64,000 nt of DNA from Macrostomum lignano (Eukaryota): NCBI GenBank assembly GCA_002269645.1, contig NIVC01000815.1, positions 62,001-126,000 on the forward strand, read 5' to 3'. Positions 1 through 64,000 of this stretch are shown piece after piece. The notes below the pieces were generated by a model. That model did no database searches. It was not told the origin of the DNA and saw nothing but the letters and a program-made list of their open reading frames with translations. The first letter of the stretch is position 1, and the number at the start of each line of letters is the position of its first letter. The position numbers were made by a program, and so were the translations under genes.

Positions 1-475
1 GATAATCTCAGGTGAGCTACGGATTAGCGGATAATCTCAGGTCAGATCAGATACGGATTAGCGGATAATCTCAGGTCAGATCAGATACGGATTAGCGGAT
101 AATCTCCGGTCGGTGAGCTACGGATTAGCGGATAATCTCAGGTCAGATCAGATACGGATTAGCGGATAATCTCAGGTCAGATCAGATACGGATTAGCGGA
201 TAATCTCCGGTCGGTGAGCTACGGATTAGCGGATAATCTCAGGTCAGATCAGATACGGATTAGCGGATAATCTCAGGTCAGATCAGATACGGATTAGCGG
301 ATAATCTCCGGTCGGTGAGCTACGGATTAGCGGATAATCTCAGGTCAGATCAGATACGGATTAGCGGATAATCTCAGGTCAGATCAGATACGGATTAGCG
401 GATAATCTCAGGTCAGATCAGATACGGATTAGCGGATAATCTCCGGTCAGGTGAGCTACGGATTAGTGGATAATC
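1..475. repeat. Intronic minisatellite with 33/34-bp units in a higher-order (A+2B, about 101 bp) pattern
   Basis: Unit B is GATAATCTCAGGTCAGATCAGATACGGATTAGCG (34 bp) and unit A is GATAATCTCCGGTCGGTGAGCTACGGATTAGCG (33 bp). They are arranged roughly A-B-B repeated, inside the TBC1D23 intron that runs off the window's left edge. Confidence 0.95.
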
Positions 476-503
476 CCAAGTCAGCTCAGATATGGGTTGA
501 TAC

Positions 504-3306
504 CTGAAGCCACACAGGCAGAAACTTCCGACCAGTCAGTTTGCAGTAGTGCGTCAGCATCGACTCCAAATCCGACTGCATTGCTACGCCGCCTTCGCCG
601 CCTCCGGCGTCCCAGTCGCGTACGAAATCCCGGCAGGCAGCGCGGAGCTCAGCCTGTTCGGGCAAGTCGAACAGGCCGTCGAATTCGTCTAGAAGGCTGG
701 CAGCCCGAGCACCGCCAGACGCCGCGCCCAGACAGATGGACCACACCTGGAGGGCGGAGAAGGTGAAAGCAGTTAAATTAAAAAAAAATGCTTTTCACAA
801 AATCAGTAGATGCGACTTAGAACTCGGAGAGTACAGTTGCTATGAAGGATCAGGGGTTAGAGATACTGACACACTGAAGGATCAGGGGACAGAGCGGCTG
901 TCTCACTGAAGGATCAGGGGACAGAGCGGCTGTCTCACTGAAGAATCTGGGGACAGAGCGGCTGTCTCACTGAAGGATCAGGGGACAGAGCGGCTGTTCA
1001 CTGAAGAATCCGGGGACAGAGCGGCTGTCTCACTGAAGGATCAGGGGACAGCGGCTGTCTCACTGAAGAATCCGGGGACAGAGCGGCTGTCTCACTGAAG
1101 AATCCGGGGACAGAGCGGCTGTCTCACTGAAGGATCAGGGGACAGAGCGGCTGTCTCACTGAAGAATCCGGGGACAGCGCGGCTGTCTCACTGAAGGATC
1201 AGGGGACAGAGCGGCTGTCTCACTGAAGAATCAGGGGACAGAGCGGCTGTCTCACTGAAGGATCAGGGGACAGAGCGGCTGTCTCACTGAAGGATCAGGG
1301 GACAGCGCGGCTGTCTCACTGAAGGATCAGGGGACAGAGCGGCTGTCTCACTGAAGGATCAGGGGACAGAGCGGCTGTCTCACTGAAGGATCAGGGGACA
1401 GAGCGGCTGTCTCACTGAAGGATCAGGGGACAGCGGCTGTCTCACTGAAGGATCAGGGGACAGAGCGGCTGTCTCACTGAAGGATCAGGGGACAGAGCGG
1501 CTGTCTCACTGAAGGATCAGGGGACAGAGCGGCTGTCTCACTGAAGGATCAGGGGACAGAGCGGCTGTCTCACTGAAGGATCAGGGGACAGAGCGGCTGT
1601 CTCACTGAAGGATCAGGGGACAGAGCGGCTGTCTCACTGAAGGATCTGGGGACAGAGCGGCTGTCTCACTGAAGGATCAGGGGACAGAGCGGCTGTCTCA
1701 CTGAAGGATCAGGGGACAGAGCGGCTGTCTCACTGAAGGATCAGGGGACAGAGCGGCTGTCTCACTGAAGGATCAGGGGACAGAGCGGCTGTCTCACTGA
1801 AGGATCAGGGGACAGAGCGGCTGTCTCACTGAAGAATCCGGGGACAGCGCGGCTGTCTCACTGAAGGATCAGGGGACAGAGCGGCTGTCTCACTGAAGGA
1901 TCAGGGGACAGAGCGGCTGTCTCACTGAAGGATCAGGGGACAGAGCGGCTGTCTCACTGAAGGATCAGGGGACAGAGCGGCTGTCTCACTGAAGAATCCG
2001 GGGACAGAGCGGCTGTCTCACTGAAGGATCAGGGGACAGAGTGGCTGTCTCACTGAAGAATCCGGGGACAGCGCGGCTGTCTCACTGAAGGATCAGGGGA
2101 CAGAGCGGCTGTCTCACTGAAGAATCAGGGGACAGAGCGGCTGTCTCACTGAAGGATCAGGGGACAGAGCGGCTGTCTCACTGAAGGATCTGGGGACAGA
2201 GCGGCTGTCTCACTGAAGGATCAGGGGACAGAGCGGCTGTCTCACTGAAGGATCAGGGGACAGCGGCTGTCTCACTGAAGGATCAGGGGACAGCGCGGCT
2301 GTCTCACTGAAGGATCAGGGGACAGAGCGGCTGTCTCACTGAAGAATCCGGGGACAGAGCGGCTGTCTCACTGAAGGATCAGGGGACAGAGCGGCTGTCT
2401 CACTGAAGAATCCGGGGACAGAGCGGCTGTCTCACTGAAGGATCAGGGGACAGAGCGGCTGTCTCACTGAAGAATCCGGGGACAGAGCGGCTGTCTCACT
2501 GAAGGATCAGGGGACAGAGCGGCTGTCTCACTGAAGGATCAGGGGACAGCGGCTGTCTCACTGAAGGATCAGGGGACAGCGCGGCTGTCTTACTGAAGAA
2601 TCCGGGGACAGAGCGGCTGTCTCACTGAAGGATCAGGGGACAGAGCGGCTGTCTCACTGAAGGATCAGGGGACAGAGCGGCTGTCTCACTGAAGGATCAG
2701 GGGACAGAGCGGCTGTCTCACTGAAGGATCAGGGGACAGAGCGGCTGTCTCACTGAAGGATCAGGGGACAGAGCGGCTGTCTCACTGAAGGATCAGGGGA
2801 CAGAGCGGCTGTCTCACTGAAGGATCAGGGGACAGAGCGGCTGTCTCACTGAAGGATCAGGGGACAGAGCGGCTGTCTCACTGAAGAATCCGGGGACATC
2901 AGATCTAATCAACAAAGTCAAGGCTCAGACGCGCCTGAGCACGCAGGTGGCCAGGCACTGCGCGGCCCCTGCAGATATTTCTGACGGTGCCAAAGTCGCA
3001 CTCGTCGTCAAGCAAAGCAGTTTCCAGATCGATTCGCCAAGCTGTTTCGCTGCCACCGCCGAGACCGCCGCCGCCATCATCGGCATCGTCTTCGTCTACG
3101 GTAGCAAAGCCGCTCTCCCGGAGCCGCTCCAGTTCTTCAAACAGATCCTCATCGGCCTCGCCGTCGTCCTCGAAGCCGGACAGCTCAGTTGCCGCGGCAA
3201 TCTGCTCAGCTCCAAATGAATCATGCTCGAGACAGGCATCAGGATCTTCTTCATTAATTAATTCTGACTGAGACTGATTAGCACTAGCAGACCCTGGCTC
3301 TGTCAT
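504..3306 (-). CDS. TBC1D23: TBC1 domain family member 23, 5' part (exons 3306-2935 and 746-504; gene continues left of the window)
   Basis: The spliced translation ...WRIDLETALLDDECDFGTVRNICRGRAVPGHLRAQ|VWSICLG...FDGLFDLPEQAELRAACRDFV...DLESMLTHYCK matches my recollection of the TBC1D23 N-terminus ([41 protein letters not shown]...WDGILDLPEQ...DIESVITFYCK). Acceptor AG is at 748-747 and donor GT at 503-502; the first intron needs a GC donor at 2934-2933. The start codon (3306 or 3345) is uncertain. Confidence 0.88.
843..2898. repeat. 32-bp intronic minisatellite (about 63 copies)
   Basis: Unit CACTGAAGGATCAGGGGACAGAGCGGCTGTCT, with GAATCC variants and 30-bp variants. It fills almost the whole TBC1D23 intron 747-2934. 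Confidence 0.97.
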
Positions 3307-3615
3307 GGCTGCAGCTATGATCAGGTAGGCTGATATGTACTTCAATTGCTTTGCATGAAATCAAAAGGTATTTATAAAGAACATTTAAAGACCAAACTTT
3401 GTTACATCATATTTTTATGCCATTTTAACAAAAAATAAACCTAGATAACAACTGAGATAATAATCTATGCAGTCTATGCAGACCAATAGCTCATTTATCT
3501 TTAGTTATTAAGTTAGCATTCTTCATGTTTGCGCCCACTTTCAATCAATCTTTGCATTCTTCTTCTAAACCTAAAAAACCTAAAATTGACTAACCCCTTG
3601 TTACATTGAATGGAT

Positions 3616-3799
3616 GGGTCTATGAGAATTTCCCTGTGGAAAAACATCTTATGGGAAAACCTTGTTGCAAGAAGATCTTAGTGAGAAATCTCAGCAGGGA
3701 AATCTTGGTGCAAAAGGCTTGGTGGTTAAACCTATGAGAAAACCTTGCTGTGGGAAAAGCTCATGTGGGCAAACCTCAGTAGGAAATTCTCACACTCCC
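3616..3799. mobile_element. MITE of a GGG-terminated family with 8-bp TSD (decayed copy)
   Basis: Termini are GGGTCTATGAGAATTTCC ... GGAAATTCTCACACTCCC. Flanks are GAATGGAT (3608-3615) and AAATGGAT (3800-3807). The ends match those of the element at 56228-56790. Confidence 0.75.
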
Positions 3800-4398
3800 A
3801 AATGGATACTAGTTTATTCTATTTTCAAGCCTTCCTATAGCATTTCCAAATATAGACATAGCTACATGTATAAGGTTATATAAAGGTAACCAAGGAGAAT
3901 TTTTGAAAAGTACCAAGACTGAAATAATTTAAAACATATAAACATATGCATTTTGTTTCTGTATCCTTGCACCAAATACTATAGAAACTATATCTTTATA
4001 GTAGTATAACTCTACCATTGTCTAGTTTTAAGCCACAAAAAGAAAAATTAAAGGAAAGTGTTGTGGTTATGAAATAATTAAGTGTTACTACTTCTTAATT
4101 TTAGTTCAATGATTATATATTGCTTATAAAAATAAAAAAATTTATCTATACAATTTCCTTGACCATAAAAGTTCAAAGATGATAAAATAATAGGCCTAGT
4201 CTATTTAGCTTATTTTTGATTGATAAATTAATCAACCAAAGTATCAAAAATGACTAAATAAAATGGTTATTATTAACAACTTTAATAAGTAAGGACTCTA
4301 TTTTCATGACAATTAGATTTTGAAATAATATTTAAATATTTTTCTTATTAGCAATTAGGTATTTTTAGGAAATACAAAATTCCAACTTTTGCCAATTC

Positions 4399-4650
4399 CA
4401 TACATGCACAACCTTGGGAATCACTGGGCCATTTCTATTGGCAACACATAAGAATTTCTAAGATGTCAAGGATTAGTAAGGGAATTACTAGATTTCAAGG
4501 CTTACTGGGGGATTGCTGATATGTCAAGGCTTGAGTTTAATTGCTACAATGTCAATGCTTACTGAGGGAATTTCTAAGATGTCAAGGCCTACTAGGGGAA
4601 TTGCTGAGATATCAAGGCTCATGGGGGATGGCTGAATTTTTAGGGGGATA
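4399..4650. mobile_element. Left end of a hAT-type MITE followed by a decayed tandem repeat of about 38 bp
   Basis: CATACATGCACAAC (4399-4412) is the TIR of the 8362 MITE with one CpG-type change. It is followed by CTTGGGAATCACTGGGCCATTTCTATTGGCAACA, shared with 62107-62276. No right TIR was found. Confidence 0.5.
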
Positions 4651-5068
4651 GTGTTAGGTTGTTAAGCAATTGTTAGATTGTCAAGTAGTATGGCTTAAAT
4701 AGCTCATTTAATTCAGATAATGAATGATGCAAACACATAAGTGATGCTGATTTCTGCTAATAGGAAATGTCAGTTTATTTATTAAAGGTTTAGTTTGTGC
4801 TGGAAAGAATAAGCACTATTTGCTGATTGAAAAAGAATTTCGGGCTGATGAAAGAAACTGTTTTGGCTAGTAAGAGTTTTGATTCATGGCAATTTATTTT
4901 TGCCAAAATAAGAAAAAATAATTTTTGATTAATTGAAATCAACATTTTGTATAATTAGTAAGGTTAATACTCTCGGGCCAAAATAAAAACTAATTGGCGT
5001 CATTTTTAAAGCCCCCCCCCCAGCGGGTGGCTAATTGGCTAGTTCCATGTACTAAAATGGTTTGTCAG

Positions 5069-5157
<89 letters not shown>
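5069..5157. repeat. (TATC)n microsatellite
   Basis: Perfect TATC run of about 22 units. Confidence 0.98.
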
Positions 5158-5158
<1 letters not shown>

Positions 5159-5721
5159 GGTAGGTATGCAATCAATTTTTAGCAAAAATGGCTGAACTGA
5201 CTTTCTTTGAACTTGCACTGTTTGATCAGAAATTTTTCCGTGACAGTATATACAATGTGGCTAAGAAATTGCTTGATGCTAAAGGCATTAAATATTCAAA
5301 AAACATACTTTTTTGCAAAGGTCAAGCAGCTCTTTCAACATGAAATGCATTGTAAGAATGCTAGAGAAAAAAACTGACTGGTTGAATTCTCATTCTGAAA
5401 TAGATTGCATCATACAAGGCTTTTTATTTATTGTCTGAGTACTGGCTAAATTATAAAAGTGAATTGAATTGCATCACAGCATTGAGTGTGGAAGCAAAGC
5501 ATAGTACTTGATTTATATTACATAACCATTTTGTTAACTTTAATAGACACTGGTACTGACTTGCCTAAGAAATTGATTATTTCATAACTGCTTCATGTGA
5601 CTTTTACTCTACCTGACTTGGTGTGAGTGTTGAATTATATAGGTGCTACAAATTCACTTATAACTTCAATGAGAGCTAGCTTAGAGCTGAATAGACTGGA
5701 CTGCTAATGCAGCAACCTAGG

Positions 5722-6240
5722 TTTGAACCAAGGATTTCTACACTTGATAAACCAAGGATTACTGCACTTGATAAAGCAGGGATTACTGTGCTTGATAAAC
5801 CAAGGATTACTGCAGTTTATATACCAAAGATTATTGCACTTGATAGACCAAGGATTATTGTGCTTGATAAACCAGGGATTATTGCACTTGATAGACCAAG
5901 GATTATTGCACTTGATAGACCAAGGATTATTGTGCTTGATAAATCAAGGATTTCTGCACTTGATAAACCAGGGATTACTGTGCTTGATAAATCAAGGATT
6001 TGTATACTTGATAAACAAAGGATTAATGCACTTGATAAACTAAGGATTACTGCACTTGATAAACCAAGGATTACTGCACTTGATAAACCAAGGATTACTG
6101 CACTTGATAAACCAAGGATTACTGCACTTGATAAACCAAGGATTACTGCACTTGATAGACCAAGGATTACTGAACTTGATAAACCAAGGATTACTGCACT
6201 TGATAAACCAAGGATTACTGCACTTGATAAACCAAGGAAT
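5722..6240. repeat. 24-bp minisatellite
   Basis: Unit TTGATAAACCAAGGATTACTGCAC, about 21 copies. It produces the (LDKPRITA)n and (HLINQGLL)n ORFs in the track. Confidence 0.95.
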
Positions 6241-6799
6241 CTTTCTATCTAGGGATGCTTCCTATTTAGGGATGATTGCTATCTGCAGAATGCTTGCCAT
6301 CTAGGTGGATGCTTGCTATCTGGGTGGATGCTATCTGGGTGGATGCTTGCTATCTAAGTGGATGTTTGCTATTTGGGTGGATGCTTGCTATCAGGGTGGA
6401 TGCTTGTTACAAATATTAGGGGATGCTTGCTATCTATGGTTGCTTAATTTTGGAGGGGATGCTTGCTATCTGAAGGGATGCTTGCTGTCTTGGGAATATT
6501 TTCTATTTAGGGGGATTTTATTAGAGGCAATGGGGTTTTGTGCACCCTGGCACACTTTAAGTGATATAGGCACACAACCGGCGAGAGGCATTACTGCCCA
6601 TTCTGCCGACTCCCCTGAGCAGGCACACAAGCGCGCGGATATGTACGTACATAGGTACACACTCACAAGGGAGTGTACAGCAGCCCTAACTTTATATTAT
6701 CATTAGGCATGTACACTTCACTGCGCCTTGGGGGGTTGGCTCTCAAGGCCATTAATTGCACGAGTAGAGCCAAGCCAAGATTCTAATTCAGCCCCAAAT

Positions 6800-6877
6800 T
6801 AATGTGACTGCACTTGGAATCAAGCCTAGGTTGCTAGCACACCAGAGCAGCTATGCTACTGCTGGGCTACGGCCCCC
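6800..6877 (-). mobile_element. Possible decayed tRNA-derived SINE head
   Basis: The minus strand reads GGGGCCGTAGCCCAGCAG (A-box-like) ... GGCTTGATTCC (B-box-like, 6826-6816) with tRNA-like spacing. No cloverleaf or anticodon is recoverable. Confidence 0.3.
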
Positions 6878-8361
6878 CTCTATTTAGGGGGAATGTCTAT
6901 TATCTTTGTGAAAGCTATATTTTGTTGTCTGTTTGTTAATTTTAGAAAAAAAAGAGATTTATAGCAAGTATCATTGTTTGTGACAATTTTATATGAATAA
7001 GGAGATTTTTTAAATTAAAGAAAGAATTGGTGTTTAAGCAAATGTTTTTTTCTATGAACTATTTTTTGCTCCTTGCTTATTGGATGGCAGGTGCCCCAAA
7101 GGAGGCTGTACTAGATTGCTAGAATTTGACTTTAAAAAGTTGTAAATTGACTATTTTTGGGTGCAAATTATACAAAATGTACCAAAATATTAGATTGTAT
7201 GAATTTGGACTTAAATAATATAACATTATATTACTTTTTAGTTTAAGCATTAATTAGTGTAGAGAGCAGTACATGTATGTACACTGTAGGTTTATCCCAT
7301 CAATAATTCTGTCACTTATTCTATCCAAAAATTTAAGCATTGTTTGGTACAGAGAGCAGTATATGAAGGTTCATCCTGTTAGTAATTCTTTCAGTAATTC
7401 TATCTCTTATTTAATTATTTTTATATTTTATTTTATATGTTTTTGTATATCCTAGAAAGTCTTATAGATTGATGCACTTATAGATTGATATTTTAACTAC
7501 TTGTATATTTTTAAAAAACTATTTCAGCCTCTACAAAATGTCTACAAACCAAAAGCCATGAAAACTGCAAATTGATTCTAGATGCCCCCCTCACTTTTGT
7601 CTTACAATCAGTAACCTAATGATCCCCACACAGTTTAATGGATGTTTAATATTGTGAGGTGATCATAAGACAAAAGTAAGTTCATATTTGTCTTGCAAAC
7701 ACATATATCATTTCATGATTTCACCATTTAAATGATCGTATGATGAAAGTGAATATAAACTACACGCTTCCATGGCACAACTAGCCTATGCTACACCTAT
7801 GTTTCAATGACTTGCAGTGACAATTTAAATTGACTTGGAAATGAGTTTAATGGAAAATGAATTTGAAATGTAATTTTTTAATATAGGCCTAGGCCTACTG
7901 GAGTGTCCTGTTTACTCTTTTCTAAAGGGGATTGTAGTAGGGCCTACAAAACTGGACCTGCTCAGGGACAGGATTGTAAAATGAAAGAATGCCAGAAAGA
8001 TGACATAGTTTGTTATCATAGACCTCATCATCACAATGAAAGCAGGATATATTAATACAGCAGTTTTTCTCATTAAAAAAATTAAGAGCATGCAGCAGAG
8101 CATGCTAAAAATCCAAAAATGAACTGGCACCTCAGCTCAAGGCTCAATTATAGTTACTTACTGCAACTGTATAGGGATAGGTAGGCCTATCCCCTATTCT
8201 GATTCAATAATGAACCAATTATGAGTCTGAATGACTCAAGCAGAATTGGAAGTCAATAACTGTCCAACCCCCACTTTTTAACGCTCCTATGCCTAAGGCG
8301 TAAGGGTTACTTACTGGCTAGGCCAATTAGTGTTGAAATATTTTTTATATATAGCACTAAG

Positions 8362-8636
8362 CATACATGCGCAACCTCTAAAATTCGGTCGGCCGTGCGA
8401 CTTAGTTTTAACAAAAGTGCGACGTAGTTTTTGGCCAAAAATGCGACTTACATGTAAAAAAAATCCTAAAGCAAAATTAACGCAACTTTGGGTAAACGGC
8501 AGGAGTAACCATAACTGTCTTATAAAGCCAAAAATGCCTCGTCAGCTACTTAGTACTCCTACTTGGGTTTTTTTGCGACTTCCTTGGTTGGCCGCCAAAT
8601 CGGTCGGCCGACTCGGCCGACTGTTGCGCATGTATG
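8362..8636. mobile_element. hAT-superfamily MITE (275 bp)
   Basis: Perfect 14-bp TIR CATACATGCGCAAC/GTTGCGCATGTATG and perfect 8-bp TSD GCACTAAG (8354-8361, 8637-8644). An 8-bp TSD with CA...TG ends is characteristic of hAT. Confidence 0.9.
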
Positions 8637-11600
8637 GCACTAAGTAGGTTCGCAGCAGCACCAGTAGTAAGTAGCACGTATTGCAGACATACTAAAAATA
8701 TAAGAAATGGCTGCTCTTTCAAAAAAATAAATAGGATATATCATCGTCCAAACAGTGAAAATTTAATCTAAACAACCTTTATTTTGATTTTTGCTTTCCT
8801 TTTAAAATTATTCAAAATTTTAGGAGTTTGAAGCGTGGTTTTGTTAAAGCTAGTAAAATTCATTATTTTCAATGAAAAGTTGGAAGATTAATTTGAACGT
8901 AATAAAATTTAGCACGTGAGGGTCGTTCTCAAAGCTAGGTCACAACTTTTTGTTATTGCAAAAAAAGTTTATACATCGACCAATAATCGTACAAAAAAAA
9001 TTATTTCGACAATTTCTGTAAGAAGCTGCTACTAAAACCACAAGAAAACTTGAAATTGAGAAGAAATCAAGGCTATTTGTTATTCTTTGTTGCGGAAAAT
9101 AAACGACAAAAATATTAAAGAGAAAATAAAATTTTCTTCTATTTTTATTTTAAATATGCAGTTAAATTTCTTTTGCAAAAATAAAAGAACAAGAAATTGA
9201 CAAAGGAAATGTTTTTGAGCACAGCATTTTGTTACTCTGCTCTAAATCCCAGACATTTAAAATTATCGTGTGCGAAAAAGTGCGAAATTATTATAGCATG
9301 CACTCGAAAGGACTTCGATCAGTTTAACTAATCACTGAATTAAGAAGTCTAAATAAGTCTTGAAAAGTTGAATTAAAAATCAAGTTTTCACTATGTATCT
9401 TTTCAAAGTCAAGATGATTCGACAAATAAAGAATGTTCATTTTTACGGTGAATAGAATTGTTCATTTTTACATTAAATATAATAAAATCTAACTAATAAT
9501 AGAAAAAGTCAGGGAACTATCCTTGAACACCAAAAAGCACATTGTGGATTTAATATCAACTGCATGTTCCTTAATAAAGGAATTCGGATTCTAGTATATA
9601 TTTGATTATTTGTAGCATAATTTCTGAAAACTATAACTTGCTTGATTTTACTTTAAGTACTTATTACATTAATACTTATACCAAAGCTGCATGTACTTAA
9701 AATAAAAAATTATAGTTACTTATTAGACATTTTACTCCAATTAACTTAAAATAATTCAAATTTATTTTAATCAATTCATTTTTTGAAACTTTTTGGAAAA
9801 TAGACAAAATTGAATTATTTAATTACCAAAAACCTACTAGCTTAACTAAAATAGCAGTTAGTCTTTAAAAAAAGATTTCACTTGTTAATTGAGAAAAATG
9901 AGGGTGTGCGAGGTGTAAAAATGCGAAAGAGCATGCAGGAAACAGAGACAAACAAAAATGTAGGTAAAAGACACTGCACATGCACATAATATGATAACCA
10001 GACATAATGCGCACACTGAAACACCAGTAGCAATGACGCCCAAGCTTTTGATGATCACAAGCGAAAAGGCAAAACCCAGCCATCAATCAAAGAAGTAGAC
10101 TATAGCACGCATCTTGAGTGCATCACGCATTTTTTGCAGAGAAGCTCGAAAATTAACATTGTATTCTGTGCACAACCACCAACTGCGACAGGGTCTGCCG
10201 GGGGATTTGTGGGCACGCGGTCGCGGATACAAATCGGAGGAGTCGCTGACCATTCTGAAATTACTAGCTAGTACATGTAATTTTGTGTATTAATATATTT
10301 AGCCCGCTTTATTTCTATGCTCTCGTCCGCCTCTCGTTAATGCATCCCCAGACTCATGGAATAATCAAACTTATGATCGAACTATGCATGGCTTCCGTCC
10401 CTCGCTTTGAATCTCTCACCTCCCCATAGTTCCATCAACCTTACCGTAGTGGCTTCCTATGCAAAAATCATCCCTCCGCATCTTACACAGGCTACTTCAG
10501 GCTGTAGACTGTACTACACTATTAATTAGTTGCGCTAAGGAATCTACATGTATTTTGCTCGCAGCGCAACGCGCTGCTCAAAGAAGTTTAGATCTATCTA
10601 GATATTCTAGTAATTTCAGGTTTGTCCATAGACTAAGAGCTCATGAGATGAGAATTCCATTAACTAGTACATTTAATATGAATGAACTGCGTGTGTGTGT
10701 GCTGTGCATACATATGTATAATATACGAGTAGTTTATGGGCCAAATTATTGTGTGGCACAATTCTTGGCATCACTCAGCAGGCACAAGATGCAGTTAAGC
10801 AGCGCACGAAAATTCTACAAAAGAAATTGAGCCTGGTTGAGGTGATGCGAGGAGGCAGATCCACACAATCTCAGTGAATACACCAGACTGCACCAGATAC
10901 GAGTCCAGTCGAATGTGCGCACTGGTCTAAGCAGCACACGCATGTCCTTCTGACAATGACGGCACCTAGCTTCGTCCAAGCCTTTGCCAGCGTCACTGAC
11001 AGCGTCAATACTACCATGCAGTGCCACCTGCAGCACCGACAACGGCAATTCCTCCAGTTAGCCCACAACAGTGGCTAAACTGAGGGACATGGAACCTACC
11101 CGCAGAAGACACACACATACACACACAGCACCGGCAGCAGCACTCTGACAGCATAACCTAAAGCTCCATGAGCTCAGTTTTCAAGCATTGAAGAAGCAGA
11201 AGCAGTCATCTTGAATCCAGGGATCAGGAAGAGTGTTGCATGTCCGACATGTGCTGTTTCCGTGGCAAAAGGTGATGGAGCAAATTAATCAACACTTACT
11301 ATCTAGCTCGTATTAAGACTAAAAAACTGAGGCAAGCTGGGATTAAACCAAAGAAAATTTTTTACTATACTTTTTTACCATGTACTTTTACTATACTTCT
11401 ATAGTATAGTAGAGAGGTACTCTATTTAAATGCAGTAAGAAGTGAAACAAATTTATATATTTAATTATTAAAATTAAATTAATTCAAGGTAAATAACTAA
11501 TTTAACCAATTTATTAGAAGTATTTAATATTTTAATAAATTGATTTTTATACCTTACACGAAATAAGCTCTACATTCATTTCTTAGCTTGGGGCCCATCT

Positions 11601-13202
11601 GTATAAGGTCAGTTTCTTCAAAATGCTGATTAATTAATTAAGGCCTGTTGTCTTTACTTAAATTTATAAGGGCATCTTAGAAGTTAATATTACTATATAA
11701 TACATGTATAATATTATTACTATATTATAATAATATAGTTGCAATTTTAAAGACTATTGAATAAGTCTAAATGCTTCCCCTATTGACTCTAAATATATGG
11801 TATCTTTACCTTCAGAAAAAATTAGCATAGAATGACTTGATGAAAACAAAAAAAATCATTTCGAGATACACATTTGCTGATCATTCAGGTCAAATTTCAA
11901 GGTCCAGTTTTGCACATGTTTCTCTGTAGCTTGGTTACAAGGATTTTAATAAAAATATAATAAATATGTCCAATGTACTAACTGATACATAGCCAAATTG
12001 AAGTATTTTCAAAAACAAAAAAAATCATTTGCTCAGTTTACTTTACTGGATATCTGTGTAAAATTTCAGCTCAAAAGGTGCTCCATGGAGAATGCTAGTG
12101 TGGTTACAGGATATTTATTTTGTGCTTCAAAGTTGGAGTTTATTGCGATGCATGGTTGCTTTTAATTATTTTTATCAACAATAGTGCTCTATTTCATAAC
12201 AATTTTTTACAAAAAGATAAAAAGACATGTTTTCTAATTATCTGCATCAAAATGTATCATTTTAAGCGCACATTCTAGACGTCAGCTGAAAAAATACATT
12301 TTGTGAGACGCAAAGAGGCTATCCCACCGGAAATGCTAGGCGTACAGTTAAGCGTCTATAAAATCATTTATAGTGCAGTTTATTGAGCTTTAAAAAAATC
12401 TTAAATTAAATTTATATAAGCTTTAATTTTAAATGTAATATAGCAAGGTTTCAACACAACAACAACTTTTTTTTAGCTACAGACATCTTGTAGTACCAAA
12501 AATTAACATCGGTGAAATGATTGAATTTGAATTTTTTCATCGCTAATTATCGCTTAATACCGCCAGATGATTAAAAAACACTTTTGCATGATAAAGTTTA
12601 ACCCAAAAATTATCTTTATTCACAGATAAAAGTGTCCTATTATTTTCAATATGGCAGTAACAATAGTAAATGTTCGGAAAATTGTTAAAATTTTTGCTCC
12701 TCCTAGAATTTGCGAACGACCCGTGAGTTCGCGTCGCAAAGTTGACACAAACGATGTCCGATGAGCTGGATCACTACATTGCAGCGATTTTATAGTTTTT
12801 AAGTAGCCACTGGCCGACTAGTTCCTATGTACTAGACTAGAATTCTCTGGCTTATGTTGGTCATTTTTAGTATAGGCCTATACGCTATAGCAAAAATTAT
12901 ACAAAACAAAATGCTTTCTGGCTTTTTACTTTGTCTGTCAGTTAAGTAGAGAATGGGGACACGCGGTTCCTGAAAACTTCGTCATATAACCACTTCCTCA
13001 TCTACTCATATTTTCGGACACCTCGTCATCTAAAACAATACTAACTAATGTGGGCACTTTGTCATCTACTTCTTGGTCTAGGCCTAGCCCTAGGCCTAGC
13101 CATATATGCAGGGCCACACTGTGCCTGAATGCATGCAAAGACAATAGTTCTTTCTACAAATTATCCTCTGAAAGAAATACTAGTATCCAATCAATCCGGC
13201 AA

Positions 13203-13511
13203 GGTAATGGCTAGAGTTCTGGCACTGGAACTCATTTTCTAATGGCTAGGCCTAGGCCTATGGATCTGGCAGTCTTTTGCAGGCAGTTTTCTATTAATTA
13301 AGTCTTTAAACATTAGAAATATCTTGTTTTGAATCTCATTGTTTCATTTTGATCTTATCTGGAACAAAATCCTAATATCAACCATCTATTAAAAAAGTAA
13401 AATATTTCTTTTACATTATAGGCCTACCCATAAATTGCACTACTGGAATACCATTGCCGGATCCATAGCCATTAGAAAATGGGTTCCAGTGCTAGAACTC
13501 TAGCCATTGCC
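13203..13511. repeat. Inverted repeat (arms about 60 bp), MITE-like foldback
   Basis: AATGGCTAGAGTTCTGGCACTGGAACTCATTTTCTAATGGCTA...TGGATCTGGCA (13206-13272) is the reverse complement of about 13455-13508. The TSD is unclear. Confidence 0.65.
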
Positions 13512-13646
13512 ATCTGATAACAAGACAATCTGGCAACAAATGATCTGGCAATAGTCAATCTGGTACTCCAGCAACAAAGTGTATTACAAATAAAAGCTAT
13601 TTAATCTATTAGGCCTATCTAGCATTTATACAGATTATTAAAGCTT

Positions 13647-14621
13647 GGCAATCTTCAAGTTTCGTTCGTTAAATTATTTTTTCAATGATTTCTGAACTAT
13701 CTTGCTCTGAGATGATTATTTTCGAGCTCTCCAGTGTACCCAGCCGAGCCAGCCCTTTCTTAGCTGAGAAAGTAGCAGTTTTGTTAATATTATATATCTA
13801 ATGTACCATAAAGCCGTTGGTAGGCAAAGGAATGTCTATGGCCCATATTACGATAATGTAATGATGACGTGGCTTTCACTTATGTGGCATTTTAGCAAAG
13901 AACATCTATGGGGAATAAAGATGCTACTGTACGCAGCTTTAGGGGTGGCATGGAATAATATCATAAGCAGTTAACAGACAAGCAGCTAATACAGTATAAG
14001 ACTAATATACTATGGCAGGACAACCAGCGGCACCCACTTTTATTGTACTAGTAGCACAAGTGCAACCAGCTGCAGCTTTGTGCAACATTACCAATTGTGG
14101 TAAACCACCAATTGGCCTTCGTGAACCCTCTAGATCCAACTGTATATACGAACCTAATTGAGGGCACCTGGGCACACTGCAAGGCCAAGCTAAGGGCAAT
14201 GCACGGTACATCATAGGCCCTGTTTGAAACCTACCTAGATGAGTTCATATGGCGCCATCTGGACCCTGTCAATCCATTTGGGAACATCCTATACTGGATT
14301 GCACATTACTATAATGTCTAAGCATTGAGTTCTATGTGCTAAACTGTTGCTACTGAACTGGACTGCTACTACTGCCCCTGTTGTATCCCACTGTGTTACT
14401 ATTTCTGTCTGTTTGTACTCAGCGTTACATGTTAGCTTTGCTTGTTTGCATCTTATATTTCCGGCTTTATGGTACCTTAGAGGTTAATATTAACAAAGCT
14501 GCTACTTTCTTAGCTAGGAAGGGGCTAGGTACACTGGAGAGCTCGAAAATAATCATCTCAGAGCAAGATAGTTCAGAAATCATTGAAAAAATAATTTAAC
14601 AAACGAAACTTGAAGATTGCC
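13647..14621 (+). mobile_element. Internally deleted Merlin (IS1016/IS1595-like DDE) DNA transposon
   Basis: TIRs of about 165 bp with GG...CC ends and a perfect 8-bp TSD TAAAGCTT (13639-13646, 14622-14629). The interior 14100-14321 translates VNHQLAFVNPLDPTVYTNLIEGTWAHCKAKLRAMHGTS*ALFETYLDEFIWRH..., the ISXO2/Merlin transposase C-terminal signature, with a premature stop. Confidence 0.88.
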
Positions 14622-15112
14622 TAAAGCTTATATTATACTAATTGTTTTTTTAATATTATAAAATTTTGCAAGTTTATTTATGCAGAATTTTGTAAACTAA
14701 ATGGAATAATTATGTATGTATATAATATAGTATATTCTATATTTTGCAAATTATATATATACATGAAAGTTACAATACTATTAGCATCTTTGATTCTCAA
14801 ATATTGTTAAAAAGAAAAAGACTTAACAATTATTTGCTTAAAAGCTTTTATATATTTGTATAGTTTATATATAGCGATGAATAAATAAATATAAGTGAGG
14901 TCCAATTTATATAAGATGTATAAACATTAAATATTTGTATTATATAATAAACAGCTTTAAGTTTAACTCACAAGGTAAAATTTTAATTATTACAATAACT
15001 TAAATTAGGATTGATATATCCAAAATTAAAATAAGAGCATTGCATACATATCTAAAACATTAAATGCAATCCAAAAATCTACAAAAAATCTGTTGCTAGA
15101 TTGTTTATTGTT

Positions 15113-16346
15113 GGGAGTACGACGTTTGCTTGTGGGAAGTTTGCTTGCCAAAGTTTGCTTGCAGGAATTTTGCTTGCCGAAGTTTGCTTGCCAAGTTTGC
15201 TTGCAGAATTTTGCTTGCCAAACTTTGCTTGCGGAATTTTGCTTGCCGAAGTTTGCTTGCCAAACTTTGCTTGCGGAACTTTGCTTGCGGAACTTTGCTT
15301 GCCGAATTTTGCCTACTGAAGTCTGCTTGCCGAAGTTTGCTTGTGGAATTTTGCTTGCCAAAGTCTGCTTGCCGAACTTTGCTTGCAGGAAATTTGCTTG
15401 CAGGAATTTTGCTTGCCGAGGTTTGCTTGCCGAAGTTTGCTTGGGGAATTTTGCTTGCCAAAGTTTGCTTGCGGAATTTTGATGTCTGCTTCCTAAAAAT
15501 TTGCAATCACAATTGTAAGGTTTTAACTTGCCAAATTATTTTCTTGTTTGCTTGCTTGTTTGATGGCTTGTGAAGTTGGTAAGTCAATTATTACATACTA
15601 CAGTTGCTTTGCAAGTGGATTCTTATCAGCATCGACATAAACTGACTTGACACTGATTTTAAAAAACCCATTTTGGGAACTTTTTAGTGCACTGCACTAA
15701 ATCCGCTACTGCAGAGCGTTGGGTATCCTAACGAGTCAACAATTCACAGATTGGTGGTACATGCTATATATGGAAAATCTATTCTGTACATTTTGCTGCC
15801 TAAATCATTCGACATGTATTGTTGTCCAATTTTTGTTGAAATATATTCCCAGTAAAAACCTAAATTATTACATTTCTGCATTACAGCTTTTGAAATCTGC
15901 CATATTCTCATACAAAATGAAAATTAGAAATAAAAGAGCTCAAAAATTGGTTCTTTATGGTTCCGCTAAAAAAACTTTGGATAGCGAACCTCGATCAGCA
16001 AGCAAATTTCCTGCAAGCAAAGTTCGGCAAGCAAAGTTTGGCAGGCAAAATTCCGCAAGCAAACTTTGGCAAGCTTATGTGCAGCAAGCAAATTTCCTGC
16101 AAGCAAAATTGGGCAAGCAAACTTCGGCAAGCAAAGTTCGACAAGCAAAACTCGGCAAGCAAAATTCCGCAAGCAAAGCTCGGCAAGCAAACCTCGGCAA
16201 GCAAAAATTCCACAAGCAAACTTCGGCAAGCAAAATTCCGCAAGCAAACCTCGGCAAGCAAAATTCCGCAAGCAAACTTCGGCAAGCAAAAGTCCCGCAA
16301 TCAAACTTTGGCAAGCAAACTTCTCGCAAGCAAATTTCATAGACCC
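15113..16346. mobile_element. GGG-terminated MITE with inverted arrays of TTTGCTTGC subterminal repeats and 8-bp TSD
   Basis: Left array 15123-15480 and inverted right array about 16000-16335. Ends are GGGAGTACGA / TTTCATAGACCC. TSD is TTATTGTT (15105-15112) vs TTATTGTC (16347-16354). Confidence 0.8.
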
Positions 16347-16598
16347 TTATTGTCATTTTGACTATTGCCAAATTGTCTTGTCACTAGGTTGATTAGAAGC
16401 CTAAAGTATCTAATATGTAAATTAATTTAGTCAAATGCATTCATCAAAATCAAGTCTATTAGTATTAAGTATTGTCTATTGACTTAGGGCCTAACATTGA
16501 TTTTCATTGATGATCTGCATTGTACTCAGTGTTCATTTCTTCCCATACAAATCTATTATACAACAATATATACAAAATTGTCAAATTATAAGTCCTAT

Positions 16599-16794
16599 CA
16601 AACATGCGCAACAGTTGGCCAAGTCGACAAAAATGCCCACCTGAAAAAATAATCCTGCCATTTACCCAAAGTTGCGTTAATTTAGCTTTAGTGTTTTTTT
16701 ACATGTAAGTTGCATTTTTGGTCAAAAACTACATCGAATTTTTGTTAAAACTAAGTCGCATGGCCAACCAAATTTTTGAGGTTGTGCATGTATG
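16599..16794. mobile_element. Second, inverted and decayed copy of the 8362 hAT MITE
   Basis: Reverse-complement match to 8362-8636 with an internal deletion. Ends are CAAACATGCGCAAC / GTTGTGCATGTATG, and most differences are CpG transitions. Confidence 0.85.
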
Positions 16795-17899
16795 ATATCC
16801 AACATCACCATGAAATTGCAGTCTATCAAAGCTTAAATTGAGATCCAAAAAATGCTTTTTATATTTAAAATATTCAAGTTAGAGGCATTAGTAGTTAGGG
16901 TTAAAGTTAGAGTTAGGGTTACAGTTATTATCATTTCATTGTTCTTTCATTTCATTGCTATCTGTAGCCTATACTGGGTATTCACTATGTACACTGAGCT
17001 CTATCGTTGTGCTTTTTGTTTTCATGTTTAAAGCAAGAAACTTATATCCCAAACTTAGCATTGTGAGCTCTTTCAAGCAATATAAGTCTTTCTTCTCAAA
17101 GTATAAAACTCAAAGAATAGTTAGCCTTTAAAATTTTCCAATTTCTTAACTATTTGCCTGAAAGGCTTGCAAGTTTGTTCATTGAATTTCACTCCCCAGC
17201 TAATACAGAGGGCTGATTGAATCTTGACACAGTCCTATCTATCATTTTACACTGTACATTGCTATGTATATTCAGCCTAAGCCCAACCCCCTGTTCTAGG
17301 AGAAACATCAAATTTAATTGTGCCCTAACATAGGGAAGTTATTTGCCTTGAATGTGGAACATATGCACTTATGCCCTCCCCCAATATATAGCAACCTGCA
17401 GACAGAGGTTAGGGTGGCTTTTTTACAAACAAATTGCAACCCTTCTACTGGAGAGGCAGAGTAGCCACAGAAAGGCAAAAGAAGATTAAGAAATAAGTTT
17501 TCTGTTTTTTTAGAGAACTTAAAATATGAGAACTTCTATATAAGTTTCAATGCTAAGTTGCAAGTAGCCTAGGAAGAGTTACATTGCATACACACATACA
17601 TATACAACACAAAATTCATATGCAAAATGAAAAGGCAAATATAGTGGTGAACTAGAAAAATTAAAAAACATGAAGTTAAAGTGAAAAAGACTATTATACA
17701 CTTTTTAGACAAACATTTCTTATGCAAACAATAAATGTTACTATTTAAACAATCCTTTTGTTTACTGATTATTTCTAATATAAATATTTAAAGTTTCAAA
17801 GCCATTCAAAACAAATGCATTGACTATTACAAACATTAACAAATATTCAAAAGAAGTATAATCTAATAGCCAATTAGAAAAACAAGTTAGTATCAAATC

Positions 17900-18300
17900 A
17901 ATGGGCTACTTATTTTTTAAATCATTTAGCTTTTTATAGCAGTATTAGCCTTCTTAGTTGCAGCCTCTACTATACATTATTTTGTTGCTAGTTCTTTTTC
18001 AACCTTCTCCATTTCTTTTCTTTGGCACTTTTTAATTTAGTTTTGTTGATCTTTAGCAATCTACTTTTCTCTATTGTTATTATGCCTTTTGGGACCAATT
18101 TTAAATAGTCTTTATTTGCCTAAGTATACTTGGGGTTACTTTGATCAAAATTAGTGCATTGTCTAATTGAAGAATAGCATTATATATAATCCATTGAGCA
18201 ATAATGCTTTTGTTAAAAGGGTTTTTAACCATGTGAGTTTTATTGATAGAAAATCCATTCTTTTTGCTTGTCTATGCAAAAGAACTATGAACATACAAAC
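17900..18300 (-). pseudogene. Heavily mutated DNA-transposase C-terminal remnant
   Basis: The minus strand gives FIVLLHRQA..GFSINKTHMVKNPFNKSIIAQWIIYNAI, followed by many in-frame TAA/TAG codons. This resembles the LSHGQAxVERGFSxNKxxxVENLxxxSLxAQRxxYDxI motif of hAT-like invertebrate transposases, recalled from memory and not searched. Confidence 0.5.
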
Positions 18301-21300
18301 AACAATCTAAAGTTTATATAATTTAGTCAATTCAACTTTGGTGTTAAATACCTGTGGAAAAAAGTATATAAATGATTATCAAAAGCATTGAAGGTCTGCA
18401 AAGCTTCAATGATTCCATTATATCCTTACAACCTTGGCCTAGCAGTAGTGGGTATTACAAAGTATAGTACTAAGTAAAGGTAGGTCCTTGCTTAGCCTGC
18501 AATTAGGTGCTAGGGCAAGAAATTCCTAAAATTCTAGAGTATTAAGAAATGCCCATATATTGGGATACAGTGGTGTCAATCACTTTTAGCAAGGCATCAG
18601 GATGCACTGGCTAGTGTACAAAATGCATATATATAATTTTGTTTATAATATATATTTTACCTGTGCTCTCCTTTAACCTAGCCAAGTTAGTGTTAGGACA
18701 ACCCCCTATTCAACCCCCTAGGCAACCAAAAAGAGGAAGTTAGATTATACTTATGAAGTTTGCATAAGAGGCCAGCTAATATAACATAATAGCCTTTTGA
18801 TTTAAGTGATTAATTTGGCTAGTATCATCTAGCTTATCTGCCTAGTCTGCTAATGACAAATTATTGCATTATCCATGGATCAGAAGGTGAAAAAGAGCAA
18901 ATGAAAGTGCAGTCCTACCCCATGGCATAGCAAGTGCCACTAAATATCTAGCACTTGTGAGGGGAAGGCCAAACACTCTCTAACCCATCTCTGATCTCCC
19001 CCTCTACTGCCAAGCCAAACCCCTAGCCAACCACCTTGCCTAGGGGAAGGCAACATCAAAACTGCCACCTGGCCTAGCTATACACTAACCTGGCAATGCT
19101 GGTTGCAGCCAATCATAGTGCAAGGCTAAAGAAATAATTAGCAAATCATCCCAATTTAAACCATCAGCTGTTTTATATACAAAAATAGATAAAAAGGTGA
19201 CTTAACCTGCCTAAGAAGTCAAGGTGCATTTGCATTGCAAAATTGCATGCTACAATAGCTCTTTGGTTGCTATGAAAGTAACAAATTGACTCATTGCCCA
19301 ATTTTCCTATTTATGCATTAGCCATTTGCATTCAGTGAAAAGTTTTATTAACTGCTTGAACTACTATCTTAAATGCAGGTTGCAGCTTTATCCAAAAGCA
19401 ACAAAGGTGATAGCAGGCTAATTGCCTTTGCAAGCAGTTATGCTAATGGTCACTTTAAAATGAGCTTTTAAGTTTTTATTAAAAACTTCTAGCATGATAT
19501 GCAGAAGGCTAGCATCTATTCCTGACTGTCTTATATACCAATATTTGCAATTGCTTCTTGAGCTGCAGAACCAAAGTACACAATTGGCTTTTACATTTCC
19601 TGCTTATTTATATCTAGGTTCACCATCTTTGACACTGATATGCATTTTATTAGTTTGTTAAAGTTTAAAAGTTTTTAATTAGTTAAAGTTGAAAAAACTT
19701 ATTATTAAAAAATAAATTCATTACAAAAGTTGACTTATAAGCAACTTTATGTTTGGTATAAACATTTTGATTTACATTGGCTTTAAATAAAAAAACTTGG
19801 ATTTTTATTCTAGAATCTAGTATGTACGTATCATGATCTAGACTATAGGTTATAGACTTGCATAGCAAGTACATGGTTGTACATGGTTGTTTCTCTACTC
19901 ATCTAGCCAATAGAATGATTACTGGGTTGGTCTTGCATGATAGTATGCTTTCTCTTAGACAACCAAGTTAGACAATAGAGTAAAGGCATGCCAATAGAAA
20001 AGAATAGTGCTTGGGGAATGCAATAATTTCTCTGTCAATGTTGACCTTAAGCAAAGAGATATAAGTAAAACCAAAGATTGCATTGGTCCATATAGAACAA
20101 AGAAGCACTGAATCTGATTTCATATAATGTGGTTTTTTACTGATTTTACAAAACAGAAAACAGGTATACCTATTGGTATTATTATTTACATATTCAATTC
20201 TTTGTATGTGATTTTATGAAACTTTTTAACATAGGCAAAATAAAAACATCTTTGATTAAGGTAGCAAATTTTTCATATTATGTTTTTTTTCTTCAACTAA
20301 AATGTACTAATACTTATTTTTAACTGTCAAGGTTTTTTATTTTGCTAGTATAATATGGCTGAACTTAGTGCAAAAGCAAGTAGGCTACACTAGGTAACAA
20401 GGCAATACTGCAAAATGGTTTTTCATTTTTGAAAATAAGCAGACTGATATGCAAATAGGCACATGAGTAAGCTGCAGCTAGATCTATCCTGCTGCACTGA
20501 ATGTTTTAGCTACATTGTCCTTATTTCTCACAATTAAGAAGCATTCCATAGTAAGCTAAACAAGAGATTTGAGTTGGAGTATAATATAAAAATTAATTAA
20601 AAATAGTAAAATAAAAGATATATTCAATATTTAGAAAAACTCTACTTATATATTTAATTTTAGGCTGTATACCAGGTAGTTTATAGCCTACTCTATTTTA
20701 TCCTTGGTTCTTGAGAGAGTATAAATGGTAACAGCAAAGCATAAATGTATAGGAAACTGCAACCACCTAAATAGCACTGGTAGGCTTGCAGCATTGGGCT
20801 CTAGAGCAATCCTTGGTAGCATCACAATTTTGCCTTAGAAAGCATTAGAAGCAATCTGGCACTCTAGCACATTGGGTTGCATCTTGGCTACAATCAGTCT
20901 TATGCAATTGCACAACCTAGATAGATAAAGATTCTTTAGCAGCATCATGGGCACTCCCATCTTTAGCTTGATCATAGCTTGTCTTATGAAAGACGCAAGA
21001 GTTTCTAGACTTGCTGACAAAAGCCAATTTATATTAGTGCTTCTATTTGTGCAAGACAAATACTATTATACAGTTGTAAGATCATTTAGCAGCTAAATAG
21101 TCAAGGTGTCTTGACTTGGTTGATGGGCAGTTGCACATATATGATGATTTATTAAGTTATATGCAAAAGTTACAAATTTATATAATAGTTTGTTACTAGG
21201 AGATTACTTTTCAATTTGTTTTTTAGGCGTGATATTGCTACAAAAATGTAAAAGACGTATGTTTCTGCGGCTTTTTGTATATGTCAAGCAATATTATACT

Positions 21301-21335
21301 AAAGTAATTGATTTCAAATTCATGCCAACTAAAAC

Positions 21336-24300
21336 ATGGGTGGGGACAAAAAAGAGAAGAAAAAGAAGAAGCATCGTGAAGCTGAATTAGCTGATTCTGT
21401 CGGAGAGATGCACACATCCGAAAACTTCATCATTCAGCCATCAGAGCGAGTTGCCAGTCTAGATGCTTCTCATTGGCCTATCCTGTTGAAGAATTTTGAC
21501 AAGCTAAATGTGCGCACCAATCACTACACACCGTTGCCATTTGGCTGCTGTCCGTTAAAGCGTCCAATTAAAGACTATGTTTCGTGAGTGTTCAAACAAA
21601 TTGCTTTTACAGCTTTTAGTTCATCTTGGTAAACTTTTTGCTGAATGGATCAGAGGCAGGGGTTATGGTTGTTGTGTAATAGATTAGGGGCTATGGGAAT
21701 TGTATAATAGACCAGGGGCTATGGGAATTGTGTAATATACCAGAAGTTGTATAATAGACCAGGGGCTATGGGAATTGTGTAATAGACCAGAAGTTGTATA
21801 ATAGACCAGGGGCTATGGGAATTGTGTAATATACCAGAAGTTGTATAATAGACCAGGGGCTATGGGAATTGTGTAATAGACCAGAAGTTGTATAATAGAC
21901 CAGGGGCTATGGGAATTGTGTAATAGACCAGAAGTTGTATAATAGACCAGGGGCTATGGGAATATATTAATAAAAATATATATAGATATTTGAAATAAAT
22001 ATATTATTCAAATACGTTCCCTGCTACTAGCTTAGGGTTAGAAATTGTCCTAAATTAAAAATCCGATTTCTCAAACAGATCCGGCGTCATCAATCTTGAC
22101 AAGCCGAGCAATCCCAGCTCGCACGAGGTTGTCTCGTGGGTCAAGCAGATACTGAAGGTGGACAAAACTGGTCACAGCGGCACCCTTGATCCGAAGGTCA
22201 CCGGCTGCCTCATCGTGTGCATCGGCCGGGCTACCCGGTTAGTGAAGAGTCAGCAGTCTGCTGGCAAAGAGTACGTGGCCATTTTCAAGCTGCACTCTCT
22301 GGTCAAGGATGAGAAACGCCTTCTAGCCGCAGTTGAGACTCTCACTGGCGCTCTGTTCCAACGGCCGCCATTGATTTCGTCTGTTAAACGCCAGCTACGA
22401 ATTCGAACAGTGTATAAATCGAAGCTGTTGGAGTATAATGCCAACAGAGGAATTGGTGAGCCTGTTTTAGCCTGTTTAGCAAAACGCTTGTATTAGCTAT
22501 TGGCAAAGTAACAAAGGAAGGCATAAAAATTCGGATAGAACTATTCAATTTTCTTTTATTAAAAGTAAAACGCAGCAATAGTGTAGTCACTATTGTTGGT
22601 TCATTTAAAAAGAAGAAATCTACTACAATTGACTGCCGAACCCCAACCAGTTTATTTGTGGTCACTCACTCAGTCAGACATTATTTAGATTGATAATTTA
22701 AATGCAAATGAACTGGAAAAAGCATTAAAAGGACACAGTACTACTTTCACGTATTAAAATGTGAATCACGTTTTCCTAGTGTATAAGTGCCTAGTTGCCA
22801 CGTAAAACGTTTAGGTTTAGTTATAGTTAAGAGTTTTAATGAAGTAACCATTTAGAGCATTCATATGGTTCATGGTTCAATATGAATATCTAACACGCTG
22901 AACTGTAGGCATTCTGTGGCTTGACTGCGAGGCCGGCACCTACGTTCGCACGTTGTGCGTACATCTCGGCCTGCTGCTTGGCGTCGGCGGCCAGATGATT
23001 GAATTGCGTCGCGTCCGATCCGGCCTGCACAAAGAGAAGGTATTGAATGTTGATGTTTGAGGACAGCAAGATTCAGTATGTAGGGTTTTGTTACACACAG
23101 GTTTTCAGTAGGAGTCTTAATAAAGTGCTTATGGTAATTTGATAGGATTCTTAATATAGTGCTTATGGTAATTTGATAGGATTCTTAATAAAGTGCTTTT
23201 GGTACTTTGATAGGATTCTTAATATAGTGCTTTTGATACTTTGATAGGATTATAAAGTGCTTATGGTACTTTGATAGGATTCTTAATAAAGTGCTTATGG
23301 TACTTTGATAGGATTCTTAATAAAGTGCTTTTGGTACTTTGATAGGATTCTTAATATAGTGCTTTTGATACTTTGATAGGATTCTTAATAAAGTGCTTTT
23401 GGTACTTTGATAGGATTCTTAATAAAGTGCTTTTGGTACTTAGATAGGATTCTTAATAAAGGGCTTTTGGTACTTTGATAGGATTCTTAATATAGTGCTT
23501 TTGATACTTTGATAGGATTCTTAATAAAGTGCTTTTGGTACTTTGATAGGATTCTTAATAAAGGGCTTTTGGTACTTAGATAGGATTCTTAATAAAGGGC
23601 TTTTGGTACTTTGATAGGATTCTTAATAAAGTGCTTTTGGTACTTAGATAGGATTCTTAATAAGTGCTTTTGGTACTTTGATAGGATTCTTAATAAAGTG
23701 CTGAGTCTGACCTCAATTCAGTCATGACTGTACATCCTGTGTGAGTGTATAAGTGCATGCCTCGTATTGGCGCGCTTGTATGTGCTCAGGATCCAGCGCG
23801 CGGAATGGGCAGAATTGCCGTCAGCACTGATTGAACGCCCGCAGCCCTATTATCATCGGTATAGCAGCACCGATTACACTGCCCCACCCCCTCCTACAGG
23901 ACAACTTGGTCACCATGCACGACGTGCTAGACGCCCAGTGGATGTACGAGAATCACAAAGACGAGTCCTATCTGCGCCGCTCAATCCGGCCGCTTGAGTG
24001 CCTGCTAACCGGACACAAGCGCGTCTTTGTCAAGGACAGCGCCGTTAATGCAGTCTGCTACGGCGCCAGGATTCTGCTGCCCGGCGTGCTGCGCTACGAG
24101 GACGGCATCTCAGTTGGCGAAGAGATTGTCGTCTGCACTACTAAGGGCGAAGCCATCTGCATTGGTAAGTTGAAGATGAAACATCGCATTTTTTTAGCGT
24201 GAAATTGATTATAAAATACTTTTGGATTCCTTAATTGAAAATTCTCTATTAACAGTGGGTAAACAAATGTGTACTCTATTTTTTTAATTCTCAGCTATCG

Positions 24301-25041
24301 CCCAGATGACAACGGCGGTGATGGCCTCCTGCGACCACGGCATGGTGGCCAAATCCAAGCGAGTAATCATGGAGCGCGACACCTATCCGCGCAAATGGGG
24401 CCTCGGCAATCGGGCTGTTGAGAAGAAGAAGCTCATTGCCGCTGGCCTGCTTGGCAAATTCGGCAAGCCGAACGATAAGACGCCGAAAGAGTGGCTGCAG
24501 CACTGCCCGCCGCTTGAGCAGTCCGGCTCGGCTACTAAGTGAGTAAACAAATTCTTCCGTTTAATTCTATTGTATATTTGCTACTGTTCACTCGCTGTAC
24601 ACCTTGTGTGAGCGTGTGTATGAGTGCTGTGACTGAGTACAGTATTGGCGCGCTTGTGCAGTGTGCTCAGGAGTCAGCGGAATTGGCAGACTTGCCGTCA
24701 GCGCTGGTTGTGGGACGATGCCGCCGCCAGGGTGGTTTCAAAATATCTAAAATTCGTGTGCTACAGCTGAATTATATATTTATACATGATGAAGCATGCA
24801 ACAACAATTTCAGGTCACCTGCTAACGACAAAGGGGCTGAGACGACCGCATCGCCAAGCGCTTCAGCTTCAAAGGTAATAATTAATGGTTTTGATCGGGT
24901 CGTACGCTTCAGTTTATATCCACCAAGTAGCTTTATAATGTGCCTTGAATTATAATATATGATTGTTTTGTCTTCTAGAAGGCCGCCAAAAAGCCTGCGC
25001 CGCCGGACTCGTCCGATTCTGATTCGTCAGATTCCGATTGA
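21336..25041 (+). CDS. DKC1: Dyskerin / H/ACA RNP pseudouridine synthase (Cbf5); exons 21336-21583, 22079-22455, 22909-23039, 23900-24164, 24295-24538, 24814-24874, 24979-25041
   Basis: Shows [33 protein letters not shown], TruB motif [12 protein letters not shown] with the catalytic Asp, [11 protein letters not shown], the PUA domain and [12 protein letters not shown]. All introns are GT-AG with consistent phases. Confidence 0.97.
21690..21960. repeat. 47-bp minisatellite in DKC1 intron 1
   Basis: Unit GGGGCTATGGGAATTGTGTAATAGACCAGAAGTTGTATAATAGACCA, about 5-6 copies. Confidence 0.95.
23109..23702. repeat. 34-bp minisatellite in DKC1 intron 3
   Basis: Unit GATAGGATTCTTAATAAAGTGCTTTTGGTACTTT, about 17 copies. 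Confidence 0.95.
23723..23881 (+). ncRNA. Candidate structured intronic RNA, copy 1 (DKC1 intron 3)
   Basis: About 105 nt of clear similarity to an element in intron 5. It has a 5' hairpin with a TGTGTGAG loop, a GGCA-GAAT-TGCC stem-loop and an ACA at 23876-23878 after a terminal hairpin. No canonical ANANNA H box. Confidence 0.45.
24582..24768 (+). ncRNA. Candidate structured intronic RNA, copy 2 (DKC1 intron 5)
   Basis: Paralogue of 23723-23881. The 5' hairpin stem differs in sequence but still pairs (CACTC/GAGTG, TGTACAC/GTGTGTA). It carries GGCA-GACT-TGCC and an ACA at 24763-24765. Confidence 0.45.
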
Positions 25042-25935
25042 TCGCCTGGTAAGCGGATTCTGGTATGCCAATGTTAATTGCTACAGCTTAGAAATGATGC
25101 CCAAAAATGTCTGATCCGAATCTTGCTGTGGAATCTAATAAATACACTGATCTGTTGCTCAATGAGTCAAGAATTATTTTATGATTTATCGATGATAAAA
25201 GTCTGGATAAAATATTTTGTTATAAACCTTTCTTTCCAGATTTGTCCAAACTGCGGCTTCCCCCTCGGACAAGCTGCAGTTTCGAATGACTTGATAATGA
25301 AGTCTGGCTTAAATTGATTTCTTGTAAAAATAAACGTGTCTGGTCGGTGTCAGTTGCGCTTCTGTAGTTCCATTTTATGTCGCATTGTTCGCATATTTTA
25401 AAATTTAATTAAAAATTTTTTCAAAAACATTTATTGGTTGAAAGCGTTTAATACTTGATAGTTCAAATTTATAAACGCATTGCAGACAGTGCCGTCTATG
25501 TTTAACGGCACTGCAAAAGCAGTTAACAAAAATCGCCGCGTTTTTTGCTGACTTTAGTAACAACTTTTTGTGAAGTGCGTGTTTCCATAGTAATTTGTAG
25601 CAAAAGCCATGCTTATTCATCTGTTTGACTATTGTGCGATTGTTGAGAGAGCGCTTCGACTGCCAAACTTTTAGCAATGAAGTGGAGACAAGGAACCTGT
25701 TGCTTGCATTTTTCATCCCCGATGATATGAAAAATATAAAGGAATGCAGTTTTCTCGAAGGAAGGCCTGCAAATTATTCTTTTTTAAGGCCGCTTCGTGT
25801 TTTTGGGATAAATTGTTTCATTGATGACTTCAAAATTGGTTTTGCTTTGTTTTCATATACTATGAAAATGGATGCTAAAGGAATTGCGGTAGAGAAGCAC
25901 TCTTAACAGATAATAGTAAGACAAAACTCAATATT

Positions 25936-25979
25936 ATTTGCGACGCGTTTCGGCTAAAACTAGCCATCTTCAGGCACTA
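25936..25979 (-). ncRNA. Mirror-image minimal hammerhead ribozyme (predicted cleavage at position 25942, minus strand)
   Basis: Exact reverse complement of the hammerhead at 26114-26157. Confidence 0.8.
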
Positions 25980-26113
25980 TCGAACAGAATTTATTTCGAC
26001 CTATTAAATACTGTGTAGACGACAAAATCACGTATTGAATCAATTTGAATCTTTTCAATACGTGATTTTGTCGTCTACACAGTATTTAATAGGTCGAAAT
26101 AAATTCTGTTCGA

Positions 26114-26157
26114 TAGTGCCTGAAGATGGCTAGTTTTAGCCGAAACGCGTCGCAAAT
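26114..26157 (+). ncRNA. Minimal type I hammerhead ribozyme (predicted cleavage after C26151)
   Basis: GTGC-CTGAAGA-T-GGCTA-GTTT-TAGCC-GAAAC-GC-GTC-GCA: the core CUGANGA, a 5-bp stem II, GAAA, a palindromic mini stem III (ACGCGU), a GUC triplet and a short stem I (UGC/GCA). Confidence 0.8.
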
Positions 26158-28239
26158 AATATTGAGGATGCTAAAGGTCCTGTCAAGTGCAAACATTGTC
26201 ACAGTGTCAGTCTTGATCTACAAGAGGGGTGAGTCCTCTGAACTCTAAACGGGTGAGGGTTTTTTTTAAACTCCCGAATTCGCACGTGCGTCTGCAGTCA
26301 TTTTTTTCAATTTTAGATGACCCGCTCCGCTTTCCGCTGTTAACTGTATTGACGCCGCGCAAAGCATAGTAAGTGTCGTATTTATCACTGCTGTGTTGTA
26401 GTAGTATGTTGCTACTTCAATAATTTATCATGATGAAAATTGACAAGCATATGGCTGAAATAAATATGTTAGACATTCTAATGCCTGATAGTATCCGAGA
26501 GTTTGAATAGCTGCAGAAGTAAGCCAGTGTTAAAAAATGTTATGTTCAAGTCTGACTAAGTTTTCTTTGCAAATTGAATCATTTTAGATCCGAGAGACCA
26601 ATCATGACTGTCCAGCTTGCGAGGTAAGAACACTGACATACTATCAATTTTCCAGATTAACTATCTTGAGTCATTTATTTCTAGCTTTTAGCCAATAAAA
26701 GTGTAAGCGTGGCTTAAGTCTTTAACTTTCGAGTGAAGGTTTATTTTATGTAGATCGACTTGTTTAGCGCGTACGAGTATATGCTAAGGTGTGATATTTT
26801 TGAGTTTTGTGTACCAATTTCAGCAAATAAGAATACTAGACTGGCAGTCTAGTGCCCCCTTCGGGGCGCGCAATAAGCAAAGAGCAAATAATTATTCACG
26901 GAAAACAATTAAAAAGCACATTTTCTTAAGAACCAATTCTTTCTTCAGTTTTATAAATCACCTTATTTGAGTAAAATTGTCATGGACAAAGATGTTTGCT
27001 ACAAATCTCTTTTTTTCTAAAATTAATAGAAAGACAAAAAATCATTTGTTTTTTTGTTTATTTATCATTGTAAGAAACTCGAGTCCTATGTCCCACTAAA
27101 AGTCTTGCCAAATCGGCCATTAAAAGATTAAGTTGGTGCACAGATAATTAGAGTTGAGTGCCTGAAGCTGCTGCTGTTCCATTTAAGCTGCTTAGCAACT
27201 TCAGGACTTGATTAATGCTTCGAGTGTCTAGGCAGCCTTCAGTCAAGGCTCAATTGCCTGTCGCTAGCAGGGTGCATGAGAATGCATACCTGCGGTGCTT
27301 GGGCGATAATTGGCTCCAGGCGGGGGGGGGTCGTACCGTGGGAATCGAGGAAGAAAAGGCAACAGATGTGAGAGAAACAACATGCGAGATTAAGACAGTT
27401 AGGCTCCGTTTAGACAAGCAGCCCCCATGACGAGATGAAATTAGAGCCAGGAGCCGTGCACAAAAGGAGATCCATATATGTCTGCTGCTCTCCTTAGGGC
27501 GCCAACGCATTGAAAATGTAAATTCTGCAACACAATGAAAATGAATTCAATTTTATGTAGACGAAAGATAAATTGGCTGCTTGAGCTCGAGGGCTTTTTA
27601 AGCGCTGGCTAACTGCACAGACGGTGTTTGTTGGTTGTATTTCTTGCTTTACCCACGGTCTTTTAACAATAGATACGTGGATGAGAACGCTCTACTTCTT
27701 TTGTCTAGCTAATTCTATGCGCAACGGTGCAACTTGCCAAAAAAAACAATACTCCTTCTTTGCCCAGAGTCCATGCCAGCTAGTTGCTCATTCTATGCAT
27801 TCCGTTTTATATGCGCGGCAATAAAGTATCAAATTGCTGGCTGCCAACTCGCGTTTATTTAGTTAGTGCTGTGAGCCTTGCAGCTTCTCACAATACTAAA
27901 TACAGCTCGAGGTAGGGCTTTTGCACTAGCTAAATAACTCGCTTAAGTCTTCAGTCCATTCGTCTCTTGGGCGCCCTCCGACAAAGCCACCCCACTCCGT
28001 CTAGTTATCTGCCAATTTTGCCGGCTAGAAAATAAACTGGTCCATTCTGAAAGTAGCGCCATCCTCGCACTTAGATATTTCTTGCTTGGTTGCTTCCTAT
28101 TGGACAATGATGCGTCAGTGTCCGAAATATAACTGCTCCATGTTATTGTGACCAGAAAAGTATTTCAGCGCCATTTGGTTTATTTGAATCGTCCAAAGAA
28201 CAGAATCTTGCGGGACTCGAAGCAGCTATCCTTCCTGCC

Positions 28240-29418
28240 ATGCCGATAGGCCGGTACAAACATGTCGCATCGCGTTTCCAACAGCGGCGCACCCTGCCGC
28301 CGGACTGCAAGTCTTGGATCGAGCAGCGTGACGAGGAGCCATCAGAGGAGCCGTCGGCATCGACTCCTAACGCATCGGCTGCGACGGCGGCCGCAGCAAC
28401 TGGCAGTGGTCGCATGGGTGGCGACCTGCCCGAGAATGTGACGGAGGAGCGCCTCTACCAGACCCGATTATACGATCTGGCTCTAGAACGAAAAAAGATG
28501 ATGAATGAAAGTGACTACGTTCGCAATCAGTTTATTGATCATCAGGTACGCAAAGCCCGTTCCAAATCACTTGGCCGATTGTTACAAGGCATGGACATTG
28601 AGCAGTATCGCAACAAAAGTGCTAGTGGAGTTGAAAAGCTGCATCAGCGATCTGTCCACGCCAAGCTCATGATCCTGGCTAATAGACGGCTGGGTCTTAG
28701 CATAGATGAGGTTTCCAAATTCACCGAGGCTGAGCTACGCAGTCGGTTAAATTTACCGCTCCCTCAAGATGAGGCAACCGACCCAAGCCCAGCGGCATTA
28801 GCAACAACGAATCTTCCAACTGTACACGAGCAACAGCAGCAGCCATTGCGGCCGTCGACATCCCGGACACACATTCGTGGTTCTGTGGGATGGGCAGACC
28901 AACCGCCTGCATTTGCATCTCGGCCCGGCAGCCACCGTCTGGGCTCCAATGCATTTGCCCCAGCCTCGGCACTTTCTCTAGGATTGCCTGGCGTCACCAG
29001 TGCCGGGAATAACCGCAGCTATCGTCATCAGTCCAGCAGCTATAGGGCGCGCGGATCTATCGCTTCAGGCGCCCCATCGGGCTACGGCGGTCAGTCTTCG
29101 ACGCAGGATCGTCGACCAAGGACTGCGTCCGCCAGGCGGCGCGTCCAATCGGACCCCCGCTGCGTCCAACTGATCAACACGCTGACACCGCGCTATAAAC
29201 CGGCGAACAAGCCGCAGGACGTGAGTGCCATTATAAAGGCCAATCCATCTCTAAAGCGAAGCAGTGACGACGAGGCGCAGCAACACTCAGAGCCGCAACA
29301 GCACAGGCAGCAAAAGACAGTAAAAGGCAGGCGCACCCGTCGTGAAGCGCTAGAGATGTTGGACTACATTGTGAGAACTCGATATTATGATGCTGGAAAT
29401 TTAGCCAGCCTCCGCTGA
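28240..29418 (+). CDS. Uncharacterised 392-aa protein, single coding exon, largely low-complexity/basic
   Basis: A long ORF with gene-like GC and CpG content, bounded by AT-rich DNA. There is an upstream acceptor near 28155 and a possible 5' UTR exon at about 26587-26622. No recognisable domain. Confidence 0.7.
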   Translation: MPIGRYKHVASRFQQRRTLPPDCKSWIEQRDEEPSEEPSASTPNASAATAAAATGSGRMGGDLPENVTEERLYQTRLYDLALERKKMMNESDYVRNQFIDHQVRKARSKSLGRLLQGMDIEQYRNKSASGVEKLHQRSVHAKLMILANRRLGLSIDEVSKFTEAELRSRLNLPLPQDEATDPSPAALATTNLPTVHEQQQQPLRPSTSRTHIRGSVGWADQPPAFASRPGSHRLGSNAFAPASALSLGLPGVTSAGNNRSYRHQSSSYRARGSIASGAPSGYGGQSSTQDRRPRTASARRRVQSDPRCVQLINTLTPRYKPANKPQDVSAIIKANPSLKRSSDDEAQQHSEPQQHRQQKTVKGRRTRREALEMLDYIVRTRYYDAGNLASLR

Positions 29419-29570
29419 GATACGAGTTATACACGCAATATACGTGTATTTGAGATCAGAACCCAGTCAAAAGTTTCAATGGGTGGCTTATAGTGAATTG
29501 TTATGCGACGTACGATATTAAACTACTGTTCCTTACCTTCTTCGCTTTGGTTTCACTTTGGTTCATCGCT

Positions 29571-30052
29571 ACCAGAGATACAGAAATAACTAGATGGGCC
29601 ACTCAGGCATATATAACTTAGTAAAATAGCTTTCTACTTTAAGTTCAGTAGTAAAGAAGAATATATAAGCTATTTTATGAAAATAAAGGCAGCTGAAATG
29701 ACTTTGATAATTTTAGAAGCCCAAGCTTGCAGGCGTAAACAGCTTGCTAATTGGTTCAGTCATAATGTACATTAGCCAGTCCACTGAAATGTACATGGCA
29801 GCTTTAGGCTGGAAATCTGAGAAAGGCAATAAAAATTGTGACGGGGCGGGGGGTGGTGGGGGGTTGGAAGGGCGCCAGTTGGAGGGTTTAAGCTGTGGGG
29901 TGAGAGCCAATAAATGAGCTTTGGCTTTAAAAATGCTTTTGATTTACTACTACTACTAGTAATAGTAAATTACTAGTACTTACTACTGAACTGAAAGTAG
30001 CTTACACGCAAATGTGCTGAGTGGGCCATCTAGTTACTCTAGTATCTGTGGT
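29571..30052. mobile_element. MITE-like element with imperfect TIRs of about 95 bp
   Basis: ACCAGAGATACAGAAATAACTAGATGGGCCCACTCAG...AGTTCAGTAGTAAA pairs with TTTACTACTGAACT...CTGAGTGGGCCATCTAGTTACTCTAGTATCTGTGGT. The TSD is unresolved. Confidence 0.65.
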
Positions 30053-30580
30053 CGGAACTTGATCAATAGGGACTGCGACAAGTTGATGCCTGATTTTATA
30101 AGCTTAGAATTTGTTGTCATTGCTTATACTCTTTCTGATTCACTTTGTTAGTTAATACTACTAGTACGGAGTATCGTATATAGGCCTCTATATTGATTTT
30201 TGTTGACGTCAGTTTCTCTAAAGCAGATGCCTTTCCTTGCCAGAGTATGTTATAGTTATTTTATAATAACTCGTACATGAGTTCTTTTTATGGCGTTCTA
30301 TCTATAACACAATTTCTGTAAAGTTTCTAGTATCAGTTCTGTTTATAGTGTACTCTCGCTTCCTTTTTAAATACAATATTGTTAATATTTTCGGTATGCC
30401 AATCATTCCAGTCAAGTGGTATTTCAATTTGACTTCAATTGCCAGTCTTACAGTATATCTAATGTTAATTATTAAGAATGTGCGTTCAACTTTGCGCTTT
30501 TACTGGGTAGTCAATTTCACTTTCACTTTAATCCTACAATATTTGAAAGCGTCTTTGTGCTAGCTATTGTATAGTGGCAC

Positions 30581-33500
30581 TGTTGTGGGTTGATGGCTTT
30601 GCCATAGACATTTTTGTTACGCGACTGCGTTGATGAATTGAACCATGCTATTGAGTTATGAAATAAATAATAGACGCGTCAGAGGTCAACAGACCGCTAG
30701 ACTGACAATTGCTAAAGGCAAAAGCCAAAAGCACAACAGTGGCGTCGCAAGCATAGGCTACGAAAATGCCTGGAAGTACGCCAGCATCGCCAACTAAAGG
30801 AGTTGGTAAAACGGTTTCGAGCGACAAAGTACCACCGCTTGCGATCTCGTCGAAATCAGTCCAAGCGACAAAGTCGGCAACAGCGACAGCGCAGAACCCA
30901 AGCGCACAAGTATCGAGAGGACAGCAAGTTGACATCGAAAAACTCGATGAAAGTTCGAACTTCCAGAGGTGGTTGGACCGATTCACACTGTGCAGCGAAC
31001 TCAACGGCTGGCAGGACGACACGAAAAATAAGCTGCTGCTGATGAAGCTCAGCACCAAGCTGTACGACGCATTGGCAGATCGAGCCGCTCCCAAGAAGCC
31101 GGGAGAAAAGAGCTTCGATGAACTGACCAAACTACTGGCCAGCATCCTGGAACCAAAGACGTTCGTCATGGCTGAGAGATTCAATTTCCAGCATATCACT
31201 CGCACGGCATCAATGAGCATTCGTGAGTATGCACAGCAACTCTGCATGCAGGCAGACAAGTGTCAGTTTGGCCTATCCAGAGATGAGAGACTGAGAGATC
31301 AGCTCGTATTCGGTTTGAATGACAAGGTGGCCATCAGCAAGTTATTGGAACAGGACTTCAGCACTCTCACGTTTGAGACAGCTATCAACATCGCTGAGGC
31401 GCACCAGAACCTATCACAAACGCAAATACTAAAGGGTTGCACCAGTCAGCCGCAGTCTTCTGAAGTAATGAAAATTTCAGCATCGGTGACCAGAGGCTCC
31501 CACTATACAAGCTCCAAGTGTGGCAGATGTGGCACAATGCATGGCTCCAATGGAGGGTGTCCTGCGAAAGGAAAAACGTGCAACAAATGTGGCATGCAAA
31601 ACCACTTCGCAACAGTTTGCAAAACGAAATCAACTGGTTTTGGCAAAGGCCGAAAATCGTTCAAAAGCCCGTCAGCATCTGGTCAATTTAGGCGAGCTAC
31701 AGTGTGCCCAAGGACCACAAGCTTTGTAGATGCAAGCGAAGCTGAACAGGAGGATTGTTTTCACATTCGACATCCCGTTGATAGCTACACCGTGCCTGTT
31801 AGGCTCAGACACACGAGCGGGTCGATGCTTAGCGTGAACGCACAAATCGATACTGGGGCAGGAGTTTCGGTAATGTCAAAAACGATCTGGAAACGATTGG
31901 GTTGTCCAAAGCTGACACCTACAGACACTGTTCTGACAACATACGCTGATACGCAGATGAAGGTCTTTGGAACACACGACACTGAGTTGGAGTACAATGA
32001 CGAGTTCATTCCAATCACATTCTTCATTGTGGAATCGCAAAGGAACTTTGTTCTGGTTGGCCGAGACAAGCTCAATTTCACGCTAAACGCTGTAGACAAC
32101 AGCTGCACATCGGCAACCCAGTCATGCGAATTTCCACCAGTAACTCTTAAGATCAAGGAAGGAACCACTCCAATTCATTGCAAACCCAGGCCGCTACCCT
32201 TCGCACTCAGACAGGGAGTCAAGGATGAAATCGATCGGTTGCTTGAAGAAGACACCATCAAGCCCGTCAAGTTCAGTGAATGGGCCTCACCAATTGTCGT
32301 GGTCAAGAAACCTTCTGGAAAGCTCAGACTTTGCGTCTACTACAAGGTGACAATCAATTCTCATCTTATCAACGATTCATATCCGATGCCTGCACCTGAC
32401 GAAGTGATTGCAACTGCTGCTGGCAGCCGGATATACACTCGTCTGGACCTAGAGAAAGCTTATCACCAGATCCCACTAGATGAAGCTTCCAAAGAGCTGA
32501 CAGTAATGTCAACACCATTTGGGATGTTCGCTTTCAACAAGCTTCCGTTCGGAGTGAAAACAGCACCTGCGATCTTCCAGCGGTACATTAGCCAAGTCCT
32601 ACAAGGAATTCCTGGCGTCATTGCCTACGTAGACGACATATTGATATGCGGCAAAGGCGTAGAACAATTGGCAGTTCGTGAGACGGAAGTATTGCATCGA
32701 CTAAACCAGCAAGGATTGAAGATCAACACGGCGAAAAGTGAATTCCGCAAGACTTCGATCAAGTTTCTAGGCTACTTATTGGAAGGAGATCAGCTCAAGC
32801 CGGACCCAGCCAAAGTGAAGGCAATCCAGGACATGACACCACCGCAGAACGTTGGCGAGCTTGAATCTTTCCTGGGTCTCGTAAATTTTAGCGGCAAGTT
32901 CATCAGAAACCTAGCTGCACTGACCAAGCCTCTCAATAGACTAAGAAAGAAAAATGAGGACTTCGTGTGGACAAAGGAGTGTCAAATAGCATTTGACGAA
33001 ATCAAGGTCACTCTCTCTGATCAATCGAGTCTTCAAATATTTGATCCGGAGAAGCCCATTGAACTGGAATGCGACAGTTCTCAGCGAGCTCTGGGCGGAG
33101 TGTTGACACAAAGCGGTCAAGTCGTGCTGTACATGAGCAAGACTCTGTCTGACGCCGAAACAAAATATTCGCAAATAGAGCGTGAAGGCCTGGCACTGGT
33201 TTGGTGCATTCAAAGATGCCATCGGTTCTTGTATGGCCGGAGGTTCACACTGACAACTGATCACCGGCCCCTCACATACATATTCGCGCCAGACAAACAG
33301 CTGCCCACCAGAGTTTCAGCTCGACTACAACGATGGGCAATCATGCTAGCTGCTTATGACTATGTCATACAGTATCGACCATCAAAGCTAATGCTGTCGG
33401 ATGCGCTATCTCGACTGGTGCCCGCTAAGCTGAATGCACAGACAGCATCGATCGGACTCCTCGAAGCTGACAACCCGGGAGTAATTCAGCTGGATCGCAT

Positions 33501-34919
33501 TGCACACGCAACCAGAGAGGACCCGGAGTTCAGATGCCTGGGCGCAGCCATAATTAACAATAATCTATTTGACGACCCACACCTACTCAGCTACTCGAAG
33601 GTTCAAGATGAGCTAACTGTCAATGATGGAATTATTTACAGAATGAACAGAATTGTATTGCCTCGTGTCCTGAGAGAAACTGCCCTGGCAGCTGTACACT
33701 CAACGCACCTTGGGGTGGAAAAGTCAAAGTCAATTTTGAGGGAACAGTTCTGGTGGCCACAGATGGACCGTGACATCGCTGACTACATTGGACGATGCAA
33801 CGTGTGCAACGCGTACAAGTCCAGAAATAAGAACTTTCGGCACTCGTGGCCAGAACCTGACAACCCCTGGGAGCGAGTGCACATTGATTTTGCCGGTCCG
33901 ATAGAGGGCAAGTACCTACTCATCATTGTGGATGCGCACTCGAGCTACCCGGAAGTCTTCATCACGAGCGACATGAAGGCCGACACAGTCATTTCCAGAC
34001 TTAGAAGATTGTTCTCACAACAGGGGGTGCCCAAGTGTCTCGTGTCAGACAACGGCCCTAGTTTTGTGAGCGAAGCGGTGACCGGCTGGCTCACCCAGAT
34101 TGGCTGTTCGCACATCACAACGCCCGCCTACCATCCACAGAGCAACGGCATTGCAGAGCGAATGGTGCGAACCGTCAAAGAGACAATCAAGACCAATGGT
34201 TTATCCCAAAGAAGTATTGACAGATTTCTACTGTTCTACAGAGCTGCCAAAGGGAAGCAGCAAGCATCACCGTCCGAGTTGTTGAACGGCAGACAAATAA
34301 GACTCCCCATCTCGGAGAGCAGCACTCAGTCCAAGTGGATCCCAGGAGAATCACTCATCTACCGTGCATCGAGTTCTCATGAGCCACGAACTGTGAGATT
34401 CGCCAAAATGCTTGGCAGCAACACAGCAGTCGTCACCACAGAGACTGGACGAAATCTAAAGACCCACCTCGATCAACTACGAATCGGTGAGGTACCTGAG
34501 GCTCACGGAACTACGGAAATGGGGGATTCCAAGCCCGGTGGCAACGGTCCAAGTGACGACGGCCAACAGACGCGTCTGTCATCGACAGACACTGAGATAC
34601 TACCGGGAACAGAACAAGCTGAGAGAGCACAACAGCAGCAGACTGAGGTTGGAGTTCAATCCAAGCCGTCACCCAGGCGAAGCGAACGCTTGGCCAAGAA
34701 AACTAGAATTTTTTATCGCACCTGAGTGATAATTGTACACCTACCTATAGAAGAGGGAGGGTGTTGTGGGTTGATGGCTTTGCCATAGACATTTTTGTTA
34801 CGCGACTGCGTTGATGAATTGAACCATGCTATTGAGTTATGAAATAAATAATAGACGCGTCAGAGGTCAGCAGACCGCTAGACTGACAATTGCTAAAGGC
34901 AAAAGCCAAAAGCACAACA
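30581..34919 (+). mobile_element. Full-length Ty3/Gypsy LTR retrotransposon, Mag-like
   Basis: 158-bp TG...CA LTRs (30581-30738, 34762-34919) differing at one visible position, 5-bp TSD GGCAC, PBS TGGCGTCGCAAG at 30740 and PPT AGAAGAGGGAGGG at 34749-34761. Confidence 0.97.
30766..34725 (+). CDS. Gag-Pol polyprotein (1319 aa): gag with two zinc knuckles, protease, RT, RNase H, integrase
   Basis: CGRCGTMH...C and CNKCGMQNHFATVC knuckles; protease DTG; RT YVDD; RNase H CDSS/EREGLA/TDHRPL; integrase H..H/C..C, DFAGP, SDNG, ERMVRT. The single ORF, short LTRs and double knuckle fit the Mag lineage. Confidence 0.96.
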   Translation: MPGSTPASPTKGVGKTVSSDKVPPLAISSKSVQATKSATATAQNPSAQVSRGQQVDIEKLDESSNFQRWLDRFTLCSELNGWQDDTKNKLLLMKLSTKLYDALADRAAPKKPGEKSFDELTKLLASILEPKTFVMAERFNFQHITRTASMSIREYAQQLCMQADKCQFGLSRDERLRDQLVFGLNDKVAISKLLEQDFSTLTFETAINIAEAHQNLSQTQILKGCTSQPQSSEVMKISASVTRGSHYTSSKCGRCGTMHGSNGGCPAKGKTCNKCGMQNHFATVCKTKSTGFGKGRKSFKSPSASGQFRRATVCPRTTSFVDASEAEQEDCFHIRHPVDSYTVPVRLRHTSGSMLSVNAQIDTGAGVSVMSKTIWKRLGCPKLTPTDTVLTTYADTQMKVFGTHDTELEYNDEFIPITFFIVESQRNFVLVGRDKLNFTLNAVDNSCTSATQSCEFPPVTLKIKEGTTPIHCKPRPLPFALRQGVKDEIDRLLEEDTIKPVKFSEWASPIVVVKKPSGKLRLCVYYKVTINSHLINDSYPMPAPDEVIATAAGSRIYTRLDLEKAYHQIPLDEASKELTVMSTPFGMFAFNKLPFGVKTAPAIFQRYISQVLQGIPGVIAYVDDILICGKGVEQLAVRETEVLHRLNQQGLKINTAKSEFRKTSIKFLGYLLEGDQLKPDPAKVKAIQDMTPPQNVGELESFLGLVNFSGKFIRNLAALTKPLNRLRKKNEDFVWTKECQIAFDEIKVTLSDQSSLQIFDPEKPIELECDSSQRALGGVLTQSGQVVLYMSKTLSDAETKYSQIEREGLALVWCIQRCHRFLYGRRFTLTTDHRPLTYIFAPDKQLPTRVSARLQRWAIMLAAYDYVIQYRPSKLMLSDALSRLVPAKLNAQTASIGLLEADNPGVIQLDRIAHATREDPEFRCLGAAIINNNLFDDPHLLSYSKVQDELTVNDGIIYRMNRIVLPRVLRETALAAVHSTHLGVEKSKSILREQFWWPQMDRDIADYIGRCNVCNAYKSRNKNFRHSWPEPDNPWERVHIDFAGPIEGKYLLIIVDAHSSYPEVFITSDMKADTVISRLRRLFSQQGVPKCLVSDNGPSFVSEAVTGWLTQIGCSHITTPAYHPQSNGIAERMVRTVKETIKTNGLSQRSIDRFLLFYRAAKGKQQASPSELLNGRQIRLPISESSTQSKWIPGESLIYRASSSHEPRTVRFAKMLGSNTAVVTTETGRNLKTHLDQLRIGEVPEAHGTTEMGDSKPGGNGPSDDGQQTRLSSTDTEILPGTEQAERAQQQQTEVGVQSKPSPRRSERLAKKTRIFYRT

Positions 34920-35256
34920 GGCACTTCTTCAAAATAATATTATGACGCTGGACTGTAAATATAGCGATTTGTTCGAAAACTTCCGAATTCGAAGTTATTT
35001 ATAATTAAATTATATTTTTGTTCGTGTTTATAAACTGCTCGCAAAACTGTCAAGAAGTGCGCTGCACTATGCTTACTTATGTAGGCCGCGCTATCGAACG
35101 ATTTCGGGCGGCAGTGTCAGCCATGCACCAAGCAGTCGAGGAAAAGCCTGCACCCTGCAGTGTGCAGCGCTAGCAGCAGCACCTGTACCAGCTGTAGGCA
35201 TGATGTGACCCCTACCGTCTGGAGTAGAACAACATCTCAAATGTGGCAAGCGCGCA

Positions 35257-35384
35257 GCGCGTCCACCTTTTGGTCTTCCAGCCAATCCGCCAGCTTACGC
35301 GTCGCGTCCACCTTTTGATCTTCCAGCCAGTCCGCCAGCTTACGCGTCGCGTCCACCTTTTGGTCTTCCAGCCAGTCCTCCAGC
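35257..35384. repeat. 45-bp tandem repeat x3 in a decayed GC-rich fragment
   Basis: GTCCACCTTTTGGTCTTCCAGCCA(A/G)TCCGCCAGCTTACGCGTCGC at 35261, 35306 and 35351. One minus-strand frame reads (DWLEDQKVDATRKLA)n. Confidence 0.8.
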
Positions 35385-36294
35385 GTGCAGATCCCAGTGT
35401 TGTAAAGCAGTTGTAAAGTTCTCGACCACCGCCTGGATCAACGTGCATACGTTTGTGTCGTTAAAGAAAGGAAATTGAATACTCGATTTTCTATTATTGT
35501 TAATTAAGCTAGCCAAGTTTTAAAATTTATGCGATATAATAGTCTTGTGTTCGAAAGATTTAAAGGTCACAATGTCAACCAGTATAGCGCATCCGTTCGG
35601 CTGGATTCATATTCGTAATTATTAAAATCTGGCCCGGATTGGTTGCTCCCGCGGTTTCATTTGAAGGAAGCCCAGAAGCAAATTGGATTGTTGAAAATGC
35701 ATCATCTGATCCGGTTAAGAAATAAAGTCTATACCAGACCAGAGCCACATAATTGGGAATCCAGACTTATTCTAGTGTCTGTCTTCCAGTCAATTAGTCA
35801 TATCATAATTCTTGCTAATCTCAGCATTAATACCAGCAGTCCTGTAGAGTAGCAAGATTTGCTACCAAAAGACGATGGTTTATATGCCTGCAACGCACAT
35901 GGAATGAGCACACGACCGTGTGGTCTGAAACAGGCGACAGATAACAAGTGCGCAGAGGCAAGGTGCTCATTTCAGTAAAACGCACACAGAGCTCCTCAGT
36001 TCGCAGCCGTGCTTGTTCGCAAAACAACTCTGCTGTACATTAATAAGAATCAAGACAAACTTCCTTTCCTCGGATTGGAGCTAGATAATTATTGAGTGAC
36101 CTGCGTATCTTACGGCAAGATTCACTTAGCGGCAGAGCAGAGCTACATATATTTAGCTCATGCTTTTGCGTCCGTTATATAAATCATATAAAGTAGATAG
36201 TCCTTAGCATTGCCTATGCCACTGCACTAAAGCATTCTTGGTCGGTCAGAGTCAAAAGACTGAAGCTACAAGCTAAACTCATATTGGAAGAAGG

Positions 36295-38741
36295 ATGGGC
36301 CAGTGTTTCGCTCGATTGATTGGCAGAGTTCCTAGTACGCCGTCTGAGTCACGCGCTGTTTCGTCGGACATCCCATTGGAACCCACTCCACGCATGAAAA
36401 CCTTGTTCGCGTATACCGCCCAAACACCCGGCGACTTGTCGTTCGAGAAAGACGAAATCTTGTACTTCGAGCGCGAGGACGTCGAAGGCTGGTGTTGGTG
36501 TCGCAACAAAGACGGCGAAACCGGCTTCGTACCGTCAAATTTTGTGCAGCGCCTCGATCTCGGACCGGAGTCCCTGCCTTGCTGGTTTGACGTCGACCGT
36601 CACGAGGCGATGAGTAACTTACTGATGCCAGGCTACAAGCCGGGCACCTACCTGCTGCGGCCTTGCCACCAGCAAAGAGTAGTTGCTAAGTACACTCTGA
36701 GCGTTCGATCCGAAGTGCTTAACGAGAATACCGGTGAAATGCGACCAACAGTAAGTCACTACATGGTGAAAGCGATGGACAATGGCGGATACTACATATC
36801 GCCAAGCAACAGATTTGACGGAATGGCTGACCTGCTGGAGTACTACAAGGAGCCGGGCCGCGGTCTTGCTGCGCCTCTCAGTTTGCCCTGCCCGAAGGTG
36901 TGGGTGCCCCCGGCCCAGTTCCGCGACTTTGAGGTGGAACGAGAGCGGATCACTATTCTTGAGAAGCTGGGCAGCGGATCATTTGGAGAGGTTTGGCTTT
37001 TATGTACTGTTGTACGAGCGTTTTTCGAACAATTCTGATCATTCTGGTCCGAGTACAAGGCTCGCAGGACCTGACAGTTAAAAAAAAATTAGAATTTAGA
37101 GCAAGAATTTTAACCAAATTGACATCTCCAATTGACCGCTTGTCCGTCAAGAATTTATCTGCATTTATCTGGAGCTGCATCCTTATAAGAAAAAGGGCTT
37201 CAGGGAGACGGATAGGTGAAGATAAAGTTCAATTAGCCTATTTAAATTTGGAAAGCCATGCAATGGTTGGAGTTTCCTTTTTTGGTCCGAGTTCAACGCG
37301 ACACACTTGCTCTGATGAAAGCGCGCAGAAGTTGCTGCACTGTGCTTTCAACTATAAATGTAATTAGGAGGACAGACACCAGATAGCTAGTTGTACCTAC
37401 GCAGTTCTACTGTATATAGCTACATGTGTATTATTATTCTTGATTGGTTCTAAGATAGCTGGCAAACCTACTGAGGCGTCTAAAAACTAACTAAGCGGCA
37501 AGCGGTTTTAAGTTTTTAGACATGACTGGTTCACTAATTTTAGCAAGCAGGAGCAGCAGCAGTAGCACCGATGTAAATCTTGTAGGGTCTATAAGTTTGC
37601 GTTTTCGTATAGTTAAGTAGTCTAAACTGCTTTGCATAAATAACAGCCAGATAGTTTAACTTGAATTTTAAAGCATTTTAGCTAAGAATAGCTAGTTGAA
37701 TGATTGGCCTTGTAGAGATTAAAATTACTGCTTCTATCAATTCTATAATTCTGTATCTTTTTTCAAGCTCCGTTTTAAAAACATGCCAGAATTTTGTACA
37801 CTTTTTTGCTTTTTAGTACGCATCTCGAAAGTGCAAACAATCAACATTTTAAGAGTACAATCTACAATACGAGTACCAAAAGAGTTAGCTATGAGTACAT
37901 GCTTAAATCCACACAATAAGTCAGTCTGCTCTACACGTCTTGCTCGCCTTTCATATCTTAGGTGTACAAAGCCCAGCTCGGCCGGAGGCAGATGGTGGCC
38001 GTGAAGACCATGACCGAGGGAGCCATGCGCAAGGAGGAGTTCCTGAGCGAAGGCCGCACTCTGCACAAGTTGCACCATCCGAAAATAGTGCAACTGCTGG
38101 GCGTGTGCACCAAAGACGACCCCATCTACATCATCACCGAGTTCATGCCTAACGGTGACCTGAAGAATTACCTGATGAAGGATCGCGATGTCGGTAAAAT
38201 CACATTTGAAGTCATGGTGACCATGTTGAGCCAGATTGCCGAAGGCATGGAGTACCTGGAGACCAAGAGCTTCGTCCATCGAGATTTGAGGGCAGCCAAC
38301 ATTCTCGTTGGTCACAACTTTGTGGTTAAAGTAGCCGACTTCGGTCTGAGCAAGTTTCTAGAAGAGGACGTTTACTCAGTAGCAGTGGAGAACAAGTTTC
38401 CTGTGAGATGGACAGCACCGGAGGCTGCTCAGTCCATGGAAAATTTTACAATCAAATCAGACGTTTGGTCATACGGCGTACTGATCTACGAGGTTGTTAC
38501 CAGGGGCGCAGTTCCGTACGCAAACATTCCAAACAAAGACATTATCACCAGAGTGTCTAAAGAGAAATACCGGATGCCGAACCCTAGAAGTCTGGGCAAC
38601 GAGAACGACGATCATGTGTACAAATTGATGCTGGACTGTTGGCACGAGAGGCCCGAAGACAGGCCGACCTTCGCCAGGCTGAAGGACATTTTCCAGACCT
38701 ACAAGACCCAGTTTGAGAACCAATATTCTCAAAACGATTGA
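36295..38741 (+). CDS. Src-family (Src/Frk-like) non-receptor tyrosine kinase, 491 aa; exons 36295-36990 and 37962-38741
   Basis: MGQC myristoylation/palmitoylation start; SH3 (LFAY...GDLSFEK...GW...GFVPSNFV); SH2 (W..VDR..GTYLLR); GSGSFGE|VY; VAVK; HRDLRAAN (Src-type); DFG; FPVRWTAPE; C-terminal regulatory Tyr (ENQYSQND). Phase-0 GT-AG intron. Confidence 0.95.
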
Positions 38742-39699
38742 TTGACACACTCTGTTCTGACTAGGCTCAATTCTGCTCATAGAGACACTTCAAGTTTTCT
38801 TTGCTTCCTGTTGATCATCTGATCAAGACACTGCGATTGCTTTCTGGTGTCTGGCCTTACGAAATGAAATTTTTGAGTAAAATTGATGATTGCTAGCTTC
38901 ATCACTAGAGAGCAATAGTGTAAATCTTAGGATCTCAGACTGGGACTCAGCTCAAAATCGGGTTCAGGTTGTCTGATAAACCAGACTGAATGAAGCAATT
39001 CATTTTGTCAAATGAAAATTAAAATATTGTTAAAGAACTACTTTTTACTTAAAAAGCGACACCCTTGTCAATAAAACTTAAAAAATTCCAGGTAAGCGGA
39101 ATAATTAGGCTTCCTGTTTTGCTTTATAATCCATGTCACCTTCTGATTTTTTTGTCGCTAATTCGAAAATTATGAGACAGTGCTCAGAAAATGTTCAGTT
39201 CTGGCTCCTTCTTCTTAATTTGGTTTATTCAGATGGTATTTAAATTTTTATGTGACTTCAGTCATATCTTTAGTTTCTAGAGAAGAGTTTTCTATGCGTG
39301 CACGTTTTATATTTATCTACAAGTACTACTTCATTATACTATAGTTCATGCATGCAAGTCGCACGGTATGACTGCATAAAATTGTCTGCTCAAAGTTAAA
39401 ATAATCATTCCACACTAGTTATTTCTGTTTATCACTGCGTGTGTGTCAGAATTCGCTGTTTAAATAATGAAAATATAATTGCGTTAACTGATTGCTTCAA
39501 ATTTGTTGAAGTCGATATTTTAAAGACAGTGTTGCATCACGCATTGCCAGATCCTATTTGCATCCTATTTTTCAATAGAAAATGCCCCCTCGGCTGTAGT
39601 AGTTGAAGTTCAGACAGAGAGATACATAGGCTCGTAGAATAGATACATAGATACATACCGGTAGAATAACAACAACAGCAACTACAGAATATGCAGTTG

Positions 39700-40302
39700 C
39701 GTCACAGGGCAGGTCGCGAATGAACGCCACGCCGCCGGCCGAATCCGGGGCGCCGGCGTCAGCCAGCAGGCAGTCGGCGCGGATGATGTGGCCTGCCAGC
39801 TGGAGTCGCCGACGGCGCAACAGGTCGCTTGGACGGACCAGGCCGGCGCGGCGATACAAAGCCGCGTTGGTCACTCGCTCGTAGCCGATCTTGAAGGCGG
39901 CGCGCAGCAGGTCAGCGTGCGCCGCGTCAACTTGTTGCTCGAGCGACTCCGTCAGCGTCCAGGTCTCGGCGTTGTACAGCAGGACGGTCTCCATCACCGC
40001 CTGGAACAACGCCGCCCTCTGGAGGTCAGGTAAGGCCTCGGACTGCAGGACTGCCCTCACAGGCAGCCCAGGCAAGCCCGCGGCGACGCCGCAAATCTTC
40101 GCCGACGCCGGGAACCAGACCGCCGAGGTAGACGAACTGCTGACAACGCGGAAGCTCTGTCGCCTGTCCATCAGCGCCTCGGCATAAGATCGCAGCCTCG
40201 ATGTCGTCCGGCACGCAGAGCACGACGGTCTGCTGCGTGTTGACCACCAGGCCGACACTCACTCGACAGTTGAGGACAGCAGGGCAAGGTCGTCGGCGTA
40301 GC
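39700..40302 (-). mobile_element. 5'-truncated, internally deleted RTE-clade non-LTR retrotransposon fragment
   Basis: YADDLALLSS at 40300-40271 and LLYNAETWTLT...LRRRRLQLAGHIIR (RTE C-terminus). It is frameshifted and flanked by (TACA)-type microsatellite. Confidence 0.85.
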
Positions 40303-40485
40303 ATACATACGCTCGTGCATACATGGAATAGATACATAGAATGGATACATAAATACATAGAATAAATACATACATACGAACATACATACATACATACATA
40401 CATTGATGAATAATTCTTGCTCAAGCTTAGAATTGCGTGTCTCAGATCCTACGATGCTTCTTTGCAAAACGTTTTCCTTCAATAT

Positions 40486-40745
40486 CCTTGCCATCCTTCA
40501 GGATCTTTGCCATCCACGGGATGTTTTCCATCCAGGATGTTTCCTATCCTTCAGGATCTTTGCCATCCAGGGTATGTTTTCCATCCAGGATGTTTCCTAT
40601 CCTTCAGGATCTTTGCCATCCTTCAGGATCCTTGCCATCCTTCAGGATCTTTGCCATCCTTCAGGATTGCCACACAGGGGATGTTTTCCATCCTGGATAT
40701 TCGCCATCCAGGGGATGTTTTCCATCCAGGATCTTTGCCATCCAT
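40486..40745. repeat. Minisatellite built from CCATCCTTCAGGATCTTTG / CCATCCAGGATGTTT subunits
   Basis: Visible tandem repetition that explains the overlapping repeat ORFs at 40403-40848. Confidence 0.85.
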
Positions 40746-40986
40746 GATGTTTGCCAGCAAGACGATTGCTAGCAGGATTGGATTTTTCTAGCGTTATTTC
40801 GGTATGTTTCAACAGGTTACACAGGTCATACACCTGCCGCACATGCATTTCCCATTTATTTGTTTATAAAATTCTCTGAATACGAGCCATTAAGCAGTTT
40901 GCCTGAGCTGTATTGAAAACATATACACGAGTACGTAGTACGCACTATTAACTATGGAATTTTGTTTCTAAGCGAGGTAAAAAGTC

Positions 40987-41904
40987 TCAAGCCTCCTCTT
41001 GGTGACATTCAAAAGCAGACAGGCTAATAAAACGCCGATTCCGACCATGCCGACGGTGGGCCCTGTGAAAGGCGCTGGTGACCGCGGAGACGAGACGCCG
41101 GCTTGTGTCAAATGAATCGCACAGGTAGGCATGACAGGTTGGGTTGATTGCCGAGGCTCCTCCAGCTGCGATGTCAACTGATACTAGACAAAGGATGCGA
41201 GGCTTGCTGGGACAAACGGCTACATACGATAGCGACTCGGTTGGAAAAAATACAGTCGGCGTTGAGCCGTTGGTGCTGCGCTCGTCAGAACCAGAGGTTG
41301 CGGTGGTTCCGGATTGACGCAGCTTTTGGTCAGTAGGCAAAGCAGCGACTCTAACGCCTTTTGACCGAACGCGCAGTCTCCAAACTGCCAGGCCATGTGT
41401 TCTGTTAGGACACAGAGCCGCCGCTTCGACTAGCCGTTCAGTGGGGCCAATGATGCTAGCAACGCCCTGCAGTCCGTCAGCTGGGGCAGCTCCCAGCGGC
41501 TTTACAGATGCTTCAAATGGCAAGTTTGGTGGTTCAATCGAGGTAGTTGCCACATCTGCGCCTTTGTTTGGCAAAGGTTTTTCTTTGCCTTCGAACAGTC
41601 GACGCACAGGGTTCCAGATCTTTGCTGGGCGAGACTGCCCGGTGCTTCCGGAAGGCAGCTGATTCGATTCGCTCCGCGTCGAGCTTTTCCCCAGATACTC
41701 TTCTTCATCAATTTCTGGCTGAGTAGAATCCGAGCTAGGTTTCATATCGTTTCGTTCTGTGCTCTTGAATGTTTTCTGTGCACTTATGTCATTCAAATTC
41801 AACGCGGCAGCAGTTGTCTGGCAGCGGCAGGAATGGAGGCAACTTAGACTGTTCGTAGCTATATTGGATTTGCTACTGCATGCTTTTTGACTCGATCTAT
41901 ACAT
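40987..41904 (-). CDS. Intronless PTB/PID (phosphotyrosine-interaction) domain protein; start at 41904 or 41745
   Basis: The C-terminal half (LRVRSKGVRV...FPTESLSYVAVCPSKPRILCLVS...CHAYLCDS...LVSAVTSAF) has the PTB-fold pattern. The N-terminal half is low complexity. Confidence 0.75.
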   Translation of the reverse strand: MYRSSQKACSSKSNIATNSLSCLHSCRCQTTAAALNLNDISAQKTFKSTERNDMKPSSDSTQPEIDEEEYLGKSSTRSESNQLPSGSTGQSRPAKIWNPVRRLFEGKEKPLPNKGADVATTSIEPPNLPFEASVKPLGAAPADGLQGVASIIGPTERLVEAAALCPNRTHGLAVWRLRVRSKGVRVAALPTDQKLRQSGTTATSGSDERSTNGSTPTVFFPTESLSYVAVCPSKPRILCLVSVDIAAGGASAINPTCHAYLCDSFDTSRRLVSAVTSAFHRAHRRHGRNRRFISLSAFECHQEEA

Positions 41905-44599
41905 TCACAGCGTATACAATTGTAACAGTGTAACAATATCCGATTTCCTCGCTACTGTGCGTGCGCTGTTTCTGCTCTTTTGGGCGGATCAGCTCTCTTG
42001 ATTGCAATGTACATTTCACACCCAGCCCATTTCGGAAGCACCTGTTTCGATCAGCCGGTCCTCATTCTCCAACCAACCCTTACTCCTGCATGATTTCGAT
42101 CCTACTATATAGCTACCGATCGCATTTCTGCTGAAACGCTAGCCTATAGCAGTTTGTATGTCAAAGTTAGCTTTAAATAAAAAGTAAACTGTTTGAAGGA
42201 TTGCGCATAAGTAGGTAGGTATAGGTAGATCTACAAGCACGCGTGTCTATCAGTGTACATGAAGCTCATATACCTCTTATGTACAATACATACGTTAAGC
42301 TTTTCATATTGCCAATTCCAGAATCAGAATCGGTTCGGATCTTCCAAGAAAAACAGCAGTATTTATTTAATTCTGTTGAATGTTTGACTGCCTTAACAGC
42401 CTCACTTTGCACGATTTTTCACTTTCTTCTTGGCGATTGTCATTCAATAATAAAAACTTTATAGCACGTATCTCCCTCTAGTTATGGAGACAAAAAGTTA
42501 TACTTCACAAATTGGTTCTGGTTCTGGAACCAGAGCAAGCAATATGAAAAGGCCCCGTGTAGATATACATGTGTGAGAGAAAGACAAACAGTTTGCGACG
42601 CAACTGAGTCTGAGTGTGATTTCATTGTCTTGTGCCTGCAAATGCAAGTCTTACAGTTCTAAAGTTCGTACAGTTTAATCCTAAATCTGCACACAGTTTA
42701 ATCCTAAATCGTACAAGTAATTCAAACAGCTTCAATCAAATAAATATAGTTTCTATATTTAATTGAAAATGCAAGCCACCGGTGCATATATGCACTCATT
42801 TTTGTACACAGTTGATCTCGGATTACACGCACTTGCTTCAGCTGCAAGAAATACAGTACATAACCCTCCGATCGTACATACTCGTGTATGTAAATCATGG
42901 ATAACAGAAGGGTAGAATGGTGTAGTGCATCGATGAGAGCTGGAGGTCGTCGGTGCAGATCAAACGTTTGAGTATATGTAGAGAACGCATAGCGCTAAAT
43001 GGTGTTCCGCCATGGACAAATTTGGTCGAGAAAAATTCGATTTGAATGCCTAGCTAGCTACTCGGTCATTAATGGGGAATTCAGGTTAGTTAAATTGCGT
43101 TAGCAACATGCATTTAAATGCACATGCACATGGTAAAGTTGATAGGTACGATCACCTCAGCAATAACTACAAGTAATTTAATGCTAATTTTCAGTATAAA
43201 CACGGATAAATTATTACTTTTTATCCCTTCAATTTACACATATTTGATTAAACATTAAATTTCGTTTTTTAAAAAGTAGAAGTTCTATGAAAATAATCAC
43301 CTGACTGCATGATGATCCGCTTCAGTTTCACCACCACATTAACAATAGTGAAATTTGTACCTTAGGTTTAAAAGCAAATGAATAAGGTAGCTAATACAGA
43401 TAATTTGACTAAAATAAATACTTACGATTTAAATTTGCATTTATAATTTCATTCCAAAACGTCTGTACAATACAAATAACAGCTTGACTCTTGAGCCTAG
43501 CCTACTACGCCGCCTACTCTACTTAACTTTGTCTTTACACATAACAATACAAAAACAACTAAACACTTCTGTTCTTACTTGTTTGCTTAGTTATAGCTTT
43601 ATCATCAGCCTAAACTTACCTGTTTTCTAAATCTTAGTGGGCTGGCTGGCCAGGTTTAACCTGTATTGTATCTTTACTACTTAGTTATAATTTTGATAAA
43701 TTTGCATTTCGAAGCCTCAATTGTGGCTCATCATCAAAGGTCGAGGAAAATATGAATGTTAACATTCTTTACTGTAAGTTTTAATTAAGTTAAGTTTAAT
43801 CACTGTTTGTTTATATCTATATTTTTGTATATTATATTTTGCTTAAAAAGTAAACAGATGACTTAGATTTTTACCCATAGGACATTTTTATACTTCTTAA
43901 AACTTTGTATAACCTAAGCTAAAGAAAACAGATATTTAAAGCAAAAGCTAGGTCTTTGATTTGCCAAAAATAATATTATAATATTTATTATTATAATAAC
44001 CTGGAAAGCAGATACTAGTATAAAATGATTAGGCCTTACTTTGTAGAACCTACACTTAGGATAATGTCTTTTTGCCTAGAAAATTCTAGTGCACAGAAGC
44101 CTTTTCAACTCAATACATTGGCATATATAGTATAAGCAAGATATTTTTAATACAACAGCCCAATATAGAGCAAGCTAAAATATAGCATATTTTAATGCCG
44201 ATGTGGATGCTGACGGCTATGCTAGAGTGGCAGCTAGACTTGGTGCACTCAGGGTTGCTCCGTGCGGCCTTTTGAGCTGACAAGAGTGTTGGGACCAAGA
44301 CTTATATGATTGGGCCAAGCTGTAGCGCCTGTCCATTATTCTCTGGTGGCGGCAACTTTAATTAGTAGGTCATGTGATCTAGGCTAAAGGCTACTGCTCC
44401 TAACCTATTCAGGATGTCCTGCTGCTCACCTTGCAGGGTCTATTCAGGTGGGGTCAGGCTTGCTATGCGACGCTAGGGTGCCCGACACTGCCAATGGAGC
44501 AGACTTTTTTTGCTCCAAGGCTCTGTGGCGCACCATCTAACACGCCCTGCTCTAACTGTGACTATGCATGTGGGGTCACATATTTTGTTATTGTTGATA

Positions 44600-44916
44600 G
44601 AATATCTTGCCAAGCTTTTCTAACTAAGATTTTTCTGCAACAAGGTTTTTCCATGAGAGTTTTTCTTGCCAAGGTTTCCTATAGAGTTTTTTATTAGAAT
44701 TCCAAGTCAAATCCAATTGGATTTGAAATCTAGTCTAATCTAGTTCATGTCTAAATTAGCCTAACCTAATCTAGCTAGACTAGTACAACATTGTTTATAG
44801 ATTAGATTTGACTTAAAATTCTAATTATAAATTCCCTACAATAAACCTCATTGTGAGAAATGTTTGCATGGATAAACCTTGGCAGGAAAACTTCCTGTAG
44901 GAAATTCCTACGCTCC
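44600..44916. mobile_element. Decayed copy of the GGG-terminated MITE family
   Basis: The interior (CTAGTCTAATCTAG...CATTGTTTATAGATTAGATTTGACTTAAAATTC) and right end (GGAAATTCCTACGCTCC) resemble 56228-56790. The left end is eroded. Confidence 0.55.
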
Positions 44917-46242
44917 AATAACAATGTTTTCTATTTGTTTAGTTTTAAATATTCAAAGTAAAGTCATTTATAGTTAGGGTTAATAGGGTTAAGGTTAATC
45001 TTAGCTATTTCATTGCTCTTTCATTTTATTGCATTTAATTATTCAAGTTTGCATTGAAAAAGACAACTTTTATACATTCAAATATTATATTTTCAAAGGC
45101 ACAGTCTATTAGCAATAAGGCAAAGTTATAAGACAAGAAAATTTTGGAGACTGTGCTCTAATGGCAGGTAAACACTAATTCTTAGCACTGTTGACTGCAA
45201 GCATTTAAGACTTATAAATGTTGTTTAGTTTTGAGCCTGCAAAAACACTTTTTATACACAAATACTCAATTTGCAAAACCTGAAAATTAAAAAATCTGTT
45301 ATATATAATTTACAAGTCTCTTTTAAACTGAGTGCAGCTTAAATAATTTTCTAGAGCCAAAAAATGGCTATTCTTCACTCTTACCATAGCCTTTCTCTAG
45401 CAAACAATCATTAAAATTTGACATGGGGTTTTATTTGCATTGAATATAGAACATATATTACCCACTCTTCTAATATACAGTAGCAATTAGAATTTGGTAG
45501 CTGTCTTCTCTACCTTTTTTAAAAACATGCCATTATCTCTCTATTGGAGAGACAAAGTGACTAAAAAAGGTTTGAAAATGTGTTTTCTGCTTTTGAACAA
45601 ACTTAAATTTTTTTATTTTCAACAGTAAAACAGCTTATTTGATGTATAAGAAAATGCTTCAATGACATGTATAGTTCCAAATTTGAGTTGCCAGCCATCT
45701 AGTCACCTCGTCAGTCAGTCTACTTAGTTTTAGATCTAGTATTCCAACTTTAGAAATGTTATATAGCAAAAGTTTAACAATTTTGTACAAGACTAAGGCC
45801 TGCATCTAATAACCAGTTTGAGATTATAGTAAAATTAGCTAAAATGATCATGGCTCAAAAATACAGAGTTGTTAAAAAAAGTAGTCAACCTTATTTGAGT
45901 AAATGGAGGTCTATATAGATAGTAAGTTGTCTTGTCTATGTTCTTAAATGTGTTTACAATCCTTAAATAAAAAAATTAAACCTAATAAGTCAAGAAATTA
46001 TGGAAAAATAGAAGAATTAGAAGAAAAACTTAGACAAGGATAAAAAACAAACAAATCAAGAGAGGGGGAACATTGAATAGTTGAGCAAAGCTATGTGGCA
46101 AAAAGGCTCATCAAACACAATTGTCACAATTCAGGAGATTGTGCATGCATGGATAGAGATATATCTGTGCCAACTAACTAGACCTTTAGCTTCAAAGCTT
46201 AAAATAGATATAAACAAACATCAATAATCAGCACCCAGAATT

Positions 46243-49200
46243 ATGATCCAATCTGGTATTTTAGCTGGCAAGAAGATTGCCATCACCTGTCTGGAAGACT
46301 CATTCGATAGCCTGTCAAATGCTATCGCAAAGAAAACCAATGTTCCAGTGGAGAATCAGAAATTAATTTATAAAGGTAAAATGATTTCTTTAACAACTGT
46401 GACAGGCCTTTTGGCTCTGTCTTTCTAAACTTCTAACTATTAGTGTTTATTAAATATCCTACGAGCTGCCACCAAAGTTGTTACAGGCCTTTCACCTCTT
46501 ACTTTATCAATTTTAATCCCACCGATTTGCCAACTACAGTTATCCTGATTATACTTGCTTTTACTCCCTAACTATTTCTTAGAATTTCATTTAAATATTT
46601 CTGGGTAGCGTTCTTAGTAGCGTTTCTGGTAGCTTATGGCTTGCTTTCTGGTAGCGTTCTAGTAGCTTATGGCCTGAGCGGTCTAGTACTGGTATATGTA
46701 TTAGTGTATAGTCCTAATCGGGCGTTCACCAAGACTAGAGGGTCACGGCGCCTCTCTTGGTATATCTCCAAGAATTAGTCCCAATTCCCTTCTCTTAGCA
46801 AATTTCTTAGAATCGTTTCACAGGCACAGGTTTTGCAAATAAATAAGTCGCTATTTAGCTCAAAGACTTTGAAATGGTTTAGATTGAACTGCTTATTCTG
46901 TTCGCAATTATTTGCTCACGAGTAAAAGACAGTTAGCGTATATTTGTCGCAAAACCGCTCCTATATATAGTGATTTTCCCCACATACGATTAAAACAAAA
47001 AATAATTCTCCAATTTATTTCGCGCATTAAAACAAACTATTATTTGGCGTTCGCGTAGATTCAGTTTCTAAGAAAGATTCGAATATACAGTTATTACATT
47101 GAAAGAACATTCGAGTATACTATGATAAAGGCATAGCACTAGTACAACTTTCCTCCTCTATATATCAAATTTTGAACGAAATACTATATTATATGTATAC
47201 AGTGAAAAATTGATATCGTAGGAAAATGCAGGTGAAAAGGTGCAAAGCAAGGTGCAGAAAACACAATTCAGTGCTAAAACAATTGGTGCATAAAATGGTT
47301 GTGATAGAACTATTATGTAGGTAAACCATTAAAGTGAGAACTATTATGGAAGCAAAACGAACTATTATAAAAGTATTATAAAAGGCAAAATTGTTATTAA
47401 AGGCAACGCAAAAGTTAGTTCACCTCAATAGTTCAGATAAACATGCAGGGCTCCGGGAGGTCGCGATAGTAGGGCCAGCCGACTTGAGCGAAAAACCATC
47501 GGTACTCTTCGTCGAGGACCGTCAGCGCTGGCGGCGGGTTGGCTCTTATAGCTCGCTGGAGGCGATAGGCGACGTCCTGGAGAACAGCGACAGCTTCCTG
47601 GTAACTGAATTGATCCCTCAGAAACTTCAGGTGTGTCCAAATTTGCGAGCATTGGGGGTAGCGCTGTCGGCTGTCGGATCGGTGGTACGCTACTTTCAGT
47701 GCGTATTGCTCAATGTGGAAGCGTAGCTTTTCCACCTCTGCTCCGCGAGTCTCCACAAGTTCTCGGACGATGCGATGAAAATCTCTCTGCGAATTCGATT
47801 GCTGCTGGCTCGGCTGTAGTGCTGATGGCTGGCTAGACTGCTGCGCTGATTGCAGGCTCGGCTGCGACGCTGGCTGCTGAGCTGGCGGTGTCGCAGCTGT
47901 CGATTTCTTCTGCCGTGGTGCCGGGGTCTTTCTCGATGATGGGGCAGCTGGCGGTGACACCAACTGCTGCGTTCGGCTTGATGTCGACGATCCTGGCGTG
48001 GCCTTGACAAGATAGGAGCGCACGGGCGCAGCTGCCTGTGCTGCCACCAGGGCGGCGCGCTTCTGCTCGGGGCCTTCGACCCTCATTTGGCGGCAAGGCG
48101 ATGAAGCTGGCGATGATGTTCTTGGCCGTTTGCTGGATACACCAGGCGCCTTTGGACGTGTTGCACATCGAAGCGGTGCCTCATTTTCGTCGGTGTTGGG
48201 CGCTGGCTGGGGCTCCATATCGTCTGACAGATTGCCAATTAACTCGTCCAAGATATCAATAGAGTTGTTCATTTTGATTTCTCTGCGAATGGCTCTTAGA
48301 ATAGAAAGGAAGCTAGCAGTGAGCTATGGGATCTGTGGGGCCTGCGGGGTGCTCGTATTTATAGGCTGGCGGGCCGAAAAACTGGACCTCTTCGAAGCAC
48401 TCCCCTCGCGCGTGGGGCGGGGCATGTCAGATTTGACAGATTTGGCAACTAAATTTTTATGGATTTTCTATTTCTTTTTATAATTTTTTTTATTTTTTGA
48501 TAGATTTTCTTGAGTAAAGTATCAAATTAAAGATCGCATTTTGTAGATTAATATGGTATTTACAGATTCGCTCTATGTACAGCATGTCAAATTTTATAAG
48601 CAGATAAGTAATTCTAATACGGAATTTTTAACTATTTAACACTGTTTCTTATGGGAAATTGCTTACGTCATGATTTAAGGTGCTAAATATTTCGCGTAGC
48701 GCCTTCGGGGCACAAATCCTGTCGCGCCTTCTCTTTCTCTCTCTTGCTGAGTCACTCTATTGTCTCGGGGTCTCAAATTATAGCCTCCTACTGTGTTAGC
48801 ACGTTCCTCCTCTAACTCTATTGCTCCTTCTTCTTCTGATGGCTCATCTGAGTCAGTCGCTCTCTCTGTATTTTCACTGTTCAATTCTTCATTTCCTTCG
48901 TTTTCACTCTGCGAATTCGGATCTGCGAATACTCTCCATTGAATTCTGTTTTCTTCGTCTGAGCTTTCCTCCTCTAAAATTTGAACTTCTGGAATTCTAA
49001 CTTCTTTTTGTCTATGGCAAATTCTTTTATTCGACTTCGGCGGTTCCTTCTTCTTAGTTGACACTGGTGCTGGTTTTAAATTATTGTTAATTTCCTCTGG
49101 TAAATCAATTTCGGATTTCGGCACTGGAGTCAGATTATTACTGTTTTTCTTCGAACAATTTTGCAAATTCTCACAGCTTCTCTTCGAAATCTCATCTTCA

Positions 49201-52200
49201 TTCCATCTCATCTCAACTCAACAACTTCTCGACTCAATATCTCGACTCGACCCTGACCTCTCGAAAGCTTCTCTGCTGAACTCATGCCAGCTACAGCTCT
49301 ACTGTCACGGGTCCTACAACTCTTAACAAATTCCCAAATCTCGAATCTCCTTCCGCTATCTCAGTTTGGCCTCGTCAGTAGAATCATAGAAATTCTGTAT
49401 TAATCTGCTCTTTAGGCCTTACTGCCCTTCCTTTCCTGCATGGCCTGACTCTCTGAACCTTTTTTTTGGCTCTTCTGAAAGCGTCATCGGCCTCTTCTTT
49501 CTGCCTTTGACCAATCCGCAATTGGTCAGCATGCGTAGCTGTCCGCGCGTCATGCCAATCTCTGCAATCCAATCTTTTCGACAATTCTCTTCGCACAATT
49601 CTGCACAGTTCTCTCAGCATCAACTTCTCGTCAACTTCTCTGAGTAAAATAATCTTCCTTCAATGTTTTCAGTCCGAAATTGCAGTTCCCTGGCTTTCCT
49701 AAATAAGTTTCTTAGTAAAACGGCCCTTTTAAGGTCAAACGGCCCTTTTAAGGGTCACCTTCCTAAATTTTTAGCTATTTAACGAACTTTAGACGGCTTA
49801 CTTGGTCAGTACATTGCAGTATGCAGACGAAATATTTTTTTTGGGTTTTCTGAATTTTTTTTTTTTATTCGTTTTTATATTTTTTGCATATTTGAAACAT
49901 ATTTACAAATAGCTTTCAGATTCGCGCTCCTGTGTACGAGTCTTCTTAGGGTGGCTTCTGCTGGGCGTGCCGGTTGAAGTTGATTCGGCACTGGTGTCCT
50001 GCCTGAGGCCTAATGGGTCCTGGCTGGTTGCAGAAGAAGCAGTGACCAGGTGTCGGCTCTGGCCTGATTCCACTGAATTTGTTCAGGCGGCGCGGTCTTG
50101 GCACTGACTGCTGCTGCTGCCCTGTCTTTGGTTCTAGGCTAATGTTCGTTAGCACGAAGGTCAAGGTCATTAGACACTCTACTAATGCATCAATTCCCTC
50201 TTTTCGGTTCTGCTGCTTCGGCTCAAATTCTTCGATTATTCGTCGCCTAATTTCCTGATACTGACTCTGCTCTTTTCTGTGACTGATTCGGCGTTTCAGT
50301 CCCTCTGGGATGTTTAGATTAGCAAAGAGAGCTTCCTTCTGTTTCTCGACTGTAATCCCTTGGATTGTGCACTGTTGCTCAAACGTGTTCATCCACTGCC
50401 TAATGTTCTGACCAGGCGTGAACTTTTCTACTTGCACTTCAGCTTCTTTCGATCCTAACTTGAGATGTTTCCGCAGTTCCTCTGCCAGCATGGCGATGGC
50501 ATCATTAGCCTGATTCTGATTCATCTTCTCTTTACGAAAAACTTTTCAAATTATTCTTCGGAATTCTTCTGAATCTAGCTTTAAGAGTTCGCGCCGTTTC
50601 TCTAATCCCACCGCTGCCACCAGCTGTGACAGGCCTTTTGGCTCTGTCTTTCTAAACTTCTAACTATTAGTGTTTATTAAATATCCTACGAGCTGCCACC
50701 AAAGTTGTTACAGGCCTTTCACCTCTTACTTTATCAATTTTAATCCCACCGATTTGCCAACTACAGTTATCCTGATTATACTTGCTTTTACTCCCTAACT
50801 ATTTCTTAGAATTTCATTTAAATATTTCTGGGTAGCGTTCTTAGTAGCGTTTCTGGTAGCTTATGGCTTGCTTTCTGGTAGCGTTCTAGTAGCTTATGGC
50901 CTGAGCGGTCTAGTACTGGTATATGTATTAGTGTATAGTCCTAATCGGGCGTTCACCAAGACTAGAGGGTCACGGCGCCTCTCTTGGTATATCTCCAAGA
51001 ATTAGTCCCAATTCCCTTCTCTTAGCAAATTTCTTAGAATCGTTTCACAGGCACAGGTTTTGCAAATAAATAAGTCGCTATTTAGCTCAAAGACTTTGAA
51101 ATGGTTTAGATTGAACTGCTTATTCTGTTCGCAATTATTTGCTCACGAGTAAAAGACAGTTAGCGTATATTTGTCGCAAAACCGCTCCTATATATAGTGA
51201 TTTTCCCCACATACGATTAAAACAAAAAATAATTCTCCAATTTATTTCGCGCATTAAAACAAACTATTATTTGGCGTTCGCGTAGATTCAGTTTCTAAGA
51301 AAGATTCGAATATACAGTTATTACATTGAAAGAACATTCGAGTATACTATGATAAAGGCATAGCACTAGTACACAACCAATACTTATATTTCGTATTGCA
51401 CTCAAGTTCCAAAAAAGTTCTGACTTTTACATATTAAACTCCCACCTAATGGCAGATACATATTGGCACATTTCTGCCAAGTAGCCTCGTTGTTACCACC
51501 CTCTTATTGGCCAGTAGTGGGTCTTCACTGCTCATGGTTGTGTTATGAAGTTTTATTTCTCCCCTTCCTACACTCCTCTCATCCCTCTCATCTCCCTCCT
51601 CCCACTTCTCCCACTTCTCCCTCTTCTCCCAGTTCTCCCAGTTCTCACATTTCTTTTTCTCACACTTTTCCCTCTTCTTCCACTTCTTCCAGTTCTCCCT
51701 CTTCTCCCTCTTCTCCCTCTTCTCCCTCTTCTCCCTTTTCTCCCCCTTCTTCCAATTCTCACTCTTCTCTACTTCTCCCACTTCTCCCATTTCTCCCTTT
51801 CCTCCCACTTCTCTCACTTCTCCTATTTCTCCCTCTTCTCCCTCCTATTTCGCCCTCTTCTCACTCTTCTCCTATTTCTTCCTCTTCTCTACTTCTCCCA
51901 CTTCTCACGCTGCTCCGTCTCCTCCAAGATCTCCCAGATATCTCTCCTCTCCCTCTCCTCCCAGTCCTCCCCTTCTGCTCTTGTTCCCCTAGCAACTAAT
52001 CAAGGTGTGATAAAACAAAAGCCAACCGCACTGGCACAACAGGCAAGTCGCTACAGCCGGGCAGCAGCCTCAGCCAGCAGGGCCTGTCACCCGGCTGCAA
52101 GCTGATGCTGATCGGCAGCTGCGAGGAGGTCGCCAGGCCGGAGGCATTTGCCGCGCTTGACGCAGTCGACCGAGAAGTGGAAGCGATGGAAGCCAAGCTG

Positions 52201-52491
52201 GACGATCTGAACAGCGAATACGCCGGCTTCTCTAAGGGGTTCACGCCGCAGAATCTGAGACGCCAGGCGGCCCAGTCGCTGTCTAAACGGTTGCTAGCGT
52301 TTAACGATCGCGGCGAGCGAGGACTGGAGCGGTTGGACGGTTTATCGTTAGGCGACGCTGCCGCAACGTCGCGAGTTCGAGCCCGACGAAAAGATCTGGC
52401 AGATAGGCTGCAGGCGATGCTTAACATATCGGATAGTTTGCTGCAGGATCTGCTGCGCATGGCTGAAGAGGCCGGCTTCTCTTTGGATTGA
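46243..52491 (+). CDS. BAG1: BAG family molecular chaperone regulator 1 (UBL + BAG domain); exons about 46243-46375 and 52043-52491, true start uncertain
   Basis: The splice gives NVPVENQKLIYKG|KSLQPGSSLSQQGLSPGCKLMLIG (UBL end), then a BAG domain (LNSEYAGFSKGF...RRKDLADRLQAML). Donor GT is at 46376 and acceptor AG at 52041-52042, phase 1. An upstream exon is possible. Confidence 0.88.
47433..48272 (-). CDS. Unknown 279-aa cargo ORF inside the LTR element
   Basis: Intact ORF with a disordered Pro/Ser/Gln/Ala-rich N-terminal part, a basic KRPR patch and a predicted helical C-terminal domain of about 115 aa with aromatic residues. No recognisable TM or env features. Confidence 0.7.
   Translation of the reverse strand: MNNSIDILDELIGNLSDDMEPQPAPNTDENEAPLRCATRPKAPGVSSKRPRTSSPASSPCRQMRVEGPEQKRAALVAAQAAAPVRSYLVKATPGSSTSSRTQQLVSPPAAPSSRKTPAPRQKKSTAATPPAQQPASQPSLQSAQQSSQPSALQPSQQQSNSQRDFHRIVRELVETRGAEVEKLRFHIEQYALKVAYHRSDSRQRYPQCSQIWTHLKFLRDQFSYQEAVAVLQDVAYRLQRAIRANPPPALTVLDEEYRWFFAQVGWPYYRDLPEPCMFI
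48352..48423 (-). promoter_or_regulatory. Internal Pol II promoter (TATA + GC boxes) upstream of the cargo ORF
   Basis: TATAAATA on the minus strand at 48363-48356, CCCGCC near 48372, and GGGGCGGGGC at 48414-48423. The TATA lies about 85 nt upstream of the ATG at 48272. Confidence 0.55.
48675..49211 (-). CDS. Acidic 178-aa ORF, possibly the relic pol/integrase C-terminal tail
   Basis: Glu/Ser/Asn-rich and ends near GYNLRPR, a motif commonly seen at Gypsy Pol C-termini. Expression is unproven. Confidence 0.4.
   Translation of the reverse strand: MRWNEDEISKRSCENLQNCSKKNSNNLTPVPKSEIDLPEEINNNLKPAPVSTKKKEPPKSNKRICHRQKEVRIPEVQILEEESSDEENRIQWRVFADPNSQSENEGNEELNSENTERATDSDEPSEEEGAIELEEERANTVGGYNLRPRDNRVTQQEREREGATGFVPRRRYAKYLAP
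49946..50524 (-). CDS. Gag-like protein (192 aa) of the pol-less LTR element
   Basis: First ORF after the PBS. It has a capsid-like start (VEKFTPGQNIRQWMNTFEQQC) and a degenerate zinc knuckle CFFCNQPG...GHQC. Confidence 0.75.
   Translation of the reverse strand: MNQNQANDAIAMLAEELRKHLKLGSKEAEVQVEKFTPGQNIRQWMNTFEQQCTIQGITVEKQKEALFANLNIPEGLKRRISHRKEQSQYQEIRRRIIEEFEPKQQNRKEGIDALVECLMTLTFVLTNISLEPKTGQQQQSVPRPRRLNKFSGIRPEPTPGHCFFCNQPGPIRPQAGHQCRINFNRHAQQKPP
51570..51995. repeat. CT-rich low-complexity tract in the BAG1 intron
   Basis: (CTTCTCCC)-like units. Confidence 0.9.
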
Positions 52492-52637
52492 TTGCTTCTA
52501 GTTGCTGGCCTTTGGAGCGGCTGTTGGTGTTACAAATTCAACATGTGCCTGTAATGTTTCTCTCATATTGGCTAGAGGAGGGGATGTTAGACTCCTATTT
52601 TGTATTTCTTACATGTGTTGCGATGCTTGGTAGGTTT

Positions 52638-53175
52638 GATATGGGCCTGTTAGATTTGTGGTATTTGGTTAGATATGGGCCTGTTAGATTTGTGGTATTT
52701 GGTTAGATATGGGCCTGTTAGATTTGTGGTATTTGGTTAGATATGGGCCTGTTAGATTTGTGGTATTTGGTTAGATATGGGCCTGTTAGATTTGTGATAT
52801 TTGGTTAGATATGGGCCTGTTAGATTTGTGGTATTTGGTTAGATATGGGCCTGTTAGACTATTGGTATTTGGTTAGATATGGGCCTGTTAGATTTGTGGT
52901 ATTTGGTTAGATATGGGCCTGTTAGATTTGTGGTATTTGGTTAGATATGGTCCTGTTAAATTTGTAGTGTTTGGTTAGATATGATCCTGTTAGATTTGTG
53001 GTATTTGGTTAGATTTGGGCCTGTTAGATTTGTGGTATTTGGTTAGATATGATCCTGTTAGATTTGTGGTATTTGATTAGATATGGGCCTGTTAGACTTG
53101 TGGTATTTGGTTAGATATGGGCCTGTTAGATTTGTGGTATTTGGTTAGATATGGGCCTGTTAGATTTGTGGTATT
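52638..53175. repeat. 34-bp minisatellite downstream of BAG1
   Basis: Unit GATATGGGCCTGTTAGATTTGTGGTATTTGGTTA, about 16 copies. Confidence 0.95.
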
Positions 53176-53865
53176 ATACTGGGTTGGACATGGCGTGTTC
53201 GACCTCTATTGTGTGAGATAGACGTGGGTTGTTATGCTTGGCTAAAATTTGTTACAATAGGGAGTTTAAAATTCACTATTTGATAAAAGACAAACAAAAT
53301 AAGTAGTGCCTGTTTGTAAATGCGCAGTTCTCCAATTGTTTTATTAATTGTAAATCTTCTGAAGTACTATTAATGTAATATTTCTTGTGTTTAGAATAAT
53401 TAAATTTAAAGAATATTGTACACTCTACTCGAGTAGTACTGTTAGAATTTTTTGCTTTCATTTTTTTCGTCCTTTTGTACCCTGTTTCAATTTGTAAGAT
53501 CCAATTTTAGTTCATGTACAGCCAGTGTACAGTCCATTGAGCATAGAGATAGCTTAGGTCTCTCTCCTCTCTTCCTCTCTCAGCCCACTCTACCCCTAGC
53601 AACTAGCAGCCTGGCTCAGCTCCCGATTGCTTTTCTCTGTTTATTGGCCGTGTCTCTCTGTACCTGCGTAAACCCCCCACCTTGCCAGGGAGTCCCAGAC
53701 AGAGAATCTGGGGGTGGCAACAGCTGCTTTTGCAAACTGTAATCGAATATTTTTATTCTAATTTCAACAGGACTGCAGCTGCTTCAAATACAGATGTGGT
53801 GCGAAATTTTCTGTCTACCTTTTTGCGCGTTTAATTGAGTGAACTATCATTTAATTGGCCTCAAG

Positions 53866-54001
53866 TGACGTCACCCTCCCTCCCCAGTCAGAGCTACGTT
53901 GCCGGTCCAGATGCTTCACTTAAGGCGTCCCTGGCCCTTAAGTTGTCTCTGCGTATATACAGTATCTCTCTGCTGCCTTGGCCAGTGGCCGTGACTCAGC
54001 A
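53866..54001 (+). promoter_or_regulatory. CRE and ARE/NF-E2-type sites upstream of cathepsin L
   Basis: TGACGTCA at 53866-53873 and GTGACTCAGCA at 53991-54001, within 240 bp of the ATG. Motif match only. Confidence 0.35.
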
Positions 54002-54103
54002 GAACTATATTACTTTCTAAGCACTAGGAGCACTTCTTTTAACTGTGCCAGCAAGATAATTTTTATATTGCTTTTCTTCTTCTAGCTTCTAATCGCCCGC
54101 AAG

Positions 54104-59043
<4,940 letters not shown>

Positions 59044-62000
59044 AAGCGCGCAGCAAATAATGAAAAATCACTTAAAGCGCTTACAAAAACTTAAAAGCTG
59101 GTTAAATTGAAGTTGAATTTCTTGCAAGAAATCTCAACGTTTTTTGCTCTTCGTGGTCGCCGTCTGTCCGGCATCTTCGAAATTCTGATTCCTATAATTT
59201 TTATCGTGAAAATTTCTTTTATCAGCCTTGTTTATTTATCCAGACACTATCGATAGTAGCAAAACAAAAACGATTTAAATATAAGCAATTTGTGTAGATA
59301 GACTGTGCGATTTTTTATGTCCATGCCCGCGATTTGCTACTGAAACTAATTGTAATTTTAAAATCCCCAACAGCTTAAATAAGTTTAACATCTGACTCCC
59401 CTCGTCTTCAAATTTTTACCTCATTAGTTTTTTGTTTGTGGTGGTTTCCGGTCATTTTTATGCACATTTTTCTATTGTAATTATCTAAATAAGTAGTAGA
59501 ACGCGCATATAGCTGTCCTTTTTATACGGCCAAAATTTGATGAAAATGCTCGATTTATTCCGGTTATTCCGATGGCCAACGAAAAATGATTCATCATATT
59601 TTCGGTCTGCCATCGGTTTAACGTTTGATTAATTGACTGGTTGATTTTCACTAAAAATTGTCAAAACTGCTTCAACTAATAAACAGTAATCATTTTTGTT
59701 CCCAAATTCAGTTCTGCAGAGGACCATCGTCCAATCAAAATTCGATCATAGGAATCGTAAAATAAAATCTATTTTTTGTCCAACAAACGCTTAATTAATT
59801 TTGGTCTCTAAGAATTGATTCTAAAAAGCACTTTTCTTTAATATCCTCGTTGCTACGACTTTTTGGTTAGTTTTTAAACGGTTGCACTTTAATAGTGAAA
59901 GTTAATTTGTGAATTTACAGCATAATACAAAAAAAAATATGGACTTTAGAACTTGCACTCGTACAAGGCTTTCAGACAGATAGGCAGATCGGTCTATAGA
60001 CATCGTCAGGTAGGCAAAGTACTAAGCCAGGGGAATCCTCTGCCGCTGACCGATTTTAGTTGCAATATATTGATGTATCGTTCAGGGGCGGCCCGAATTT
60101 GATTGTATCTATAAAGCAGATTTTTCGTGGGTAACTGGGCAGTTTGTCTTCGTTGCGAAATTTACGCAGACAACATGCATTATTATACGTTCTATTTGTT
60201 TGATACAATTAGGCTCATTGGCTTTCATTGTACTAGTACATGTAAAGATACGCCATTACACGAAAAATTCACTTTATCTTACTTATATATACGACATATG
60301 TCTTTACTAATCTTACTACTTATTTATATCTTAATTAAGTAGTAATTGACGAGTAAGTGTTAATGCACATTAAGAATTTTCGTATTGGCGGCGTTGTTCG
60401 CTGTGGACGAATTTGTTTTGAAGTCAACAAATAGTTTATTTCCAGAAATATGGATAGAACTTTAATGAAGGTACTCGCATAGGAACAAAATACATGTATC
60501 GAGGCGATAAAGTCATGCAAAAACGAAGAATACGAATGTTAATAGGAAACTATGTTATAACAAAACTTAACTAATTAGGACACTAGTAGGCCGTACTAGA
60601 CAATAAAGTATTTTTCGCAGCCAACGCTAATTTTTATAGGAATAACTATCAACAGGACACAGTTATGCATCAATATTATTTGCGTCATCAATCACCTGCT
60701 TTACCGTCCAAGTCCAAATAACAGCAATTCATTTCGAGTACTTTGCTGGCCTGTGGCTGTGGCTTGTCTGTGGCAGTGGCAGGTTGCTGCAGCATAAGGC
60801 CGGGGCCTATTTAATAGGTCTTTTTGATAGGTATAAGCAGATCTATATCATGACTAATATTAGGAGTTCTTCTGTTAAAAATATTTGAAAGCGAACGAAT
60901 TTTAATTTCCGTGCCAGCAGTCCTGAGCTCAGTGAGCTGAGACTAGGAGTACTCGTCTAAGAGTACTAAGAGTTGGAGTGACAGATATTTATATCTGTAT
61001 ATATAATATCTATTGTATATCTACATGCTACAACTATTAAACTATATATCTCTAAATATAATTAATATATAGTTGTAATATTAGGCTATAGAAATAAAAA
61101 ATTGAATTCAATAGGGGTCTAACTAAGCCAAGGCAAGCAAATTTATCTTATATTTATTTGGTAGGCCTATACTACCTGTGACTGTGAATTCATGAAATTT
61201 AGATGAATAAAAAACTTTTGGCCTAGTTCAGTCATAGTCATAACTCATAAGCCTATGCCTGCTTAACCATATTTATTATGTTAATATTATTACTTTACTT
61301 ATGCCAGTACCATGCCTAGTCTAGACCATGCTCTTGCCTCTATTCTTATTCTATTGGGGGATAGTTTAGTAGGGACTCCAGTGAGTGAAATTTTTTAATA
61401 TTTTGTAAAGCATTTTGCTTATTATTAGGGCCTAGTTTTAGTATTAGGCATTTTGAATATGATCATTTTTATCCGAACTTAAAAATTATGTACTACATTT
61501 ACTAATATTAAAAATAAAATAATTATATACATTTTTATTCACTGATTTCTAGTCTATTCCAAATAATCAATTATAAATATATCTTATTTTTTGCTTTTTT
61601 ATCCTTTATAATTAGATCTATTTAAAAAAATTTGATGTACTTATAATTATAATAGCAAAAAACTTTAATAACTATACCTAAAAAAGTTAGTCTAGCCTTA
61701 AAACATATAGAAAAACATTTTTACCATTTTTTTGCCATAACAAATAGAAATAGCAAATCTATTGTTTTTTCCTTTTATAAAAATATAATGTAGCATAAAA
61801 AGTTGTTTGCTATCAAAAAGCCATAAAACAAACCTATTAATAATAAAAAAACAAAGATAATTTTGCCAAAATTTCTATTAGTAGGCCTATAAACAACCTA
61901 TAGGGCCTATTTAAAACAAGATATTAGGACCCAGTTATGAGTTTAAAATATATCTATTGGCTTTGTATTTAATAAATTTTTATGCTAAACATGACTGATT

Positions 62001-62106
62001 TTTTTTATTTAAAAAATATAACTATCTTTTTTTCATGTCATCATTTTTTAAAAGGCCTATGAAAAGATGACATACTTTTTATGGCATATTGCAATCACAG
62101 CAAGCA

Positions 62107-62276
62107 TGCTTGGATATAACCTTGGGATTCACTTGGCCATTTCTATTGGCAACATACACATGTAAGTTGCTATTGGACAGAATAGTAGTCATGTGACTGC
62201 TCTCAGCCAATAGTGATTTACATGTATGTGTTGCCAATAGAAATGGCTGAGTGATTACCAAGGTTGCGCATGTATG
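62107..62276. mobile_element. hAT-family MITE (CATACATGCGCAAC TIR) about 600 bp upstream of RAB7
   Basis: Intact right TIR GTTGCGCATGTATG (62263-62276) and an internal inverted repeat of about 45 bp. The centre holds GTCATGTGACTGCTCTCAGCCAATAG. The left TIR is eroded. Confidence 0.65.
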
Positions 62277-62866
62277 ACAGCAAGAAGATATGAATGAACT
62301 ATAGAAAAAATGAGATATGGCTATGGATATAGATATAAGAAAAAATAGTTTGAATTAAAGTTTGTATATTTTTGTTTATTTTTTAATAAGCAGTTGGCAT
62401 TGAGTTTAAAATGTTGTTTTATTAAATTTATAATTTAAAAATGTATTTAAATAAATCATTCAATTTTCTAAATAATTTATACCATAATTCAATAAAAATG
62501 ATTTGTTTTTAATCTGAAAGAAAAAAAGAAACTTTTGTAACCAAGCTTGCTTGCTCCTTTTGCATTTTTGCTTTCTTGTCTGTCTTGTTTTTGGTTGTCA
62601 ATTTTTTATTTATCAGATAACTATAACCATAAATCCATATGGCCTAATTTTGGAGGGATATGAACTGTTTTTGCAATGAATAATTTATTCTTGATTTTTT
62701 TATCAAAATACAACCAACTAAGTTTGGACCCATTGTGAAAAAAATAGCACTGCTATTCTGAGTCATCGCCAACTATGTATTGCATGCCAAACACCTCACT
62801 CTAACTGCATCTTACCTGCGTTAGGTTAATTTGAATTAAAAAACAGCAATCCAACAGCAGCCAATC

Positions 62867-63814
62867 ATGTCCAGCGCCAGCCGCAAGAAGATCCTATTGA
62901 AGGTGATCATCCTTGGCGACTCCGGTGTCGGCAAGACCTCCCTAATGAACCAATTCGTGAACAGGAAGTTCAGCAACCAGTACAAGGCCACAATTGGTGC
63001 GGACTTCCTCACCAAGGAGCTCATGGTTGATGACCGGGTGGTCACCCTGCAGCTGTGGGACACGGCGGGCCAGGAGCGGTTCCAGTCGCTGGGCGTCGCC
63101 TTCTACCGCGGCGCCGACGCCTGCATGCTGGGTGAGTGCCGAGCTTTGTGCCTGCTGACAACCAACAGAACCGCCAGCCTCGTACAGTCGTGCTAGACTG
63201 GGCTGTGGGCTATGAAGTACTTCTGGAACTCTCTGATCACCTCCCAGATCCTCCCAGATCCCCTGATCACCTACCAGATCCCCTGATCACCTCCCAGTTC
63301 CCCAGTCACCTCCTAGATCCCCTGGTCACCTCCCAGATCCCCTGATCACCTCCCAGATCCCCAGTCACCTCCCAGATCCCCTGATCACCTCCCGGATCCC
63401 CAGTCACCTCCCAGATCCCCGCCCGCACCCGCAGTGTACGACGTGACGCAGCCGAACTCCTTCAAGACCCTGGACTCGTGGCGGGACGAGTTCCTCATCC
63501 AGGCCAGCCCCCGCGACCCGGACAATTTCCCATTCGTGCTGGTTGGCAACAAGATTGACCTGGAGAACCGCGGCGTCACCAAGAAGCGCGCGGCCCAGTG
63601 GGCGCAGACCAAGTCCAACATGCCCTACTTCGAGTGCAGCGCCAAGGAGGCCGTCAACGTTGAGGCCGCCTTCATGCAGCTGGCCAAGGACGCCCTGGCC
63701 CAGGAGGCCGCATCCGACGATGCCGGCGCCTCGGAGCTGCCGCCGGCCATCCAGCTGCAGGGCGGCGCCGGACAGCAAGGCGGGCAGCAGCAGAGCGGCG
63801 GCTGCTCCTGCTGA
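62867..63814 (+). CDS. RAB7A: Ras-related protein Rab-7; exons 62867-63131 and 63435-63814
   Basis: [70 protein letters not shown] and a C-terminal CSC prenylation motif. Phase-1 GT-AG intron. Confidence 0.98.
63233..63420. repeat. Minisatellite (about 19-20 bp) in the RAB7 intron
   Basis: CCTCCCAGATCCCCTGATCA / CCTCCCAGATCCCCAGTCA units. Confidence 0.9.
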
Positions 63815-64000
63815 GCCTGGATTAGGGGGATTTTCCAACTGGGGTCTGACTGACTAACTAGATGGATTGATTGATTGACTGAGGCGATCGCTGCTCATTG
63901 ATTCATTCATTCAAGCTGAACTTGTCTATCTATCTATATAACATAGTGAAATACCGATTTCCAAGGGGCAGAGTTACCGTATGACTTATATACAGACAGA

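Follow-up and report, generated by a model that had tools for sequence, protein, structure and literature searches.

Gag-bearing satellites and self-promoted accessory ORFs of LTR retrotransposons are already known in plants. In einkorn wheat, RLG_Quinta, the non-autonomous partner of RLG_Cereba, is described as carrying an old, divergent Gag and an unknown domain (PMC11302176). The wheat elements Angela, Sabrina and WHAM are presented as 'semi-autonomous', long-lived Gag-encoding lineages that switch partners by LTR transfer (PMC9744471), and the TR-GAG elements of plants are given as shorter than 4 kb, with one ORF and with gag but no pol (PMC4350172). Maize Grande gene23 and Retand TRP28 are clade-wide antisense ORFs between pol and the 3' LTR, and gene23 is reported to have its own promoter and a nuclear product, for which a regulatory role was proposed (PMC7264820, PMC11963269). 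In animals, CERV of the C. elegans element Cer1 is a nuclear accessory protein that is translated from a spliced mRNA and required for the export of RNA (PMC10309623), bdelloid elements carry non-env ORF3s, and the non-autonomous family TelKA2n has retained ORF3 beside a truncated gag (PMC5408684), and the env of Oikopleura Tor has an internal promoter after pol (PMC4402516). Complex retroviruses typically encode their own transcriptional regulators; for LTR retrotransposons such regulators have only been proposed, in a few and mostly plant cases. The foamy-virus protein Tas, an accessory protein expressed from an internal promoter, has an acidic activation region and stimulates the LTR.

The window analysed here, 64,000 nucleotides of the Macrostomum lignano contig NIVC01000815.1, contains a 4976-bp element (46398..51373, minus strand), which the initial annotation had described as a young, non-autonomous LTR retrotransposon without pol, and this description was verified. 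The 5' LTR (50625..51373) and the 3' LTR (46398..47146), on the minus strand like all internal features given below, show 0 mismatches over 749 bp and have TG..CA termini. U3 contains a TATA box and a repeated TTTGTTT(T/A) motif, and U5 of the 5' LTR contains degenerate copies of the sequence formed by the LTR end together with the PBS. The element is flanked by the 4-bp target site duplication CAAC (46394..46397 and 51374..51377, plus strand), and such a duplication flanks 19 of the 23 copies that were scored; the other four belong to tandem arrays. The PBS (50604..50622), two bases past the LTR, pairs over 19 nt with the 3' end, CCA included, of genomic tRNA-Leu (AAG/TAG), and a polypurine tract (PPT; 47147..47159) abuts the 3' LTR. 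Pfam found no family above the cut-off in any of the four ORFs (192, 78, 178 and 279 aa), in agreement with the noted absence of RT, RNase H and integrase, and the ORFs lie where they had been placed, except that the ATG of the 78-aa ORF is at 49620 and not at 49623. A three-unit heat-shock element is absent from the element and from 28 U3 stretches. The element shares gag without pol with the TR-GAG elements but differs from them in size (4976 bp) and in its ORFs, as both a short gag and the 279-aa ORF, hereafter ORF3, are under selection (PMC4350172).

The autonomous partner with the same LTR and PBS that had been suggested as a search target was found in the form of complete Ty3/gypsy helpers, with LTRs ending in TG..CA, tRNA PBS, PPT and target site duplications; Pfam analysis of one of them (L034) identified a gag with a CCHC zinc knuckle and a pol of the order PR-RT-RH-IN. 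The satellite and the helpers have in common the LTR, PBS, a pol tail, ORF3 and the PPT, so that the element, without RT or integrase and with the PBS and LTR ends of an autonomous family, corresponds to a non-autonomous partner as described in PMC11302176. From the LTR identity of 98.2-100% and the target site duplications in copies without pol, we infer that the satellite is mobilised in trans by the helper family, and complete Ty3/gypsy helpers are the likely source of its copying. ORF3 lies after pol in the complete helpers and was found in an element context in 32/40 and 11/12 sampled relatives, which belong to a clade with RT identities of 86-100% and ORF3 domain identities reaching down to ~25%. 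Its presence in autonomous helpers and across their clade indicates an ancestral accessory gene, contrary to the proposal that the 279-aa ORF is cargo captured by this element. The explanation we favour, in which we place about as much trust as doubt, is that of a young satellite without pol, likely copied by Ty3/gypsy helpers, with ORF3 as a clade-wide accessory gene for a predicted nuclear transcriptional activator.

The short Gag (49946..50524, 192 aa) comprises the N-terminal part of the capsid, the first helix of its C-terminal part and a CxxC..H.C knuckle. Only the first ~19 codons match the helper at the DNA level; the satellite-specific core (49143..50468), which covers most of the short gag and a non-coding spacer, has no helper DNA match, and a comparison of 17 of the 18 satellites with 20 helpers gave the same result for the gag core (0/17). 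The short Gags are 35-40% identical to the helper Gag over the capsid part, show dN/dS values of mostly 0.10-0.15, and form one side of a branch with 100/99 support in a tree that excludes L081, which has no start motif. Judged from its sequence, the 192-aa Gag is a shortened capsid that belongs to a single, old lineage of satellites. The two small ORFs did not hold up as genes: the 78-aa ORF (49384..49620) is unconserved, changes frame from copy to copy and was treated as non-coding spacer, and most of the 178-aa ORF (48675-49211) is a remnant of the pol 3' end, encoding the C-terminal tail of Pol (48675..49142), at which the block shared with helpers begins. That the element is not a simple helper deletion, its gag and spacer belonging to a separate old lineage, had been missed in the initial annotation.

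These data bear on the alternative that the satellite arose by a simple, recent deletion and carries ORF3 as a passenger useful to the helpers only. ORF3 is broken in 5/15 close satellite copies, whereas the short gag is open in 17/17, and ORF3 adjoins the PPT, with which it would travel along. However, all 12 distant satellites sampled have the ORF3 domain, through which the sample itself was found, and a core without helper DNA match, together with an old and selected Gag, refutes the simple deletion; the alternative as a whole is improbable. The favoured satellite resembles Quinta/Cereba in having its own old divergent Gag, a common PBS and LTR ends, and recombination around the gag region; unlike plant Quinta as described, where the extra domain is within the gag ORF and missing in the helper, ORF3 is separate, has its own predicted promoter and is shared with helpers, and the satellite Gag is truncated inside the capsid (PMC11302176). 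For the plant lineages Angela, Sabrina and WHAM, the account in PMC9744471 mentions no 3' accessory gene that partners share and swap as alleles.

The phylogenetic data show that ORF3 has moved between backbones. In the comparison covering 17/18 satellites, five different ORF3 alleles each occur in a satellite and in a helper with an identity of at least 98%, the helpers being different ones, and the satellite ORF3s are not a clade (p-AU 5e-52, tree without L093 and L118). ORF3 alleles were also exchanged between helper backbones that are 97-100% identical. The ORF3/LTR module has thus been exchanged repeatedly, and a satellite that switches helpers is the best reading of these sequences. The U3 comparison, which leaves out L093, showed that L047 combines the U3 of the window element (99%) with an ORF3 domain of 79% identity and that L018 combines that ORF3 with a 74% U3; the ORF3 and U3 alleles are thus partly uncoupled, a point against the LTR being recognised in a strictly allele-specific way.

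The same data could be explained if ORF3 were an anti-silencing factor or host-defence antagonist blocking a chromatin or small-RNA pathway rather than directly switching on a promoter, its many old alleles reflecting a race with host factors. The ORF3 domain diverges far faster than RT across the clade (21-79% versus 86-100% identity), the alleles moved into the near-identical backbones have saturated synonymous sites, and ORF3 is not bound to a single U3 allele. Against this, pN is above pS in none of the nine pairs compared, no enzyme or reader domain was found in ORF3 by Pfam and fold searches, and the conserved acidic N-terminus is more simply explained by activation. We regard anti-silencing as possible but doubtful.

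To return to the predicted activator, ORF3 (47433..48272, 279 aa) encodes an acidic-hydrophobic N-terminus, EAPLRxxTRP, KRP and KRAA motifs, a low-complexity linker with arginine-rich motifs and a C-terminal five-helix domain (~residues 157-279, 47436-47804), an anatomy that agrees with the regulator-like features noted earlier. Residues 1-30 contain 7-13 D/E and at most four K/R in 21/21 proteins, K48 and R49 are the same throughout, and there is almost no variation in the EAPLR and KRAA motifs. The acidic-hydrophobic N-terminus is reminiscent of acidic activation domains. Selection on the ORF had also been proposed and is purifying, with pN/pS below 1 in 9/9 pairs (0.14-0.40 in the C-domain, 0.30-0.50 in the N-half, pS 0.58-0.83). 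Among 35 close loci the frame is open in 21, broken in 12 and unscored in two, and of 11 breaks examined, nine are deletions of 1-2 nt and could stem from errors in the assembly; that only 21/35 are open nevertheless counts against the favoured explanation.

AF2 predicted five ordered helices for the C-domain (pLDDT 86) and disorder elsewhere, apart from short helices at 8-12 and 68-80, so the helical domain of the initial annotation was recovered as a model, but Foldseek against PDB and viral structures gave no assignment at E<=0.001. Pfam found nothing above the cut-off in 24 members of the domain, word-indexed protein searches matched 0/111 and 0/7997 candidates, PDB sequences gave 0 matches and the Atlas search no usable one. 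With VIA the best Z was 7.9 (cobalamin-cap-like four-helix bundles), followed by the Gle1 CTD at 7.7, in the range of common arrangements. Outside Macrostomum-named records and one unnamed record, the searches thus returned no match by sequence or by fold, a result that does not establish the modelled fold as new. The bacterial TPR protein P0007 (E 4.7e-7, 8 stretches) was rejected as a chance helical-repeat match to the ORF3 profile. The C-domain is only mildly basic (14-20 K/R versus 10-15 D/E), and this, with the lack of a DNA-binding fold match, counts against the activator reading.

Its position, which is that of env, and a Y-x9-D spacing that by eye resembles the J-domain YxxLAxxxHPD segment would suggest that ORF3 is either an env/fusogen or, like the ORF3 carried by a different gypsy clade of the genome, a J-domain co-chaperone that has diverged. 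Both identities were rejected as extremely improbable. As env, ORF3 would show a signal peptide or transmembrane helix and a cysteine-rich ectodomain, yet none of the 21 proteins has a transmembrane stretch, the maximal Kyte-Doolittle 19-mer value is 1.11 and only 1-5 cysteines are present (21/21). As a J-domain protein it has neither the HPD motif nor a DnaJ profile match; the profile-profile probability against 13 J-domains is 0.1%, and the ORF3 profile misses the elements with a J-ORF3, which have an RT identity of 40-47%. ORF3 resembles the bdelloid and Tor genes as one of the diverse ORF3s of animal LTR elements and differs from them in being neither an enzyme nor a membrane protein, as those are described (PMC5408684, PMC4402516). 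Like gene23 and TRP28 it is a clade-wide extra ORF between pol and the 3' LTR, but it is in sense orientation, unlike those plant-specific antisense ORFs, and Pfam did not find the TRP28 domain (PMC7264820, PMC11963269).

Upstream of ORF3, the predicted internal promoter (48356..48422) consists of a GC box (48414-48422), the motif GGTCCAGTTTTT (48377-48388) and the TATA-type TATAAATA (48356-48363). The TATA and GC boxes first noted here are both present; the GC box, found at the same place in only 3/19 families, is unconserved. A canonical TATA lies 70-130 nt upstream of the ATG in 12/19 families, GGTCCAG(T/C)TT is present in 14/19 and CCAAT in 12/19, and an independent promoter, as first suggested, is likely given the TATA-type motifs kept across families; the lack of a canonical TATA in 7/19 counts against the favoured explanation. 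Among runs not catalogued as RNA, two that skip host GT..AG introns gave contigs that cover ORF3 as well as the satellite core and are not assignable to the window copy. Contigs, which give presence only, also continue upstream past the ORF3 TATA and mark no separate start, a point against the favoured explanation, and those examined contain no splice joint inside the element.

An adaptor of the Rev/CERV type, exporting or stabilising unspliced genomic RNA with the N-terminal leucine motif as export signal and the satellite pol tail as RNA target, would accommodate the 450-870 nt of helper pol tail and promoter region that satellites retain, and the arginine-rich linker motifs. CERV offers a precedent from an animal LTR element, and ORF3 is like it a novel accessory protein, with a nuclear role that is here predicted, in a gypsy element of an animal; CERV differs in using a spliced mRNA, and no homology between the two was found (PMC10309623). 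With no splice joint in the contigs, regulated export is not obviously needed, the ORF3 profile matched no nematode protein, and the pol tail may merely mark a crossover site, so this adaptor is unlikely.

For the activator we propose instead, transcription from its own TATA promoter would make ORF3 production independent of the LTR. The protein would enter the nucleus through the KRP/KRAA motifs, its five-helix domain would attach to the DNA of the element or to a host factor present on that DNA, and its N-terminus would recruit co-activators, increasing full-length helper and satellite transcripts in trans. Such a Tas-like model fits the kept promoter motifs and the acidic and nuclear-type motifs, with activation being a prediction from composition; the searches gave no sequence or fold match between ORF3 and the retroviral Tas. 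From the anatomy and the plant precedents we infer the later steps, in which satellite RNA would be co-packaged with helper RNA, the truncated Gag would enter helper capsids via its retained N-terminal part, its different knuckle would favour satellite RNA, and template switches in reverse transcription would give the satellite core the ends and ORF3 allele of the current helper. A larger three-way system is rather unlikely: helpers would encode the transactivator as exchangeable alleles of a new five-helix domain, an ancient satellite would capture activator and LTR from each helper, its half-capsid Gag hijacking the particles of the helpers, and a host-kept lone domain without activation region would act as a dominant-negative brake.

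No literature description of the ORF3 family or of its combination with the satellite was found, and three short element motifs are absent from five supplementary files of PMC12801592; a classification paper cited there could mention them. The satellite would represent an animal case of a long-lived Gag-encoding retrotransposon parasite that changes helper, and RT-based surveys would overlook it. ORF3 would be a clade-wide candidate regulator that combines a new domain with numerous old alleles and a naturally shortened, stand-alone form of 118 aa, directly testable in the host, for which transgenesis and LTR reporters are described (PMC12801592).

The satellite spacer also contains two copies of the near-palindromic motif CCYNRRAAGGGCCGTTTT (49717..49753). 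A role as satellite packaging signal is weakened because 19/20 sampled places of the motif are other repeats and it has 1033 matches genome-wide, compared with 0 for the control. The motif, common in unrelated repeats, is present in all sampled satellites and in no sampled helper.

The element at window positions 46398-51373 (minus strand) is bounded by identical LTRs of 749 bp (ends TG..CA) and flanked by a CAAC target duplication; it also has a PPT and a PBS complementary over 19 nt to a tRNA-Leu that the searched genome (G000) encodes. Its four ORFs lie where the initial annotation had placed them, and none of the four matched a Pfam family above cut-off. In the U5 part of both LTRs, the LTR end together with the PBS is repeated in degenerate form, with a repeat number that varies among copies (L004, L035, L040, L088); beyond TGGTGGCAGCG the PBS variants diverge.

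Searching G000 with the internal region yielded 42 matches. Of these, 14 covered nearly the whole length at 94-100% identity, and a further group matched the 3' part only. Pol sequence was present in 17 of 20 longer stretches (seven with a single unbroken frame of 1513-1520 codons), and three were pol-less. The search for an autonomous partner with the shared LTR, recommended by the annotation, recovered a complete form (helper) of about 8.65 kb, in which gag with a CCHC knuckle is followed by an overlapping pol (PR-RT-RH-IN) and then by the same ORF3 as in the window (279 aa, 47433-48272). The window element aligns with the complete form at element positions 1-905 (97.7%) and 2232-4976 (96.1%), with no match between, indicating that the 178-aa ORF (48675-49211) is mostly the tail of Pol rather than a gene of its own; nor does the 78-aa ORF (49384-49620) behave as a gene, its frame or length differing among copies. 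Within each of the 15 close pol-less copies the two LTRs agree at 98.2-100%, and 4-bp target duplications flank 19 of 23 scored copies, and therefore both forms moved recently. A protein bearing the name of Macrostomum lignano matches the helper RT-RNase H at 100% identity. Some helper copies form tandem arrays with one LTR in common (L033/L034, L045/L046, L043).

Pol-less elements make up 12 of 40 sampled relatives, and their short Gags, 52-67% identical to that of the window, are set apart together by a 100/99 branch. Of the capsid, these proteins retain the N-terminal part plus the helix that follows directly; the remaining capsid and the coiled spacer are lost. Their terminal knuckle, CxxC..PG.IRP...H.C, resembles that of the distant helpers L113/L114 and differs from the canonical one in the near helper. 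The short gag is open in 17/17 close copies, its dN/dS is mostly 0.10-0.15 (dS being saturated between lineages), and the gag core of 17/17 satellites matched none of 20 helpers at the DNA level. A near-palindromic AAAAGGGCCGTTTT motif at 49717-49753 occurs in 18/18 satellites and 0/28 helpers; its 1033 matches in G000, among them unrelated repeats, speak against the satellite specificity that this first suggested, and the motif resembles a binding site for a dimeric factor.

ORF3 had been regarded as possible captured cargo, but proved to be a clade-wide accessory gene present in complete helpers. Two protein searches of G000, with 150 matches scored in each, reached identities down to about 25%; gag, pol or an LTR pair accompanied the ORF3 match in 32/40 and then 11/12 sampled cases, ORF3 being placed after pol and before the 3' LTR. 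ORF3-bearing elements share 86-100% RT identity and lie on one side of a 100/100 branch, opposite the J-domain clade. The latter, another gypsy clade (L154-L158), carries a J-domain ORF3 and has an RT 40-47% identical to that of the ORF3-bearing clade. In a profile search 5/7 hits were named Macrostomum lignano. Two assembled proteins (P0002/P0008) display the full ORF3 architecture at no more than 50% identity to the 21 families compared, so the family reaches beyond the sampled copies.

The suspected selection on ORF3 was borne out: pN/pS spans 0.14-0.40 for the C-domain and 0.30-0.50 for the N-half (9/9 pairs, Fisher p <1e-11), with synonymous sites near saturation between alleles. Intactness holds only in part, the frame being open in 21 of 35 close loci and broken in 12 (two not scored); among 11 breaks examined, nine consist of the loss of 1-2 nt. 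Likewise, of the proposed ORF3 promoter the canonical TATA is kept in 12/19 families but the GC box in only 3/19, and the upstream region also contains GGTCCAG(T/C)TT (14/19) and CCAAT (12/19). The family appears to be transcribed, since RNA-type runs X8 and X2, which skip host GT..AG introns as X16 does not, each contain contigs that cover ORF3 and the satellite core, a host intron bin being empty. These contigs run past the TATA, and no separate ORF3 start was seen in them.

Satellite ORF3s do not group as a clade (p-AU 5e-52): for each of five distinct alleles, a satellite version and a helper version agree at 98-100% (L001-L034, L018-L047, L083-L084, L091-L090, L118-L093). Helpers also exchange the ORF3 module: L047 matches L039 at 97-100% almost throughout, yet at 73-88% in ORF3; L081 and L084 have gag-pol in common at 91-100% with different ORF3 and LTR. 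The simplest cause would be template switching between co-packaged RNAs, as proposed for wheat elements (PMC9744471, PMC11302176).

The first 30 residues are strongly acidic in 21/21 ORF3 proteins. The alignment shows an N-terminal D-D-phi-L-x-E-L-L pattern, then EAPLRxxTRP, an invariant KR and a KRAA helix. After these come proline/glutamine linkers, which vary freely in length, and a domain of about 120 residues in which R, D, P, L, W, W and P are invariant. AF2 predicts this domain as a confident five-helix bundle (pLDDT 86, pTM 0.78) and the remainder as disordered. Sequence and fold searches revealed no relative of known function. Env identity was rejected (transmembrane stretch absent in 21/21 proteins), as were J-domain identity (probability 0.1% against J-domains, no ORF3-profile hit in J-domain elements) and TRP28 membership.

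ORF3 combines an acidic-hydrophobic terminus with basic motifs, extended disordered linkers and a single folded domain. Transcriptional activators are usually built in this way, and for this reason we predict that ORF3 is one, at about even odds. Against this, the domain is not strongly basic and matched no DNA-binding fold. A putative role as defence antagonist fits as well, given the fast allele turnover, and that of an RNA-export adaptor fits the pol tail kept by satellites. ORF3 and U3 alleles are partly uncoupled, and therefore any ORF3 target would have to be either a host protein or a motif that is conserved. A candidate target is the repeated TTGTT(T/A) in the U3 of both LTRs, which is forkhead/Sox-like; it is found in 17/17 families, and its 39 occurrences compare with 7.7 in dimer shuffles (maximum 18 in 1000 shuffles) for a motif picked post hoc. 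One locus without LTR, gag or pol matches within about 8 kb (L116:7873-8229, L194:4821, L195:4842; flanks mostly 94-98% alike) retains the promoter motifs of ORF3 together with an open reading frame of 118 aa that consists of the helical domain only, lacking the acidic N-terminus, basic motifs and last conserved tail. Judged by sequence, it would fit a candidate domesticated dominant-negative brake; as haplotypes of one locus, the three copies carry no information on selection yet.

Each part of the system has a precedent in kind: cereal elements likewise combine Gag-encoding satellites with helper switches (PMC9744471, PMC11302176), Grande and Retand have self-promoted accessory ORFs (PMC7264820, PMC11963269), CERV an accessory protein (PMC10309623) and Tor an internal promoter (PMC4402516), and TelKA2n also keeps an ORF3 (PMC5408684). 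TR-GAG (PMC4350172) is comparable in kind, yet the window element falls outside that group. Literature searches returned no description of the ORF3 protein or of the satellite; an RT-based survey of LTR elements in Macrostomum lignano (PMC12801592) has none of the terms 'ORF', 'non-autonomous' and 'accessory' in the available main text. The architecture and history of the system are well supported, and we hold them with high confidence.

The element lies antisense within an intron of a BAG1-like host gene, which has a ubiquitin-like exon and matches a BAG domain weakly. Host segments occupy 46265-46376 and continue from 52044, and in one RNA-type run 46376 is connected with 52044, bypassing the element. 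An X16 contig, whose match stops at 46397 with 223 more letters unaligned, may represent an empty-site allele. Elsewhere in the window, 30757-34725 holds an unrelated gypsy element with a single 1322-aa gag-pol frame and an RT 33% identical to that of the helper. Exons named by eye resemble a Src-type kinase (36277-38741; two runs splice out the intron 36989-37959), a cathepsin L-like protease (57566-58183) and a Rab7-like GTPase (63317-63814).
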